Shown: positions 1 to 62,762, counted from the first letter of the whole stretch. The stretch: 62,762 bases of DNA, filler included, from Nitrospinota bacterium (GCA_030620925.1; 5 parts of 5 records of this genome joined end to end with filler, not necessarily neighbours in it), one strand, 5' to 3'. Notes: generated by a model not told the origin, from the letters alone. A program made the numbers and translations.

Positions 1-47
1 ACCACCCTATTGGGTTGCTCCCCCCGTGGTGATGTGGTCAATAATTA

Positions 48-75
48 TTATCGGCAAGGATGAGTGGGTGGTTAA
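48..75 (-). promoter_or_regulatory. sigma-28 (FliA)-like promoter pointing out of the window
   Basis: Minus strand reads TTAA-N16-GCCGATAA. Confidence 0.5.
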
Positions 76-130
76 CGGCCGGTGGTAGTTTGGTTTGATC
101 TCGCCTTCTTTTCTATCCGCACTTCCTCCT

Positions 131-158
131 TAAGCTTTAACATGGTTTATGTCGATAA
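131..158 (+). promoter_or_regulatory. sigma-28-like promoter of the PilZ gene
   Basis: TAAG-N16-GTCGATAA about 100 bp upstream of the PilZ ORF. Confidence 0.45.
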
Positions 159-259
159 TTTAATAAGATAACCATATTGGGACAAACGAGTTTGGCAAAT
201 GTTCAAGAATTGAGAGAGGAAAGGGCTGGTCGTCAGACTCCTAAAATAATTGAGGGGTA

Positions 260-589
260 ATGGCCATGGAGATAGAACGAAGACTATTTCCCAGGATCAA
301 ATATCCTGATGATTGCAGGCCGGAATTGTTAATAAAGCAAAGGGAGGGTGAAGTAAAGCAATACGAAGTGGCAGATATTAGTGAAAAGGGGATAGGTTTA
401 GCAGGTGAAGAATTGAGGGGGTTACAACCAAAGTCGAGAATAGAAGCACAAATAATTTTTTCTGATGGCAGATTATTAGCAGTAGAAGGGGAATTGTTGA
501 GAGTTAGCAAAAATAATGCAGGCATTTATCTTACAAAGGGCATTCCATTTTCCAGGATTACAATGGAGCAGATACTTTTACGGGATTAG
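260..589 (+). CDS. PilZ-domain c-di-GMP receptor
   Basis: ERRLFPR (RxxxR) and DISEKG (DxSxxG) motifs; 109 aa; GAGGGG RBS. Confidence 0.85.
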   Translation: MAMEIERRLFPRIKYPDDCRPELLIKQREGEVKQYEVADISEKGIGLAGEELRGLQPKSRIEAQIIFSDGRLLAVEGELLRVSKNNAGIYLTKGIPFSRITMEQILLRD

Positions 590-865
590 CACCAATCTTG
601 ACTTATCCAAGTTTGAATATCCCTGCACCTCAGCTTCTATTTTTTCAGTGTCCAGTGCCTTGAAAGAGTTTATCCGCCGGTGACCGGATTTCCTGCTTGA
701 CACCATAATGCTGTCTCGCTAACCTGTAGTCGCTTCTTATTCAGTCCCTTTTCTTGCTAGACACCATGCTACATTCGCTCCCCCACATGAGCCAGTAAAA
801 GTTGGCACAGCTAAGTATCAATAGGCTTTTATTTCCACAATTACTGAGTAAAGGGAAGACATGCC

Positions 866-1285
866 ATGCAATTAGAGGAAAACAAGGCCATAGTTTGCCG
901 TTTACTGGATGAAGCTTACGGCATGAGGAACTTAGCTGTAGGAGATGAATGTTTATCTACAAACGTGGTTGGTCGCAGTCCAGGTGCTTATATCGAAGGA
1001 ATTGAAGCCTGGAAAAAATTTGCCACTGCATTTCTAAATGCATTCCCTAACCTACATATTAGTATCAATGATGTAATAGCTGAGGGGGACAAAGTTGCCG
1101 CGCACTGGACATGTAGTGGCACGCATGGAGGAGAATTTCAGGGCATCGCTCCCACAGGCAAGGAAGTAAAATGGACAGGGATGGGCATATATCGTTTTTC
1201 TGGCAAAAAGATAGAGGAAATTCTGAGTTTACAAGATGCGTTGGGGCTAATGCAACAGCTAGACGTTATCCCTACAAAAGAGTAG
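866..1285 (+). CDS. SnoaL-like ester cyclase (NTF2 fold)
   Basis: EENKAIV start, AFPNL..IAEGDKV, GTHxGEFQGIAPTGK motifs. Confidence 0.85.
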   Translation: MQLEENKAIVCRLLDEAYGMRNLAVGDECLSTNVVGRSPGAYIEGIEAWKKFATAFLNAFPNLHISINDVIAEGDKVAAHWTCSGTHGGEFQGIAPTGKEVKWTGMGIYRFSGKKIEEILSLQDALGLMQQLDVIPTKE

Positions 1286-1286
1286 G

Positions 1287-1652
1287 TTGGGAATAACCTT
1301 TGACTGGGAAACCGTAAAAGCCTTCTTCGACCAACACCCTGATCGTGAGGAAGAAAAACCAGGGCTGTACCTGTTTCTACTTGAAGCCGACTGGCGCGAG
1401 AGACACGGGGTTACCATGGACGAAGCTGAATACCTTGTCCAGGTCGACATCCTAGGAGAACCAGGAAATAACCCACATGTATGGGCACATGAGCTTGAGC
1501 GGTATAGGGAAAACATGAAACGCCGTAGTCCCGGACTCGAAGACGATGAACGGAAGATCATCCAGCATTACCGCCTCTTCTCAGAGGAAGAGAAAAAGGA
1601 GACGAGGAATTTCGTTGAATATATGGCCTCAAAGAAAAAGTGGGAGGGATGA
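1287..1652 (+). CDS. hypothetical protein; C-terminus resembles the tail of phage XRE repressors; probably 5'-truncated
   Basis: TTG start 1 nt after the previous stop; C-terminal LEDDERKIIQHYRLFSEEEKKETRNFVEYM. Confidence 0.5.
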   Translation: MGITFDWETVKAFFDQHPDREEEKPGLYLFLLEADWRERHGVTMDEAEYLVQVDILGEPGNNPHVWAHELERYRENMKRRSPGLEDDERKIIQHYRLFSEEEKKETRNFVEYMASKKKWEG

Positions 1653-1655
1653 ACC

Positions 1656-2048
1656 ATGGCTGAGGTTCGACATTTCTTTTCGAAGGTCTCAGGAGTCAGC
1701 CACGAAAATGATGACGGTACAAGCCGCCAAAAATTTATCAAAAAATGCCGACAATTCGATCTTCTGATCCTCGATCATGAGGAAGACAATCCGTATGATA
1801 GGAATGCCGTCAAGGTTTGCCGGGAGAGTGGTGATCAGATCGGTTATCTTCAAAGGAAATTGGCCGAGGAAGTTGTGGAACGCTCTCCAAAAGGATATCG
1901 TTATGCAGTTTTCATCGCAGACATTACAGGGGGAGGCTTAGGCAAAAAGACCCATGGTGTCAACCTTCTGGTGATTGTGTGTGAACCGGGGACCACCGAT
2001 GAAGAGGCACAAGAATATTTGGACAATGTCATAAAAGAAGGAATATGA
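1656..2048 (+). CDS. HIRAN domain protein
   Basis: SKVSGVSH, EEDNPYDRNAVKV, QIGYL motifs. Confidence 0.85.
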   Translation: MAEVRHFFSKVSGVSHENDDGTSRQKFIKKCRQFDLLILDHEEDNPYDRNAVKVCRESGDQIGYLQRKLAEEVVERSPKGYRYAVFIADITGGGLGKKTHGVNLLVIVCEPGTTDEEAQEYLDNVIKEGI

Positions 2049-2221
2049 CAATGGCTTTGATAAAATGCCCCGACTGCGGAAGAGAAGTCTCCACACTGGC
2101 CATACCTGCTCACTCTGCCAAATCACCTGTCATTCATGGTCTAGCTAGCTACATGACCGAGGCCGGGCGACTATCCCTTTCGCCTCGCAATCGGGGCATC
2201 GGTCGGCGGGGTCTATTGTGA
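2045..2221 (+). pseudogene. truncated zinc-ribbon protein
   Basis: Manual translation MTMALIKCPDCGREVSTLA..., ATG overlaps the HIRAN stop; the second CxxC of the ribbon is missing. Confidence 0.55.
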
Positions 2222-2316
2222 AAATGTTGGCGGTATGTTACTTCATAAAGGAGTCCACGGACGGTTATTTGGAGGGTATTCGGTAGGCTAAAGTATTGAT
2301 TATATTAATAATAGAA

Positions 2317-2347
2317 TGGAGGCGGCGGGAATCGAATCCGCGTTCCG
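2317..2347 (-). mobile_element. tmRNA (ssrA) 3'-end fragment, att-site remnant
   Basis: Minus strand reads CGGAACGCGGATTCGATTCCCGCCGCCTCCA, a T-arm plus 3' acceptor strand typical of tmRNA; no complete tmRNA body upstream. Confidence 0.65.
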
Positions 2348-2482
2348 TTAATTTTTAGCGAATGTTTGCAGCATAAACTCAAATTCATGGAATCTTTTTT
2401 AACAATATACACCCTTTTTCGTTGATCATCTTCTTGCCGGAAGAAAATCTTGCCCTCAAAAAGGCGCATTCGCTTTCCCTTT

Positions 2483-2504
2483 GGTGTCCACATAGGTGTC
2501 TACA
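2483..2504. repeat. tandem 10-bp direct repeat, candidate integrase arm-type sites
   Basis: GGTGTCCACA-TA-GGTGTCTACA about 115 bp from the tRNA 3' end. Confidence 0.4.
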
Positions 2505-2617
2505 AGCGGGTCAAAATCACTGAATTATAATGAAAAGCAGTGTAATGCAGTTAAGTGCTTAATCCTTAAAAAAGTCTGCCCCCAATCATACTAAAACTCT
2601 TAAGTTATTGAATTAAT

Positions 2618-2694
2618 TGGCACGCCCGGCAGGATTCGAACCTGCGACCCACGGATTCGAAGTCCGTTGCTCTATCCGGCTGAGCTACGGGCGC
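2618..2694 (-). tRNA. tRNA-Arg (anticodon TCG)
   Basis: GCGCCCGTAGCTCAGCCGGATAGAGCAACGGACTTCGAATCCGTGGGTCGCAGGTTCGAATCCTGCCGGGCGTGCCA, 77-nt cloverleaf with encoded CCA. Confidence 0.97.
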
Positions 2695-2809
2695 GCCGGG
2701 TAACGAATATCTTTTTTTAAAGACGGGCTCTCTCCCCGGTTATCTATATTATAAAGGATATAGCTCCTTTCAGAAGCATAATTTCTGTGGCCTCGGCTCA
2801 GGGCAATGT

Positions 2810-3586
2810 TCATTTTATTCCGTCGTGCAATATATCGTTGTAGTATTTGTAGCCCTTCAGGGTCCCGAAATCGCAGGGGCGGCCTTCGATGAGCAGACCG
2901 TAGTGGGCGAGGCGGCCCCGGAATGCCTGAAAGGTCTTCAGAAGGTCGACCTCTCCCGTGGCCGGGTTGATATACTCTTCAGTAAGGTATTCGAATATCT
3001 GCGGTGGGAAGATGGTCCTGCCGAACCCTCTTGTACGGAATTCGCTCTCCCCGGATATATCATCGGCCTCATCCTCGCTCAGTATAGAGTCTATCTCTAA
3101 CAACTCGCCGTGTCGGTTTTTTTTGTACTCAAATCCCCTGGCGCCCGGGAAATATCCGGTTTCTGAAGCGGGGATTTTCACCATGCTGCTGAGCACCGTC
3201 GGCTCTGAGAAGTCGTAAGCCTCCCTCAATTGCTTTGTAGCGGGGGTTTCGGAGATTAGCAATTGGTCGGGTATCAGCATCAGGAAGGGGGATTCGCCGG
3301 CAAAATCTCTTGCCGTTAGCATGGCGTCCCCCAGGCCCAGCAGTTTTTCCTGGTATACGAATTGGAGGCGGGTCTCTTCGCCTTTAAAATAGTCCGCTAT
3401 CGCTTCTTTACCTTCCCGGATAACTACGCATATCTCTTGTATGCCCGCATCCAGCAGCTCCTGCACGGCGTGGTGTATCAATGGCTTCCCCGCCGCGAGC
3501 AGCAGCTCTTTAGGGGTAGATTCGGTCAGGGGACGCAGCCGCTTCCCCAGCCCCGCGGCGGGTATTATGGCTTTTTCAATCATCAT
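2810..3586 (-). CDS. sugar-phosphate nucleotidyltransferase (GalU/RmlA-like)
   Basis: KAIIPAAGLGKRLRPLT..PKELL, QEKLLGLGDA, DFG motifs. Confidence 0.85.
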   Translation of the reverse strand: MMIEKAIIPAAGLGKRLRPLTESTPKELLLAAGKPLIHHAVQELLDAGIQEICVVIREGKEAIADYFKGEETRLQFVYQEKLLGLGDAMLTARDFAGESPFLMLIPDQLLISETPATKQLREAYDFSEPTVLSSMVKIPASETGYFPGARGFEYKKNRHGELLEIDSILSEDEADDISGESEFRTRGFGRTIFPPQIFEYLTEEYINPATGEVDLLKTFQAFRGRLAHYGLLIEGRPCDFGTLKGYKYYNDILHDGIK

Positions 3587-3637
3587 GGTTTTTTTCGGTC
3601 GTAGGAAACCAGACGTGATTTAATTAATGCTGGTTTG

Positions 3638-5005
3638 TTATTCCTCTGTGGCGGATGGTTTTTTCTTGTTTTTCCACCATTTCTGGAGCCGCTCTCTTAT
3701 GGTCTTCTCGTGGCCTCGATCGGTGGGATGGTAGTAGACGCTGCCTTTCAGGGGGTCAGGGAAGTATTCTTCGTCGATGAAAGCGTCGGGATGGTTGTGG
3801 GGGTATTTATAGTCTTTGGCGTAGCCCAGCTCTTCCATGAGCCGGGTGGGTGCGTTTCTGAGATGGAGGGGCACGGGCAGTGGGCCTTTTTCGCGAATGT
3901 CTTTCTTGACTCGGCCGTATGCGGTGTAGAGGGAATTGCTCTTGGGTGCGGTGGCCAGATAGACGGCTGCCTGGGCGAGGGCCAGGTTACACTCCGGCAT
4001 GCCGATGAAGTGGGCGGCGTGGAAAGCTGCCACGGCTACCTGGAGGGCCTGTGGGTCTGCGTTTCCCACGTCTTCGGAGGCGAAACGCACCAGCCTTCGG
4101 GCGATGTAGAGGGGGTCTTCTCCGGCCTCCAGCATGCGGGCCATCCAGTAGAGGGCGGCATCGGGGTCGCTGCCCCTGAGGCTCTTGTGGAGTGCGGATA
4201 TGATGTTGTAATGCTCTTCTCCGTCCTTGTCGTAAAGGAGACTGCGTCGCTGCACGGCCTCTGAGATTACAGGGAGGGTGATATGCCTGCCGCCGTCTTC
4301 TTGAGCGGGCGCTACGCTGACGGCTATTTCAAGGGTGTTGAGGGCTACCCGGGCGTCCCCTGCGGCGTGCTGGATAATTTCTTTGAAGGCATCAGAGTCC
4401 ACCTCTATGTTCATCTCCCCCAGGCCTCGCTCAGGGTCTTTGAGGGCCCTTTCCAGTAAGAGGGATAGGTGTCCCTCGGTCAGGGGTTCCATGGTGAACA
4501 CCCGGCAGCGGGATAAGAGGGGGGCGATGACTTCGAAGGACGGGTTTTCAGTCGTGGCGCCCATGAGGGTGATGAGGCCGCTCTCCACTTGGGGGAGGAA
4601 AGCGTCTTGCTGGGCCTTGTTGAAGCGGTGTATCTCGTCTACGAAGAGGATGGTGTTTTTGTCGTTGCGCTGCAGTTGGTCCCTGGCCTGCCGCACCGCT
4701 TCGCGCACTTCTTTTACTCCCGAGAGAACGGCGCTGAAAGAGATATAATGGGCGCTGCCCGCTCCGGCCAGCAATCGGGCCAGGGTGGTTTTCCCTGTGC
4801 CCGGGGGGCCCCAGAATAAGCAGGAGAACACCTTTCCCTCTTCGATGGCTCGCCGGAGGATTTTGCCCGGGCCGAGAAGATGTTCCTGTCCCACGAACTC
4901 TTCGAGGCTCACCGGCCGCATACGATCCGCCAGGGGCGCCGCCCCCTCCCGTTCGGGTTCACCCTCTTCGGGTCGCTGGTGGTCGGGGAAAAGGTTTAGC
5001 TCCAT
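3638..5005 (-). CDS. rarA: replication-associated recombination protein A (AAA+)
   Basis: PLADRMRP, WGPPGTGKTT, DEIHRFNKAQQD, ISALHKSLRGSD. Confidence 0.96.
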   Translation of the reverse strand: MELNLFPDHQRPEEGEPEREGAAPLADRMRPVSLEEFVGQEHLLGPGKILRRAIEEGKVFSCLFWGPPGTGKTTLARLLAGAGSAHYISFSAVLSGVKEVREAVRQARDQLQRNDKNTILFVDEIHRFNKAQQDAFLPQVESGLITLMGATTENPSFEVIAPLLSRCRVFTMEPLTEGHLSLLLERALKDPERGLGEMNIEVDSDAFKEIIQHAAGDARVALNTLEIAVSVAPAQEDGGRHITLPVISEAVQRRSLLYDKDGEEHYNIISALHKSLRGSDPDAALYWMARMLEAGEDPLYIARRLVRFASEDVGNADPQALQVAVAAFHAAHFIGMPECNLALAQAAVYLATAPKSNSLYTAYGRVKKDIREKGPLPVPLHLRNAPTRLMEELGYAKDYKYPHNHPDAFIDEEYFPDPLKGSVYYHPTDRGHEKTIRERLQKWWKNKKKPSATEE

Positions 5006-5016
5006 CGTTTCTCCCC

Positions 5017-6234
5017 TCAGTAGAGTTGCACTACCTTGCCTTTTTTCACGGTGAGGATGAAGATCTCCTTCTCTGCATCTCCGTTGGCAAGGAAAGTGGT
5101 GAAGCCCGACACGCCCGGATATTCTACCAGGTTGAGCAACGCTTCCTCCACAGAGTCTCTTTTGTGAATACCGGCCTGGATGAATTTCAGCAGGATGAAA
5201 GTAGTGTCGAAAGCCTGGGCGGATATTATGTCCGGCTCCACGCCGAAGGTATTTTTGAATCCGTTAACGAAATCGGCCACGTGAGTCCATTCTGATCCGA
5301 CGAAGAATCCATCCACGAACACCGCCCCCTCCAGATAGCTCCCGCCCCATTCCAGGAGCTTCTTGGAGTTCCACCGGCTTGTCCCCAGCAGCTTGAGGTC
5401 GCCCAGGTTGTAATAATCAAGAGCGCGGATTATGAGGCTAACGTCTGCCGGATCGCCGGGGATGAATATAGCCTGGAATTCCAGTGGTGTGGTGTCGTCA
5501 AACTCAGCATATATTCCCTCATATTTGTTCTCTTCCTCAGTTTTTTCTTCCGGTAGTTCCTCGTCGGAGTAGCCGCCCATGCTGGTGAGCAACTCTCCAA
5601 AATCGGTGTCTTCAGAATGATAGGAAAGGGAATAGAGGATTTCCCCGCCGTTTTCCTCGACCCTTTGCAGGAAGTTCTCCTGCATCTTTTTCCCCATGGG
5701 GTTTAAAGGGTAGAGGACGGAAAATGTGAATATACCCATTTTGTGCATGGCGTAATCGACCAGTTGGTTCACCTCCTGTTCACCAGTTATGCTGTTTCTG
5801 AAGAGGTAGGGCGAGAGGTTGGTTATGTCGGGGGCCACGGCCGTGGGGGAGATGGCAGGGATACGCAGGTCGGAGGCTATGGGGGCGACCTCTTCGACGC
5901 TCTCACTGAACGCGGGGCCGATGACTGCCAGTACCTGTTTATCGTTTCCGAGTTTTCTTAATGCTGAAGCGGCAAGAGCCGGATCACCCTGAGAGTCTTC
6001 GATGGACAGCCTGATGTCCACCTCCAGCTCCTCCAATTGAACGCTCATAGCCAGCTGGACCCCTTTGAGGATTCGTTCCCCTATCCATTTCTTGTTGCCG
6101 GAGAAGGGCGCTATCAGCCCTATTTTCACTACTTCAGGTTTCTTTCTAAACCACTCTGCGTGCACACCCTGTTGAAGCGAGAGGGGTGAGAACAAGAAGA
6201 GAATTAAAAGAATTTGGGCGACAGTTTTTTTCAT
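5017..6234 (-). CDS. periplasmic binding protein type 1 (LpoA/LppC-like or branched-chain amino acid SBP)
   Basis: Signal peptide, KIGLIAPFSG, VIGP, AQAFD, YPGVSGFTTF. Confidence 0.75.
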   Translation of the reverse strand: MKKTVAQILLILFLFSPLSLQQGVHAEWFRKKPEVVKIGLIAPFSGNKKWIGERILKGVQLAMSVQLEELEVDIRLSIEDSQGDPALAASALRKLGNDKQVLAVIGPAFSESVEEVAPIASDLRIPAISPTAVAPDITNLSPYLFRNSITGEQEVNQLVDYAMHKMGIFTFSVLYPLNPMGKKMQENFLQRVEENGGEILYSLSYHSEDTDFGELLTSMGGYSDEELPEEKTEEENKYEGIYAEFDDTTPLEFQAIFIPGDPADVSLIIRALDYYNLGDLKLLGTSRWNSKKLLEWGGSYLEGAVFVDGFFVGSEWTHVADFVNGFKNTFGVEPDIISAQAFDTTFILLKFIQAGIHKRDSVEEALLNLVEYPGVSGFTTFLANGDAEKEIFILTVKKGKVVQLY

Positions 6235-6468
6235 GTTTCTCCCATCAGAGTCTGTTACGCTCAGGTATATCTGGCCTGAGCGGTTACGGATTCCGATTCA
6301 CCCGCAGTCAGGGTTAAGTTTTTTTGTAAAGTGAATATCCTTAACATTCCATGTCCTTGATGGTTAATTTACAATTTTATGGGGTCGGTGTGCAAATGGC
6401 AAAATTTAATTGTGCGGAATCGATAAAAAATCCGGGGTGGAAGAGCTCCCGGAAGCTGCTTCTGGAGT

Positions 6469-6873
6469 CTATTTTGGGAGTGCGGTTAGTTCATTTTCCG
6501 ACAAAGGGTCTCGCACTCTGTAAGCACCCTTGATGAACTCGGCCGGCCTTATCCGTTTTTCGTCGGGTTCGTGAAGGAGACGATCGAAGGTCATAACCAC
6601 GCCTCGCGGAAGACCATGTTTTTTTACGGCCTGGAGGCTGTATTCTGCGCAAGTGGGGTAGAGAGCACATCGTGAACCGTCTGTGGGAGATATATATTCC
6701 TGAAAAAACTTTAGAAAACCGATGGCCAGTGGCTTGGTTGGAGATGTTTCAAGATCGTTCAAGTGGGCTTTTTCGTACTTTCCATCCATTTCGGATATCG
6801 AGTAGATGCTGGCCATCAATAGCAGGATTATAAAGGGAAGGAAACCGAGGTTTGTAATCTCTTTTGAGTGCAC
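6469..6873 (-). CDS. yidD: membrane protein insertion efficiency factor
   Basis: YISP..CALYPTCAEYSLQAVKKHG..G..DRL; N-terminal hydrophobic extension. Confidence 0.8.
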   Translation of the reverse strand: MHSKEITNLGFLPFIILLLMASIYSISEMDGKYEKAHLNDLETSPTKPLAIGFLKFFQEYISPTDGSRCALYPTCAEYSLQAVKKHGLPRGVVMTFDRLLHEPDEKRIRPAEFIKGAYRVRDPLSENELTALPK

Positions 6874-6982
6874 TTTAACTCTTTTCGGAAATAGACCGAC
6901 TGCTTGAGGGGCTTATTCTCTCTACGCGGTTTCCGACTGCTAGGTTCTTTTAATTATTGTGGAAGGCCCGGGATACCGGGGG

Positions 6983-7219
6983 TCAGTCTAACACCTCCAG
7001 AACCTGCCTCTTTTCCTTCTGAGCGCGAGTCGCGCTGAGGATGGTGCGCATAGCGTTTATGGTGCGGCCGTTCTTACCGATAACCCTGCCTATGTCATCT
7101 TTGTCTACTTTTAGCTCGATGACTACAGAGTTTTCTCCTTCCACACCGGTCACACTCACCAGCTCGGGTTTATCTACGATGGATTTGGCTATATTCTCGA
7201 TGAGATCCTTGACGTCCAC
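6983..7219 (-). CDS. khpA: KH-domain RNA-binding protein
   Basis: KDLIENIAKSIVDKP..DIGRVIGKNGRTINAMR; GGAGGAG RBS before GTG 7219. Confidence 0.9.
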   Translation of the reverse strand: MDVKDLIENIAKSIVDKPELVSVTGVEGENSVVIELKVDKDDIGRVIGKNGRTINAMRTILSATRAQKEKRQVLEVLD

Positions 7220-7557
7220 TGCCCTGCTCCTCCATTCATCAGTTTTCGATGGTTCATTCGAGGCCAAAGTGATGTTTTGTGTCCATACCCGTTTAGGTTG
7301 AAAGTTTTTTCTCAAGGGGTTATCATAAACGTCATTCTATAGCCGGTAAAAAGTGTGAACCTATTTAAGTTATTCTAGCATATGCATTTAGTCAATAGTT
7401 GTCAATGTATTATCGTTTTTCTTTTGTTTTCGAGTCTATTTTTATGAGACAATCCCCGGGGCAGGTGGAGACCAGGGAACTTTATTCTTTAATGGCCGGT
7501 TTATTCTTGCTGAAGGAGGATGGCGGGAATATATAATATCAGGGGAAGCGATATAAC

Positions 7558-8496
7558 TTGAAACGTCAAGTAGCGGCTCCCATCGTTAACTCTAATGAAA
7601 GACGGTACGACGTGAATGAAAGGCAAGTAAGGGGATACATTTTCCATGGCGGGCGGGAGAAAAGAAGGCTGCCGCTATTAAACCTCGCTCTCTATATCAT
7701 CACCATCTTCACCACCATGCTGGCGGGAGCATTCCTGGAGGGGGTGAACCCTCTTGTTAATCCTTCAGCCCTGGTTAAGGGGCTTCCTTTTTCATTGACG
7801 CTGATGCTCATCCTCTCCGCCCACGAGTTCGGGCACTATCTGGTTTCCAGGAAGGAGGGGGTCGAATCGACCTTGCCTTTTTTTATCCCCGCTCCTCCTC
7901 CAATAGGTTCTTTCGGCGCCATAATCAGGATGCGTTCGGTCATCCCCAGTAAAAAGGTTCTCATGGCCATCGGCGCAGGCGGGCCGCTGGCCGGATTCAT
8001 GGTGGCACTGCCTGCGGTTATTGTGGGGCTCAGTTTATCATCTTACGGTGTCTCCGAGACTCAAGAGGGAGGCATCTCACTGGGGTCTTCCCTTCTATTT
8101 TCACTACTCACCAGGTTGGTTATGGGGGTTTCGGCAGGCGATCATGATATCTATCTACACTCCGTTGCTTTCGCCGGATGGTGGGGATTCTTTATCACCG
8201 CTCTTAACCTCCTTCCCATGGGGCAGACCGATGGCGGCCATGTCGTCTATTCCATAATGGGAAGGCACCACAAGAGAGTTTCGCTGGCGGTTTTCCTTTG
8301 CATGGTACCTATGGGCATATTTTTATGGCCGGGCTGGTTGATGTGGGCGGTGATAATGTTTTTTGTGGGGCTCCGCCACCCCCCTGTGATGGACGAAACC
8401 ACTGAGCTGGACTTCAGACACAGGTTGGTCGGCGTGCTTGTTTTGGTGGTTTTTGCGCTTACTTTTCTGCCCGTCCCGATACAAATTATATTTTAG
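7558..8496 (+). CDS. site-2 intramembrane metalloprotease (M50)
   Basis: HEFGH, NLLPMGQTDGGH, multiple TM segments. Confidence 0.92.
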   Translation: MKRQVAAPIVNSNERRYDVNERQVRGYIFHGGREKRRLPLLNLALYIITIFTTMLAGAFLEGVNPLVNPSALVKGLPFSLTLMLILSAHEFGHYLVSRKEGVESTLPFFIPAPPPIGSFGAIIRMRSVIPSKKVLMAIGAGGPLAGFMVALPAVIVGLSLSSYGVSETQEGGISLGSSLLFSLLTRLVMGVSAGDHDIYLHSVAFAGWWGFFITALNLLPMGQTDGGHVVYSIMGRHHKRVSLAVFLCMVPMGIFLWPGWLMWAVIMFFVGLRHPPVMDETTELDFRHRLVGVLVLVVFALTFLPVPIQIIF

Positions 8497-8580
8497 ATAT
8501 CTGCTTCTTCTGCTTCATATCCTATTATAAATAAAGCATATTTTCTTTTTATTGCAGGCGAAAGTGTGACGAATTATGAA

Positions 8581-8610
8581 TTGACAGTAACCATATATAT
8601 ATGTTAAAGT
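8581..8610 (+). promoter_or_regulatory. sigma-70-like promoter of the pilM operon
   Basis: TTGACA-N18-TAAAGT in an AT-rich intergenic region. Confidence 0.4.
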
Positions 8611-8711
8611 TAAATTAAAATGTCTCTCTTCATTTATAGTAATTTGGCTCTGGTGAATCTATTGAGAGCCATGATTTTCTCCCATGGAGTTCAAAAGGGT
8701 TTTTTGCCGAT

Positions 8712-9767
8712 ATGGCTTCCGGTAAAAAGGATTTTATAGGGCTGGATATAGGCTCACACTCTCTAAAGCTGGTCAAGTTCGCGCCCTCACCAAAAGGAAA
8801 AGAGCTGAAACTGACGGGGTTTGCGGTTGAGCGGATTCCCCGGGGTTTGGTATCGGGGGGGAAAATCGTAGACCAAGAAGGTCTCAAGGCTGCTATCAGT
8901 GGCCTTATGCAGAAACATAATGTTAAAGGGGTATACGCTGCAGCGGCTTTGCCGGGAGTTGTAGCAGAGGCATCGTTGACGAGGATACCTAACATGAGCG
9001 AGGCCGAGCTCATGGAGTCAGTGGGCTGGGAGTATCAACAGCACCTTTCTTATGGATCATTTGAAGCCGTTTTCGATTATCAATTGCTGAACGGAGAAGA
9101 GGGAGAGAATGAAGGACGGAGGAACCTCCTCCTCGTCGGGGCGCGGCGTGAAGCAGTCGATGGATACCTGGGTGTTATGGAGGGAGTGGGCCTCACTCTA
9201 TCAGAGCTTGATGTAGGCTACCTGGCTCTGGCCAATACTTTCGATTATAATCACGGTCTTAAGGGAACCAACGGGTTTTTGATACACGTGGGGGCCGAGG
9301 TGACCGAGATCATGGTGCTGGACGACGGCCTGCCGATGTTTGTGAGAGGCATAGAGGCGGGAGGGGAGGGGATTACCCGTACCATCGAAAAAGGGCTGGG
9401 AGTGGACTTTGAGAAAGCGGAATCGTTTAAGTTAGGCAGGTATCTTTCCGAGGATATAATAGAAGAGGTGGATAAGCTTATTAATAGAGGGACGGAAGAG
9501 CTTATTTCAATGATACACAAAGCGCTGGATGATTACATTTCATTGGGAGGTTCGGATATAAGGAAGAAGGTCCTTTTGAGCGGTGGCTGCGCCAGATTAC
9601 CCGCCCTCTACCGGCAGCTCAAGGAGAGGTTATCGCTGGACCTCGATTTTATCGATCCGTTTAAGAAAGTCGATTACAAGAAGTTCAACCCTCGGTATGT
9701 AAACTATTACACTACCCACGCAGCGGTGGCCGTGGGGTTGGCCCTGAAGGGGGTGTTACAACCATGA
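8712..9767 (+). CDS. pilM: type IV pilus assembly protein PilM
   Basis: IGLDIGSHSLK, LSGG, AVAVGLAL actin-like motifs; operon order. Confidence 0.9.
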   Translation: MASGKKDFIGLDIGSHSLKLVKFAPSPKGKELKLTGFAVERIPRGLVSGGKIVDQEGLKAAISGLMQKHNVKGVYAAAALPGVVAEASLTRIPNMSEAELMESVGWEYQQHLSYGSFEAVFDYQLLNGEEGENEGRRNLLLVGARREAVDGYLGVMEGVGLTLSELDVGYLALANTFDYNHGLKGTNGFLIHVGAEVTEIMVLDDGLPMFVRGIEAGGEGITRTIEKGLGVDFEKAESFKLGRYLSEDIIEEVDKLINRGTEELISMIHKALDDYISLGGSDIRKKVLLSGGCARLPALYRQLKERLSLDLDFIDPFKKVDYKKFNPRYVNYYTTHAAVAVGLALKGVLQP

Positions 9768-10348
9768 TTAGGATTTCTCTGCTGTCTACAAGTGAAGTGC
9801 GCAATAAGCTGGAGCTTTTCGAACAGTTGCGCATAGGTTTAATCGCTCTCATATTGATCATCGCGGTAATAATCTTTATGAGTTTTAGTATTAAGGGAAA
9901 GATTGAAGCAAAGGATAAGGAGCTCAAAACCCTGGAAACCGAACTCCAGAGACTTAAAAAGGCGGGTGTGGAGAAATTAGACAAGGAGCACAAGCGGAAA
10001 AAGAAAGAGTTGGAGACGAAGATCGACGTGATCTGGGACCTTAAATCAAGACAAGCCGGCCCCGTCCATCTATTAGACGGTATGAGCAGGAGCCTGCCCG
10101 AGCGGGTATGGCTGAACAGTATGGAAGAGAGCGTTAAAGGAGTTCGTATAAAAGGGTATGCTTATACTAACGTGGATGTGGCGCAGTTTATGACTAACCT
10201 TGAGCGAATGGATTATTTCAGCGATGTGGAGTTGATACAATCCGGTCAATCCAAAGTCGGGGAGCACAAGATCATGGTCTTCAGCCTTAATATGAAATAT
10301 CACGCGCCCAAGGGATGGGCGACGAAGGAAGAGCAGAAATTGAAGTAG
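9764..10348 (+). CDS. pilN: type IV pilus assembly protein PilN
   Basis: MIRISLL start, TM, coiled coil, LPERVWL, VAQFMTNLE. Confidence 0.9.
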   Translation: MIRISLLSTSEVRNKLELFEQLRIGLIALILIIAVIIFMSFSIKGKIEAKDKELKTLETELQRLKKAGVEKLDKEHKRKKKELETKIDVIWDLKSRQAGPVHLLDGMSRSLPERVWLNSMEESVKGVRIKGYAYTNVDVAQFMTNLERMDYFSDVELIQSGQSKVGEHKIMVFSLNMKYHAPKGWATKEEQKLK

Positions 10349-10413
10349 GGTTCCAAGGGGTAGTATATTGGAGAAAAGAGCCGTTCTTAAAAAAAATTTT
10401 GTAGGGTGTGAAG

Positions 10414-11034
10414 ATGAATTCACTAATTGAAAAACTTGCGGGCATTCAATCCAAACAGAGGTGGGCTCTGATACTGGGGATAATAGCGGGTATCTTCATT
10501 GCCTTTTATCTGGCGAGCTATTCAAAATCCAGAGAGGAAATGGCGGATATTGTTGCCAAAGAGGGCCAGACAAGGGGTGTTGTGCAGCGACTTCAGATGA
10601 TAGAGAAGAGGCTTCCAAAAGTTGAAGAAGAACTGGAGAAATTAAAGACGCGCCTTAAAGTATCCAAGAGCCTGCTGCCTGAAAAGAAAGAGATTCCTGC
10701 GCTGCTTACCCGGATATCACAACTGGGCAGCCAGGCTGGACTGGAGTTCACCAACTTTCAGCCTGGTCCGGAGAAGCGGCAGAATTTTTTCGCCGAAGTG
10801 CCGCTATCCATTACTGTTATGGGGGGCTATCACGAGCTCGCCAAGTTCCTGGACCATATTCGCACTCTTAGAAGAATAGTGCACGTGCGCGAATTACGGC
10901 TGGGTGGGATGCAAGAAGAAGACGGGGTGGTAATTCTGAGGGCCCAGAGCACCCTGGTCACCTATAGATTCCTCTCGCCCAAAGAGGAGCAAGAGGCGGC
11001 TCTTGCGGCCAAAAGGGCGCGTAGGAGAAGGTAA
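10414..11034 (+). CDS. pilO: type IV pilus assembly protein PilO
   Basis: LPEKKEIPALL, FFAEVP, GGYHEL..F, RIV, TYRF. Confidence 0.92.
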   Translation: MNSLIEKLAGIQSKQRWALILGIIAGIFIAFYLASYSKSREEMADIVAKEGQTRGVVQRLQMIEKRLPKVEEELEKLKTRLKVSKSLLPEKKEIPALLTRISQLGSQAGLEFTNFQPGPEKRQNFFAEVPLSITVMGGYHELAKFLDHIRTLRRIVHVRELRLGGMQEEDGVVILRAQSTLVTYRFLSPKEEQEAALAAKRARRRR

Positions 11035-11077
11035 ACCGTTTCAGCGCAGCCCTCATCGGAGAATGGGAAAGACCGCT

Positions 11078-12154
11078 ATGGAAAAACTCTCTGTTCCCCT
11101 CGGGGAGCGGAGTTACGGGATATATGTAGAGAAGGGTTTGCTGGACAGCATTCCCGCCCTGCTGGAAGAAATGTGGCGGGATGCTATGATAGTGTTGGTA
11201 ACCGACAGCCGGGTCAACACCATCTACGGGGAAAAGCTGGCCCGAAGGTTCCTCGAAGAGGGTCGAGAGGTCCAGGTTATAGAGGTGCCGGAGGGTGAGC
11301 GCTCTAAAACCCTGACCTGGGCGAAGACCATCTACGATCGTCTCATTTCTCTGCACGCTGACCGCACAACGCTCATGCTGGCTCTGGGAGGGGGCGTGGT
11401 GGGCGACCTCACAGGGTTCGCGGCGGCAACCTTTATGAGGGGCATACCTTACATCCAGATACCAACTACGCTACTGGCTCAGGTGGACAGCAGTGTAGGA
11501 GGGAAAACCGCCGTCAACCACCCCAGGGGCAAAAACATCATAGGTGCTTTCTACCAGCCTAAGGCCGTATTTATCGATACCAGCGTGCTCAGCTCTCTGC
11601 CGGAAAGAGAGTTTCTCTCCGGGATGGCTGAGGTGGTAAAATACGGAGTCATCAGAGACAGCGACTTTTTCTACTACGTCAGGGATAACCTCCATGCTAT
11701 TCTGAATAAGGAAGGGGGACCTCTGACTCAGGTAGTCATGAAGTCTTGCTCCATAAAAGCGGAGGTGGTGGCCGAAGACGAGAAGGAGACCGGTTTGAGA
11801 ACGATCCTCAACTTCGGCCACAGCGTGGGCCACGCAGTCGAATCGCTGAAGGGATATGAGGGGCTCAAGCACGGGGAATGCGTATCCATAGGCATGGCCT
11901 GTGCAGCGAGGGTATCTGTGGAGCTCGGCTTATGCCCCCGGGGAGACGCCGAAGAGCTGATCTCGCTGTTGGAATCCATGGGTCTGCCTACCAAACTTCC
12001 TGAGCTCGACCCGGAAGATGTTATTGCCGCCTTTGCACTTGACAAAAAGGTGATGTATGGGAAGATGCGGCTGGTCCTCATAGAGGGGTTGGGCAAGGTT
12101 GTGATTAAAGAGGGTGTCGGAGAGGACCTGCTGCGCAGGTGCCTCTCGGCTTGA
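11078..12154 (+). CDS. aroB: 3-dehydroquinate synthase
   Basis: GGGVVGD, PTTLLAQVDSSVGGKT, LNFGHS.GHA, HGE. Confidence 0.97.
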   Translation: MEKLSVPLGERSYGIYVEKGLLDSIPALLEEMWRDAMIVLVTDSRVNTIYGEKLARRFLEEGREVQVIEVPEGERSKTLTWAKTIYDRLISLHADRTTLMLALGGGVVGDLTGFAAATFMRGIPYIQIPTTLLAQVDSSVGGKTAVNHPRGKNIIGAFYQPKAVFIDTSVLSSLPEREFLSGMAEVVKYGVIRDSDFFYYVRDNLHAILNKEGGPLTQVVMKSCSIKAEVVAEDEKETGLRTILNFGHSVGHAVESLKGYEGLKHGECVSIGMACAARVSVELGLCPRGDAEELISLLESMGLPTKLPELDPEDVIAAFALDKKVMYGKMRLVLIEGLGKVVIKEGVGEDLLRRCLSA

Positions 12155-12180
12155 AATTCTGGTTTCATTAAACTGCCGGT

Positions 12181-13206
12181 GTGGGGCGCGAAGATTCAGT
12201 AATGGAAGTTAAAGCAGCAAACTACAGGAGCGAATACCTCGAAGGCAAGCTGAACGAAAATCCCGAATCTTATCTTTTCCTTCCTCTGGCTTATACATAC
12301 CTCACCAGCGATAGATTGGAGGAGGCTGAAGAGGTTTGCAAAGCGGGCCTTGAGAAACATCCCTATTTTACCAGCGCCAGAGTACTTCTGGGGTATGTCT
12401 ATCATCTGCTGGATAACGACCAGAAGGCGAGGGAAGAGCTTTCCATAGTCCTCAAAGAAGACCCCGGCAACCTTCTGGCCCGGCGTCTTATGGGAAAGAT
12501 ATATGTGCGGGCCGGGGATAAGGAGCAGGGCATTGAGGAATACCGCAAGGCGCTCTCCGTCTGTCCCGGTGATGAAGAAGCGACTCAGGCGCTTGAGAAG
12601 TTGGGAGCACTGACCAGGGATACACCTTCTGTTGCAGAAGGGAGGGAATCGGAAGCTGAACCATCCGATGCCCCTTCAGTTGTGCTTGAGGAGGAATCGG
12701 AAGCCGCACCGCCGGATACTCCTTCAGCCGCACCAGAGGCGGGAAGTGAGGACGAGCATTTCTATGCAAGGGCCCTGGCGGATATTTTTGTCGGTCTGGG
12801 TGCTGTAGAGGAGGCTATAGACGTTTTCTCCAAGCTTCCGGAGAAGGAAATCGGCAAGTGGCAACTGCAGGAAAAGCTGAAGGAGCTGGAGGCGCTTCTC
12901 GAGCGGGAGCGTTCTCTGGAGTCGGAGGGGGCCTCAGTTCACCCCGGAGAATCGTCTGCCTTCAGAGAGCATGTTGAACGCCTGAAGGCCGAACTGGAAG
13001 AAATACAATCGGGCCGGAGTTCTTCCATAGGCGACTCCCGCCATGGCCTGGACGCGCTGAGGGGATGGCTGGAGGCGATGGGAAAGAAGACGCCCGGTGA
13101 TGAGGGAGAGAAGGAGTATGCCCAGGATACTGATCCTCAACGGTCCCAACATGAATCTTCTGGGAACGAGGGAACCGGAGATATACGGTTCACAGACGCT
13201 GGATGA
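12181..13206 (+). CDS. tetratricopeptide repeat protein
   Basis: N-terminal TPR units, acidic low-complexity linker; the ORF overlaps aroQ by 89 bp. Confidence 0.8.
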
Positions 13207-13570
13207 GGTAAACGCGAGGATAACGGAGCTGGCCGGAGAGCTGGGCCTGGAGGTTGAGTTCTTCCAGTCAAACCATGAAGGGGCACTGATAGATCGAATC
13301 CATGATGCCCGGGGCGATTTCGACGCCATAGTTATCAACCCCGCGGGCCTGACCACCACCAGCGTGGCCCTCAGGGACGCCATCGCCTCTGTTAAGTTGC
13401 CCGCCGTTGAGGTGCACCTTTCCAACATCCACGCCAGAGAAGAGTTCAGAAGGGAGTCCGTGCTGGCGCCCGTGGCCCTGGGGCAGATAACCGGCTTCGG
13501 AGCGGAAAGCTATCTGCTGGCCCTCAGGGCCGCCGCCGCCTACATCGAGGGGAAGGGGAAGGATGGGTGA
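13118..13570 (+). CDS. aroQ: type II 3-dehydroquinate dehydratase
   Basis: [48 protein letters not shown]. Confidence 0.97.
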
Positions 13571-14672
13571 GGATGGCGGTCGGAAAAGGGGCGGAGGCAG
13601 CGACGCCAAAGGTAGACTCGCCGGCCTGCGCCGACTCATGAAAGGGGCCGGGCTGGACGGGCTGATGGTTACCTGTATGGAGAACGTCCGCTACCTGACA
13701 GGTTTCACAGGCTCCGCGGGCAGCGTGGTGGTGGCCCCCCGCAGAGCCTATTTTCTAACCGACGGACGCTACACCACCCAGGCCCGGGAACAGGTTAACG
13801 GATACACCGTCAGACAATACAAGGCCCCCTTGAAAGATGTTGCAGAGCTGGTGAGCTCACTGTCCATAACCAGGCTGGGCATCGAAGCCGAGCACATCTC
13901 CCAAGCCTCATACAGGGCTTTCAGGGGCGCGGTGAAAGTTCACACCGTGCGCTCCACCGGAGGATTGGTGGAGGAACTGCGTATGGTCAAAGATGGCGGT
14001 GAGATAGATGCCCTGCGGGGCGCTGCTGGTCTGGTGGAGAAGTCGCTTGAAGATGTGATGGGCTCTATAAGACCCGGGACGACTGAGTGGGAAGTAGCTG
14101 TGGAGCTGGAACATCGATTCAAGCTCTCTGGTTCTGAGAAGAACTCCTTCGATTTCATCGTGGCCAGCGGAAAGAGGGGGGCGCTCCCCCACGGGATAGC
14201 CACGGACAAGAAGGTCAGGAAGGGTGAGATGGTTACCATCGATTGCGGGGGGCGATGGAAGGGATATTACAGCGACTGTACGCGAACCTGCGTGGTGGGG
14301 AAGCCCACCGGGAGACAGCGTGAGATATATCAGATAGTACTTGAAGCACAACAGAAAGCCATCGAGGCCGTCCGCCCGGGCGTGAAGGTAGAGGATGTGG
14401 ACGCCGCTGCCAGAGAGCATATTTCGGCACAGGCTTACGGGAAATACTACACTCACAGCACGGGGCACGGGGTGGGTTTATCCGTCCACGAGGAGCCTCG
14501 TGTGGCTCAGGGTAACACGCACCGGCTCATGCAAGGCATGGTTATAACCGTGGAGCCGGGGATATATATTCCCGACTGGGGCGGCGTGCGCATAGAGGAT
14601 ATGGTCCTGGTCGCCAGGCAAGGGGCGGAGGTTTTGACCGAGGGTGTAACCAAGGATTTTTTGATAGTTTAG
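13563..14672 (+). CDS. Xaa-Pro aminopeptidase (M24B)
   Basis: [37 protein letters not shown]. Confidence 0.93.
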
Positions 14673-14715
14673 GGGCGGAAGTGAATAGCCGCCGGCGGGA
14701 GAATGATGAGGAACC

Positions 14716-15276
14716 ATGCTTTCAACCAGCGATTTCCGCAACGGACTTAAAATAGAGATAGACGGCCAACCCTTCACCATGGTGGAGTTTCTCCATGTCA
14801 AACCGGGTAAAGGAGGGGCTTTCGTAAGGACCAAGCTTAAAAGCCTGAAAACGGGCCGTGTGCTGGAGCGCACCTTCCGCTCCGGCGAGAAGGTGGACGA
14901 ACCTCGCCTGGAAGAGAAGAAGATGCAGTATCTCTATAACAGTGAGGGGCAGTATTGTTTCATGGACAACGAAACCTTCGAGCAGGTCTTCCTCATGGAA
15001 GACCTGCTGGGGGAAAACAGGCTGTACTTACAGGAGAACGTCGATGTGACGGTGCTCTACCACGAGGGTGAGCCCATAGATGTATCCCTCCCCATTTTCG
15101 TCGAGCTCCGTGTGGTGAAAACGGAACCGGGCGTCAAGGGGGATACCGCAGTGGGGGGCTCGAAGCCGGCCACCCTGGAGACGGGGGTGTCCATAAACCT
15201 GCCTCTGTTTATCAACGAAGGTGATATAATAAAAGTCGATACCAGGGTCGGCGAATACGTGGAAAGGGCAAAATAG
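14716..15276 (+). CDS. efp: elongation factor P
   Basis: HVKPGKGGAFVR, PGVKGDT, KPATLETG. Confidence 0.98.
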   Translation: MLSTSDFRNGLKIEIDGQPFTMVEFLHVKPGKGGAFVRTKLKSLKTGRVLERTFRSGEKVDEPRLEEKKMQYLYNSEGQYCFMDNETFEQVFLMEDLLGENRLYLQENVDVTVLYHEGEPIDVSLPIFVELRVVKTEPGVKGDTAVGGSKPATLETGVSINLPLFINEGDIIKVDTRVGEYVERAK

Positions 15277-15438
15277 ATGCCACGGGGATTTTATGATTGT
15301 GAAATCCTCCCTCGGCACAATAACAGGATAGAGTGTTGATGAATTATTATCGTAGACCGGCTGGAGCCCCGATGTTCAGAAGCGGAGAGCCTGACCGGCC
15401 GGCGGTCTCCTTTTAACAATTAAGGTCATGGTGGGGTG

Positions 15439-15894
15439 ATGGATTTAGAGAAACTGAAAGAGCTCGTTGAATTCCTGGAAACAAAGGATTTCGTGGAAGT
15501 AGAGTATGAGAACGAGGGAGTGCGCCTCAGGCTGAGAAGGGCGGAAGCGGAGGCGCGCATAAATCCTGTGCCGACCGCTCAGCAAGACATGCCGGCACCC
15601 TCACCTTTTCAAAAAACTCAGCCGGAGCAGGGAGAGATTCTGGGAGAAGGGGACTACGTAACCGTGGAATCGCCCATAGTGGGAACGTTTTACAGGGCCT
15701 CGAGCCCGGAAGCCGACCCCTTCGTGGGGGATGGCGATACGGTGGAGAAAGGCCAGGTGCTGTGCATTATCGAAGCTATGAAGGTGATGAACGAGATAGA
15801 ATCTGAAGTGAAGGGTCGAGTCAAGTCTGTCCTGGTGGAGAATGGTCAACCGGTGGGCTATGGAGACCCTCTTTTCATTATAGAGCTTTCCTGA
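15439..15894 (+). CDS. accB: acetyl-CoA carboxylase biotin carboxyl carrier protein
   Basis: SPIVGTFY, EAMKVMNEI biotinylation motif. Confidence 0.96.
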   Translation: MDLEKLKELVEFLETKDFVEVEYENEGVRLRLRRAEAEARINPVPTAQQDMPAPSPFQKTQPEQGEILGEGDYVTVESPIVGTFYRASSPEADPFVGDGDTVEKGQVLCIIEAMKVMNEIESEVKGRVKSVLVENGQPVGYGDPLFIIELS

Positions 15895-15897
15895 ACC

Positions 15898-17247
15898 ATG
15901 TCTGCAGCGAAACGTAATCGGGTATTCAACAAAATCCTGGTAGCCAACCGCGGCGAAATCGCCCTGCGTATAATACGCACCTGTAAAGAGATGGGCATCG
16001 GAACGGTGTCCATATACTCCCTGCCCGATAAAGAAGCGCTTCACGTGCGTTATGCGGACGAGGCGGTTTGCGTGGGCCCCGCGGAGAGTAACCTGAGCTA
16101 CATGAATGCCAGTAACATCATCAGCGCCGCTGAAATTACCGATTGTGAAGCCATTCACCCCGGTTACGGCTTTCTGGCCGAGAATGCTGATTTCGCTGAA
16201 ATGTGCGAATCGTGCAAGATAAAATTCATCGGCCCCCCGCCGGACATCATCAGATCCATGGGAGATAAGGCCAACGCCAGGAAGATGATGTCAGAGGCGG
16301 GGGTGAAGGTGCTGCCTGGAAGCCCGGGCGGCGTTGAGGACACCGATGAACTACTGGAGACGGCGGATGATATCGGTTTCCCCCTCATCATCAAGGCAAC
16401 CGCCGGTGGAGGCGGGCGGGGGATGAGGGTATGTCATAACGCGCACAGCCTTAAGAACAATCTGGCCACCGCCCAATCAGAGGCGCAGGCGGCTTTCGGC
16501 GACCCGAGGCTCTATCTGGAAAAATACGCCTCCAGGGCCAAGCATATTGAATTTCAGATCCTGGGTGACCTGCAGGGAAATATCATTCACCTGGGCGAGC
16601 GGGATTGCACCGTGCAGCGCCGCCATCAGAAGCTCATCGAAGAGTCCCCTTCGCCGGCACTTGATGATAAACTGAGGGCTGAGATGGGTCGTGCCGCGGT
16701 GAAGGCAGCCAAAACAGTGAGTTACGTGAGCGCGGGTACCATTGAGTTTCTGCTGGACTATAAGGGTGAGTTCCATTTTCTGGAGATGAACACCCGAATC
16801 CAGGTGGAACACTCGGTTACCGAGATGGTCCTGGACGTGGACCTGGTCAAGGAACAGATCAGGGTGGCCGCCGGTGAGGAGCTGTCCCTCGACCAGCGGC
16901 ACATGGGCGCCCGGGGGCACAGCATTGAATGCCGCGTTTGCGCGGAGGATCCGGTGGACTTCGTGCCCCAGCCCGGAAAAATATCAGCCCTTCATCTGCC
17001 GGGAGGCAACGGCGTGCGTGTGGACAGCTTGTTACATACCGACTGCTATGTACTCCCTTTTTACGATTCTCTTATCGCAAAGATTATAGTAAAAGGACGG
17101 GATAGACATGAAGCCATCCAGAAAATGATCCGGGCCCTGGAAGAGACGTATATCGAGGGGATAAAGACCAACATCCCTTATCTGATGGATGTGCTGGCGG
17201 ATAAAGAGTTCGTTGCGGGGAGCCACATCGTCCAGGGTACGGCATAG
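15898..17247 (+). CDS. accC: biotin carboxylase
   Basis: KILVANRGEIA, HPGYGFLAEN, GGGGRGM, EMNTRIQVEH. Confidence 0.96.
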   Translation: MSAAKRNRVFNKILVANRGEIALRIIRTCKEMGIGTVSIYSLPDKEALHVRYADEAVCVGPAESNLSYMNASNIISAAEITDCEAIHPGYGFLAENADFAEMCESCKIKFIGPPPDIIRSMGDKANARKMMSEAGVKVLPGSPGGVEDTDELLETADDIGFPLIIKATAGGGGRGMRVCHNAHSLKNNLATAQSEAQAAFGDPRLYLEKYASRAKHIEFQILGDLQGNIIHLGERDCTVQRRHQKLIEESPSPALDDKLRAEMGRAAVKAAKTVSYVSAGTIEFLLDYKGEFHFLEMNTRIQVEHSVTEMVLDVDLVKEQIRVAAGEELSLDQRHMGARGHSIECRVCAEDPVDFVPQPGKISALHLPGGNGVRVDSLLHTDCYVLPFYDSLIAKIIVKGRDRHEAIQKMIRALEETYIEGIKTNIPYLMDVLADKEFVAGSHIVQGTA

Positions 17248-17308
17248 CAGTTGTTATTCTTACCAATGAGGTTCAAAGAGAGTGATCAATGGGATATAAA
17301 CGGAGCGG

Positions 17309-19063
17309 ATGAAAAGGATGAGTGATCGCAAGTATCAAATTTTAATAGTAGTTCTGATAGCCGTCGCCTCTGTGGTGGCGGTAATCTGGTTTGCCGGAGT
17401 CGGTTTTTTCAATAAAAAAGTTTTCACCCAGGCCGAACGGAGGGATGTTAAAGAAGATGTGAGGATAAGCGGTTCAGCCTCCGCCATTCCGCTTATGAAG
17501 ATCGTCGCTCATGAGTATATGGAAAAAAATCCCAACGTGAAGATTAAGTTTCTCCTCGAAACCCATTCCAGAGGGGGATTATCCAGCGCCTACAAAGGGG
17601 AAGTCGATTTAGGGGTACTCTCGAGGACCATTACCTCCGAGGAGGAACAGTTTAAAATGAGGTTCCTCCATTTAGCCAACGACGTGCTGGTTTTCGCCAC
17701 CCATCACTCGGTTAATGTCGACAACCTCACGAGCCGGCAGATAAAGGATATTTACTCCGGCAAGATAACTAACTGGAAGGAAGTGGGTGGGTCTGACACG
17801 AATATCGTGGTTATCGACAGGCCCGAACATACTTCACCCAAAATAACCTTAAGGGGACTGCTGTTCGGGAAAGACCTGGTTATCTCTTCAGATGTTATGT
17901 CGCTGGAGCGCCCCTGGCAGATGAATGAATCCCTCAAGACCATATCCCACTCCATCGGCTACACTTCTCTTGCGGATATAATCCGCGAGAACCTGAATTT
18001 AAATATTTTGAAGATTGACGGGGTGAGCCCCAGTCTGGCCAACGTGGAGAACCAGAAGTACAAGTATTTCAGACCTTTCGGTTTTGTGCTGAGCCCATCC
18101 CCCAGCAAGCAGACCATGCGGTTGGTCAATTTTGTCTACAGCGAAGAGGGGAGCAAGATAATAGAGAACGCCGGGTATGCGCCGGTGATCATGACGCTGG
18201 TCATAGCGACCATTCCCGAGCGAAGCGTGTTAAGGCAGGAGGAGAGATACAGGCCGTTGATACACTATTTGTATCGCAGGCTGGGCAGCCAGGTGCGCAT
18301 CAGGCTGAAGCATCTACCCAGTTATGAGCAGGTGGTTGAGGAGTTTATGGCCGGGAAGGTGAACGCCGCATTCTTAGGCAGTTTAACCTATGCGCTGGCC
18401 CAGACCAAGGTCGGCGTGACCGCCATCGCCCGACCGGAGAAAAACGGTGTTTCCCAGTACAGGGGACTCATCTTTACGCGCAAAGACAGTGGTATAAAAA
18501 GCTGGAAAGACCTTAAAGGGCGGAGTTTGGCTATGATTGAGGCTACCACTGCCGGAGAGATATTTCCCAAACTCTACTTGAAAAAGTACGGGGTGGATAA
18601 CTTAGAGGCGTTCCTTGGAGATATAGTCTACGTAGGCAGCCATGATGATGCCATCTTAAAGGTCCTTAACGGGGAAGTGGATGCCGCTGCGGCCAAGGAT
18701 TTGATCTTTTACAAGTTGGCTCAGGAAATACCCCGGCTGAAAGAGGAAATTAGCATCCTGGCCACCGGTTTCCCCGCGCCTGAGAACGCTCTTACCATAC
18801 GTAAGGATATAGACATAAAGTGTTATAACTGTCACGCTCTGCGAACCGGTCAACAGTCGGAAGGGAAGATATTTCATAGAGGAAGGTGGGACGGGCTGGA
18901 AAACAGTCTGCGAAGAGCATTATTGGACCTCAACGATACGGAAGAAGGAAGGGCGGTCCTGGAACAGTTCGGCGCTGACCGATTTGTGAAGACCACCGAC
19001 GAGGACTATCGCGAACTCTATGAGAGTCTAAAAAAGTTGGGGATCGATTTAAACCGCAACTGA
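17309..19063 (+). CDS. membrane-anchored fusion of a PstS-like binding domain and a PhnD-like binding domain with a CxxCH motif
   Basis: N-terminal TM; DIYSGKITNWKEVGG.D (PstS-like); Y.GLIFTRKDSGI, GSHDDAI..V..GEVDA (PhnD-like); KCYNCH at 18818-18835. Confidence 0.8.
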   Translation: MKRMSDRKYQILIVVLIAVASVVAVIWFAGVGFFNKKVFTQAERRDVKEDVRISGSASAIPLMKIVAHEYMEKNPNVKIKFLLETHSRGGLSSAYKGEVDLGVLSRTITSEEEQFKMRFLHLANDVLVFATHHSVNVDNLTSRQIKDIYSGKITNWKEVGGSDTNIVVIDRPEHTSPKITLRGLLFGKDLVISSDVMSLERPWQMNESLKTISHSIGYTSLADIIRENLNLNILKIDGVSPSLANVENQKYKYFRPFGFVLSPSPSKQTMRLVNFVYSEEGSKIIENAGYAPVIMTLVIATIPERSVLRQEERYRPLIHYLYRRLGSQVRIRLKHLPSYEQVVEEFMAGKVNAAFLGSLTYALAQTKVGVTAIARPEKNGVSQYRGLIFTRKDSGIKSWKDLKGRSLAMIEATTAGEIFPKLYLKKYGVDNLEAFLGDIVYVGSHDDAILKVLNGEVDAAAAKDLIFYKLAQEIPRLKEEISILATGFPAPENALTIRKDIDIKCYNCHALRTGQQSEGKIFHRGRWDGLENSLRRALLDLNDTEEGRAVLEQFGADRFVKTTDEDYRELYESLKKLGIDLNRN

Positions 19064-19271
19064 TCGAGAATTGACCTTTTCACAGGGTTGTGCACCTGCC
19101 CGGGGTATCGGGCGGGTTATAGAGGCGTTCCAGTGAGGCGGGGCGAGGATTGCCTCTGCTCCGGATTATATCAAGGTTAAGGGGTCTGGGAAGGAATCCG
19201 CTCGCCGGAGTCTAATCATACCCATGATGGTGGAGCGGGGGTATTCACATTAAGTTCTGCGGTGAGAATCG

Positions 19272-21464
19272 ATGGCTGTCTTCAAATTACCTCCTTTGAG
19301 AAAAGGCATTCACGCCAGGATTTTAATCCCTGCGGTGATAATGACGGTCACCATAGGGGTGATAACAGTTCTGGTATCTTCCAAAATAATCACCGGCAGC
19401 ATTGAATCGCGCGCCAGTGAGTATATGGAAAACAACGACAACCTTTTTTCCCAGATACTGATGGAGCAGGAAGAGAAAGTGGCTTTCTATTCCCAGTTTA
19501 TGGCCGACATGGTTAAGCTCTCTCGCCAGATTTCGGGCACCCCCACCGGACGCTCCATGCTCATCTACCTTCTGGAATCGCTGGAGCGGGAGGGGATAAA
19601 AATAAATATTTACAGGAGCAAATTTAAGTTCGAGGATGCTCGGCAGATTTTGATTCAGAAAGGCTACCTGGGCATCAGAGCCACCGGCGTATTGGAGCTG
19701 AACAGGAAGAACACCCCTTACATGGCCATGGTGGGAGTTTCTCCCGTGGAGAGGAAGGAGGGCATAACAGAGGTGGTGCTTGCCACCCATGAGATCGATG
19801 AAGATTTTCTTAATAATATTAAGAATAAGACGGGAGCCGACCTTTACTTCTTTTACAGCGACGGCTCCGTATTGTCCACGCTGAAGGATTCTGCATGCGT
19901 GGAACGAATCAGAGAGGTGTTTGTTAACCGGCTGGGCGCTTCTGTTATAAAAGAGTTCTCTGATCGCACGATTACCCTGAACTGCGGAGGCAACCCCCAG
20001 AAGATAATATTTAAGCCTCACATTGTGAACTTGAATGCTAAAGGTGTCTATGCTCTTTCAGTACCTATGAGCGATCTCCTCATGGCCCGGAAGCAGCTGA
20101 CTCTGCAGGTGGTGCTCATGATGGTATTCATGCTTTCTTTGATCATAATCATTTACTCTCTTGTCGTACGAAGGATAGTTCATCCCATTCAAGACCTTTC
20201 GGAGGCCACCGAGAAGGTGGCCCGGGGTGATCTTACTCAGAGCATAGATATCCGCTCAGGGGATGAACTGGGCGAATTGGGTTATAACTTCAACCGGATG
20301 ATTATGCAGCTCTATGCCGCGCGCACTGCCATGGAAGCGCTTCACACCAGACAGATGGAGCGGGCGGAGCGCCTGGCCGTACTGGGTCAGATGGCCAGCG
20401 GTGTCGCCCATGAGTTTAATAACATACTGGCCATCGTGTTGGCCAACGCCCAACTCCTGCTCAGAAGCATGGGTAAAGACACTAAAGCGTTGAGGAGAAT
20501 TAACGCCATAGAGCAAGCCGCCAAGGATGGCGCCCAGACGGTTCAACGCATGCAAGAGTTCGCCCGGGTTCGCAAGGATGAGACTTTCATTTACGTGGAT
20601 TTGAATCAAGTGCTGAGTGATGTGGTGGAAGCCACCAGACCGCGCTGGAAAGTACAATCTGAACGCGAAGGACATCCTGTGGAAATGGACGTCAGGTTGG
20701 GGGATACGATGCCTGTATCGGGTAATCCTGCTGAGCTGCGGGAAGTTATAACCAACCTGATTTTCAACGCCCTGGATGCCATGCCCCGGGGGGGGAAGAT
20801 TATCATCGAGACCAAAATGGATAATAACGAGGCGGTGATGACCTTCGCCGATACGGGTATAGGTATGTCCCCGGAGGTACAACAAAGGGTCTTCGACCCC
20901 TTTTTCACCACCAAAGAGTTCAGCAGCTCCGGCCTGGGGTTGAGCGTATCTTATGGAATCATCTCTCGGCACGGAGGCGAAATACTGGTGGATAGCGTGG
21001 AAGGCCAGGGCACCGTGTTCACCCTGAGACTCCCGTTAAGCGAGAGAAAGGATGAGGAGGCTGCCACCGAGGTTGTCTCCGAGATTCATCACAGCGCAAA
21101 AGTTTTAATTATAGATGATGAGCAGGGAATACTCGATGCCCTATCGGACTCGCTGAGCGCCATGGGGCATGAAGTAAGCACGGCGGGAAGCGGAAAAGAA
21201 GGCCTGGAGAAGTTCGATAAAAAGAAGTACGATGTGGTGTTCACCGATCTGGGGATGCCGGATATGAATGGATGGGAAGTGGCCAGGGCTATAAAACAGA
21301 TAAGCCCCAAGACCCCGGTAGCTATGATTACCGGTTGGCACATGGAGCTTAAAGAAGATAAAATGAAGAGGGAAGGGGTGGACCTGGTTATCACCAAGCC
21401 CTTCGAAATGGATAGCTTGCAGCGGGTCATGGCCGAAGCCCTGTCGCTTAAGTCCAAGATGTGA
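19272..21464 (+). CDS. hybrid sensor histidine kinase (TM-periplasmic-TM-HAMP-HisKA-HATPase-REC)
   Basis: DELGEL..NFNRM (HAMP), VAHEFNN, NLIFNA, DTGIG, PFFTTK, GLGLS; REC IIDDE, TDLGMP, KPF. Confidence 0.95.
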   Translation: MAVFKLPPLRKGIHARILIPAVIMTVTIGVITVLVSSKIITGSIESRASEYMENNDNLFSQILMEQEEKVAFYSQFMADMVKLSRQISGTPTGRSMLIYLLESLEREGIKINIYRSKFKFEDARQILIQKGYLGIRATGVLELNRKNTPYMAMVGVSPVERKEGITEVVLATHEIDEDFLNNIKNKTGADLYFFYSDGSVLSTLKDSACVERIREVFVNRLGASVIKEFSDRTITLNCGGNPQKIIFKPHIVNLNAKGVYALSVPMSDLLMARKQLTLQVVLMMVFMLSLIIIIYSLVVRRIVHPIQDLSEATEKVARGDLTQSIDIRSGDELGELGYNFNRMIMQLYAARTAMEALHTRQMERAERLAVLGQMASGVAHEFNNILAIVLANAQLLLRSMGKDTKALRRINAIEQAAKDGAQTVQRMQEFARVRKDETFIYVDLNQVLSDVVEATRPRWKVQSEREGHPVEMDVRLGDTMPVSGNPAELREVITNLIFNALDAMPRGGKIIIETKMDNNEAVMTFADTGIGMSPEVQQRVFDPFFTTKEFSSSGLGLSVSYGIISRHGGEILVDSVEGQGTVFTLRLPLSERKDEEAATEVVSEIHHSAKVLIIDDEQGILDALSDSLSAMGHEVSTAGSGKEGLEKFDKKKYDVVFTDLGMPDMNGWEVARAIKQISPKTPVAMITGWHMELKEDKMKREGVDLVITKPFEMDSLQRVMAEALSLKSKM

Positions 21465-21656
21465 AGGATTTCGATAATCGTCTAAGCCGGGCGCTGAAGC
21501 GCCGTACTATGTAGAGGCCTGCCGGGGGGCTGCCCCCTGCGGGGCAGGGCGTACCCGCTTCAGCAGGGAAAAAGCCTACCGCCGCGTATTCTGTTTAAAG
21601 AAAAGGAACGTTTAGGGGCCTTTGTTTGACCTTTCTCACCCGGGGAGCGGTAACTG

Positions 21657-23220
21657 ATGGATGAGGTTCGCGGGTACATGCTGGCTGCCGAGGCAGTGAA
21701 AAGGGAGGGAGTGGACACCGTCTTCTTTCTCATGGGCGGCCCCATCACTCCGGTAGTAAAGGCTTGCATGGAGATGGGAATAAGGGCGGTGGATGTCCGC
21801 CACGAGCAGGCAGCGGCCATGATGGCCCACGGCTGGAGCAGGGTCACGGGCAGGCCGGGAGTCTGTTTCACCTGTTCGGGGCCCGGCACCACCAACGCCG
21901 CCACCGGCATCGCCAACGCTTTCGTTGACGGAGCTCCCGTGGTCTACATCGGCGGCTCGAGCCCGCTGGTTCGCGCCGGGACCTACGCGTTTCAGGATAT
22001 CGACCAGGTGGCCATGCTAAAGCCCGTCACCAAATGGGCTGAGCAGGTGCAGGAGGGCGGCAGGATAGCCGAGCTGGTGCGCACCGCGTTTCGCAAGGCG
22101 GTGAGCGGAAAGCCGGGTCCGGTTTACCTCGATCTTCCCTGGGACATAATTTACAGCAAAGTGGATCGTAGCAGGGTGGAGCTTCCCCCCTTTCCTGAGA
22201 CGGCTGGCCGACCCCAGGCCGACCCCGTTATGGTGGAATCGGCGGTTGAAATACTTAAACGGGCCGAGAGACCGCTGATAGTGGCGGGGAGCGGGGTACT
22301 CTGGTCGGGGGCGGAAGACGAGCTGGCCCGTCTGGTGGATGAGACCGGCCTGCCCCTTTTCACCACCCCCCTGGCCAGGGGGATTATCCCTGAAGACCAC
22401 AAGCGCTCTTTCATCGCCGCCCGTTCGTTGGCCTTCAGCGAGGCGGACGCCCTTTTAGTGGTGGGCACGAGGTTCAGCTTCATCATGGCCTTCGGGCAGC
22501 CGCCGCGCTTCAACGCCAGGGCGAAAATAATACGCGCAGACATAGACCCTGAGGAGATTGGTCATAATCGGGCCGTGGACGTTCCTCTGGTGGGAGACGC
22601 CCGGCAAGTGATCACGCAGCTTTTAGAAGAGGCTGCGGGCGCCGTGCACGTGGAAGACGATTCCCCCTGGATCAAAACGCTGCGCGAAAAGGATGCAACC
22701 AACAGGGAAGAGTTGACCCCCCTCCTTAACTCCGAAAAGATACCCGTTCATCCGCTCAGGCTTTGCAAGGAAATAAGCGATTTCATGGACCATGACGCCA
22801 CGCTGATAGTGGACGGGCACGAGATACTGAACTACGCCCGTCAATCCATTCCCGTCTATTATCCGAGGCACCGGTTGAACCCGGGGGCTTTCGGCTGCAT
22901 CGGCGTGGGCCTGCCTTTCGGGGTGGCCGCCAAGCTGGCCCGGCCCGACGGCCAGGTAGTGGTGCTTACCGGTGACGGCTCGTTCGGTCTCAACGGATTT
23001 GAGATGGACACCGCTATACGCAATAACCTCCCCATTATGGTGGTTATAAGCAACAACGGGGGATGGACTGCAGGCGGGGAGGGACGCTGGGATATACCGG
23101 GCAGGGAGCTGGGCTTCGGCCGCTACGAAAAGATGGTGGAGGCTTTCGGAGGGCACGCCGAATACGTCACCGACCCGCGAGAGATCAGGCCCGCCCTGGA
23201 AAGGGCGAAAGCTTCGGGCG
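21657..23220 (+). CDS. TPP-dependent enzyme (2-hydroxyacyl-CoA lyase/oxalyl-CoA decarboxylase/ALS-like), truncated at the contig end
   Basis: RHEQAA, SGPGTTN, GDGSFG..NN TPP motif. Confidence 0.88.
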
Positions 23221-23320
23221 NNNNNNNNNNNNNNNNNNNNNNNNNNNNNNNNNNNNNNNNNNNNTTAATTAATTAANNNNNNNNNNNNNNNNNNNNNNNN
23301 NNNNNNNNNNNNNNNNNNNN
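23221..23320. other. artificial contig linker
   Basis: 44 N + TTAATTAATTAA (six-frame stops) + 44 N. Confidence 0.97.
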
Positions 23321-23322
23321 AT

Positions 23323-24018
23323 GACGGTCTGCTCAACGGAACGAAGCTGTTCGTCGCCGACGCCCACGTCGCCCATTACCTGATATGCGTCGCCGGAGCG
23401 GGGGAGGGTGGTTCATCACCTGAGGAGATATCCTTATATTTGATAGAAGCGGGTCGCGAGGGAGTCGGTATAGAACCTTTGAAGACCATGGGGAGCGAGA
23501 AACAGTGCGAGGTGCGCTTTGAAGGTGTAAAGGTGACGCAGGAGGACCTCGTGGGGGAGCATCACCATGGCCGGCAAGCGCTGGATAAGGTGCTGGAGAT
23601 GGGCGCCGCGGGCAAATGCGCCACACTGGTGGGCTGCGCCCAGCGGGTGCTGGAGATGACTGCTGATTACGTGAAGCAGCGGGAGCAGTCGGGCCGCCCC
23701 ATCGGCGGCTTTCAGGCCATACAGCACTATTGTGCTGATATGTTGAGGGATGTTGAGGGCTCTCGTTTAATCACCTATAAGGCGGCCTGGGAAATCAGCG
23801 AGGGTATGCCTGCTTCAGGTATTTCATCGGTGGCCAAGGCCTGGGTGAGCGATGCCTGCCAGCGCACGATACTCAAGGCCCATCAGATATTCGGCGGCAT
23901 CGGCTTCTGCCAGGAACACCCCCTGCACCTCTACCTGAAACAATCCAAAATGGGCGAGCTGGCTTTCGGAGATGCCGCTTACCACCGGGAACTGGTGGCC
24001 AGGTCGATTGGGCTCTAA
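23323..24018 (+). CDS. acyl-CoA dehydrogenase family protein, 5' part cut off by the contig start
   Basis: Open frame from the contig edge: LNGTKLFV, REQSGRPIGGFQAIQH, HQIFGGIG. Confidence 0.88.
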   Translation, partial: DGLLNGTKLFVADAHVAHYLICVAGAGEGGSSPEEISLYLIEAGREGVGIEPLKTMGSEKQCEVRFEGVKVTQEDLVGEHHHGRQALDKVLEMGAAGKCATLVGCAQRVLEMTADYVKQREQSGRPIGGFQAIQHYCADMLRDVEGSRLITYKAAWEISEGMPASGISSVAKAWVSDACQRTILKAHQIFGGIGFCQEHPLHLYLKQSKMGELAFGDAAYHRELVARSIGL

Positions 24019-24117
24019 ATTAAGGGTGGGCTAATATAGCCCGTCCGATAGCATTGAAAGCAGGACACCTTCCCGGGATATTGGTGTGAAATATGTTTTC
24101 GTGGTGCAGGAGGAGAT

Positions 24118-25005
24118 ATGAAACATCTGCTTACTCTGAAAGATTTAAGCGGAGAGACCATACTCGAACTCATTCGGTTGGGGGAGTCGGTCAAGCGTTT
24201 CCCGGAATCGTATTCCGAAGCGCTGAAGAACAAAGTCCTGGCCATGATTTTCCAGAAGACCTCAACCCGAACGCGCATGTCTTTCGAGGCGGGCATGGCC
24301 CAGCTGGGAGGCCATGCCATCTACCTTGACTGGTGCACCACCAACCTTACCGTGGGTCATCTCCAGGACGAAGTAAGGTGCATGGGCCGCTACGCTAACG
24401 CCATCACGGCCCGCGTGGACAACCACCGGACCCTCAGGCAAATGGCCAGGGTTTCTGAAATCCCGGTGATAAACGCCCTCTCCGACCGTTTTCATCCCTG
24501 CCAGGCCCTGGGTGACCTGCTCACCATCAAAGAGAAGACGGGTCGACTTTCAGGACTCAAGCTCGCCTACGTGGGCGATGGGAACAATGTGTGCAACTCT
24601 CTCATCATAGCCTGCACGGCGGTGGGGATGCGAATCAGCGTGGCCACCCCGTCGGGATACGAGCCGCTGCCTGAAGCTGTCAATGCGGCCAGGAAGAGCG
24701 GCCTCCTGCAGTTGGGTAAGGACCCCGTAAAGGCGGTCAGAGGCGCAGACATCGTTTATACCGATACCTGGGTATCACTGGGTCATGAGGAGGAAAGTAA
24801 GGAGAGGCTCAAGGTCTTCCCTCCCTACCAGGTGAACAGCAAACTGCTGGGCAAAAGCCGTCCCTTCATAATGCACTGTCTTCCCGCCCACAGGGGTTAC
24901 GAGATAACTGACGAAGTAATGGACGGCCCTCAGTCCGTTGTCTTCGACCAGGCGGAAAACCGTCTCCATGCACAGAAAGCTCTGCTGCTCGGGCTTTTGA
25001 AGTAG
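24118..25005 (+). CDS. argF: ornithine carbamoyltransferase
   Basis: STRTR, HPCQ, GDGNN, HCLP, QAENR. Confidence 0.93.
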   Translation: MKHLLTLKDLSGETILELIRLGESVKRFPESYSEALKNKVLAMIFQKTSTRTRMSFEAGMAQLGGHAIYLDWCTTNLTVGHLQDEVRCMGRYANAITARVDNHRTLRQMARVSEIPVINALSDRFHPCQALGDLLTIKEKTGRLSGLKLAYVGDGNNVCNSLIIACTAVGMRISVATPSGYEPLPEAVNAARKSGLLQLGKDPVKAVRGADIVYTDTWVSLGHEEESKERLKVFPPYQVNSKLLGKSRPFIMHCLPAHRGYEITDEVMDGPQSVVFDQAENRLHAQKALLLGLLK

Positions 25006-25008
25006 CCG

Positions 25009-26142
25009 ATGGAAGAGGTCTCGGTATACATACACATCCCTTACTGCAAGAGCAAATGCGGTTACTGCGATTTCAACTCCTACCCCGGCCGGGAGGATGA
25101 ATATGAGGGGTACGTGGAGGCTCTTCTCCGGGAGCTGAAGCAGCGGGGGAGGCAAATATCCGGCGCCGCGGTGCCCAGCATATTCTTTGGCGGGGGTACT
25201 CCCTCCATTCTGGGAGCGGAACTTTTAAGCTTGGTCCTGTCCCGATGTAAAGAGGTATTTACCCTTGACCCCCGGGCGGAGATAAGCATCGAGGCCAATC
25301 CTGAAACCCTCTCCCCGTCTTTGCTGCGAGACCTCCTGGATGCCGGTTTCAACAGGCTGAGCGTAGGTATTCAGAGCTTCGACGATTCCAGCCTTCAGCG
25401 CCTGGGTCGGAATCATAGCGGCACCCAGGCCGTTGACGCAGCCCGCCAGGCGGCGGGAGCAGGCTTCGAGAACATTTCTCTGGACCTCATGTTCGGCGTC
25501 CCCGGGCAGGAAATCCCTCAATGGGAGGAGGACGTGGAAAAGGCGCTTTCCCTGCACCCGACGCACGTATCCGCCTACGGGCTCAAGGTGGAGGAAAAGA
25601 CGCCCTTCGACCGCCTGTTGAAGATGGGGCTCATCACCCTGCCCGACGAGGAGACTTTTACCCGCATGTACACAGTCGCTGTAGAGAAGCTCAACGGGGC
25701 GGGTTACGAGCACTATGAAATAGCCAATTTCGCCCTGCCGGGCTACCGCTGCCTGCACAACGTCAACTACTGGCGGAACGGCCCCTACCTCGGCCTGGGA
25801 GCGGGCGCTCACTCCTATCTGAAGGGCGAACGCTCAGCCAACGTCCGCGATCCGGCTGAATACCTGGCCAGGGTCGCTGAAGAAAGTCAAGCCGTCGATT
25901 CCAGAGAAAAACTTCCATCCCGATCCGCCCTGGGAGAAGCGCTCATGCTGGGGTTGAGGCTCACCGAGGGCATCGACGTAGAGGAATATGGTGCTCGATA
26001 CGGGGCAGACCTCCGCCTGGAATATGGCCCTGTTATAAGAGACCTCTCCCAACAGGGCCTTTTGGAGATGGAGGGAACCCGCCTTAAGCTCACCTGGAAA
26101 GGTATACTTCTTTCAGACGAAGTTTTTCTTAAATTGTTGTAA
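25009..26142 (+). CDS. hemW: radical SAM heme chaperone
   Basis: YIHIPYCKSKCGYCDF, GGGTPS, HNVNYW. Confidence 0.92.
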   Translation: MEEVSVYIHIPYCKSKCGYCDFNSYPGREDEYEGYVEALLRELKQRGRQISGAAVPSIFFGGGTPSILGAELLSLVLSRCKEVFTLDPRAEISIEANPETLSPSLLRDLLDAGFNRLSVGIQSFDDSSLQRLGRNHSGTQAVDAARQAAGAGFENISLDLMFGVPGQEIPQWEEDVEKALSLHPTHVSAYGLKVEEKTPFDRLLKMGLITLPDEETFTRMYTVAVEKLNGAGYEHYEIANFALPGYRCLHNVNYWRNGPYLGLGAGAHSYLKGERSANVRDPAEYLARVAEESQAVDSREKLPSRSALGEALMLGLRLTEGIDVEEYGARYGADLRLEYGPVIRDLSQQGLLEMEGTRLKLTWKGILLSDEVFLKLL

Positions 26143-26162
26143 CGCTTGATCCGCTATTTCGT

Positions 26163-26190
26163 TTGACATGCTATCCCTTGAGGATATACT
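26163..26190 (+). promoter_or_regulatory. sigma-70-like promoter of moaA
   Basis: TTGACA-N16-TATACT. Confidence 0.5.
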
Positions 26191-26277
26191 TTAAAAAAAA
26201 GTAGTCGGATTTTGAGGCGGGATTTCTTTCTTGACAACTTTCTGTTTAAAATGGACTGCGGAGCGGAGTGATCGTAT

Positions 26278-27294
26278 ATGACCAAACCGGCGCGAGGGAC
26301 TGAAAAGCTACCCGACAAACTGGTAGACAGCTTTGACCGACGAATCAACTACATGCGCATCTCCGTCACCGATCGCTGCAATCTGCGCTGCCGTTACTGC
26401 ATGCCCCAGCAGGGACTGGATTTGCTTTCCCCCGACCAGGTTCTACACTACGAGGAGCTCCTGCGCATCGCACGCCTGGCCGTGGCGGGAGGCATAACCA
26501 AGGTCCGCATTACCGGAGGCGAGCCCCTGGTGCGGAAGGGGCTGCTGGAGTTCGTTTCCAGTCTCTCACGGATAGAGGGTATTCATGACCTGGCTCTCAC
26601 CACAAACGGTCTTCTCCTCGAGAAATATGCCCGGGGTCTCTATGAGGCCGGTCTGCGCCGGGTGAACGTAAGCCTGGATACACTCAAAGCTGATCGATAC
26701 GCCCGGATAACGCGGTCCGATTCGCTGGAAAAGGTTATGGCAGGCATTGGCGCCGCCAGGGATGAGGGCCTTAATCCGGTGAAGATAAATATGGTTGTCA
26801 TACGCGGCCTAAACCATGACGAGGTGGTGGATTTCGCGGCCCTCACCAGGGATGAGAAACTCCACGTTCGATTCATAGAGTTCATGCCACTGGGTGAAGA
26901 TGAATTCTGGAGCCGGGAGATGTATGTGCCCAGCGATGAGGTCAAGGCACTGGTGGAGAAGAGTCAAAAACTTGTGCCCGCCAAAAGCGGGGGCAGCGGT
27001 CCGGCGGTGATGTACCGCTTCCCCAAAGGCAAGGGGCAGATAGGCTTCATAAGCCCCATCAGCAACCATTTCTGCCGATCTTGTGACCGGCTGCGCCTCA
27101 CCGCAGACGGCAAACTGCGCACCTGTCTCTTCTCGGACACCGAAATTGACCTCATGACCCCCATCAGAAACGGTATCACTGACGAGGAACTATTTAACCT
27201 CCTCCATCACGGCACCAAATCCAAGCCCCGGGGGCACAACATGCACGCCGACCCCGGCAATACCGACCGCTACATGTCTCAAATAGGCGGGTAA
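26278..27294 (+). CDS. moaA: GTP 3',8-cyclase
   Basis: RISVTDRCNLRCRYC, FCRSCDRLRLTADG..TCL, C-terminal MSQIGG. Confidence 0.97.
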   Translation: MTKPARGTEKLPDKLVDSFDRRINYMRISVTDRCNLRCRYCMPQQGLDLLSPDQVLHYEELLRIARLAVAGGITKVRITGGEPLVRKGLLEFVSSLSRIEGIHDLALTTNGLLLEKYARGLYEAGLRRVNVSLDTLKADRYARITRSDSLEKVMAGIGAARDEGLNPVKINMVVIRGLNHDEVVDFAALTRDEKLHVRFIEFMPLGEDEFWSREMYVPSDEVKALVEKSQKLVPAKSGGSGPAVMYRFPKGKGQIGFISPISNHFCRSCDRLRLTADGKLRTCLFSDTEIDLMTPIRNGITDEELFNLLHHGTKSKPRGHNMHADPGNTDRYMSQIGG

Positions 27295-27628
27295 TCCAAA
27301 ACCAGGCTCGCCAGACACACCGGTTTTCATCACGCGATCCCATCGAATTAATAGACAGCCCATGTCCGTCTTCCCCTGCTTCATCCTGAAGCGTAAAAAT
27401 AACCAGTAATACAACTTTGTCATAACAATGCAAACGCCTTTAATTAGATATTGTTTTAGCTAAAGGAAACGATTAAGAAATGCGAAAATATATAAAAGGG
27501 CTCTTATAAATTATGAGAGCTTACCAGAGGATGAGAAGAATGCTGTGAGGGGTATTTTGCAAGGCTCTGGGTTAAAAGAGTCGGGTTTTTATGGAAAATT
27601 TTAATTGAATAGCGAGGGAGGGGGAGCG

Positions 27629-28069
27629 ATGGAAATAGGTACCGGGAATGAAATAACGATAGAAAACGGGAACTATACTTGCAGGACCTATGATCTCACT
27701 TTTACGGAGAAAGGGATAGCCTGCGTCCTCCTGGATGATTGGAGGCGCGCTTATCACTTGAATTTACTCTGGTTAATTGCCGGTTTATGGCCGGCTGTTA
27801 TAGCGGAAACGATAGTGAAGGCAATATCGAGAAAAAGGACGAGGAGGAACAGGGAAGCATACGCCGGTTTGTCCCTTGAAGAAAAATTAGGTAAAAGCGA
27901 GCTTTCCTTTGTGATAGGGCGAAACAATATTGAAAAAATTAAACACAGCGGAGGCAAGGTTATAGTATTTACGGACCAGAAAAAGTATAAATTCGGCTTT
28001 CCAAGGATTAAAGATTATAAAAACGAGGTGAAGGGATATTTAGATAGTTACAACGGGCAGGCAAAATAA
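27629..28069 (+). CDS. AT-rich hypothetical membrane protein
   Basis: GGAG RBS before ATG 27629; one central hydrophobic stretch; no recognised family. Confidence 0.65.
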   Translation: MEIGTGNEITIENGNYTCRTYDLTFTEKGIACVLLDDWRRAYHLNLLWLIAGLWPAVIAETIVKAISRKRTRRNREAYAGLSLEEKLGKSELSFVIGRNNIEKIKHSGGKVIVFTDQKKYKFGFPRIKDYKNEVKGYLDSYNGQAK

Positions 28070-28154
28070 AAAATACCGGAGAATGTAAGCTCAAATCCTC
28101 CTGGGCTTTAAATTGGATAAGGATTTTTAATCTTCCTCATGGCGTTGCCAATTA

Positions 28155-28222
28155 AAGCCCAGGGGGCACAATGTGCACGCCAACCCCTGCAATACCGTCC
28201 GCTATATGTCCCGAATAGGCGG
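28155..28222 (+). repeat. degenerate direct copy of the moaA 3' end (27223-27290)
   Basis: 59 of 68 nt identical by manual alignment. Confidence 0.9.
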
Positions 28223-28256
28223 CCGAACGGCCGGTTCGCCATTATTATCCAGCATT

Positions 28257-28284
28257 TTATCGGCTTCAGCTATAAGGTTGTTTA
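28257..28284 (-). promoter_or_regulatory. sigma-28-like promoter, leftward
   Basis: Minus strand reads TAAA-N16-GCCGATAA. Confidence 0.5.
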
Positions 28285-28509
28285 TTGATACCACAAATTT
28301 ACCATGGTCTTTCTGAAAACGTGAGTGCAGCAACTATAGATAAAAACCTGTTTGATAGATATGTCTGACAACAAAATAATAAATACAATTATTCTTACTT
28401 TTTATAACCTGATGAGAGGGTTTTTTGTATAATAATTCATACTTTGAGGCACCTGCTTAAGAAATGAGAAAATAATATTAAAATATTTTAAAAACTTTTT
28501 GTTTTACAC

Positions 28510-28537
28510 TAATTATCTTTTAGCCCTGAGCCGATAA
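28510..28537 (+). promoter_or_regulatory. sigma-28-like promoter upstream of the GGDEF gene
   Basis: TAAT-N16-GCCGATAA. Confidence 0.45.
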
Positions 28538-28828
28538 GGGACTTAAATGCGCTGTAAACTTTTTTTTGTGATTCTCAATCCGTAATTTTCGTTCGGGTTG
28601 TTGAAATGGGAGGGGGATTCTCATAATACGGTCAGAGAGTGTGTTTTTCCGGTTTCCAGGGGACCATCCTCGAAGAGGTATTATGGTAACTACCCGTTGA
28701 GCTTCCTTAAGCATTTCTACGGCGAGGAGCGGAATACGATCTTTATTACAACCACATTACAACCACAAGGTTAGGAACTGAAATTTACCGACTGAAACAG
28801 ATTAAGATAATTTAGGAGCCTGGCTGAT

Positions 28829-29794
28829 ATGTTAAGCATGAAAAACCTGCGGTTAAAGAATAAGGTGTTTATTGCCTTTGCATTATCCTCAGTGCTCCCG
28901 CTTCTGCTTCTGTTTTACGTTTTACTTGGCCTGATGTCTCCTGAAGCTGAGCAATTCCTTCTGAGCGAAAAGCTTGTAAATGTCGACCTGCTTATGGTGC
29001 TGGCAGTCTTGCTGAGCGTATTGGGAGTGCGCATAAACCTCGACATAATCAAAGGCATTGGGGACCTGGTTAAAAGGAGCGAGGACATTTATCCCGACGT
29101 CGATCGAGAACCGGAGCGAAAATTAGATGAAATTGCGCAGTTAGCCGACAAACTCACATCGATAATGGGGAAGATGCAAGAGCAGATGAGCCAACTCGAG
29201 CAGTTCGAGAAAGACCTTGCAAATACCAGGCAGGAGCTCATGGCTTCCAACGCCAGGCTTAAGGAAGTAGCCATCAAAGATGATCTCACCGGTGTATACA
29301 ACAGACGACTTTTCAACGACAGGCTGCAGGAAGAAGTGAAGAGGGCGATGAGGTACAAACGCCCTATATCCCTTTTAATGTTGGACATCGACGGCTTCAA
29401 AGAGGTAAACGACGATTTCGGCCACATGGTGGGAGATGTAGTGCTTGAGAAGTTTGCACGGCTTCTAAAGTCCAGCTGCAGGGAGGTTGATGTTGTCGCC
29501 CGGTACGGAGGTGATGAGTTCAGCATCATCCTGCCCGAAACGGACAATCAGGGCGCTATGTTAATAGCTGAGAGGATAAGCAAAAAAGTTGAAAAACAGG
29601 TCTTCCTGAAAAAGGATGAGGGCAAGACCATAAACTTGACCATAAGCATCGGAGTATCAACTTGCACGAGGGTGATGGAGGAAACTGAGGACATCCTGCA
29701 TTTCGCCGATAAAGCCCTCTCCTTGGCTAAGAAGGAAGGGAAAAACAGCGTGATAGAATATTCACCGACCGACTTGCGTCTTCCCTCTTCGTAA
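28829..29794 (+). CDS. membrane diguanylate cyclase
   Basis: Two TM segments, coiled coil, DDLTG.YNRR, DIDGFK.VND.FGH, REVD I-site, RYGGDEF. Confidence 0.95.
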   Translation: MLSMKNLRLKNKVFIAFALSSVLPLLLLFYVLLGLMSPEAEQFLLSEKLVNVDLLMVLAVLLSVLGVRINLDIIKGIGDLVKRSEDIYPDVDREPERKLDEIAQLADKLTSIMGKMQEQMSQLEQFEKDLANTRQELMASNARLKEVAIKDDLTGVYNRRLFNDRLQEEVKRAMRYKRPISLLMLDIDGFKEVNDDFGHMVGDVVLEKFARLLKSSCREVDVVARYGGDEFSIILPETDNQGAMLIAERISKKVEKQVFLKKDEGKTINLTISIGVSTCTRVMEETEDILHFADKALSLAKKEGKNSVIEYSPTDLRLPSS

Positions 29795-30063
29795 ACCCTT
29801 CAAGGTTTCTTACGTCGCCCGTATATCGGGTGTCCCCTCATGAAATTCAGCACTATTTTGCCTTCTCACCATATCTCCGGTACCGGCAATTTAGGAAGTA
29901 TTCTTAAAGTAAGTTAGATATTCTTGAAATAAACATCACAAACTACTGATTTATCTTCGCTTTCCTGTTATGATAATGGACGTGAGCTCCAAAATCTATT
30001 TGGAGACCATCCTTGCCCGAAAACGATGAAAAGCCAAAATTTACTGGATATAGGGGAAATGCC

Positions 30064-31434
30064 GTGAGGCAAGAGCAGCTTTCACGTTTTCTACAAATTC
30101 AGGGTATACTTGCGGTTCTTCTGAGCATGTGCATTTTTATTACCGCTGCCGCCGCAGACGAAAGCACCCAAAAGGCCAAAGAATTGTTCTGGCGCGGCGT
30201 AAAATCGTTAGAAGCAAAACAGTATGAGGAAGCCATTAAATATTTCAAATCCGTTCTTGAAGTTAAACCCGACTATGCTGATGCGTATCTGAATTTGAGC
30301 GCTGCTTACGGTGCGCTGGGTCGTGATGAAGAGGCTGCTAAAGCTACAAAAGCCTTCAGAAACGCGGTCAGCAGCGACCCTATGATTAAACATTACAACC
30401 GGGGGCTGACTAACGAAAGCCTGAAACGTTATGGAGATGCGGTCGAAGCATACCAAACGGTTATCCAGCTTAAGCCCGGTCACACAGAAGCACACTTTAG
30501 ATTAGGGGTTAATTACAGTAAATTGGGGCGCTATGAAGAAGCGGTGAGGGCTTTCACCCAGGCCATATGGCTGAAGCCCGACTACGCCGAAGCGCATAAC
30601 AACCTGGGCCTGTCTTATGGCCGGCTGAGTCGCTTTAAACAGGAGATCAAAGCTTATAAGGAAGCCATACGGCTGAATCCAGACTTCACCGAAGCGTATT
30701 ATAACCTCGGCAGGGCTTATAATTCACAGGGTCGCCATGACCAGGCGGTGGAGGCATATGCTCAGGCTATACTCATAAATCCTGATGATGCAGAGCCGCA
30801 CTTCGGCCTGGGCGCTACTTACAGAAAGTTGGAGCGCTATGAAGAAGCGATCGAGGCAATTAAACAGGCCATCCGTCTAAAACCCGACTATGAAGCTCCG
30901 CATAATGAGCTGGGGCTGGTTTACGCCGATTCGGGGCGCTATGCCGAGGCAGCGGAGGCGTATCAGCTGGCCATACGCGTAAACCCCGACTACGCCGAAG
31001 CATACAATAACCTGGGCGTGGTTTATAGCTTGTCAGGGCGCTATGAAGAAGCAGCGGAGGCGCTTAAACAGGTCATCCGCATCGACCCTGATAATACCGA
31101 TACACACGTCGTGCTGGCCCGTACGCTTATTAAATCTGCTCGCTATACCCAGGCGGTAAAAGAGTTAAAATACTTGATCCGATTAAATCCTGAAAATGCC
31201 GCGGCTCGCTCTCTCTTAGGATATGCTTACATCAATCTCAAACGCTATGAAGAAGCAGTAGAGGAATTTAAACTCGTTTTACAAATTAACCCTGGTAATG
31301 CCGAGACGCATTTAAATTTGGGTTATGCTTATGAGCTCCTGGGAGACCGGGGGGCGGCCCTGGATGAGTACAAAATTTTAAAAAAGCTCGACCCTCGGAA
31401 AGCCGATCAGCTTTTCGACCTTATCTATAAATAG
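30064..31434 (+). CDS. exported TPR protein
   Basis: Signal-like N-terminus; many 34-aa AEA..NLG..Y..GRY.EA repeats. Confidence 0.9.
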   Translation: MRQEQLSRFLQIQGILAVLLSMCIFITAAAADESTQKAKELFWRGVKSLEAKQYEEAIKYFKSVLEVKPDYADAYLNLSAAYGALGRDEEAAKATKAFRNAVSSDPMIKHYNRGLTNESLKRYGDAVEAYQTVIQLKPGHTEAHFRLGVNYSKLGRYEEAVRAFTQAIWLKPDYAEAHNNLGLSYGRLSRFKQEIKAYKEAIRLNPDFTEAYYNLGRAYNSQGRHDQAVEAYAQAILINPDDAEPHFGLGATYRKLERYEEAIEAIKQAIRLKPDYEAPHNELGLVYADSGRYAEAAEAYQLAIRVNPDYAEAYNNLGVVYSLSGRYEEAAEALKQVIRIDPDNTDTHVVLARTLIKSARYTQAVKELKYLIRLNPENAAARSLLGYAYINLKRYEEAVEEFKLVLQINPGNAETHLNLGYAYELLGDRGAALDEYKILKKLDPRKADQLFDLIYK

Positions 31435-31538
31435 AGGCTCTAAATGCGTCTCCCTCCAAGACTCGTTTCATTCACCCCTCAGAATGCCAGAGAGAGAGTT
31501 TATGCGATAAACAAAAAGGGTAAGCAGTCTCAATGAAC

Positions 31539-31564
31539 ATACCCACCCATTCATGGGTGGGTAT
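31539..31564. repeat. perfect palindrome, IS200/IS605-end-like or REP-like
   Basis: ATACCCACCCAT-TC-ATGGGTGGGTAT. Confidence 0.6.
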
Positions 31565-31867
31565 TTGATGACCCTGCCGCCAAGCAGGGTTCGAACCCCG
31601 TCACTTGTGGCGGGGTATATTCCCCCGGACAAGTCCAGGGGTTCGCAACCCGGGGAACCTCAATCGAGCCGGCTGCATCATGAGAATTACTCCCGCGCCA
31701 TCCACGTCATCCCGCACAATTCGTGACCAACTCTTGTAAAGTCGATGGCGGAGAGATCGCCCTTTATCTGAGGTGAAAAGAAGCACTTTCTCCTCGACAA
31801 GATTCCTCATCTGCCGAAAGTGAATATATGGGCTTCTAATAAAATAGATTATTTCGGGGGGAAGGTC

Positions 31868-32560
31868 ATGAAGCAAGAGCGACGTTCACGTTTTCTAAAA
31901 ATTCAGGGTATTGCAGCGACTCTAGTTATCACCTGTATCTTTATTGCCGCTGCCATAGCGGATGATAGAACCAAAGAGACCGATGAGCTATTCTCGCAAG
32001 GCGTTGGAGCAATTAAGGCACAGAACTATGAAGAGGCTGTCAAATACTTTGAGGCCTCATTGGAAATAAAGCCCGACGACGCCGGAGTGTATCACTCCCT
32101 GGGGTTTGTTTATAGCCGGCTCGACCGATACGCTGAGGCGGTGGAAGCCTATAAACAGGCCATCCGGATAAACCCTGATGAAGCATCAGCGCACTACAAC
32201 CTGGGGTTGGCTTATAGCTATCTGAAACGTTATACCGATGCCGAAGAGGCGTATAGGCAGGCAATCCGGATAAACCCTGACGACGTATCAGCGTATTACA
32301 ACCTGGGCTGGGATTATGAGGAACTTGGCCGCTACGTCGAGGCTGCGGAAGCCTATAAACAGACCATCCGGGTTAAACCTGACCACTTTAAAGCGCATCA
32401 TAACCTGGGCGGAGCCTATGGCGAGCTGGGCCGCTACGCTGAGGCAATAAAGGCGTATAAACAGGCCCTAAAGATAAACCCTGGTTCCCCCGAAGCGCAT
32501 TACAACCTGGGTGTTGCCTATCTATTTAATGGAAACCGCGAAGCAGCCCTTGAAGAATAC
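31868..32560 (+). CDS. exported TPR protein, paralog of 30064-31434, truncated at the contig end
   Basis: Shared leader SRFL.IQGI...CIFI.AA.AD; TPR repeats. Confidence 0.88.
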
Positions 32561-32660
32561 NNNNNNNNNNNNNNNNNNNNNNNNNNNNNNNNNNNNNNNN
32601 NNNNTTAATTAATTAANNNNNNNNNNNNNNNNNNNNNNNNNNNNNNNNNNNNNNNNNNNN
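32561..32660. other. artificial contig linker
   Basis: 44 N + TTAATTAATTAA + 44 N. Confidence 0.97.
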
Positions 32661-33172
32661 CCGCCGGTCCCGCACAAGCCCAACTTTTCGATGACTTCGA
32701 AGGAAAACCGCACCTCCTCCTGGATGGAACCGCCGTTGGCCACTTCTACGGCTTCTACCAGCTCGAAGATGGGCCGCGAGCAGGCTTCCTGGAGGTCCAC
32801 GGATAACGCGGGGTTGAAAGTGCCGTAACCCACCGGCGAGAAGTCTCGCCGAAAGGGATGAGCGGCAACCATTACCCCGCCCGCCTGAACCACCAATTCA
32901 CGCAGTTCATCCGCCTCCATGTATCCTTTATCAAAATCGCCCATGCCGAAGACCAGAATATCTCCCAGGTCCGTGCTCACCTCCACCCCGCCCAGGATCA
33001 GGAAGTCGTACTCTTCTCTGAGTTTCTGCAAGGCGTCTGTATCGCGTTTACCGTGTTCGGTGATGCAAACACCGTCCAGCCCTATCTCGCGGGCTTTCTT
33101 GATCAGTTCCGGGGGATACAAAGTGCTGTCCCACGAACCAAGAGTGGTGTGCACGTGCAGGTCAATAAACAA
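32661..33172 (-). CDS. PHP-domain metal-dependent phosphoesterase, 3' end cut off by the contig edge
   Basis: IDLHVHT, ITEH, GVEVST, AAHPFR, VEVANG. Confidence 0.88.
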
Positions 33173-33243
33173 TACTATCTAAACCTATATCGTTTGGGCT
33201 AAATTGTAAGGACAGGAAGGGTTCATTCACGGTTCGAGAAAAT

Positions 33244-33993
33244 TTACTGCTCAGCGCTGCTTACTTCCCGCTGAGTCTTTATGCCTGGAAAAGTATCGAT
33301 CACTCTCTCCATACCCAGGCGAGTCATCTGATCGCTGGTCCACCACCGGAAACCCCCTTTCATATACCTGTCCATGAGGAGTAGGTTTTCGTTCAGCGGT
33401 TGTTGCGTCTCTTCGTATTCCGCCTGCCACAATATGGAGCCGTCCTTAGTGCTGATCAAGTAGATTTCATAGGCCACGGACGCTGGTTCCAGGGTAAGGA
33501 GGGGGGTCCCTTCGTTGTCCCTGTAGCGCAGGATGCGGCCGGTCACCACGGCGTCGAACTGCCCCCCGGTCCCGAGGCGGGAGCCTTCATCGGCCTCTTT
33601 CTCTTCCCTGGATTCAGGTTGCCTTTCAGGCTCTCCGAGCAGTTCCCCGATGCGGGGCGCCATGAACTCTGTGCGCATCCTTTCCCCTTCTTCCTTCAAA
33701 GGCGGCGAGACTTCATATTCTTTGTGCGTGGAAAGTTGATTATAAAAATAGCTGGCCACCTTAAAGCCCGCTGCTTCATCATTGCTATCGTTCTTGAAGG
33801 GGAGAACTACTATCTTCCTGACCTCGTAGCTCTGGTAATCGACCGTAGAAAATGCCGAAACGTTGGTGCGCGGTTTTACTTCCCCTATGAGTTTTCCCGC
33901 GGAGCCGGCGCAGCCTGTGAGAAAAACAGCTCCTATGAGGAACGAAAATATCCTCAAGGCTGACCATCGCCCTTTCATTTTAACAGGACGCAC
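33244..33993 (-). CDS. lipoprotein (CsgG/LpoB-like fold, tentative)
   Basis: Lipobox LTGC; KIVVLPF.N, DAVVTG.I, G.ILW. Confidence 0.7.
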   Translation of the reverse strand: MRPVKMKGRWSALRIFSFLIGAVFLTGCAGSAGKLIGEVKPRTNVSAFSTVDYQSYEVRKIVVLPFKNDSNDEAAGFKVASYFYNQLSTHKEYEVSPPLKEEGERMRTEFMAPRIGELLGEPERQPESREEKEADEGSRLGTGGQFDAVVTGRILRYRDNEGTPLLTLEPASVAYEIYLISTKDGSILWQAEYEETQQPLNENLLLMDRYMKGGFRWWTSDQMTRLGMERVIDTFPGIKTQREVSSAEQ

Positions 33994-34054
33994 AGCGATT
34001 CTCCTTGATTTCCGAGCAGGGAACTCTTTTTCACGGGCAACTATGCGATTGCAA

Positions 34055-34252
34055 TCAGTCTATCTTAATGCCCATGTTATAAATAACGTTCAATATGTCC
34101 TTGGCCAGGCCCAGGGCTTGTTCCCTTTTGACCACTACCTGCACGTGCAAATCCTCCTCATAACCAAAGGTAAGGAGAAGGCCCTGCGTATGCGCCGTAG
34201 CGACCACATCGTTGGCTTTTATTGGCTCCGAAAACTTTTCTTCAGCATTCAT
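34055..34252 (-). CDS. small hypothetical protein
   Basis: 65-aa ORF, purine-rich upstream sequence, co-oriented with its neighbours. Confidence 0.45.
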   Translation of the reverse strand: MNAEEKFSEPIKANDVVATAHTQGLLLTFGYEEDLHVQVVVKREQALGLAKDILNVIYNMGIKID

Positions 34253-34402
34253 TTCTCTTTCGCCTATAACCGTCTTAGAAATAAATATAATCCAATGTTG
34301 TTCCAGTGGTTAACGGTTATTTCCCTCCCCCTCAACAAAACCGACTCTTAACCTACGACACAGAGGTCGTCATCCTTATAATAAAGTGGAAGCAGCCGCC
34401 GA

Positions 34403-35152
34403 TTACAACTTCCCGCGGTCCTTTCCGCCCCACGTTTTTTTAAGCCGTCTGAATAATCTCTTGAAAGCGTAGTAAGCTACGACACTGGCCAGCGTTCTTA
34501 AGGTTTCTCCTGGTGTCAAAGGGCGGGTGATAACTTCCACCTCTCCCTTTTTAATGGCCTCTATTACGGCGCTGATATTTTTTTCCGATTTCACCAGGGA
34601 ATAGGTGGTGCCCAGTTGGAACAGATGATGAGCATCCGAGGTGCCCACCAGGGGCAAATCCCATCTCCGGGCGTCCGTAACCAGGCGCCGGTTGGGGTTC
34701 AAGCCCATGAAATGTAAGTGGCAATACTCTGCTGCGTGAAAGAGCCGCCTGTAGGCGGCCAGCTTGGATTTCAGCGATTGCCTGCCCGGATAGTAAGCAT
34801 GGGCTGCTATGACAGCCGTTTCCTCTCCCACCGATGCCAGGTCGTCCAGCTTTCTAATGCTGTTAGTCCCGTTCCGGTAGTTGAGCATGAGGATATGTTT
34901 TCCTTCCACGGTAAGCTCAACCCCGGGTATGAGGAGGATTCCCTTTCCCCTGGCATAGGTCTCCAGGTCAGGGCTGAAGGTAACCGCATCGTGGTTGGTT
35001 ATGCTCAAGACCTCATAACCCTTTTGGGCGGCGGTATCTATCAGGTCCTTTTCCGTATGGAGGATTTTGTCCTGCGGGTCACCCGCGCTGTGGCAATGGA
35101 AGTCGGCCTTCAGGTAGCCCTTTTTCTTTTCGTAAAATGGGTCCATTTTCAT
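34403..35152 (-). CDS. PHP-domain protein
   Basis: KADFHCH, ITNHD, PGVE, AAH, GTSDAH. Confidence 0.88.
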   Translation of the reverse strand: MKMDPFYEKKKGYLKADFHCHSAGDPQDKILHTEKDLIDTAAQKGYEVLSITNHDAVTFSPDLETYARGKGILLIPGVELTVEGKHILMLNYRNGTNSIRKLDDLASVGEETAVIAAHAYYPGRQSLKSKLAAYRRLFHAAEYCHLHFMGLNPNRRLVTDARRWDLPLVGTSDAHHLFQLGTTYSLVKSEKNISAVIEAIKKGEVEVITRPLTPGETLRTLASVVAYYAFKRLFRRLKKTWGGKDRGKL

Positions 35153-35364
35153 ACACTCGATACTATTTATCGAATGAAAAGCGATTTTCTTGACAGAGCC
35201 TCAACATAAATTTAATATAAACCTTGAAAGCTAAAAGTTAATACTGCATCCTGATATACTTGCCCTGCTCAGACACAATAATAAAACAAACGATATGGAC
35301 AATATATTACTATGAAAATCAAACAACAAGAGTTATTCCGAACCTGAGTGCAAAGGGGAAGAGG

Positions 35365-36510
35365 ATGGACCTGGAACTCACCGAAGAACAGAAGATGATA
35401 CAGAAGATGACCCGGGATTTCACCGACGAGAAAGTGAAACCCCTGGCAGCCGAGCTCGATGAGACAAGCCGCTACCCCCAGGAACTGGTGGAAGAAATGG
35501 CTCAGTTGGGGCTGATGGGCGTGGCGATACCGGAAGAATACGGCGGCGCGGGCATGGACAATATATGCTATGCATTGGCTCTGGAGGAGATTTCCAGGGG
35601 GTGCGCCAGCACGGGCGTGATCATGTCCGTGAACAACTCGCTGGTCTGCGACCCGGTTTTTAAATACGGAAACGACGACCAGAAGAAGTGGTTTCTCACC
35701 CCACTGGCCGCCGGCGAAAAACTGGGCTGTTTCGGCCTCACCGAACCCCAGGCGGGCTCGGACGCCAGCAATCTGAAGACCAGCGCCGTGCGCGATGGGG
35801 ATAACTGGGTCCTTAACGGCCGGAAAAACTTCATAACCAACGGCGCCGAGGCGGATGTGGCGATCATCTTCGCCATGAGCGATCCGGAAAAGAAGCACAG
35901 GGGGATAAACGGTTTCATAGTCGAAAAAGACACACCGGGTTTAAGCGTTCCCAAGGTGGAAAAGAAGCTGGGTATCAACGCTTCCTCCACCGCCGAGCTC
36001 CTGTTCGAGGATTGCCGCATACCGGCGGAAAACCTGCTGGGCGAGGAGGGCAAGGGCTTCAGGATAGCAATGGAAACACTGGACGGTGGTAGGATAGGCA
36101 TCGCCGCACAGGCCCTGGGCATCGCCCGGGCCGCCCTGGAGGCCAGTATCCGTTACGCCCGGGAGAGGGAGCAGTTCGGCCAGGCCATAGCCAAATTCCA
36201 GGCCGTCCAGTTCATGATTTCCGATATGGCCACGGAAATAGACGCCGCCCGGCTGCTCACCCATAGGGCGGCATATCTCAAGGATAAGGGAGTGAGCCAC
36301 TCCAGCGAATCGGCCATGGCCAAGCTGTTCGCCTCCGAGGTGGCCATGAGGGTCACCACCAAGGCCATCCAGGTGCACGGCGGTTACGGCTACATAAAGG
36401 AGTATCCGGTAGAGCGCCACTTCCGGGATGCCAAGATTACGGAAATTTATGAAGGTACCTCCGAGGTGCAGCGGATGGTGATCGCTGCCGACCTCTTTAA
36501 GGAACAATAA
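35365..36510 (+). CDS. short-chain acyl-CoA dehydrogenase (butyryl-CoA DH-like)
   Basis: FGLTEPQAGSD, NGRKNFITNG, LDGGRIGIA, QVHGGYGY, IYEGTSE. Confidence 0.95.
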   Translation: MDLELTEEQKMIQKMTRDFTDEKVKPLAAELDETSRYPQELVEEMAQLGLMGVAIPEEYGGAGMDNICYALALEEISRGCASTGVIMSVNNSLVCDPVFKYGNDDQKKWFLTPLAAGEKLGCFGLTEPQAGSDASNLKTSAVRDGDNWVLNGRKNFITNGAEADVAIIFAMSDPEKKHRGINGFIVEKDTPGLSVPKVEKKLGINASSTAELLFEDCRIPAENLLGEEGKGFRIAMETLDGGRIGIAAQALGIARAALEASIRYAREREQFGQAIAKFQAVQFMISDMATEIDAARLLTHRAAYLKDKGVSHSSESAMAKLFASEVAMRVTTKAIQVHGGYGYIKEYPVERHFRDAKITEIYEGTSEVQRMVIAADLFKEQ

Positions 36511-36531
36511 GACGGGCCTGCGGTTGATCAG

Positions 36532-36631
36532 NNNNNNNNNNNNNNNNNNNNNNNNNNNNNNNNNNNNNNNNNNNNTTAATTAATTAANNNNNNNNNNNNN
36601 NNNNNNNNNNNNNNNNNNNNNNNNNNNNNNN
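36532..36631. other. artificial contig linker
   Basis: 44 N + TTAATTAATTAA + 44 N. Confidence 0.97.
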
Positions 36632-36633
36632 AT

Positions 36634-36813
36634 TCGGCCCTTAAAGTAGCCGCCCCCATCAGCCTGGTTACCATGTTCGCCATCGGCGTGGGTAAAACCC
36701 GCATCACAAAAACCAGTTGGCTTAAAAGCGGGCTGGAGATGCTGGTCATCGGCTCCGCCGCGGCCGGCGTGGGTTATCTCTTGGGGATGCTGGCTTCTAA
36801 TTTCATTAGTTGA
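36634..36813 (+). CDS. VIT1/CCC1 family Fe/Mn transporter, C-terminal fragment
   Basis: Manual translation ...MFAIGVGKTRITKTSWLKSGLEMLVIGSAAAGVGYLLG...*. Confidence 0.75.
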   Translation, partial: SALKVAAPISLVTMFAIGVGKTRITKTSWLKSGLEMLVIGSAAAGVGYLLGMLASNFIS

Positions 36814-37005
36814 CGCCTCGGTGGAAAACTTTACCCTCGCATATACGAAACAGAGCCCGGATTAAGAAGCGCCGGGTAATTATATAAAGCGCAGCTCGGT
36901 TTTCCCGCCTAAAGACCTTAACGACCTCTCCGTATATGTCGAATAAGAATATATACAGAGCGTTGTGAGCAATTGCTGTTCCAAATATAAAGGGGGATCC
37001 TGCAT

Positions 37006-38709
37006 ATGAAGACTCTGGGGATAGTCGGATTGTTGATGTTGGTGATTGTAGAGTCGTTTGCGCTGTCCGCCGATGCCCAGGAAAAATTGTGGAACGAGCT
37101 GAACGAAAAGGTCAACATACTCTATGAGCAAGGACGCTATTCTGAGGCGGTAAAACCTGCTGAGGAAGCGTTGAAAATCGCAGAAAATACCTTCGGGCCG
37201 GACCACCCGAACGTGGCTACTTCACTGAATAATTTAGCCACGCTGTACAGGGACATGGGGAAACATGCCCAGGCTGAACCCCTTTATAAGAGGGCTCTGG
37301 CAATAGACGAAAAAGTTTACGGACCGGACCATCCAAGTGTGGCCATATCACTGAACAATCTTGCGGAGCTTTACAGAGAACAGGGCAAATATGCGGAAGC
37401 TGAGCCCGTCTATAAAAGGTCCCTGGCGATTAAGGAGAAAGCTCTTAGCCCGGACCATCCAAGTGTGGCCATATCACTGAACAATTTAGCGGCACTCTAT
37501 TATTCTCAGGGCAAATACGACCAGGCCGGCCTCCTCTACAGAAGGGCACTGGACATAAATGAAAAAGCTCTTGGGCTGGACCATCCAAATGTAGGAATAT
37601 CACTTAACAATCTTGCGGAACTTTACAGAAACCAGGGAAAATATACTGAAGCCGAACCCCTCTATAAGCGGTCACTGGCTATATGGGAAAAAGTCCTGGG
37701 GCCGGACCACCCGAACGTGGCGGCAACACTGAACAATCTGGCGCTGCTTTACAAAGCACAGGGGAAATATGCGGAGACCGAGCCCCTCTACAAGCAGGCA
37801 CTGGCAATTTGGGAAAAAGCTCTGGGCCCGGAACATCCACGCGTGGCGACAACACTGAACAATCTGGCGCAGCTTTACAGAGAACAGGGAAAATATGCTG
37901 AAGCCGAACCCCTCTTTAAAAGGACGTTGGCTATAAATGAAAAAGCACTGGGGCCGGACCATCCAAATATAGCTGCATCGCTGAACAATCTGGCGGGACA
38001 ATACAGGGAACAGGGCAAGTACACGGAAGCCGAACCCCTCTACAAAAGGGCGCTGACTATTTGGGAAAAAGTCCTGGGACCGAAACACCCGAATGTGGCA
38101 ACATCACTGAACAACCTAGGGCTGCTCTATGAGTCACAGGGAAAATACGACCAGGCCGAACCTCTTTACAAGAGGTCACTATCAATAATAGAAAAAGCAC
38201 TGGGGCCTGACCACCCGGATGTAGCGACATACCTGAACAATCTTGCGGAGCTTTACAGAGAACAGGGCAAATATACCGAGGCGGAACCACTATATAAGCG
38301 GGCGTTGGATATATGGGAAAAGGCTCTTGGCCCTGAGCACCCAAATGTTGGGGCACTGATGAACAACCTGGCGTTGATGTACGATTATCAGGGGGAATAT
38401 GCTCGGGCGGAACCCCTCTACAAACGGTCGCTATCGATAAGGGAAAAAACCCTGGGGCCGGAGCATCGAGACGTGGCGCAATTGCTGAACAACCTGGCTG
38501 AGCTGTACAAAGAACAGGGCAAATATGAGGAAGCCGAGCCCCTCTATAAGCGGGCACTGGCTATAGTCGAGAAAGCCCTGGGACCGGAGCACCCCCATAC
38601 TGCAACAGTATTAGAGAATATGTCTGAGCTTTATGAGAAAATCGGGGAAAAAGATGAAGCCGAAAAGCTGGAAAAGCGGGTAGAAACAATTCGCTCTATA
38701 AACCGATGA
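37006..38709 (+). CDS. exported kinesin-light-chain-type (42-aa) TPR protein
   Basis: Signal peptide plus 12 HP.VA.SLNNLA.LY..QGKY.EAEPLYKRAL units with a 126-bp period. Confidence 0.92.
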   Translation: MKTLGIVGLLMLVIVESFALSADAQEKLWNELNEKVNILYEQGRYSEAVKPAEEALKIAENTFGPDHPNVATSLNNLATLYRDMGKHAQAEPLYKRALAIDEKVYGPDHPSVAISLNNLAELYREQGKYAEAEPVYKRSLAIKEKALSPDHPSVAISLNNLAALYYSQGKYDQAGLLYRRALDINEKALGLDHPNVGISLNNLAELYRNQGKYTEAEPLYKRSLAIWEKVLGPDHPNVAATLNNLALLYKAQGKYAETEPLYKQALAIWEKALGPEHPRVATTLNNLAQLYREQGKYAEAEPLFKRTLAINEKALGPDHPNIAASLNNLAGQYREQGKYTEAEPLYKRALTIWEKVLGPKHPNVATSLNNLGLLYESQGKYDQAEPLYKRSLSIIEKALGPDHPDVATYLNNLAELYREQGKYTEAEPLYKRALDIWEKALGPEHPNVGALMNNLALMYDYQGEYARAEPLYKRSLSIREKTLGPEHRDVAQLLNNLAELYKEQGKYEEAEPLYKRALAIVEKALGPEHPHTATVLENMSELYEKIGEKDEAEKLEKRVETIRSINR

Positions 38710-38947
38710 CCGCCATTTGACGTTACAAACAACCCACTGAAGTTTCCTTTCCCCTCCCACCGAAATCCCCTAAGAAACACATCGTTGCAACCCTGAATTA
38801 TCGGATCCATTTCAAAGAAGGGATATTTTTACTTCGGGTTTTAAGAGAAACCTTTGTTTCCGCTCAAACAGCTAATATATTTTTGAGCAGAGACAACATC
38901 TGATTTCATATTCACACTATGGAACATTTCTGAAAAGGAGAAAACCG

Positions 38948-39414
38948 ATGAAAGGCTCCAAATACGCGGCATTATCAGTCGCGCTGGGAATAGCGGTGAT
39001 GCTCACCTTCGCGCTCACCGCCCTGTCCGATCTGCCGGACCCGGGCATGAACATAGACCCTGAACGCACGGCGCTGGTCATCACCGACCCGCAGAATGAC
39101 TTCCTGCATCCCAAGGGCGTGGCATGGGGCGTGGTAGGCAAGAGCGTCGTCGAGAACAACACGGTGGAAAATATAGAAACCCTGTTGAAGGAGGCCAAGC
39201 GGCACGGCATTCCGGTCTTCATTTCGCCACACTACTACTACCCCACCGATCACGGGTGGCGGTTCGAAGGGGCGCTGGAGAAGTTGATGCACAATATTAA
39301 GATGTTCGACCGCAAGGGCCCCCTGGATCTGGAGGGCTTCGAGAACTCGGGCGCGGACTGGCTGGCCCGTTATAAACCGTACATCGAGGATGGGAAAACG
39401 GTGGTAACCAGCCC
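38948..39414 (+). CDS. cysteine hydrolase (isochorismatase family) with signal peptide, truncated at the contig end
   Basis: RTALVITDPQNDF; AAGGAG RBS. Confidence 0.85.
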
Positions 39415-39514
39415 NNNNNNNNNNNNNNNNNNNNNNNNNNNNNNNNNNNNNNNNNNNNTTAATTAATTAANNNNNNNNNNNNNNNNNNNNNNNNNNNNNN
39501 NNNNNNNNNNNNNN
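39415..39514. other. artificial contig linker
   Basis: 44 N + TTAATTAATTAA + 44 N. Confidence 0.97.
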
Positions 39515-39649
39515 CGCTTCAACGAATTTGCGGAAGGGATCAAGAACCACTGTATTAAATGTGGTATAGAATACCACTCCGTTACCTCCTCCAACCCCGT
39601 GGAAGAATTAGTGCTCAGATACCTGAGACAGGGGCGGCACCTCTATTAG
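39515..39649 (+). CDS. probable DUF58 protein C-terminal fragment
   Basis: Manual translation RFNEFAEGIKNHCIKCGIEYHSVTSSNPVEELVLRYLRQG; position before BatA/VWA genes. Confidence 0.6.
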   Translation, partial: RFNEFAEGIKNHCIKCGIEYHSVTSSNPVEELVLRYLRQGRHLY

Positions 39650-39701
39650 CTCCGCGAGGCGTGGTTCCAAAAGGAGGCAAGCGCCCCTGAAAGGGAAAAA
39701 G

Positions 39702-41549
39702 ATGAGTCTGGCAAACCCCTGGGCCCTGATATTGCTCTCATTGATACCCATCATCAGTCTCCTCCACACCCGGAGAATGGAGAGGCGCAGCGTACGCGTG
39801 TCCGCACTGTTCCTGTGGGAAGAGGTCCTCAGAGAACAGAGCACCGTCACCGGCCTCAAGAAGTTGAACCTGAACCTCCTCCTCTGGCTGCAGATGGCCG
39901 CCGTGGCGGCGCTCGCCCTTGGACTTGCGAAACCGCACCTGTTCACGACAGGAATGCCCGCGGGCAGGGTGGTGCTCATCATGGACGTCAGCGCCAGCAT
40001 GCGCACCCTGGAGAAAGGAGAGGAAAAGTTCACCGCCGCCAAAAAGGCGGCACACGATCTTATCCGGAGGCTCCCCATCGGTGGCGAAATGATGGTGCTG
40101 GAGGCCGGCGCCCAAGCCCGGGTGCGGAGCCATTTCACCGACAAGAAGACGGAATTGCACGATATCGTGGAAAGCATGAAGGCCACCGATGAGCCGGGCC
40201 GCCTCCATGCCGCCCTGAACCTCGGGTTGTCCTTCCTCCCGGGCAGAGGTACGGTCTATTTCATCACCGACACCGGGGGAACGGGCCGTTCATTCGACCC
40301 ACCGGAAAAAGCGGGTAGAAAAGTAAAACCGATCATAGTGGGCGGTATCGGAAAAAACATGGGCATCACCCGCATGGCCCTGAGAAAGAACGAGCGAGGA
40401 AGCGGCGGCCGGCAACTGCTGGTCCGGGTACAAAACTTCACGGACCGGCGAACGGAAACCGGATTGACCATCAACTTGAACGGGTCCCCCATGAACCGGC
40501 GCAGGCTGGTCCTGGAAGCAGATTCCACCAACACCTCCATCTTCCCCCTCCCTGCCTCGTGGACCGGAGAAACGCTCGCCACCCTGAACGTTGACGACGA
40601 CCTCGCCGCCGATAACAACGCCTACGCCGTTACATCCCCTTCTCTAGACCTCAGGGTCCTCCTCGTTACCGGCGGCAACTTTTTCCTGGAGAACGCCCTG
40701 TCAGCACACCCCGGCATCAGCGTTACCAGAATAGCTGAGGTCGATGAACGCCTCCTGGACGAGCTGATGGCCGAACACGATATCGCTGTTTTCGACGGGA
40801 TACCCGGCCCCAAACTGCATACGGGAAGCTACCTGGTGATGGGGACATCGGTTAAAGAACCCGCCATCGAGGTAAAGGGCTTCCCTCCCCTTCCCAGGGC
40901 GTATCTCGCTATCCCCGGCCATCCCCTTCTGGAGCATCTGGAGGGCGAATGGCTGCGCGTGGGGAAGGTCTTTAAGGCCAAGCTGCCCGGGGGTGGAGAA
41001 TTCGTGTTGGGCCGAAAGGAGGCCCCGCTCATCTACAGCTATTCCTCTCAAAGTCTCAGGCTCGTCTACTTCGGCTTCAGGCTGAAGGATTCCGACCTGG
41101 CCCTCACCCCCGCTTTTCCCATCCTGTTGGCTAACACTATCAAATGGCTGCAGCCGGAAACGGGAGCGGGGGGAAACCGACAGGTGCTCACCGGAGACAG
41201 CTATCGAGCCGATTTCGGCCCCCGGGCGGAGGAAGCGGTTATCGATGGGCCATGGGGAAAATTCACCGTCCCCCTGCATGAGGGGCGTCTCCAATTTCGC
41301 CGCGTGAGGCGGGCGGGTTTTTACAAGGTGAGAGCAGGCGGGAAAGAACACCGCTTCGCGGCCAATCTGTTCGATGAAAAAGAGTCCGACCCCAGGCCCG
41401 GGGTCGACGGGCCGAAATCGACATCCTCCGGCGCCTTTCTTAAAGGGAAACGAGAGGCACTGAACCCCGTCTGGCGCTACCTCCTTCTATCAGCCCTGGC
41501 CTTCGTTGCGCTGGAAACCTTTTTGTTAACCCGAAAAACCGGCTTATAG
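39702..41549 (+). CDS. BatA N-terminal plus VWA domain membrane protein
   Basis: NPWAL..L..IPII.LLH, LGLAKP, MIDAS DVSASM, DDLAADN. Confidence 0.88.
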   Translation: MSLANPWALILLSLIPIISLLHTRRMERRSVRVSALFLWEEVLREQSTVTGLKKLNLNLLLWLQMAAVAALALGLAKPHLFTTGMPAGRVVLIMDVSASMRTLEKGEEKFTAAKKAAHDLIRRLPIGGEMMVLEAGAQARVRSHFTDKKTELHDIVESMKATDEPGRLHAALNLGLSFLPGRGTVYFITDTGGTGRSFDPPEKAGRKVKPIIVGGIGKNMGITRMALRKNERGSGGRQLLVRVQNFTDRRTETGLTINLNGSPMNRRRLVLEADSTNTSIFPLPASWTGETLATLNVDDDLAADNNAYAVTSPSLDLRVLLVTGGNFFLENALSAHPGISVTRIAEVDERLLDELMAEHDIAVFDGIPGPKLHTGSYLVMGTSVKEPAIEVKGFPPLPRAYLAIPGHPLLEHLEGEWLRVGKVFKAKLPGGGEFVLGRKEAPLIYSYSSQSLRLVYFGFRLKDSDLALTPAFPILLANTIKWLQPETGAGGNRQVLTGDSYRADFGPRAEEAVIDGPWGKFTVPLHEGRLQFRRVRRAGFYKVRAGGKEHRFAANLFDEKESDPRPGVDGPKSTSSGAFLKGKREALNPVWRYLLLSALAFVALETFLLTRKTGL

Positions 41550-41550
41550 C

Positions 41551-44148
41551 ATGGAACTGGAAAGACCCTTATACCTTCTTTTATTATTGATCGTTCCGCT
41601 CATTTTTTTACTGCGCTTTCGATACGGCAAAAGATTTTCCGGCAGACGCGAAAGAGCGTCTTTCATCCTCAAGGCGGCCGCCATATCCTTCCTGTCGCTG
41701 TCCCTGGCCGGACTCACCGGAACCGGCGGAGACGTTAAGGTCAACGCCGTTTATGCCGTGGATGTTTCCAGGAGTATGGGCGAAGGGCCTCCGGAAGAAT
41801 TCCTGAACAAAGTATCCCAAGCCACCCGGAGGCACCCTGAGGCGCGCAACGCCGGCGTCATCCTCTTTGGCAGAGGCTCGAAATCCGTCGCCCTTCCCGG
41901 ACCGGCCGCCGCCAATCCAACACCCCCCGAAACCCCTACCGGCGGACCCTTGACCGCAGGGACGGACATCGCCGGTGCGTTGCGGCGGGCTTCCGGCCTT
42001 CTCGAGGAAGAGACCGTCAATCGGGTAGTCTTGTTCACCGACGGCAGACAGACGGAGGGGGACGCCGCAGCCGCAGCCGAGGCGCTGCGCGCCTTGGGCG
42101 GAGAGCTGATAGTGGTGTCTCCTGAGCGGCCGACGGGCCGAAAAGAAGTGGCCATCGAGGGTCTGCGAGCGCCGGGCAGGGTCAAGGCCATGGAGCCCTT
42201 CAAACTGTTAGTCACCATAAACAGCGAGGGGCGGGTAGCAGCCGGGCTGGACGTTTTCAGGGACGGGCTGCTCTCCACCTCCCGTGAGATCGAGCTCAGG
42301 GCGGGTCTCAACAGTCTTCAGCTTAAGGACGTGATTGCGGAAGAGGGGTTACACCACTATCGTGCGCTGGTTCGGCCGCCTGAAGACGGCATGGCGGAAA
42401 ATAACAGCTATGAGACCTTCGTGGAGGTGGTTCACAAACCAGTTGTCCTGCTGGTTCACGGGGATGAGGAAGAATCCCGCTTTCTGCTCGAAGCGCTGCA
42501 CTCTCAGGGGTTCAACGTAGTGAGCGGCGGCGCGGAAATGCTACCCACGCGCTATCTTGAGTATACCGGCTACGCGGCCATAATCCTGCAAAACGTCTCC
42601 GGCCTCAGCATCTCCCGGGGTAAAATGGAAATGATTGAGAGGTACGTGAGAGATGCGGGGGGCGGGCTGGCGGTAATAGGGGGAGGTCGGAGCCTTGACC
42701 CCGGCTATTACCGCAGTCCATTGGAAAGGCTGCTGCCGGTTACCCTGGATTCGCCGTCCGAACTGGCCGCACCCGCAGTAGCGCTGGTGCTGGTCATCGA
42801 CAAGTCGGACAGCATGGGCGCCGAGGCGGGGAACACCAATAAACTCGAGCTGGCCAAGCTGGCCTCTTACAACGCCGTGGGATTGATGCGTCCCTTCGAC
42901 AGGGTGGGCCTTCTGGCTTTCGACTCGCATCATTTCTGGGCGGTGCCCATGATATGGGCCCGGGAACACCTGAAAGTCGCCCAGAGACTCAGAACCATCA
43001 CCACCGGCGGCGGCACCGATCTCCAACCGGCCCTGAAGGAAGCGTATGACCGGCTCCTGGCGGAAAATTCCGCCATCAAGCACGTGCTCATCCTCTCTGA
43101 CGGGCTAACCGAAGACAGGGGGTTCGATGAGCTGGTAAGGGCAATGGTCTCGGATAAGATAACCGTATCCACTGTGGCCATGGGCCACGACGCCGACGCC
43201 GGACTCATGGAGCGCATAGCCGTAAACGGCGGCGGGCGCTACTATTTCGCCGACGACCCTGAAAATGTTCCCACAATATTTCTAACCGAAACCCTGCTCA
43301 TCTCCCGCAGGATGGTTGTGGAAGGCGAAATAACCCCGCTCCCCACCCGGACTCATGACTTCCTGAAAGGTATAGACGTCGCCTCCTTGCCGACCCTGAA
43401 AGGATATATCCGCACCTACCCCAAAGAGAACTCCCGCATCGTCCTGGTTTCAAACCAGAACGACCCCCTCCTCGTCGACTGGCAATACGGGCTGGGGAAA
43501 GTGGCGGTATTCACATCAGACCTCTCCCATGTGTGGGGGGCCGGATGGGTGCGATGGAAAGACTTCGGGAAGTTCGCCGCCCAGCTGGTGCGTAACGTTT
43601 CATCCCCTCCCGCGCCCCATCAAGTGGAACTATCCCACCGGGTGGATAGAAATAAAGGCCGGATTACCGTAGACCTTTACGACCAGGAGGATGAGTTCAT
43701 GAACCTGATGGCTCTGAAAGGGAAGCTGATTTCCCCTTACAGCGAGGTTCAGAAGCTGAACTTCACTCAGAGCGCCCCCGGACGATACGATACTGAGTTC
43801 AGCGCCGGCCCGCCGGGACCATACTTCATCAGCCTCTACGGTCGGAGCGGCATCCACAACCTCTCCCCGTACACGGTCGGCTTCGCAGTCCCTTACAGAA
43901 CCGAATACGCCTCATGGGGCGCTGATGTGGAATTTCTGTCGGAACTCGCCGCGGCCGGAGGGGGAAAAGTGGTGAACTTGCAGGAAATGGAGCGGGAAAT
44001 ATACCGCTCTCCAACCAGAGGGGGCACTATAGAGCTGTGGCCCTTCCTTGCATTTGTTGCATTAATATGCTATTTCCTGAGCGTCCTGTCGGCGAAATGG
44101 CCGTGGTCCGGGCGAAGTCAGACTCAATCCCAACATCAAGAGCAATGA
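41551..44148 (+). CDS. double-VWA / glutamine-amidotransferase-like membrane protein
   Basis: MIDAS DVSRS and DKSDS, LFTDG, ILSDG, GGGL..IGG, WQYGLGK. Confidence 0.88.
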   Translation: MELERPLYLLLLLIVPLIFLLRFRYGKRFSGRRERASFILKAAAISFLSLSLAGLTGTGGDVKVNAVYAVDVSRSMGEGPPEEFLNKVSQATRRHPEARNAGVILFGRGSKSVALPGPAAANPTPPETPTGGPLTAGTDIAGALRRASGLLEEETVNRVVLFTDGRQTEGDAAAAAEALRALGGELIVVSPERPTGRKEVAIEGLRAPGRVKAMEPFKLLVTINSEGRVAAGLDVFRDGLLSTSREIELRAGLNSLQLKDVIAEEGLHHYRALVRPPEDGMAENNSYETFVEVVHKPVVLLVHGDEEESRFLLEALHSQGFNVVSGGAEMLPTRYLEYTGYAAIILQNVSGLSISRGKMEMIERYVRDAGGGLAVIGGGRSLDPGYYRSPLERLLPVTLDSPSELAAPAVALVLVIDKSDSMGAEAGNTNKLELAKLASYNAVGLMRPFDRVGLLAFDSHHFWAVPMIWAREHLKVAQRLRTITTGGGTDLQPALKEAYDRLLAENSAIKHVLILSDGLTEDRGFDELVRAMVSDKITVSTVAMGHDADAGLMERIAVNGGGRYYFADDPENVPTIFLTETLLISRRMVVEGEITPLPTRTHDFLKGIDVASLPTLKGYIRTYPKENSRIVLVSNQNDPLLVDWQYGLGKVAVFTSDLSHVWGAGWVRWKDFGKFAAQLVRNVSSPPAPHQVELSHRVDRNKGRITVDLYDQEDEFMNLMALKGKLISPYSEVQKLNFTQSAPGRYDTEFSAGPPGPYFISLYGRSGIHNLSPYTVGFAVPYRTEYASWGADVEFLSELAAAGGGKVVNLQEMEREIYRSPTRGGTIELWPFLAFVALICYFLSVLSAKWPWSGRSQTQSQHQEQ

Positions 44149-45467
44149 AACAGGTGCACAAACTCCATAAGAGTATTTATATTGCAGCTCTATCAACGGC
44201 CCTCACGATCTGTGCGCCTCCGCCGACAGATGCCGCGTGTCAGGGCTCCAGGGCCCGGGAAGGGGTCTGCGACGATCAGATAAACATCGGTTCCAGCGTT
44301 GTCCTCACCGGGCCTCTGGCCGACTGGGGGAACAGCATCGCCCGCAGAGGCCCCAGAGCATACTTCAACATGATCAACGAGCGGGGAGGCATCCACGGAC
44401 GAAAGATCAACTATATCATCTATAACGATTCCTACAGGCCGGAGAGAGCGCTGGCCAACGTGAAGAAGCTCATTCAAAAAGACCGCGTCCTCTGCATCCT
44501 GTTACAGACGGGAACCATCACCACCAGAGTCTCATACAAGTACGTGACGGAAGAGAAAAATGTCCCGTTCATGTTCCCCGCCTCAGGCTCGCATTTCTGG
44601 ACATCTCCCCTAAAACCCAGAGTGTTCCCCCTCTCCCCTTCTTTTTCCATGCAGACCTACATCCTCATAGACTACCTGGTGCTCACCAGGGGATACAAAA
44701 AGATAGGGATATTTTACCAGGACGGCCCCTTCGGCCACGAAATCCTGATACCCGCGATCCAGAGGCTCAAAGACCACGGCCTTAAACCGGCGGGGCAAGA
44801 GAAGCTGAAGACTAACGAGTTCGAGGTCGGCGGACAACTGCTGAAACTACGCCGCGAGGGCGCCGAGGCGGTAGTGCTGGCAGTGCCTTACAACTTCGCC
44901 TTCAGGTTTATACGAGAAGCCAGGAAAGTGGACTGGAAAGTGCAGATGGGGGGCATAAGTTTAACCGGTCTGCAGGCCCTGCTGACCATGGCACGGGATG
45001 CCGCCGTCGGTTATGTGAACGTCATGACCGTGCCCCAAGCGCGCTACGCCACCGGTCCGGCCATGGAGGAGTATAGAAGCTGGCTCGGCAAAGAATTCTC
45101 CGACGCTGCTTTCAACTCCAGCTCGCTCACCGGCTGGTGGGCGGCCAAACTTCTGACCGAAATCCTGCGCCGATCGGGAAGAGACCTTTCGCGGGATAAC
45201 ATGATAAAGGCCGCGGAGAACATCCGCGGCTATGAAACCGGCATAACCGGCCCCGTCTCCTTTTATCCTCACGACCACTCGGGCACCACCGCCGGATTTA
45301 TCGCAGTGGCCGTCCCCACCGAGGGCGGCCCCCCCCGGTTCGTCCCCCTGGGCTCCGGCCCCGCTGAAGGGCCTGCGGCATCGCCCCTGTGGATAAGCTC
45401 CTGGGGAAAGTCGGTGGAGGAGGTAAAGCCCCTGTTCAACTCCTTCAAAAAGTTCACCGACAAATGA
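44145..45467 (+). CDS. ABC transporter substrate-binding protein (branched-chain amino acid type)
   Basis: INERGGIHGRKI, D.Y.P, FYQDGPFG; ATGA overlap with the previous stop. Confidence 0.88.
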   Translation: MKQVHKLHKSIYIAALSTALTICAPPPTDAACQGSRAREGVCDDQINIGSSVVLTGPLADWGNSIARRGPRAYFNMINERGGIHGRKINYIIYNDSYRPERALANVKKLIQKDRVLCILLQTGTITTRVSYKYVTEEKNVPFMFPASGSHFWTSPLKPRVFPLSPSFSMQTYILIDYLVLTRGYKKIGIFYQDGPFGHEILIPAIQRLKDHGLKPAGQEKLKTNEFEVGGQLLKLRREGAEAVVLAVPYNFAFRFIREARKVDWKVQMGGISLTGLQALLTMARDAAVGYVNVMTVPQARYATGPAMEEYRSWLGKEFSDAAFNSSSLTGWWAAKLLTEILRRSGRDLSRDNMIKAAENIRGYETGITGPVSFYPHDHSGTTAGFIAVAVPTEGGPPRFVPLGSGPAEGPAASPLWISSWGKSVEEVKPLFNSFKKFTDK

Positions 45468-45468
45468 A

Positions 45469-45830
45469 GCGTAGGGGCGGGTTTAAAACCCGCCCTATTG
45501 GGGCGTATGCAATACGCCCCTACCCCCTGTTTATCCCGGCGATTTAAGGGATTGTATTCACCCTTTGAACGGGCGATCATCCCGCCACACGCGGGACTTG
45601 CCCCTATGACAACCAACTGGTTACTAGAGTCTCCCTCCCTTGACCCCGCCACACGCGGGGCAGGCATGGAGGGATTAAGGGAGGGTGAATAAGGGCGCCT
45701 GTCCCGCGGCCTCTACGAATACCAAACCACCAAGGCGCTGCGTAGGGGCGGGTTTAAAACCCGCCCTATTGGGGCGTATGCAATACGCCCCTACCTCGCT
45801 GATCGCGCCTGTCCCGCGCACCGCGGGACT
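45469..45830. repeat. REP/BIME-like palindrome cluster
   Basis: Two identical 56-bp units GCGTAGGGGCGGGTTTAAAACCCGCCCTATTGGGGCGTATGCAATACGCCCCTACC at 45469-45524 and 45740-45795, plus other palindromes. Confidence 0.85.
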
Positions 45831-46077
45831 ACGGAATAAAATTGTTGTAGGCCCGGCGGCTAGCCGCTGTTTGATGACGCCCGAAAGGCGCTTCTGCTGT
45901 TGATTAATAAGTCCCCGCATCGAGCTTTTAGGTTGACATCGGGTCCGATTTTCTTTAGTTATCTAACAATCAGTAACGCCTGGCAATGAGAGGGAGGATA
46001 AGTCTATCGGGGAATTTTCAGACCGGTAATAGCTCAAGAAGTCCGAAAGCGGACGATCATCAATTCAGGAGTGGAAT

Positions 46078-47022
46078 ATGAAAACGCGAATCACAGAACT
46101 GCTGGGAATAAAGTATCCCATAATACAGGGCGCCATGGCCTGGGTATCTTACCCCCAGTTGGTGGCGGCGGTCTCCAACGCAGGCGGGTTAGGAATCCTG
46201 GCAGGCACCATGTATGAACCCGTAGAGCTGAGGAGCGCCATACAGGAGATTAAAAACCTCACGGATAAACCGTTCGGCGTAAACCTGCTGGCAGGGTCTC
46301 CGATAATCGAACAGAACATGGACGTCATCATGGAGGAAAAACCCGTCGCCGTGACCTACGGTATCGGTAATCCTGGAGCCATAATCAAAAAGGTTAAACA
46401 GACCGATATCAAAGCCATTCCGGTAATTCCTTCCGTAAAACATGCCTTGCGGGCGGAGAATGACGGCGCCGACGCCATGGTAATCTCGGGCATGGAAGGC
46501 GGCGGGCACGTGGGTTACATCGGCACCCTGCCCCTGGTCCCTCAGGTGGCGGATGCAGTCAAAATACCCATTCTGGCGGCGGGGGGCATAGCCGACGGTC
46601 GCGGGCTGGCCGCTTCCCTGGCGCTGGGTGCTGAAGGGATACAGATGGGTTCCCGCTTCGTGGTGTGCCAGGAATCGCCGGTGCCTTTGAACATCAAAGA
46701 GAAGGTCATGGAGTCCAAAATTGAGGAAACCGTGATCACGGGAAACATAACCGGCCTGCGCTGCCGGGTGCTCAAGAACAGGCTGGCCGAGGAATTCTTG
46801 AAGCTGGAGGAGCTTAACTCGTCCAAGGAAGTGATGTCCGCTTTCGGCATGGGCAAGATGCGGCAGGCTTTCGTTTACGGGGATGAAGTGGACGGCTCCA
46901 TAATGATAGGCCAGGTCTGCGGCTTGATAAAGGGAATACCTACCTGCAAGGAGCTAATGGAAGGGATCGTCCGCGATGCCGAGGAATACCTGGAGCGCGG
47001 CCTGGGGTTGATAAAAAGCTGA
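46078..47022 (+). CDS. nitronate monooxygenase / FabK-like FMN enoyl reductase
   Basis: IKYPIIQGAMAWVS, NAGGLG, EGGGH.G, AAGGIADGRG. Confidence 0.9.
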   Translation: MKTRITELLGIKYPIIQGAMAWVSYPQLVAAVSNAGGLGILAGTMYEPVELRSAIQEIKNLTDKPFGVNLLAGSPIIEQNMDVIMEEKPVAVTYGIGNPGAIIKKVKQTDIKAIPVIPSVKHALRAENDGADAMVISGMEGGGHVGYIGTLPLVPQVADAVKIPILAAGGIADGRGLAASLALGAEGIQMGSRFVVCQESPVPLNIKEKVMESKIEETVITGNITGLRCRVLKNRLAEEFLKLEELNSSKEVMSAFGMGKMRQAFVYGDEVDGSIMIGQVCGLIKGIPTCKELMEGIVRDAEEYLERGLGLIKS

Positions 47023-47027
47023 TAACC

Positions 47028-47726
47028 ATGGCTCGGGAAAAGGAAAACTACAGCGAACTCCAGGAACTGGCGGAGAAGTGGGGAGCGGCCCTCTTCGGGG
47101 CGGGCGAGGCGGGCCGGCTGCTGCAATCCTCTCCGCATATGACGCCTGCATTATCTTCCGGGCTGGAAAAGACGATCTCCATGGGGATACTCCTGTCGCG
47201 TAAGATACTGGAGGACATTCAGGACCACCCCACCAAGCTCTACTTCTACCATTACCGTCGAGTCAACAACGCCCTGGACCAGCTTGCGGTAATCGTTGCC
47301 AACCGCATACAATCCCTAGGCTATCAGGCCCTGCCTGTGCCCGCCTCCCAGACCGCGGACTGGGAGAAGCAGACCGGTCTCGTTTCACACAGGGAGATGG
47401 CCCATGCCGCCGGCCTGGGCTTCAGGGGGCTGAACAGCCTGCTGGTCAACCCCCGCCGCGGGGCCCAGGTGCGACTGGTCACTGTACTCACCGACATGCC
47501 GCTCGAGGCCGATCGGCCCCTGGAGGAAAACCACTGCGCAAGCTGCATGGCCTGCGTGTCCTTATGCCCTGCGGGCGCCATCGGCGAAAGGCCGGAGGAT
47601 TTCGACCGCTGGGCATGCTACGAAAAACTGAAAGAGTTCTCTAAAACACACAACATAGGCCACCATATATGCGGAATCTGCGTCAAGGCCTGCTCCGGCG
47701 CGGTCCGAGAGGGGAGCACGACATGA
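47028..47726 (+). CDS. QueG/reductive-dehalogenase-like 4Fe-4S protein
   Basis: SHR.MA..AGLG, VRL..VLTD, CASCMACVSLCP, C..CGICVKAC. Confidence 0.8.
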   Translation: MAREKENYSELQELAEKWGAALFGAGEAGRLLQSSPHMTPALSSGLEKTISMGILLSRKILEDIQDHPTKLYFYHYRRVNNALDQLAVIVANRIQSLGYQALPVPASQTADWEKQTGLVSHREMAHAAGLGFRGLNSLLVNPRRGAQVRLVTVLTDMPLEADRPLEENHCASCMACVSLCPAGAIGERPEDFDRWACYEKLKEFSKTHNIGHHICGICVKACSGAVREGSTT

Positions 47727-48493
47727 GTGACGACAAGGTGCTGGTCACCCGAGACGGCAACATGGCCACGGTTACCGTAAACAGGCCGGACAAGCTCAAC
47801 TGCATCGATTGGGAGGTGGCGCGACTGCTGCAAGAGGCTTTCACAGGATTGAAGAGCGACGATGAGCTGAGGGTGGTCATCCTCACCGGCAGCGGAGACA
47901 GGGCGTTCGTGGGCGGGGTGGACGTTAACATATTCATGGAGTTCAACTCACAGAAAGCCCACCAGTTCATAACCCTGCTCCATTCGGCCATGACCGCCAT
48001 CCGGGAACTGCCCGTACCGGTGATCGCCGCCGTAAACGGCTACGCCCTAGGCGGCGGCTGCGAGCTGGCCGCGGCTTGCGACATGAGAATAGCCTCCGAA
48101 AACGCCATGTTCGGCATGCCCGAAGTGAAGCTGGGCCTGCCATCGGTGATCGAAGCCGCTCTCTTGCCCCGTCTGGTGGGGGCCGGGAAGGCCGCCGAAC
48201 TGGTGCTGACCGGCGATATGATCGACGCACACGAAGCGCATCGCATAGGGCTGGCAAACATGGTGGCGCCACTTGACAGTCTGATGGATGAGACCCGCAA
48301 GAAGGCGAAAACCATCGCCGCCAACGGCCCCCTGTCCATAAAGCTCCAGAAGGAGCTCATAAACGTCTGGCTGCAGGGGGACCTCAAAACCGCCGTGGAG
48401 GCGGGCATCAACTCCTTCGCATACTGTTTCTCGACCCCTGAACCCGGGGAGGGAGTGGCCGCCTTCCTGGCCAAGAGGGAACCTGAGTGGTAA
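47723..48493 (+). CDS. enoyl-CoA hydratase/isomerase
   Basis: NRPDKLN, AAVNGYALGGGCEL, FGMPEVKLG. Confidence 0.93.
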   Translation: MSDDKVLVTRDGNMATVTVNRPDKLNCIDWEVARLLQEAFTGLKSDDELRVVILTGSGDRAFVGGVDVNIFMEFNSQKAHQFITLLHSAMTAIRELPVPVIAAVNGYALGGGCELAAACDMRIASENAMFGMPEVKLGLPSVIEAALLPRLVGAGKAAELVLTGDMIDAHEAHRIGLANMVAPLDSLMDETRKKAKTIAANGPLSIKLQKELINVWLQGDLKTAVEAGINSFAYCFSTPEPGEGVAAFLAKREPEW

Positions 48494-48546
48494 AGGCCCG
48501 ACGGGCCCATTTCAATTTGGATAACTACCTATAAGATTTCATCCAT

Positions 48547-48575
48547 TTGACGGGACGTCGATAAAGTATTAGAAT
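48547..48575 (+). promoter_or_regulatory. sigma-70-like promoter
   Basis: TTGACG-N17-TAGAAT upstream of the TonB gene. Confidence 0.5.
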
Positions 48576-48674
48576 TTAAAATAAAAGTGTCGCCTTACAA
48601 GTCTTATAATAAGAACGGTTTTCTGATTATCAAACGGGCGGCGAACCCTTTTCACTAGCAGGCAGAGAAGGCAA

Positions 48675-49877
48675 ATGTACAACCGAATAGGTTACAAATA
48701 TTTTCTGCTGTCGATCGTGGCGCATGCAGCCGTTCTGCTGGGCATAGCGGTATACCTGCCGCCTGCGGAGAACAGGATCGACGTCAGCCTCCTGGACCGA
48801 AAAGATAAAATCAAGGTAAAACTCTACGAAACCCCGAAGGAGGATCCGCAGCTTACCGTGAAGAAGGAGGTCTTCCTCCCGGAAAAGAAAGTGCTGGACT
48901 TCTCCGACATTCCTCCCGGAAAGAAGCCCGAGAAGGCCCCGGTATACGGCAAGGTATCCCGTGAGGCGAGCACCGACCAGTATGAGAAAAAGTCGGACAA
49001 GGTTCAGCACAGTGAAACGGTGGCCGCCCTGCCCAAATCCCGCCGGAAAATGCAGCAGCCCGCTCCCTCCGTGGACGCCGGAATAAGGAGAGAATTCTCC
49101 CTGCCCGTGAAGATTTTACGCCCCGCCAGGCAGGCCCGGCCTTCTCCCGGCGGAGAGAGCACCGAGATAAAAGAGAAAAACCTTTACGCCCGCCTCCAAC
49201 CTTCCGAGGGGAAAGCGGAGAAAGCAAAAGAATCGCCCCCATCAAAGGAAGAGAAATCTGAAGAGGTAATAGAAAAAATCAGGGAGCCCAGGATACTGGT
49301 AAGAGACACCGGCATTGAAGATGCCCTGCAGAAAGAAAAGCTGTTCGAAGCAATCATAAGAAAGCCCGAGATTTCAGCTTCGCGCGGGCTGGGGGGGGAC
49401 CTGGGCCCCATGGACCGTACGGAGATAGAGCTATCGTTGAACAAACTCGAACAGGTACCGGATATAATCACCGACAACCTGGGGGAACACGCCAGCATCA
49501 AGAATTCGGATAAGGATGCCTCTACCGCCGACCAGGTCAAAGTCATCTCCCTGGATACGCATGAGCTTAAATACATCTCCTACTTCCATCACATCAAACA
49601 GAAGATCGTCAACCTCTGGTCCTATCCCTCCGAGGCCAGGATGCTGGGCATCGGGGGCATGGTGGTAATAAGGATGAGCCTGCTGGATACCGGTGAGCTG
49701 GAGAGGGTTCAGCTTGTGAGGAGCTCAGGTTTCATTGTCCTCGACGACGAGGCCCGAGATGCGGTCAAGTTGGCGGGGCCGTTCCATCCTTTCCCCGAAC
49801 AGATAACGGAACGGAAGCTGATAATAGAAGGCTACTTCAGATACCTGGGAGGTAACATTAACCCGGGCGGCCGTTGA
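48675..49877 (+). CDS. TonB-family energy transducer
   Basis: TM with S...H, long charged linker, W.YP.EA, SSG..LDDEA..AV..A.PF.PFP. Confidence 0.88.
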   Translation: MYNRIGYKYFLLSIVAHAAVLLGIAVYLPPAENRIDVSLLDRKDKIKVKLYETPKEDPQLTVKKEVFLPEKKVLDFSDIPPGKKPEKAPVYGKVSREASTDQYEKKSDKVQHSETVAALPKSRRKMQQPAPSVDAGIRREFSLPVKILRPARQARPSPGGESTEIKEKNLYARLQPSEGKAEKAKESPPSKEEKSEEVIEKIREPRILVRDTGIEDALQKEKLFEAIIRKPEISASRGLGGDLGPMDRTEIELSLNKLEQVPDIITDNLGEHASIKNSDKDASTADQVKVISLDTHELKYISYFHHIKQKIVNLWSYPSEARMLGIGGMVVIRMSLLDTGELERVQLVRSSGFIVLDDEARDAVKLAGPFHPFPEQITERKLIIEGYFRYLGGNINPGGR

Positions 49878-50089
49878 ACAGTCGGTTTCGCCCGTCTCGA
49901 CTTTTTCAGTTCTCCCTTCCCAAGACTTTATCCTTAATAAGGACGGGCCGGATAGTCCATCTCTTAAAAGATTTAATCGGAAAATACCCGTACAAATGGT
50001 CATAAATTCAGGGAGGGGCGTTAGGCCCACAGAAGCTGGATGGCGGCTGAGCTTATAAAGTTCCTTCCAAGATTTTTGACGGGTTGAGC

Positions 50090-51496
50090 ATGAAACAAAA
50101 ACCCATTTCCCTTGTCCTGGGAACCACCCTCCTGATTACCATCGCACTTTCATGTCCGGGAAAAGTCGGGGCAGATACTCATGTTAACAAGGGGATCGCC
50201 TACTTTGAGAAAGACGATTACGCGCGGGCTGCTGCTGAGCTGGAAATAGCCGTAAAGGAACGGCCGGAGGTGGCCGGCCTCAGAAGCCTGCTGGGTATTT
50301 CCTATCTCCAAACGGGTAAACTTCAGGCCGGGTTGCAGCAGCTCGAAAAGGCCCTGGCGCTGGAACCGCAAAACGTCCAGACACGCTACAACATAGGGTG
50401 GGCCTACTACAAGCTGGGGCGCAGCGAGGAAGCCGTCAAACAGCTTCGGGCCGTCCTGCAGGTAAAACCCGATTTCCATGAGGCCCTTTACACTCTGGGA
50501 TTGGCCCTCACCAATCTGAAAAAACATCATCAGGCGGTGGTGGTGCTTAAACGGGGGGTGAGGCGCTACCCCCGTTCCGCGGAAATGCGCAGCGCCCTGG
50601 GCCTGGCCCTCAACGCCGAAGGTAATTTCAAGAAAGCGGCGAAACAGTTCAGGAAAGCCCTGGAACTTGATCCCCGTTACGCCGGCGACCGGTACAACCT
50701 GGCCCTCACCCTCCACAGGCTGGGCCGCCACGAGGAAGCCGCGGCGCAGGCCGAAAAAGCCATATCTCTCGACCCCGCCATGGAGGACGGCTACCGGCTC
50801 CTGGCCCGGCTTTACACCGCCCAGGGCAAAGATGAAAAAGCCATCGAAGCCTACCGGTCGTTAATAGAAAAGTTCGCAGGAGGCACCGCCGAGGATAACC
50901 ACCGGTTGGGAGTCCTTTACCACCGATGGGGGCAGGCGGATAAAGCCGCCATCCCCTTAAAAGAGTGCCTGCAAAAGAACAGGAAACATTTCGACTGCGC
51001 TTTCCTGCTGGGAGAAATCCATCGCGTCGCCGGAAAACTGAAGGAAGCCAAAAGATATTACGGCCTGGCGGCAGCCATAGACCCCCATTCGCACGAAACC
51101 CATTACCTGTTGGGAACGGTGAGCCAGAGCCTGGGCGAGCATGGCCAGGCCGAAAGCCACTTCAAGGAGGCGCTGAAAATAGAGCCGGGTCTGGCCGCCG
51201 CCCATAACAACCTGGGTGCCCTCTACGATGACCAAGGTAGGTACGAGGAAGCGATAAAAGAGTATCAGGCGGCTTTAAAACTGGAGCCCGAGAGCCCGGA
51301 TACATATAACAACCTTGGTGTTACGTTGTTCAAGATGGAAAAATACAAAGAAGCGGAACTGGCCTACCTCAAAGCTCTCGAGCTTAACCCCGGCTCCGCC
51401 AGTATCCACAAGAACCTCGGGCTGGTCTATCAGAAACTGGGATTGCACGACAAGGCTTCAGAGGAGTTCAAGAAAGCGTCGCAGGGCGGGTTATAA
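50090..51496 (+). CDS. exported TPR protein
   Basis: Signal-like N-terminus and many TPR units; the stop codon lies in a REP loop. Confidence 0.9.
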   Translation: MKQKPISLVLGTTLLITIALSCPGKVGADTHVNKGIAYFEKDDYARAAAELEIAVKERPEVAGLRSLLGISYLQTGKLQAGLQQLEKALALEPQNVQTRYNIGWAYYKLGRSEEAVKQLRAVLQVKPDFHEALYTLGLALTNLKKHHQAVVVLKRGVRRYPRSAEMRSALGLALNAEGNFKKAAKQFRKALELDPRYAGDRYNLALTLHRLGRHEEAAAQAEKAISLDPAMEDGYRLLARLYTAQGKDEKAIEAYRSLIEKFAGGTAEDNHRLGVLYHRWGQADKAAIPLKECLQKNRKHFDCAFLLGEIHRVAGKLKEAKRYYGLAAAIDPHSHETHYLLGTVSQSLGEHGQAESHFKEALKIEPGLAAAHNNLGALYDDQGRYEEAIKEYQAALKLEPESPDTYNNLGVTLFKMEKYKEAELAYLKALELNPGSASIHKNLGLVYQKLGLHDKASEEFKKASQGGL

Positions 51497-51910
51497 ACCC
51501 GCCCCTACGTGCCCAACCAGGTGTTCGAGGGCGGGTTCGCGGGACCGCCCCTACGTAGTGCCTTGGTGGTTTGGTATTCGTAGAGGGGATTCAGCCTGCC
51601 GCGGGACGAAGAATCTCGCCCACCCTTGCAAATCCCACGTTCCAAAGTGTAGTAGGGGCAGGCCCCTGTGCCTGCCCTATAGGATTTACGCCAAAAGCGA
51701 CCGGGTAGGGGCGCAGTCCTGAGGAAAGCGGGACACCCCTACGAGACGTTGTTGGAAACGTTGGTTGTCGTAGGGGCGGGTTTGAAACCCGCCCTATAAT
51801 GACAATTATACGGAAACAGCGGGTTATACCCCGCGGCGCGGGACCGCCCCTACGTGCCCAACCAGGTGTTCGAGGGCGGGTTATATCCCGCGGCGCGGGG
51901 CCGCCCCCAG
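51484..51910. repeat. REP/BIME-like palindrome cluster between convergent genes
   Basis: Multiple GTAGGGGC...GCCCCTAC palindromes; 39-bp direct repeat at 51499-51537 and 51844-51882. Confidence 0.85.
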
Positions 51911-51933
51911 GCGGCCGAATAATGCATCATAAA

Positions 51934-52932
51934 TCAGTCTCTTACGGTGAAAAGGCCCTTGCGGATGGCCTCAGCCAACACCTCGCGCGGTTTGATCATG
52001 TAGGGCCCTTCGTCGGTGAGTTTTATGGAGGCTTGATCCGCAGCGGAAATGACTATCTCCCTCTCCCCGTCCAGGGCGATGACCGCGGGTTTGAAATCCA
52101 CTTCGACCTCCTCCCCCACATCCAGGAGCCGGTGCTCCAGCACGTCCACGGCCTCCACCATACCCGGCGCTACGGGGGCCATCACGCTGAATCCTCCCTC
52201 CCCCACCTTCAGGTAGGCGCCGCGGGGATCGGTTATGCTCACCGGCGCCAGCGAAGCGGCGATGGAGGACATGCCTATGTTACCCGGTTCGCACCAGGTG
52301 GTGACGATCTGTTTCAGCCTGGAGACATCCCAGATGGCGCGGCTGCCGGTGAACAGCGCATCGTAGACCACGGCGTCCACCAGGGCCATATCCCGGTAAC
52401 TACCGTTAATGAAGACGTCCAGCCTCTTGGTCCTGAAGACTACCCCCTCCTGCTCAACCTCTCCTCTGGCCAGCAGGCCGGCAGCCATTCCGGCGGTAGT
52501 GCTCTCCATCATGTAGGGGAAGACGTTGTTGGTCCCCGTGGATAGAGGCAGCAGTGGAATATCCCCGCATCCCTTGGAAACCACGCGGTTGGTGCCGTCT
52601 CCGCCCAGGGTGATGATGCAACCGACGCCCCTCTCCTTCATGAGAGAGGCGGCCAGCGTGCTGTCCTCCTGCCTCCCCTCCACCATCATATCCAGCCACT
52701 CAACGCTGTAAGGAAGACAGGGGTCGCCGTCCATTGAGTTGAGGGCCTTTCTCCCTATGGAGAAGGTATCCGGCATGAACAGCACTTCCTCGACATCCGC
52801 CCAGGCCAGGCCGATGAGAATCCTTTGAACGATATTTATCTTCTCGTTGTTGCTGAAAACCGTCCCCCTGGCCACCAGACGCCTTATGTCTTTTCCGGAG
52901 GCCGGGTTGGCGATTATGCCTACCTTGGACAT
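51934..52932 (-). CDS. AcoX-like ATP-NAD kinase family protein
   Basis: VGIIANPASGKDIRRLVA, LGGDGTNR, STGTNNVFP, ALDGERE. Confidence 0.88.
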   Translation of the reverse strand: MSKVGIIANPASGKDIRRLVARGTVFSNNEKINIVQRILIGLAWADVEEVLFMPDTFSIGRKALNSMDGDPCLPYSVEWLDMMVEGRQEDSTLAASLMKERGVGCIITLGGDGTNRVVSKGCGDIPLLPLSTGTNNVFPYMMESTTAGMAAGLLARGEVEQEGVVFRTKRLDVFINGSYRDMALVDAVVYDALFTGSRAIWDVSRLKQIVTTWCEPGNIGMSSIAASLAPVSITDPRGAYLKVGEGGFSVMAPVAPGMVEAVDVLEHRLLDVGEEVEVDFKPAVIALDGEREIVISAADQASIKLTDEGPYMIKPREVLAEAIRKGLFTVRD

Positions 52933-52971
52933 TTCTTCACCCTTTTATACGATTCGCTCAACGGCACCGCT

Positions 52972-53787
52972 CTATCCCGCCCGGCGCGTTGCTCGCTCGG
53001 ATACGCCGGAGGAGCTATAGGAAATCGGGCGCACCCCGGCTTCCTCCAGCATCCTCCGCAGCGGGTCAAAGCATGCGGGCTCCATGTTCACCCGCAGGCC
53101 CAGGAGGCGGCCGAAGTGATCCGCCAGCCTCCTCCTCACCTCACCTTCCTCCGGAAGCCGTCCCAGCAGTCTGGCCACGGAAGTCATGCTCGCTGCATGC
53201 AACCCGCACGGTTTTATGAGCTGGAAATGGTTGAAATCGGGATGGATATTAAAAGCGAACCCGTGAGTGGTGATCCACTTTCGAACGTTTATTCCTATGG
53301 AGGCGATCTTTTCCTGCCCCACCCACACACCTACCAGCCCCTCCTTCCTCTGCGCAGAGATACCCATATCGGCCAGGGTGCGTATGATGGTCTCCTCCAC
53401 CCTCCTGACGTAGCGATGGAGGTCTCGACCGTGGTATCGGAGATCAATTATGGGATAGCCCACTATCTGCCCCGGCCCGTGGTAAGTGACTTCGCCGCCC
53501 CGGTCTATATGGAAGACCCGTATGCCTTCGCTTTCCAGTATTTTTTCGGAAACCAGGATGTCTTTCTCGCTTCCCCCTCTGCCCACGGTAAATACAGGTG
53601 GATGTTCCAGGAGGAGGAGGGTATCTGAGAGTTCACCATCGGTCACTGCTTTGGCTATATCCCTCTGTAGCTTCAGGCCCGGGTCGTAGTCGATCTTCCC
53701 CAGGTTAACCACCTTGAGCTCCCTCCCTCCTTCGCTATGGAGGGGCGGATAGGAACCATTCTTTCGTCTGCAGGCATCCTCAGCCAT
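52972..53787 (-). CDS. lipB: lipoyl(octanoyl) transferase
   Basis: LLEHPPVFTVG, RGGEVTYHGPGQ, KIASIG, HGFAFN, PCG. Confidence 0.95.
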   Translation of the reverse strand: MAEDACRRKNGSYPPLHSEGGRELKVVNLGKIDYDPGLKLQRDIAKAVTDGELSDTLLLLEHPPVFTVGRGGSEKDILVSEKILESEGIRVFHIDRGGEVTYHGPGQIVGYPIIDLRYHGRDLHRYVRRVEETIIRTLADMGISAQRKEGLVGVWVGQEKIASIGINVRKWITTHGFAFNIHPDFNHFQLIKPCGLHAASMTSVARLLGRLPEEGEVRRRLADHFGRLLGLRVNMEPACFDPLRRMLEEAGVRPISYSSSGVSERATRRAG

Positions 53788-53980
53788 TAAACCTCTTCCT
53801 TTATGACGTCCGAAACGACATGTCCCCGACGGTTCTCTAACTATATTAACAATTAAAGTCAGCGGTCAACAGCAATTTTATGGGTATTTATAATGCTCGG
53901 AAGTCCCCGGAAAAGGAAATGGGTTCTCTCCTGAAGGGTATTCACACCATGAAGGCGAGGGTATATAACGGGCGGGTTTA

Positions 53981-55372
53981 TCACATGCCGTATTGTTTGG
54001 CTTTGTAGAACAGCGTCTTGTAGTCCACCTTCAACAGGCGAGCGGCCTTGCTCTTGTTGCCCTCGGTTATTTCCAAGGCCTTGGAGATGACCTCCCGTTC
54101 TATCTCCTGGACGTTTTTTTTCATCATCTCTTTCATGGTGCGGCCATCTTTAAAGTCTTTCTCTATTTCCATGCTGGTGGGTGAAGAGAACGTTTCCTTG
54201 ACACCGATGGGGAGGTCTTTAGGCTGAAGAACGTTGTCGCATAGAAGAGTGGCCTGGCGGACAATATTTCTGAGCTCCCGGACGTTACCCGGGTAATGGT
54301 AATTCATCAGTATCTTGAAAGCATCTTCGGAAATTACCGGAACCTCTTTGCCCAGATTCTGGCAGGTTTCTCCCAGGAAGCGCCTGGCCAGGAAAATGAT
54401 ATCCTCTTTGCGCTTCCTCAAGGGGGGAACGTCTATGGCAAATTCATTAAGGCGGTAGTAAAGGTCCTGCCGGAACTCGTTCCTTTCCACCTTGGTCGCC
54501 AGGGGTACGTTGGTAGCCGATATGATGCGCACATCGACCTCCACATCCTCCTTGGCTCCCAGAGGTAGGATTTTCCTCTCCTGCAACACTCTCAGCAACT
54601 TCTTCTGATTATTGAGAGAAAGGTTGGTTATCTCGTCGAGGAAGAGCGTCCCTCCACTGGCGGTGGCAAAATGACCTTCCTTGCTTCTGTCCGCACCGGT
54701 GAAAGCTCCCCGCATGTACCCGAAAAGCTCGCTTTCCATCAGGCTGTCGGGGATGGCTGCGCAGTCGATAGCCAGGAAAGGCCGTTCATAGCGATGGCTC
54801 AGTTGATGAATGGTTCTGGCGACTATTTCCTTTCCGGTGCCCGTTTCACCCTGGATGGTCACTGCGTAATCGGTTTTAGCAACTCTTTCTATCTCGTGCT
54901 GCAGCTTTTCTACATGTTTGCTGTTGCCCATCTGTTCGAAGATGTTCTGACTGCCCAGGCGCTGTTTGAGTTCTTTGATTTCACTCACCAGCAGGCTTTT
55001 CTCGATGGCTCTTTTAAGAACGAAAAGTATCTCTTCTATTTCCAGGGGTTTGGTCAGAAAGTCGTAAGCGCCCAGCTTCATAGCCCGCACCGCCGACTGC
55101 ACGTCGCCGTAAGCGGTGAGCATGATGACCGGAATGTCTAAATCCTTGTCTTTTATTTGAGCCAGGGCGGACAGACCGTCCATCACGGGCATTTTGATGT
55201 CCATGAGAACAGCATCAGGTATGATTTCTTCGAACGTATCCAGGGCGCCTTTCCCGTCATTGGCACACCAGACCTTATAGCCTTTGTTGCTGAGAAAGTC
55301 CTTTAGCAAGATACATATTTCATTGTCGTCATCAACTACTAAAATCTTTGCTTTTTCGTTTCCCGACGTCAT
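53981..55372 (-). CDS. sigma-54-dependent NtrC-family response regulator
   Basis: REC domain, GETGTGKE, GAFTGA, LFLDEI, YPGNVREL, Fis HTH. Confidence 0.96.
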   Translation of the reverse strand: MTSGNEKAKILVVDDDNEICILLKDFLSNKGYKVWCANDGKGALDTFEEIIPDAVLMDIKMPVMDGLSALAQIKDKDLDIPVIMLTAYGDVQSAVRAMKLGAYDFLTKPLEIEEILFVLKRAIEKSLLVSEIKELKQRLGSQNIFEQMGNSKHVEKLQHEIERVAKTDYAVTIQGETGTGKEIVARTIHQLSHRYERPFLAIDCAAIPDSLMESELFGYMRGAFTGADRSKEGHFATASGGTLFLDEITNLSLNNQKKLLRVLQERKILPLGAKEDVEVDVRIISATNVPLATKVERNEFRQDLYYRLNEFAIDVPPLRKRKEDIIFLARRFLGETCQNLGKEVPVISEDAFKILMNYHYPGNVRELRNIVRQATLLCDNVLQPKDLPIGVKETFSSPTSMEIEKDFKDGRTMKEMMKKNVQEIEREVISKALEITEGNKSKAARLLKVDYKTLFYKAKQYGM

Positions 55373-56495
55373 CCTGATATTCCTTCAAACTTTCAATACT
55401 AAACTCGTCGTATGGGAGATACACAGAAAGTTGAATACCCCCCTCATCATGGGAATTGAGCACTATCTTGCCCCCATGATCTCTTACTGCATCAATGCAT
55501 GATTTTGTGGCGAGAGTTTCCAGGGTTACGTTATCATAAATATTGGAAACATTTTTGGCTTCAGTTTGAGATTTATTATACACCGTTGTAAACTTTATGG
55601 CCAAATACTTATTATTACCCTCTTCTGAAATCGGAATAGCTGAAAAAGCTATATAAGTACCCGGAATAACGACCTCCCCCAGGCGTAAAAGGATGCTGAG
55701 CACAGTGAGCACCAACTCGTTTTTCTTCCCCTGCACGATGGGCAAATAGGGCGGTATGGCCTTAACCAGCACGATCTGTTTCTGAGCGCCGTAATATTTA
55801 TAGAAAAACGATGCTTCGCTGAAGATATCCCCGATGTGCAACTGGCTCCATTCTTCCCCATCCGTCTGGAAAAGGGAGTGATACCTTTCAAAGCACTGTC
55901 TCATAATCTCTATTTGGCTCCATATTTTGTGTAATGGTTCGGCAATACCATTGTCATCATTTTTACTATCCATTTCCTCCATAAGTAGTTGTAATCTTCC
56001 AACCACGACCTGAAGGGAATTGAATATTCGGTGAGTCAACTGTGAGACGAGTTTACCCATCAGGGCATATCTTTCCCCCGTATACTCTGTCTCAAATATT
56101 TCGCCGATCGATGGAGTGCCCAGCATTAGAAGAACGTATTCGTCTGAGTCTATATGGAGATTTAAAAGGGTTACGCTGTATCGAAGGCCCTCCTCCTCAC
56201 CCACATGGAAGTCAAGGCAAGGGGAGTAGGCGGTGCCTTTCTCAGTTGCTTCTTGCATCAACTCCTCAAGGGATTCAGCCGTATGGGGAGAAATATTCAA
56301 CAAAATCTCCGTCCCCGTATCCTCGTTGTGCTCTTCCTTCACCAGGGAGCGGGCGGCACCGGAAACTTCAATAACACGTCCTCCATCCTTATCCAGCAGA
56401 AGCGTTCCTTTGCAGGGATTTGGGGCCGTTTGTGCTTCTATTTGTTCGGAGTGAGGCGTAGTCCCCATGATTACAGTTCCCCCTTCAGTCTCCAC
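55332..56495 (-). CDS. degenerate histidine-kinase-like protein
   Basis: H-box-like LVSQLTHRIFNSL; N, G1 and G2 boxes not recognisable; HGGKI remnant. Confidence 0.65.
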   Translation of the reverse strand: METEGGTVIMGTTPHSEQIEAQTAPNPCKGTLLLDKDGGRVIEVSGAARSLVKEEHNEDTGTEILLNISPHTAESLEELMQEATEKGTAYSPCLDFHVGEEEGLRYSVTLLNLHIDSDEYVLLMLGTPSIGEIFETEYTGERYALMGKLVSQLTHRIFNSLQVVVGRLQLLMEEMDSKNDDNGIAEPLHKIWSQIEIMRQCFERYHSLFQTDGEEWSQLHIGDIFSEASFFYKYYGAQKQIVLVKAIPPYLPIVQGKKNELVLTVLSILLRLGEVVIPGTYIAFSAIPISEEGNNKYLAIKFTTVYNKSQTEAKNVSNIYDNVTLETLATKSCIDAVRDHGGKIVLNSHDEGGIQLSVYLPYDEFSIESLKEYQDDVGKRKSKDFSS

Positions 56496-56586
56496 GATGG
56501 CTGCAGCTGATATTCTTTATCCGTTAGAATCCATTATCTTAAATAGGTTTGTCCGTGTATACCTATCCTTATGGACTCAAATCAAG

Positions 56587-56614
56587 TTTTCGGCAGATTT
56601 AACGGAAATCTTTA
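56587..56614 (-). promoter_or_regulatory. sigma-28-like promoter of the kinase-like/NtrC operon
   Basis: Minus strand reads TAAA-N16-GCCGAAAA. Confidence 0.45.
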
Positions 56615-56855
56615 ATTCCAAGGCATAAAATCGAGGGCTGAAGGTTCAATCAGGGGGGTAGTGCCAAATTATCTGACCGGAAATCAAACTCTTTTGGTCT
56701 CGCAGAAAATAATCCCCCTTTTTCTTGCATTGAACCACTCTTTCTGCTATTTGTGAGAAGGTAAAACCAGTGAGAAGTAGGAAAAGGGTCAATTAGAAGG
56801 TTCTTATTAAGAAGGCGGTCTATGGATGATCCGCCGAAGATGGGGGGAAAACAAT

Positions 56856-58391
56856 ATGCTTCTGAGCGACCTGGTCTATCTCAACGCCCAAAAACGGCCC
56901 CATAAGACCGCAGTTTCCTGCGATGGAGAGAGTTTTACCTCCCAGGAATTTTATGGGAGGATTAACCGCCTGGCCAACGCTCTCCTGAAACTATGCGAGC
57001 GTGGAGACAGGGTCGCCGTCCTCCAGGAGAACTCTAGCCAGTATTTCGAGGCATACTTCGGTATTCCCGCGGCCGGCATGGTTCTCAACCATATCAACTA
57101 TCGCCTCAGCCCTCGTGAAATGGCCCATGTAATCAATCACGCTCAGGCTAAGGCATTGATTTTAGGGGATAACTTCGTAGATGCCATGGAGCCTCTCCGA
57201 GATTCCCTGGAAACGGTGGAAAATTTCATCTGTGTGGGTGAGCCCCGGCCGGGGATGCTGAATTACGAAGAAATGCTTGAAGATTCGTCGGACGCAGAGC
57301 CCGGTCTGGACCTGAAGGACACCGACCTGGCCTGGCTGATGTACACTAGCGGCACAACGGGGTTCCCCAAGGGAGTTATGTGCACCCATAAGAGCCTGAT
57401 TGCCGGCGTCCATTCCACCATGCTGGAGACACCCTGCTCAGAAGAGGACGTTTTCCTCAACGTCTTTCCCCTCTGCCACATGGCCAGCTACTCGGCCATG
57501 GTGGCGCTGCATCACGGCTGCAAGGTCATCATCTCTCCCCGCTTCGATCCCCGGAATGTCCTGGAAACCATCCAGAACCAGCGCGTGACGAACATTTCGC
57601 TGGCCCCTACCATGATAAACTTCGTTCTGGAATATCCGGGAATCGATGATTACGACACCAGCACGCTCTCCTGCATTCGATACGGCGCCTCGCCCATCCC
57701 GGAAAACGTGCTGAGAAAAGGCATCAAACGCTTCGGGAGCATCTTCCACCAGGGGTACGGGATGACGGAGACATGCTCCGCCGTCACCCTACTCAAGCCG
57801 TCCGAGCACATAGTGGACGGCACGGAAAAGGAGACGCGGCGGCTGAGATCCTGCGGGAAACCGGTACTGACCGCCGTCCTTCGAGTGGTAAAAGACGACG
57901 GCACTGACGTGAAACCGGACGAAATAGGGGAAATCATCATAAGGGGGGACATGTTAACCACCGGCTACTGGCACAACCCCGAGGCCACCGCGGAAGCTCT
58001 GCGCGACGGATGGCTGCACAGCGGCGACCTGGGCACTATGGATGAAGACGGCTACATCTATATCGTCGAGCGCAAGAAAGACATGATAATCACCGGCGCC
58101 GAAAACGTCTACCCCAACGAGGTGGAAACCGCCATCTACACCCACCCCGCCGTGATGGATGCCGCAGTCATCGGCCTCCCGGACGACACCTGGGGAGAAA
58201 TGGTCACCGCGGTGGTTGTCCTCAGGGATGGGGAAAGCGCCACCGAGGAGGATATCATCGACTTCTGCCGCAACCACATGGCCGGCTATAAAAAACCGAA
58301 AAAGGTCTTTTTCACCGACGAGCTGCCCAGGAACCCCAGCGGCAAGGTTTTGCGCAAGGAACTGCGCGAAAAATACGGGACCTCAGCATAA
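56856..58391 (+). CDS. acyl-CoA synthetase (long-chain fatty-acid-CoA ligase family)
   Basis: YTSGTTGFPKG, GYGMTE, GWLHSGD, RKKDMII, LPRNPSGK. Confidence 0.94.
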   Translation: MLLSDLVYLNAQKRPHKTAVSCDGESFTSQEFYGRINRLANALLKLCERGDRVAVLQENSSQYFEAYFGIPAAGMVLNHINYRLSPREMAHVINHAQAKALILGDNFVDAMEPLRDSLETVENFICVGEPRPGMLNYEEMLEDSSDAEPGLDLKDTDLAWLMYTSGTTGFPKGVMCTHKSLIAGVHSTMLETPCSEEDVFLNVFPLCHMASYSAMVALHHGCKVIISPRFDPRNVLETIQNQRVTNISLAPTMINFVLEYPGIDDYDTSTLSCIRYGASPIPENVLRKGIKRFGSIFHQGYGMTETCSAVTLLKPSEHIVDGTEKETRRLRSCGKPVLTAVLRVVKDDGTDVKPDEIGEIIIRGDMLTTGYWHNPEATAEALRDGWLHSGDLGTMDEDGYIYIVERKKDMIITGAENVYPNEVETAIYTHPAVMDAAVIGLPDDTWGEMVTAVVVLRDGESATEEDIIDFCRNHMAGYKKPKKVFFTDELPRNPSGKVLRKELREKYGTSA

Positions 58392-58437
58392 CTAAGACGT
58401 GCGATGCTATAGCGGGCCGTGCGTAAAGGTATGAACC

Positions 58438-58722
58438 ATGAGTATAACAGTGATCTTTCACTCTAATCTGAGTAGAATAACCGGCCGGGAGAAGGTGGAA
58501 ATGGATGCCTCTTACGAGGACGTAAGCTCGCTCCTGAATGGGTTGACCGCCATGTTTCCCTCTCTGAAGGAAGAGTTATACGATAATAACGGACAGTTGG
58601 ATTTTGAGTACCAGATTCTCCTCAACGGCAGCAGCATTAACGCCAAGGGAGGGCCCTCCGCACCTCTCGAGGACGGTGATGAAATTACTTTCCTCATGCC
58701 CTTGAGCGGAGGTCTGGCATGA
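58438..58722 (+). CDS. MoaD/ThiS ubiquitin-like sulfur carrier
   Basis: ILLNG, LEDGDEI, PLSGG followed by LA. Confidence 0.88.
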   Translation: MSITVIFHSNLSRITGREKVEMDASYEDVSSLLNGLTAMFPSLKEELYDNNGQLDFEYQILLNGSSINAKGGPSAPLEDGDEITFLMPLSGGLA

Positions 58723-58761
58723 TCCGAAACATACGATTCCATCAAGCATCTTCACTGGGGG

Positions 58762-60630
58762 ATGATACCAATGCTGGATAGAAAGATCGCCTATATTGAT
58801 CTGACCGACGGGAAAATAGACTACCAGGAAATTCCCGGCGATCTCCGCAGGAAATACCTGGGAGGCCGCGGGATTAACATGTACCTCCTCAATAAACTCG
58901 CGGGTCCGGATACTGAGCCCCTGGGCGCTGAGAACCCCCTCATCTTCGGCACCGGCATCCTCACCGCCACGCCAGGATACGGCACCGGCCGCATGAACAT
59001 CTCCGCCCGATCACCCCTCTCCGGTTACCTCGCAGACTCCAACATGGGAGGGGATATAGGCGCCGAGCTCCGTTTCGCCGGGTTCGACCACCTGGTGGTG
59101 ACCGGCAAGAGCAGCTCACCGGTCTACCTCTTCGTGAACGACGGCAGAGTCGAAATCCGCGACGCCTCCCACCTGTGGGGTAAGGATACCTTTGAGACCC
59201 AAACCGCACTCCAACAGGAGCTGGGCGATGAGCGCGCCAAATCGGCGGTCATCGGTGTGGCCGGTGAAAACCTGGTCAAATTCGCCCACATTCTCTCGGA
59301 TCAGAAAAGCTCCGCCGGCAGGGGCGGGCTGGGTGCGGTCATGGGCTCCAAGAACCTCAAGGCGGTGGCCGCCCGGGGAAAATTGGACATCCGTGTGGCC
59401 AGGCCCGCGGAGCTGCTGGATCATTTCAAGGCGGCTTGCGACGGCCTGCAAAAGAAGAAGTGGATACAGGCCCTGGGCACCCAGGGCACACCGCTATTGT
59501 TTAAATTCGGCAATCGCACCGGTCTGCTCAGCGTCCGCAACCATCAGGACAACGGCATGGGCGAGGAAGGGCGTGTCCTGGAAGCGGAAAACCTGGAGCG
59601 CTACTCAGAAGGCATGGCCGCCTGCTTCGGCTGCATAGTCCACTGCCGCCATCGACACCACATCAAGGAAGGGAAATACGCGGGCACCAGGGGCGTGGGG
59701 CCCGAGTACGGCGGCATCGGCGCTTTCGGCGCCAACATGGGCAACACCGACCTGGAGTCGATCATCTACGCCTGCGACCTGTGCAACCGGCTGGGCCTGG
59801 ACCTCTCGTCCACGGGCACTTATATCGGCTGGGCCACCGAGCTCTATCAACGGGGTATCATCACCGAAAAGGATGTGGGGTTCCCCCTGGAGTGGGGCGA
59901 GCCGGATTCCATGATAACACTCATTGATGACATCGCTCAACGACGGGGTTTCGGAGATACCCTGGCCGAGGGGACTTTCGCCAGGGATAAGATCGGCAAG
60001 GGCTCTGAAAAATATATGATGACCATAAAGAACATCCCCTGCGGCGGCACCGACGAGCGGGCGGTGAAAAGCTTCGCCTTCGGCCTGGCCGTCGCCACCC
60101 GCGGCAGCGACCACCTGCGAAGCCGTCCCGGCGTGGACCTCTTCGACCTCCCCCAGGATTTCATCAACGAGCTCTACGGCGGCTACGTATCCACCGACTA
60201 CACTTCCTACGACGGCAAGGCCAGAATGATATGGTGGCACGAGCTGCTCTACGCCGTGGTGGATTCCCTGGGTACGTGCAAGTTCCAGACAGTATTCAAC
60301 AGCCCCAACTCCCCCAAGTGGCAGGAATTCTGCGACCTGCTCCGGCTCTCATTGGGCTGGGACGACATCACGCCGCAGGAGCTGATGGACATCGGAGAAC
60401 GCATCTATACCACCGAGCGGCTGTTCATAAACAAACTGGGCCTGGGTCGAGACGACGATACGCTTCCGCGGCGCTATTTCGATGAAAAAGTCAGCAGCGG
60501 ACTGGCTAAAGACGCATACATAGACGAGGACCGTTTCCAGCAGATGCTGGACGAATACTACGAGCTGCACGGCTGGGACGCACAGGGAGCACCCACCGAG
60601 GCCACCCGTCAGCGTCTGGATATAGCTTGA
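58762..60630 (+). CDS. tungsten aldehyde:ferredoxin oxidoreductase family (AOR/WOR)
   Basis: YLGGRG, AGRGGLGAVMGSKNLKA, CFGCIVHC, DDTLP.R, YYELHGWD. Confidence 0.94.
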   Translation: MIPMLDRKIAYIDLTDGKIDYQEIPGDLRRKYLGGRGINMYLLNKLAGPDTEPLGAENPLIFGTGILTATPGYGTGRMNISARSPLSGYLADSNMGGDIGAELRFAGFDHLVVTGKSSSPVYLFVNDGRVEIRDASHLWGKDTFETQTALQQELGDERAKSAVIGVAGENLVKFAHILSDQKSSAGRGGLGAVMGSKNLKAVAARGKLDIRVARPAELLDHFKAACDGLQKKKWIQALGTQGTPLLFKFGNRTGLLSVRNHQDNGMGEEGRVLEAENLERYSEGMAACFGCIVHCRHRHHIKEGKYAGTRGVGPEYGGIGAFGANMGNTDLESIIYACDLCNRLGLDLSSTGTYIGWATELYQRGIITEKDVGFPLEWGEPDSMITLIDDIAQRRGFGDTLAEGTFARDKIGKGSEKYMMTIKNIPCGGTDERAVKSFAFGLAVATRGSDHLRSRPGVDLFDLPQDFINELYGGYVSTDYTSYDGKARMIWWHELLYAVVDSLGTCKFQTVFNSPNSPKWQEFCDLLRLSLGWDDITPQELMDIGERIYTTERLFINKLGLGRDDDTLPRRYFDEKVSSGLAKDAYIDEDRFQQMLDEYYELHGWDAQGAPTEATRQRLDIA

Positions 60631-60684
60631 GGAACCCTTTTTGGTCAAACACGATCTTTTGAAGACTCAAGAAATTTCGACTAT

Positions 60685-60878
60685 AGTCGCGCCTGGAAGG
60701 CGCTACTACAAAAGGGTGAAAGCGACGACCCCGTGTACCGCGGGGCACTCCTGTTAACGATTAAGGTTTGTATAGATTACCAGAATTTCCCTCCCTTGAC
60801 CCCGCCTGCCGCGGGGCGTTCCGCTGGAGGGGACTAAGGGAGGGTGATTAAAGGCCATCGCCCGCGGAACGCGGGGTT
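60685..60878. repeat. palindromic repeat cluster
   Basis: CCCTCCCTTGA...AAGGGAGGGTGA unit shared with 45631-45692, plus CCCCG..CGGGG hairpins. Confidence 0.7.
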
Positions 60879-60909
60879 CAGAATGGTTTCCCCCAAAAAA
60901 GGAGGAGAC

Positions 60910-61302
60910 ATGAGAATAAAAGTAGAAGCTGATAAATGCACCGGATGCCACATCTGCGAGATGGTCTGCTCACTGCATCACGAAGACGTCATCAACCTGG
61001 AGCGGGCGGCCATCCGCGTCTCCAAAGACGATTTCGGCGATTTAATCTACACCCCCATGGTCTGCCGCCAGTGCAAGAAAATGGTCTGCCTCGATGGACA
61101 CTCGGAGGGTGATCAGCAGGAACACCGCGGGAAATACAGGTGGGAGGACGCCTCCGCCATCGAAAAATGCCCCTTCAACGCCGTCTTCTCCTTCCAGGAC
61201 TCGGTGGTGCACTGCGATCTGTGCGGCGGGGAACCGCGCTGCGTGCAGTACTGCAGCGTCCAGGCCATCACCGTAGACACCGGAACGGAAGACGCCGCCT
61301 AG
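60910..61302 (+). CDS. 4Fe-4S electron-transfer subunit (AOR partner)
   Basis: CTGCHICEMVC, CRQC..C, KCP, CDLC..C...C; GGAGG RBS. Confidence 0.9.
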   Translation: MRIKVEADKCTGCHICEMVCSLHHEDVINLERAAIRVSKDDFGDLIYTPMVCRQCKKMVCLDGHSEGDQQEHRGKYRWEDASAIEKCPFNAVFSFQDSVVHCDLCGGEPRCVQYCSVQAITVDTGTEDAA

Positions 61303-61449
61303 CTTGACTCGCTTAATCGAGCTTTCCGCCTGTCCGTCAGGAACGGAATTCCATCTTACCGTTCTTTCTTTCAATGCCTTATCTATTTATCAAAGGTTTT
61401 CCTTCTTAATGTTGTGCTTAATTGCCCGAAAAATAAGAAGGGAGGGAAC

Positions 61450-62535
61450 GTGTTCAGTGATCTGACACCCACGGACGAAAGAACCGCTGAATACAGGGCG
61501 GTTGCCGACCTTTACCACGGTTTTTTTACCGGCTTCATCCTTACGCTGGTAACCCGTCGAGGAGTGCAGGATGCAGCGGAGTTTACCTACCGGCTGTTTC
61601 GCCGTAAGCATCATGAGCAGTTTCTGCCGGGTCTGGAGAAGCTGGGCATAAGCCATTTGCCCGCCCCGGTGGCTTCCGCACAATTTCACTACCTTGCCAA
61701 CAGGATAGGCGAGGTGAAAGTAGAATACATGTACGAATCCGACCGCAAAGCCTGGATTCGTTATCCCCCGCCTCGTTATGCCTGGTATGATGCGGCTATT
61801 GCGGGGATTCCCGGGGCGGTATCCCGCGCGATGGTCCGGGGCTGGCACGGAAACAACGGCGTTTCACTGGGCAACCCGCGGGTCGGCTTTGTCTGCACCA
61901 AGCAGACTATGGACGCTCAGCCAGGGCTGGAAGGCTACTTCTACGAGTATGATCACGAGCTGGAGCCGGAGGACAGGGTGAGGTTTGCGCGGGGGGAGGA
62001 AGGCCCCGATTTTGACCCGGAAGCGGCGCCGAGGCTTCCATCTCAGGACTGGCCCGAAGAAAGGCTGCACAAAGCTCTGCGCAATTTCGGCATGGATTGG
62101 TGGTGCAGCATGACGTTGGAGGCCATCGATCTGTTCGGTCCTGCCGACGCCCGTTATCTGTCCGGTCTGACGGGGACACTCATCGGCTTGCATTATTACG
62201 AACGGACGGCGCGCACCCTGGGCATCTCCGGCCGGGATGCAAACAGCTTCGCAGAGCTCATGCTGAGGATGGCGCGCGGCCAGGGGGAAGAGGCTTCCAG
62301 CGAGCGTGTCGGCGATGCCATCGTTATTCGCCAGCTCGACTGGCGAATGATGCAGGAACAGACGAACCCGCATCCAGCCGCCTTCGAAGCCTGGAACTGC
62401 CTCTGGGAAGGATTACTTTCCGCTCACAACAATCATTTGCGTCTGGATGTGCGAGGACGAATGGATTTAGGGGATGATTTCTTCGAGTGGAGGATTCTCC
62501 CGCGCCGCCCTTCAAAAATCGGCCGCAGCACCTGA
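61450..62535 (+). CDS. hypothetical protein
   Basis: Long ORF, GGAGG RBS before GTG; no motif assigned with confidence. Confidence 0.8.
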   Translation: MFSDLTPTDERTAEYRAVADLYHGFFTGFILTLVTRRGVQDAAEFTYRLFRRKHHEQFLPGLEKLGISHLPAPVASAQFHYLANRIGEVKVEYMYESDRKAWIRYPPPRYAWYDAAIAGIPGAVSRAMVRGWHGNNGVSLGNPRVGFVCTKQTMDAQPGLEGYFYEYDHELEPEDRVRFARGEEGPDFDPEAAPRLPSQDWPEERLHKALRNFGMDWWCSMTLEAIDLFGPADARYLSGLTGTLIGLHYYERTARTLGISGRDANSFAELMLRMARGQGEEASSERVGDAIVIRQLDWRMMQEQTNPHPAAFEAWNCLWEGLLSAHNNHLRLDVRGRMDLGDDFFEWRILPRRPSKIGRST

Positions 62536-62762
62536 AAAAACCTGCCATAGCAAATAGTGCGGAATTCTCAAATCGGTGATTCAGGAAAGGTCGGAGTATT
62601 ATAGTAGGATATTATTAGGAAGGAAAAAAATCCTGTTTCTTTATCACACAAAGGAGGAAACGTTCCCCTATAGAACCATTGGTAAATGGTGTTGGCCTAT
62701 AAAAGATATTGTAGTAATGTTCCCTAAGACTTCGTTAGAAGGGATTCCCGCCACCCCTGAGC

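Follow-up and report, generated by a model that had tools for sequence, protein, structure and literature searches.

The tandem binding protein and its neighbouring kinase

What might a membrane-tethered protein with two fused binding-protein domains do when it is encoded next to a sensor kinase and no transporter is near? The question arises from two adjacent plus-strand genes of a Nitrospinota bacterium (GCA_030620925.1). They lie within the window, the whole stretch of 62,762 nucleotides that was analyzed, which consists of contigs joined end to end, with runs of N at 23221–23320 and further on. On the evidence below, we consider it moderately probable that the two genes encode a sensing pair of the three-component kind, like LuxP/LuxQ or AioX/AioS, which works without a transporter and in which the binding protein has acquired a haem c.

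The first gene (17309–19063, + strand) encodes a protein of 584 aa, P0001, modeled by AF2 with a mean pLDDT of 85.7. Its original description as a fusion of a transmembrane anchor, a PstS-like domain and, from about nt 18190, a PhnD-like domain was borne out. The hydrophobic signal-anchor occupies residues 10–33 or thereabouts (17336–17407, + strand), and the AF2 model has a helix at residues 3–33, consistent with such an anchor. Many homologues carry a lipoprotein-type Cys at this site instead; strict regular expressions found a lipobox-like motif in 54 of 96 homologues and a TM-like stretch lacking a lipobox in 20. The PstS-like domain (residues 45–280; 17441–18148, + strand) matches Pfam PBP_like_2 (PF12849) at 2e-29 and, in Foldseek, 4gd5 (TMt 0.87, 31% identity). 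The PhnD/PtxB-like domain (residues 299–567; 18203–19009, + strand) matches Phosphonate-bd (PF12974) at 5.4e-53, with residue 299 corresponding to nt 18203. Foldseek aligned this second domain with ArrX (6x8w, TMt 0.89), PtxB (5jvb, 0.80) and AioX (0.77), and by sequence it is most similar to PtxB (6.9e-24), followed by ArrX (2.3e-14) and AioX (6.9e-9).

The fusion is a single gene, as had been proposed. Four sequencing runs, each of a different study, yielded contigs that span both the domain junction and the intergenic region with no indels, and all 96 homologues of at least 500 aa have the two-domain architecture of P0001. Because independent contigs bridge the junction and full-length homologues share an identical architecture, the fusion is no assembly error. 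It is a conserved family, so far known solely from MAGs and metagenomes.

The second gene (19272–21464, + strand) encodes a histidine kinase of 730 aa, P0002. Pfam and AF2 agree with the prediction that it is a complete hybrid kinase with a large periplasmic domain, a HAMP domain and a receiver. Its cytoplasmic transmitter (20160–21425, + strand) comprises HAMP (residues 297–347; 20160–20312), HisKA (371–433; 20382–20570), HATPase_c (485–590; 20724–21041) and REC (611–718; 21102–21425). No Pfam match was found in the first ∼295 residues. The periplasmic sensor domain (residues ∼39–274; 19386–20093, + strand) was modeled by AF2 (mean pLDDT 84.5), and Foldseek matches of the model included the dCache domain of TlpA (6e0a, E 4.9e-9), PctA, vpHK1S-Z8 and the LuxQ periplasmic domain from the LuxP complex (2hj9_D, TMt 0.56). 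These matches suggest a dCache/double-PDC-like, LuxQ-like fold, and it is here that the binding protein is presumed to dock.

A spacer of 208 bp (19064–19271, + strand) separates the two genes. An Rfam search of this spacer gave no match at E up to 0.1, and simple scans for a terminator found nothing convincing in it. The pair had been described as more AT-rich than accC. Its GC contents (0.496 and 0.508) do fall below that of accC (0.557), but they lie near the mean of 0.512 for the stretch 1–39514, and the AT-richness of the pair is unremarkable against the contig average.

Altered motifs and conserved anion-site positions

The altered motifs that had been noted in the PstS-like domain (GSASA, HSRGG and RPEHTSP) are present in the translation. 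In an alignment with phosphate-bound PstS (4gd5), GSTS is replaced by GSAS, GSSAG by HSRGG and REDGSGT by RPEHTSP. The canonical phosphate-contact motifs (GS[ST][ST], GSxxG and RxxGSGT), which we take to hold the phosphate-contacting residues of PstS, are not found in the domain; S56, D100 and R171 are retained. Although the motifs are altered, S56, H86, D100, R171, S176 and K178 are conserved across the family. In the PhnD/PtxB-like domain, the conserved residues are Y339, Y384, T413-T414-A415, H445 and K463-D464. Both domains conserve positions that align with anion sites in solved structures of PstS and PtxB, so a double anion site is possible. Two ligands might then bind, as originally suggested.

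Against family models, P0001 scored above the cut-off of TIGR01098 (125.9 versus 112.05 bits), and below those of the PstS models TIGR02136 (134.7 versus 206.6) and TIGR00975 (22.2 versus 205) and of the PhnD equivalog TIGR03431 (118.1 versus 261.1).

An inserted CxxCH motif that covaries with Met270

The original prediction missed a CxxCH motif. PtxB aligns to residues 296–504 and 531–569 of P0001, which identifies residues 505–530 (18821–18898, + strand) as an insertion of 26 residues. The insertion starts with CYNCH (C505, C508, H509; nt 18821–18835, translation checked), and these two cysteines are the only ones in the protein. A single CxxCH occurs at this fixed place, 42–45 residues past an [AG]AKD motif, in 88 of the 96 full-length homologues, with the His and both Cys invariant in all 88. 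Among 143 further representatives, the motif was confined to fused or truncated fused forms and never occurred in stand-alone PhnD-like proteins. Most of the insertion (residues 506–528) has an AF2 pLDDT below 50, and no His or Met within the insertion itself is conserved. The genome of the window has four Cytochrom_C_asm (PF01578) matches above cut-off, as well as multihaem cytochrome matches. We regard CxxCH as a putative c-type haem attachment motif, at which covalent haem would be expected.

The candidate sixth (distal) haem ligand is Met270 of the PstS-like domain (codon 18116–18118, + strand; codon checked). This position is Met in 88/88 CxxCH-bearing homologues and in 0/8 haem-less ones. 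At related loci it is Met in all 26 CxxCH-bearing cases covering both sites, and E, K, K and K in four haem-less cases; in a further set of fused forms, Met was found in 7/7 of the haem type and 0/10 of the haem-less type, three of these ten being also among the earlier eight. Since haem-bearing and haem-less members form two sister clades, the covariation reflects one evolutionary event rather than many independent ones. This pattern makes Met270 a likely distal ligand, and because it belongs to the other fused domain, the haem would bridge both. With this covarying insertion, the likely signal moves toward a ligand of the haem or the redox state.

Fused relatives without the haem motif share these anion-site residues and are likewise found in two-component contexts. 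The ancestral function had no need for haem, and the main signal may be an anion. One alternative is haem-free and close to the original idea of a two-ligand periplasmic co-receptor: both flytraps would bind non-standard oxyanions, the loaded protein would activate the kinase, and CxxCH would serve as a structural disulfide or to hold a metal. The conservation of anion-site positions in both domains, haem-less sister clade included, is in keeping with it, as are the arsenic-oxyanion sensors ArrX and AioX among the closest solved folds and the sensing of tetrathionate or thiosulfate by PhnD-like domains in TtrS/ThsS, described in PMC5408782. Yet a disulfide or metal site does not sit well with an invariant His beside both Cys in 88/88 motif-bearing members, with a dedicated insertion exported in an organism that has cytochrome c maturation genes, or with constraint on Met270 solely where CxxCH is present. 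We judge this alternative unlikely. As for the original interpretation, it is partly supported: P0001 is indeed the conserved neighbour of a sensor kinase and not a transporter component, but the haem-c motif formed no part of that interpretation.

A second alternative keeps the haem and makes it a gas sensor. The haem would be five-coordinate, or have a weakly bound Met, and would bind NO, CO or O2 in the manner of NO-binding Cache_heme receptors, the anion sites being vestigial. There are published reports of a sensor fold that similarly gained a CxxCH insertion and of a Cache_heme receptor that binds NO (10.64898/2026.02.01.703092, 10.64898/2026.05.25.727664); the lack of a conserved His or Met in the insertion itself would also fit. 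However, the invariant Met270 suggests a six-coordinate His/Met haem, typical of electron-transfer or redox-sensing haems, the anion-site residues remain strongly conserved, and the neighbours are cytochromes rather than NO-detoxifying genes. Gas sensing thus seems quite unlikely.

Linkage to a kinase gene, with no transporter nearby

In the window, accB and accC lie upstream of the pair and a TPP enzyme gene downstream. True sequence 3′ of the kinase amounts to only 1.7 kb before the contig ends, so genes past 23220 are not neighbours. Genes for a response regulator, an Hpt protein or a cytochrome do not adjoin the pair in the window.

Related loci gave a broader view. Of 38 found on genome contigs, five with less than 350 bp downstream and two that were not fused (L105 and L110) were set aside, leaving 31 informative loci. 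At 29 of them a kinase-type gene lies 0–400 bp downstream on the same strand, and the first ∼290 residues of these 29 products are homologous to P0002 residues 1–295 (E 1e-20 to 1e-55). All 27 loci of CxxCH-bearing members have this downstream homologue of the kinase sensor; the two lacking the partner domain, L094 and L106, are both haem-less. In each of six whole genomes (five others and the window's own), the fusion gave one full-length match and the kinase sensor profile one match, always side by side.

Transporter genes are absent from these neighbourhoods, as had been claimed for the window. The scanned ORFs on the window's contig include no ABC permease or ATPase, and the 171 neighbouring ORFs scanned at related loci no ABC permease or transporter ATPase. 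Likewise, pstCAB, phnCE or ptxAC transporter genes and aio, arx or arr genes were looked for on the window's contig and at related loci, and none was seen. Homologues lie beside such kinases at 29 of the 31 informative loci, and none was seen in a pstCAB/phnCE operon.

Regulators and cytochromes do appear in relatives. Sigma-54 response regulators were found at 11 related fused-family loci and not on the window's contig, and multihaem ORFs (at least four CxxCH-like motifs) at 14 related loci, a count made without a background control. In relatives, the part of output falls to a sigma-54 activator, to a CheY-like receiver or to a regulator of the HD-GYP type, frequently near multihaem cytochromes. 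In one related case, a porin-cytochrome conduit lies beside the regulator; at locus L091, a TGGCAY-N5-TTGC site separates the sigma-54 regulator from a multihaem cytochrome and an MtrB/PioB porin.

A substrate-binding fold with a haem, near multihaem cytochromes at those 14 loci, might also belong to an electron carrier or a redox enzyme of the periplasm. Such a protein could, for instance, oxidize a bound reduced oxyanion via the haem, and it would merely be co-regulated by the kinase without signalling to it. We find this improbable. Catalytic residues are not apparent, haem-less relatives retain the arrangement with two-component genes, and the family of the kinase periplasmic domain is confined, in the genomes checked, to the neighbourhood of the tandem protein, which fits physical partnership better than co-regulation. 

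P0001 does resemble PstS, PhnD and PtxB of ABC importers in both domain folds and in part of the anion-binding residues; it differs in that its domains are fused and its motifs altered (GSAS, HSRGG and RPEHTSPK), in having a haem motif as well as a kinase as its conserved partner, and in that pstCAB/phnCE are missing nearby. That it is an orphan substrate-binding protein of a phosphate, phosphite or phosphonate importer encoded elsewhere, with the kinase adjacent incidentally, is extremely unlikely: homologues are annotated 'phosphate/phosphite/phosphonate ABC transporter substrate-binding protein' and TIGR01098 was exceeded, but TIGR02136 and TIGR03431 were missed by wide margins, transporter genes number 0/171 among neighbouring ORFs, and the partner kinase domain is present in 29/31 loci and one-to-one in 6/6 genomes.

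Comparison with known sensing systems

A sensing pair with a haem-bearing binding protein would have partial precedents. In the AioX/ArxX/ArrX-AioS-AioR systems, which sense arsenic oxyanions, a PhnD-like protein is likewise encoded beside a sensor kinase and without a transporter (PMC5908839). At many related loci, though not on the window's contig with its 1.7 kb past the kinase, a sigma-54-dependent regulator is encoded too, as AioR is. Unlike single-domain AioX, P0001 is a tethered tandem in which a PstS-like domain has been added and a CxxCH inserted, and as it has no cysteine outside that motif, an equivalent of the arsenite-binding AioX Cys106 is absent. The P0002 sensor domain is dCache-like, whereas AioS is listed as sCache-like in the review table of PMC8050422.

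LuxP–LuxQ, which senses autoinducer-2, resembles the pair in having a kinase with a double-PAS/dCache-like periplasmic domain. LuxP docks on that domain, as P0001 is presumed to do on its kinase. Like P0002, LuxQ is of the hybrid type and contains a receiver. LuxP has no detectable sequence similarity to P0001; it is given as a single-domain Peripla_BP_4 protein in the review table. It is of another binding-protein family and has no haem.

Single-CxxCH periplasmic sensors are known as well. As described in 10.64898/2026.02.01.703092, Cache_heme (DUF3365) is a periplasmic sensor with one CxxCH in a short insertion into a ligand-binding fold, found in cytochrome-c-rich bacteria; the Geobacter PAS-haem chemoreceptor domains GSU0582 and GSU0935, cited in PMC3831638, are similar modules. 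The likeness of P0001 to Cache_heme (DUF3365/Tll0287) is one of evolutionary mode only, its insertion being carried by a PhnD-like type II periplasmic binding protein fold and by neither Cache nor PAS. Moreover, the putative haem module is a protein separate from the kinase, and Met270, the candidate distal ligand, sits in the other domain of the fusion. TtrS, ThsS and other kinases with PhnD-like sensor domains also use this fold for sensing rather than transport, in the respiratory regulation of sulfur oxyanion reductases; there the domain is inside the kinase polypeptide and without haem (PMC5408782), whereas P0001 is separate and its kinase has a dCache-like domain of its own.

A proposed route from haem to kinase

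In the haem-bearing sensing pair that we favor, P0001 would be exported but stay fixed to the membrane through its N-terminal anchor, exposing PstS-like and PhnD/PtxB-like Venus-flytrap domains. In the periplasm, the organism's cytochrome c maturation system would attach haem c covalently to CxxCH. His509 would be the proximal ligand and Met270 probably the distal one, tying the two domains together. When the haem is reduced or oxidized, or when a ligand of it is displaced, the tandem protein would change shape, and an anion at the retained sites might contribute. Through physical contact, the kinase would read this change with its dCache/LuxQ-like periplasmic domain and set its autophosphorylation accordingly. 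In the window, the kinase is of the hybrid type and includes a receiver. The signal would probably be redox state, possibly together with an oxyanion. With this tandem protein and its kinase, uncultivated sediment bacteria probably sense extracellular redox state or an oxyanion.

The fused gene and its setting

The pair consists of two plus-strand ORFs separated by a spacer of 208 bp. The first (17309–19063) encodes P0001, a 584-aa tandem binding protein, and the second (19272–21464) encodes P0002, a 730-aa hybrid histidine kinase. P0001 matched PBP_like_2 over residues 45–280 (2e-29) and Phosphonate-bd over residues 299–567 (5.4e-53), bearing out the proposed fusion of PstS-like and PhnD-like domains in one frame. 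Among NCBIfam models, only the broad TIGR01098 scored above cut-off, with the PstS and PhnD models far below theirs. P0002 matched HAMP, HisKA, HATPase_c and Response_reg, as expected of the complete hybrid kinase with HAMP and receiver domains proposed to follow the fusion gene; its first ∼295 residues had no Pfam assignment. The original prediction also described altered PstS motifs, and these are present: in alignment to phosphate-bound PstS (4gd5), GSASA, HSRGG and RPEHTSP replace GSTS, GSSAG and REDGSGT, respectively. The possibility that reads would reveal two separate genes was checked in independent assemblies. Contigs of four runs from four studies span the domain junction and the intergenic spacer with zero indels; hence, neither the fused frame nor the gene order is an assembly artefact.

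Runs of N at 23221–23320, 32561–32660, 36532–36631 and 39415–39514 indicate that several MAG contigs were joined to form the window. Positions 1–23220 are the contig bearing the pair (C419 of the window's own genome, G000), and 39515–62762 are contig C426. Genes past 23220 (an ACAD fragment, a carbamoyltransferase, HemN-like, MoaA) are not neighbours of the pair. Upstream on C419 lie genes for SnoaL, HIRAN, an NTP transferase, MgsA, an orphan Peripla_BP_6 protein, YidD, an M50 peptidase, PilMNO, AroB, a TPR protein, an M24 peptidase, Efp, AccB and AccC; downstream is a truncated TPP enzyme. The pair, with its hybrid kinase and no regulator in view, sits among housekeeping genes. In agreement with the original prediction, none of the genes on positions 1–23220 encodes an ABC permease or ATPase. 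The Peripla_BP_6 protein (5017–6234, minus strand; LivJ-like, 405 aa) is a second orphan periplasmic binding protein; its neighbours are MgsA and YidD, and the contig carries no genes for a transporter.

The pair had been described as more AT-rich than accC. That difference is real (GC of 0.496 and 0.508 for the pair, 0.557 for accC) but not unusual, since the stretch 1–39514 has a GC of 0.512. An argument for horizontal transfer from this AT-richness was rejected because the pair's GC matches the contig mean. Rfam elements were sought between 17000 and 21700, with no match at E up to 0.1, and promoter and terminator scans at the pair gave weak consensus matches only.

A CxxCH insertion in the PhnD-like domain

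PtxB aligned to P0001 residues 296–504 and 531–569 and to nothing between, which defines residues 505–530 as an insertion. Overlooked in the original prediction, this insertion starts with CYNCH in P0001 and opens with C[YFLVIA]xCH in an alignment of 35 members. Exactly one CxxCH is found in 88 of 96 homologues of at least 500 aa, always 42–45 residues past an [AG]AKD motif; the other eight lack the whole insertion. The two cysteines of the CxxCH are the only ones in P0001. Of 143 further library representatives, only fused members, some of them truncated at the N terminus, have CxxCH; no stand-alone PhnD-like protein does.

P0001 has the proposed N-terminal anchor, and many relatives have a lipobox-type Cys in its place. 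P0001 is, from these sequence features, an exported protein. In the G000 genome, four Cytochrom_C_asm genes were found along with several matches to multihaem cytochromes. A CxxCH in an exported protein, together with cytochrome c maturation genes, is the classical site of covalent haem c, and P0001 probably carries such a haem. In an AF2 model of P0001, both flytrap domains were predicted with confidence (mean pLDDT 85.7), and residues 506–528 fell below 50. Low values here might be those expected for a haem loop modelled without its haem.

A methionine that covaries with CxxCH

All 88 CxxCH-bearing homologues have Met at position 270, within the PstS-like domain, where the eight haem-less ones have Q, K, K, E, R, R, T and I. 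Two other positions resemble it in pattern: G258 (80/88 versus 0/8) and P61 (81/88 versus 2/8). H445 and the remaining residues of PhnD type do not vary in either group. The same division was seen in related loci, with Met270 in all 26 CxxCH loci covering both sites and E, K, K and K in four haem-less loci. Library representatives gave 7/7 for haem-type and 0/10 for haem-less forms, counts that include four haem-type and three haem-less sequences of the homologue set. In a FastTree phylogeny with midpoint root, the eight haem-less sequences form one clade, sister to the 88 (support 0.987), so the covariation of CxxCH and Met270 counts as one event. Our hypothesis is that Met270 serves as a haem ligand, in which case the haem would bridge the PstS-like and PhnD-like domains.

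A dedicated kinase partner

Three parts of P0002 were compared by tblastn with 38 related loci. Five loci with <350 bp downstream were left out of the count, as were L105 and L110, which are not fused members. In 29 of the remaining 31, a same-strand gene 0–400 bp downstream encodes an N-terminal ∼290 residues resembling P0002 1–295 (E 1e-20 to 1e-55). The exceptions, L094 and L106, are both haem-less; all 27 CxxCH-bearing loci have the partner. This neighbourhood survey, suggested in the original prediction, places a gene with a P0002-type sensor domain beside the fusion in 29/31 loci, and no ABC permease or importer ATPase among the 171 ORFs scanned around it. In each of five other whole genomes, the one match to the sensor-domain profile lies next to the one match to the fusion profile. 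In the window's genome, the sensor profile matched once, and the fusion protein gave one full-length match plus one PhnD-like fragment on another contig. By gene order and profile matches, the P0002-type kinase is a dedicated partner of the tandem protein.

The modelled periplasmic domain of P0002 (pLDDT 84.5) lies between two TM helices and consists of a long helix and, after it, two alpha/beta modules. Its fold matches dCache ligand-binding domains, namely TlpA (E 4.9e-9), PctA, vpHK1S-Z8, DctB and KinD, and also the LuxQ periplasmic domain from the LuxP complex. Cytoplasmic output of the partner kinases varies (HAMP-HK, HAMP-PAS-HK-REC, HK-REC and one HK-PilZ), the pattern of a sensing module kept while outputs change. 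Complex prediction for P0001 49–584, P0002 40–274 and haem, run without controls, gave scores of 0.30 and 0.01 against a mark of 0.32. Two cysteines of the periplasmic domain, C209 (19896–19898) and C238 (19983–19985), each occur in 17 of 29 aligned partners and may form a disulfide; both are absent from the closest relatives (Syntrophobacterales type).

Neighbourhoods of related loci

Across the related loci, 171 ORFs from about –2.6 to +5.2 kb of the tandem gene were scanned. No ABC permease or importer ATPase was found among them, the sole ABC_tran match being a UvrA-like protein. Eleven fused-family loci (11) encode sigma-54 response regulators (REC-AAA-HTH_8), the closest relatives (L075–L079, L089, L111) are flanked by CheY-like receivers, and REC-HD_5 proteins are present in L081 and L108. 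ORFs with at least four CxxCH-like motifs are found in 14 of 36 fused-family loci, an association count without background control. In L091, the order is sigma-54 regulator, a TGGCAY-N5-TTGC site, multihaem cytochrome and MtrB/PioB porin.

Several loci have other arrangements. Two Nitrospirae MAGs carry a haem-less variant (L090 5050–11854; L101 5011–11809) in split form: a HAMP-HisKA-HATPase kinase, the tandem, a dCache-HAMP-PAS-HisKA protein in which HATPase_c was not found, and a sigma-54 regulator, with a multihaem cytochrome downstream. This recalls PcrS/PcrP/PcrR of perchlorate reducers (PMC3884062). In L095 (8653–10839, Acidobacteriota chromosome), the partner gene stops after 335 aa, and an opposite-strand phage-type integrase gene overlaps its end; this may be a disrupted copy, though the alignment row ends in X and masked bases may contribute. 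A cytochrome with 20 CxxCH-like motifs precedes the tandem gene in three Abyssobacteria/Poribacteria-type loci (L096 4308–6841, L104 3580–6663, L085 3512–6012). An LpoB-like gene comes before that cytochrome in L096 and L104, the latter also with a CsgG-like gene; for the preceding ORF of L085, no Pfam family matched. L105 (5877–11859) encodes a stand-alone PhnD-like protein (383 aa, no CxxCH) between an EB_dh-like protein (haem b family) and two HAMP-PAS kinases; a sigma-54 regulator is encoded upstream, and NosL close by. The locus looks like another binding-protein sensing module.

Contig C404 of G000 (L119; 1294–6209, minus strand) encodes, in this order, a HAMP-PAS histidine kinase, a sigma-54 response regulator, a CheY-like receiver and a multihaem cytochrome (295 aa, NapC/NirT-like N-terminus), adjoined by CCG/Fer4 and NarI-like proteins. 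Its regulator and cytochrome were considered as the missing output of the pair and rejected; because C404 has its own HAMP-PAS kinase, we treat it as a separate system.

Spread of the tandem family

A search of a 5.8-billion-protein collection returned ∼100 proteins of 540–630 aa with the same two Pfam domains and 31–73% identity. Those with names are called 'phosphate/phosphite/phosphonate ABC transporter substrate-binding protein' in source records. The ESM Atlas gave only generic PBP_like_2 clusters at about 0.90. Profile search of a 50%-identity library gave 31,678 matches at E up to 0.001; among the best 150 representatives, ∼13 were full-length single-stretch matches, the remainder being stand-alone PstS-like or PhnD-like proteins or other tandems. 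The 38 related loci, from species-representative genomes, were retrieved with an alignment query; a single-protein query gave only distant Lactobacillus PhnD-like genes, which were discarded. All 38 come from MAGs or uncultured bacteria, with labels including Syntrophobacterales, Thermodesulfobacteriota, Acidobacteriota, Nitrospirae, Abyssobacteria, Poribacteria and Myxococcales. Runs with near-identical DNA carry the labels marine sediment, sediment or cold-seep metagenome, and the four runs used to check the domain junction are among them.

The window's own genome, a MAG of 2.5 Mb, is 89% complete. No full-length copy was found in 40 relatives searched, the single match (G007) covering the PhnD-like half only, and the gene is absent from the sole same-family genome among them. 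The rest of the 40 are listed as 'same domain', and the lineage of the MAG seems sparsely sampled.

DISCUSSION

Binding-protein-dependent kinases are known from few systems: LuxPQ, TorTS, AioXS and HptAS. The best-supported reading of our data is that P0001 and P0002 form a binding-protein-plus-kinase sensor of the LuxP–LuxQ or AioX–AioS kind (PMC8050422, PMC5908839), in which the binding protein has acquired a haem c. P0001 is very probably a co-sensor rather than a transporter component. The pair is like AioXSR and LuxPQ in working mode. It differs in that P0001 is a tandem, without the AioX-type Cys in the one case and of another binding-protein family in the other. By membership tests, P0001 belongs neither with AioXSR or LuxPQ nor with the PstS and PhnD transporter proteins. 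What the family adds to binding-protein-dependent kinases is a tandem binding protein that is tethered and apparently carries haem covalently. In full-text literature, subscription journals excepted, we found no description of a haem-bearing periplasmic binding protein or of such a tandem. A parallel in evolutionary mode is the Cache_heme family, with its short CxxCH insertion into an existing sensor fold, presented in a 2026 preprint as the first documented case of such an insertion (10.64898/2026.02.01.703092).

The likeliest signal is redox state or a haem ligand; a redox or electron-transfer-related signal in particular is a tentative assignment. Anion input may be integrated with it, because both domains keep residues aligned to anion sites of solved relatives: S56, D100 and R171 in the PstS-like domain, and Y339, Y384, T413–T414 and H445 in the PhnD-like domain. 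From PstS and PhnD structures, we take these residues to be ligand contacts.

A fuller and more speculative model, which we consider unlikely as a whole, is a redox-gated oxyanion sensor. The haem would be covalently fixed on the PhnD-like loop and ligated by Met270 of the PstS-like domain, and would therefore act as a redox-switchable latch between the two flytraps. The inter-domain geometry read by the dCache-like kinase would be set by anion occupancy of both clefts together with a change at the haem, either its reduction or oxidation by the periplasmic cytochrome pool or the loss of its Met ligand. Such a sensor would control the multihaem cytochromes and porin-cytochrome conduits that would serve uncultivated sediment bacteria in extracellular electron transfer.

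For the family, these data correct a systematic mis-annotation, as proteins named ABC transporter substrate-binding proteins have no transporter. Should the latch reading hold, a haem-c motif would have been recruited into a sensor fold a second time, independently, the fold being that of a periplasmic binding protein. Confirmed haem binding would show that such folds can gain a cofactor by short insertion just as Cache folds do, and the pair would then offer a handle on multihaem cytochrome regulation in uncultivated marine-sediment anaerobes.
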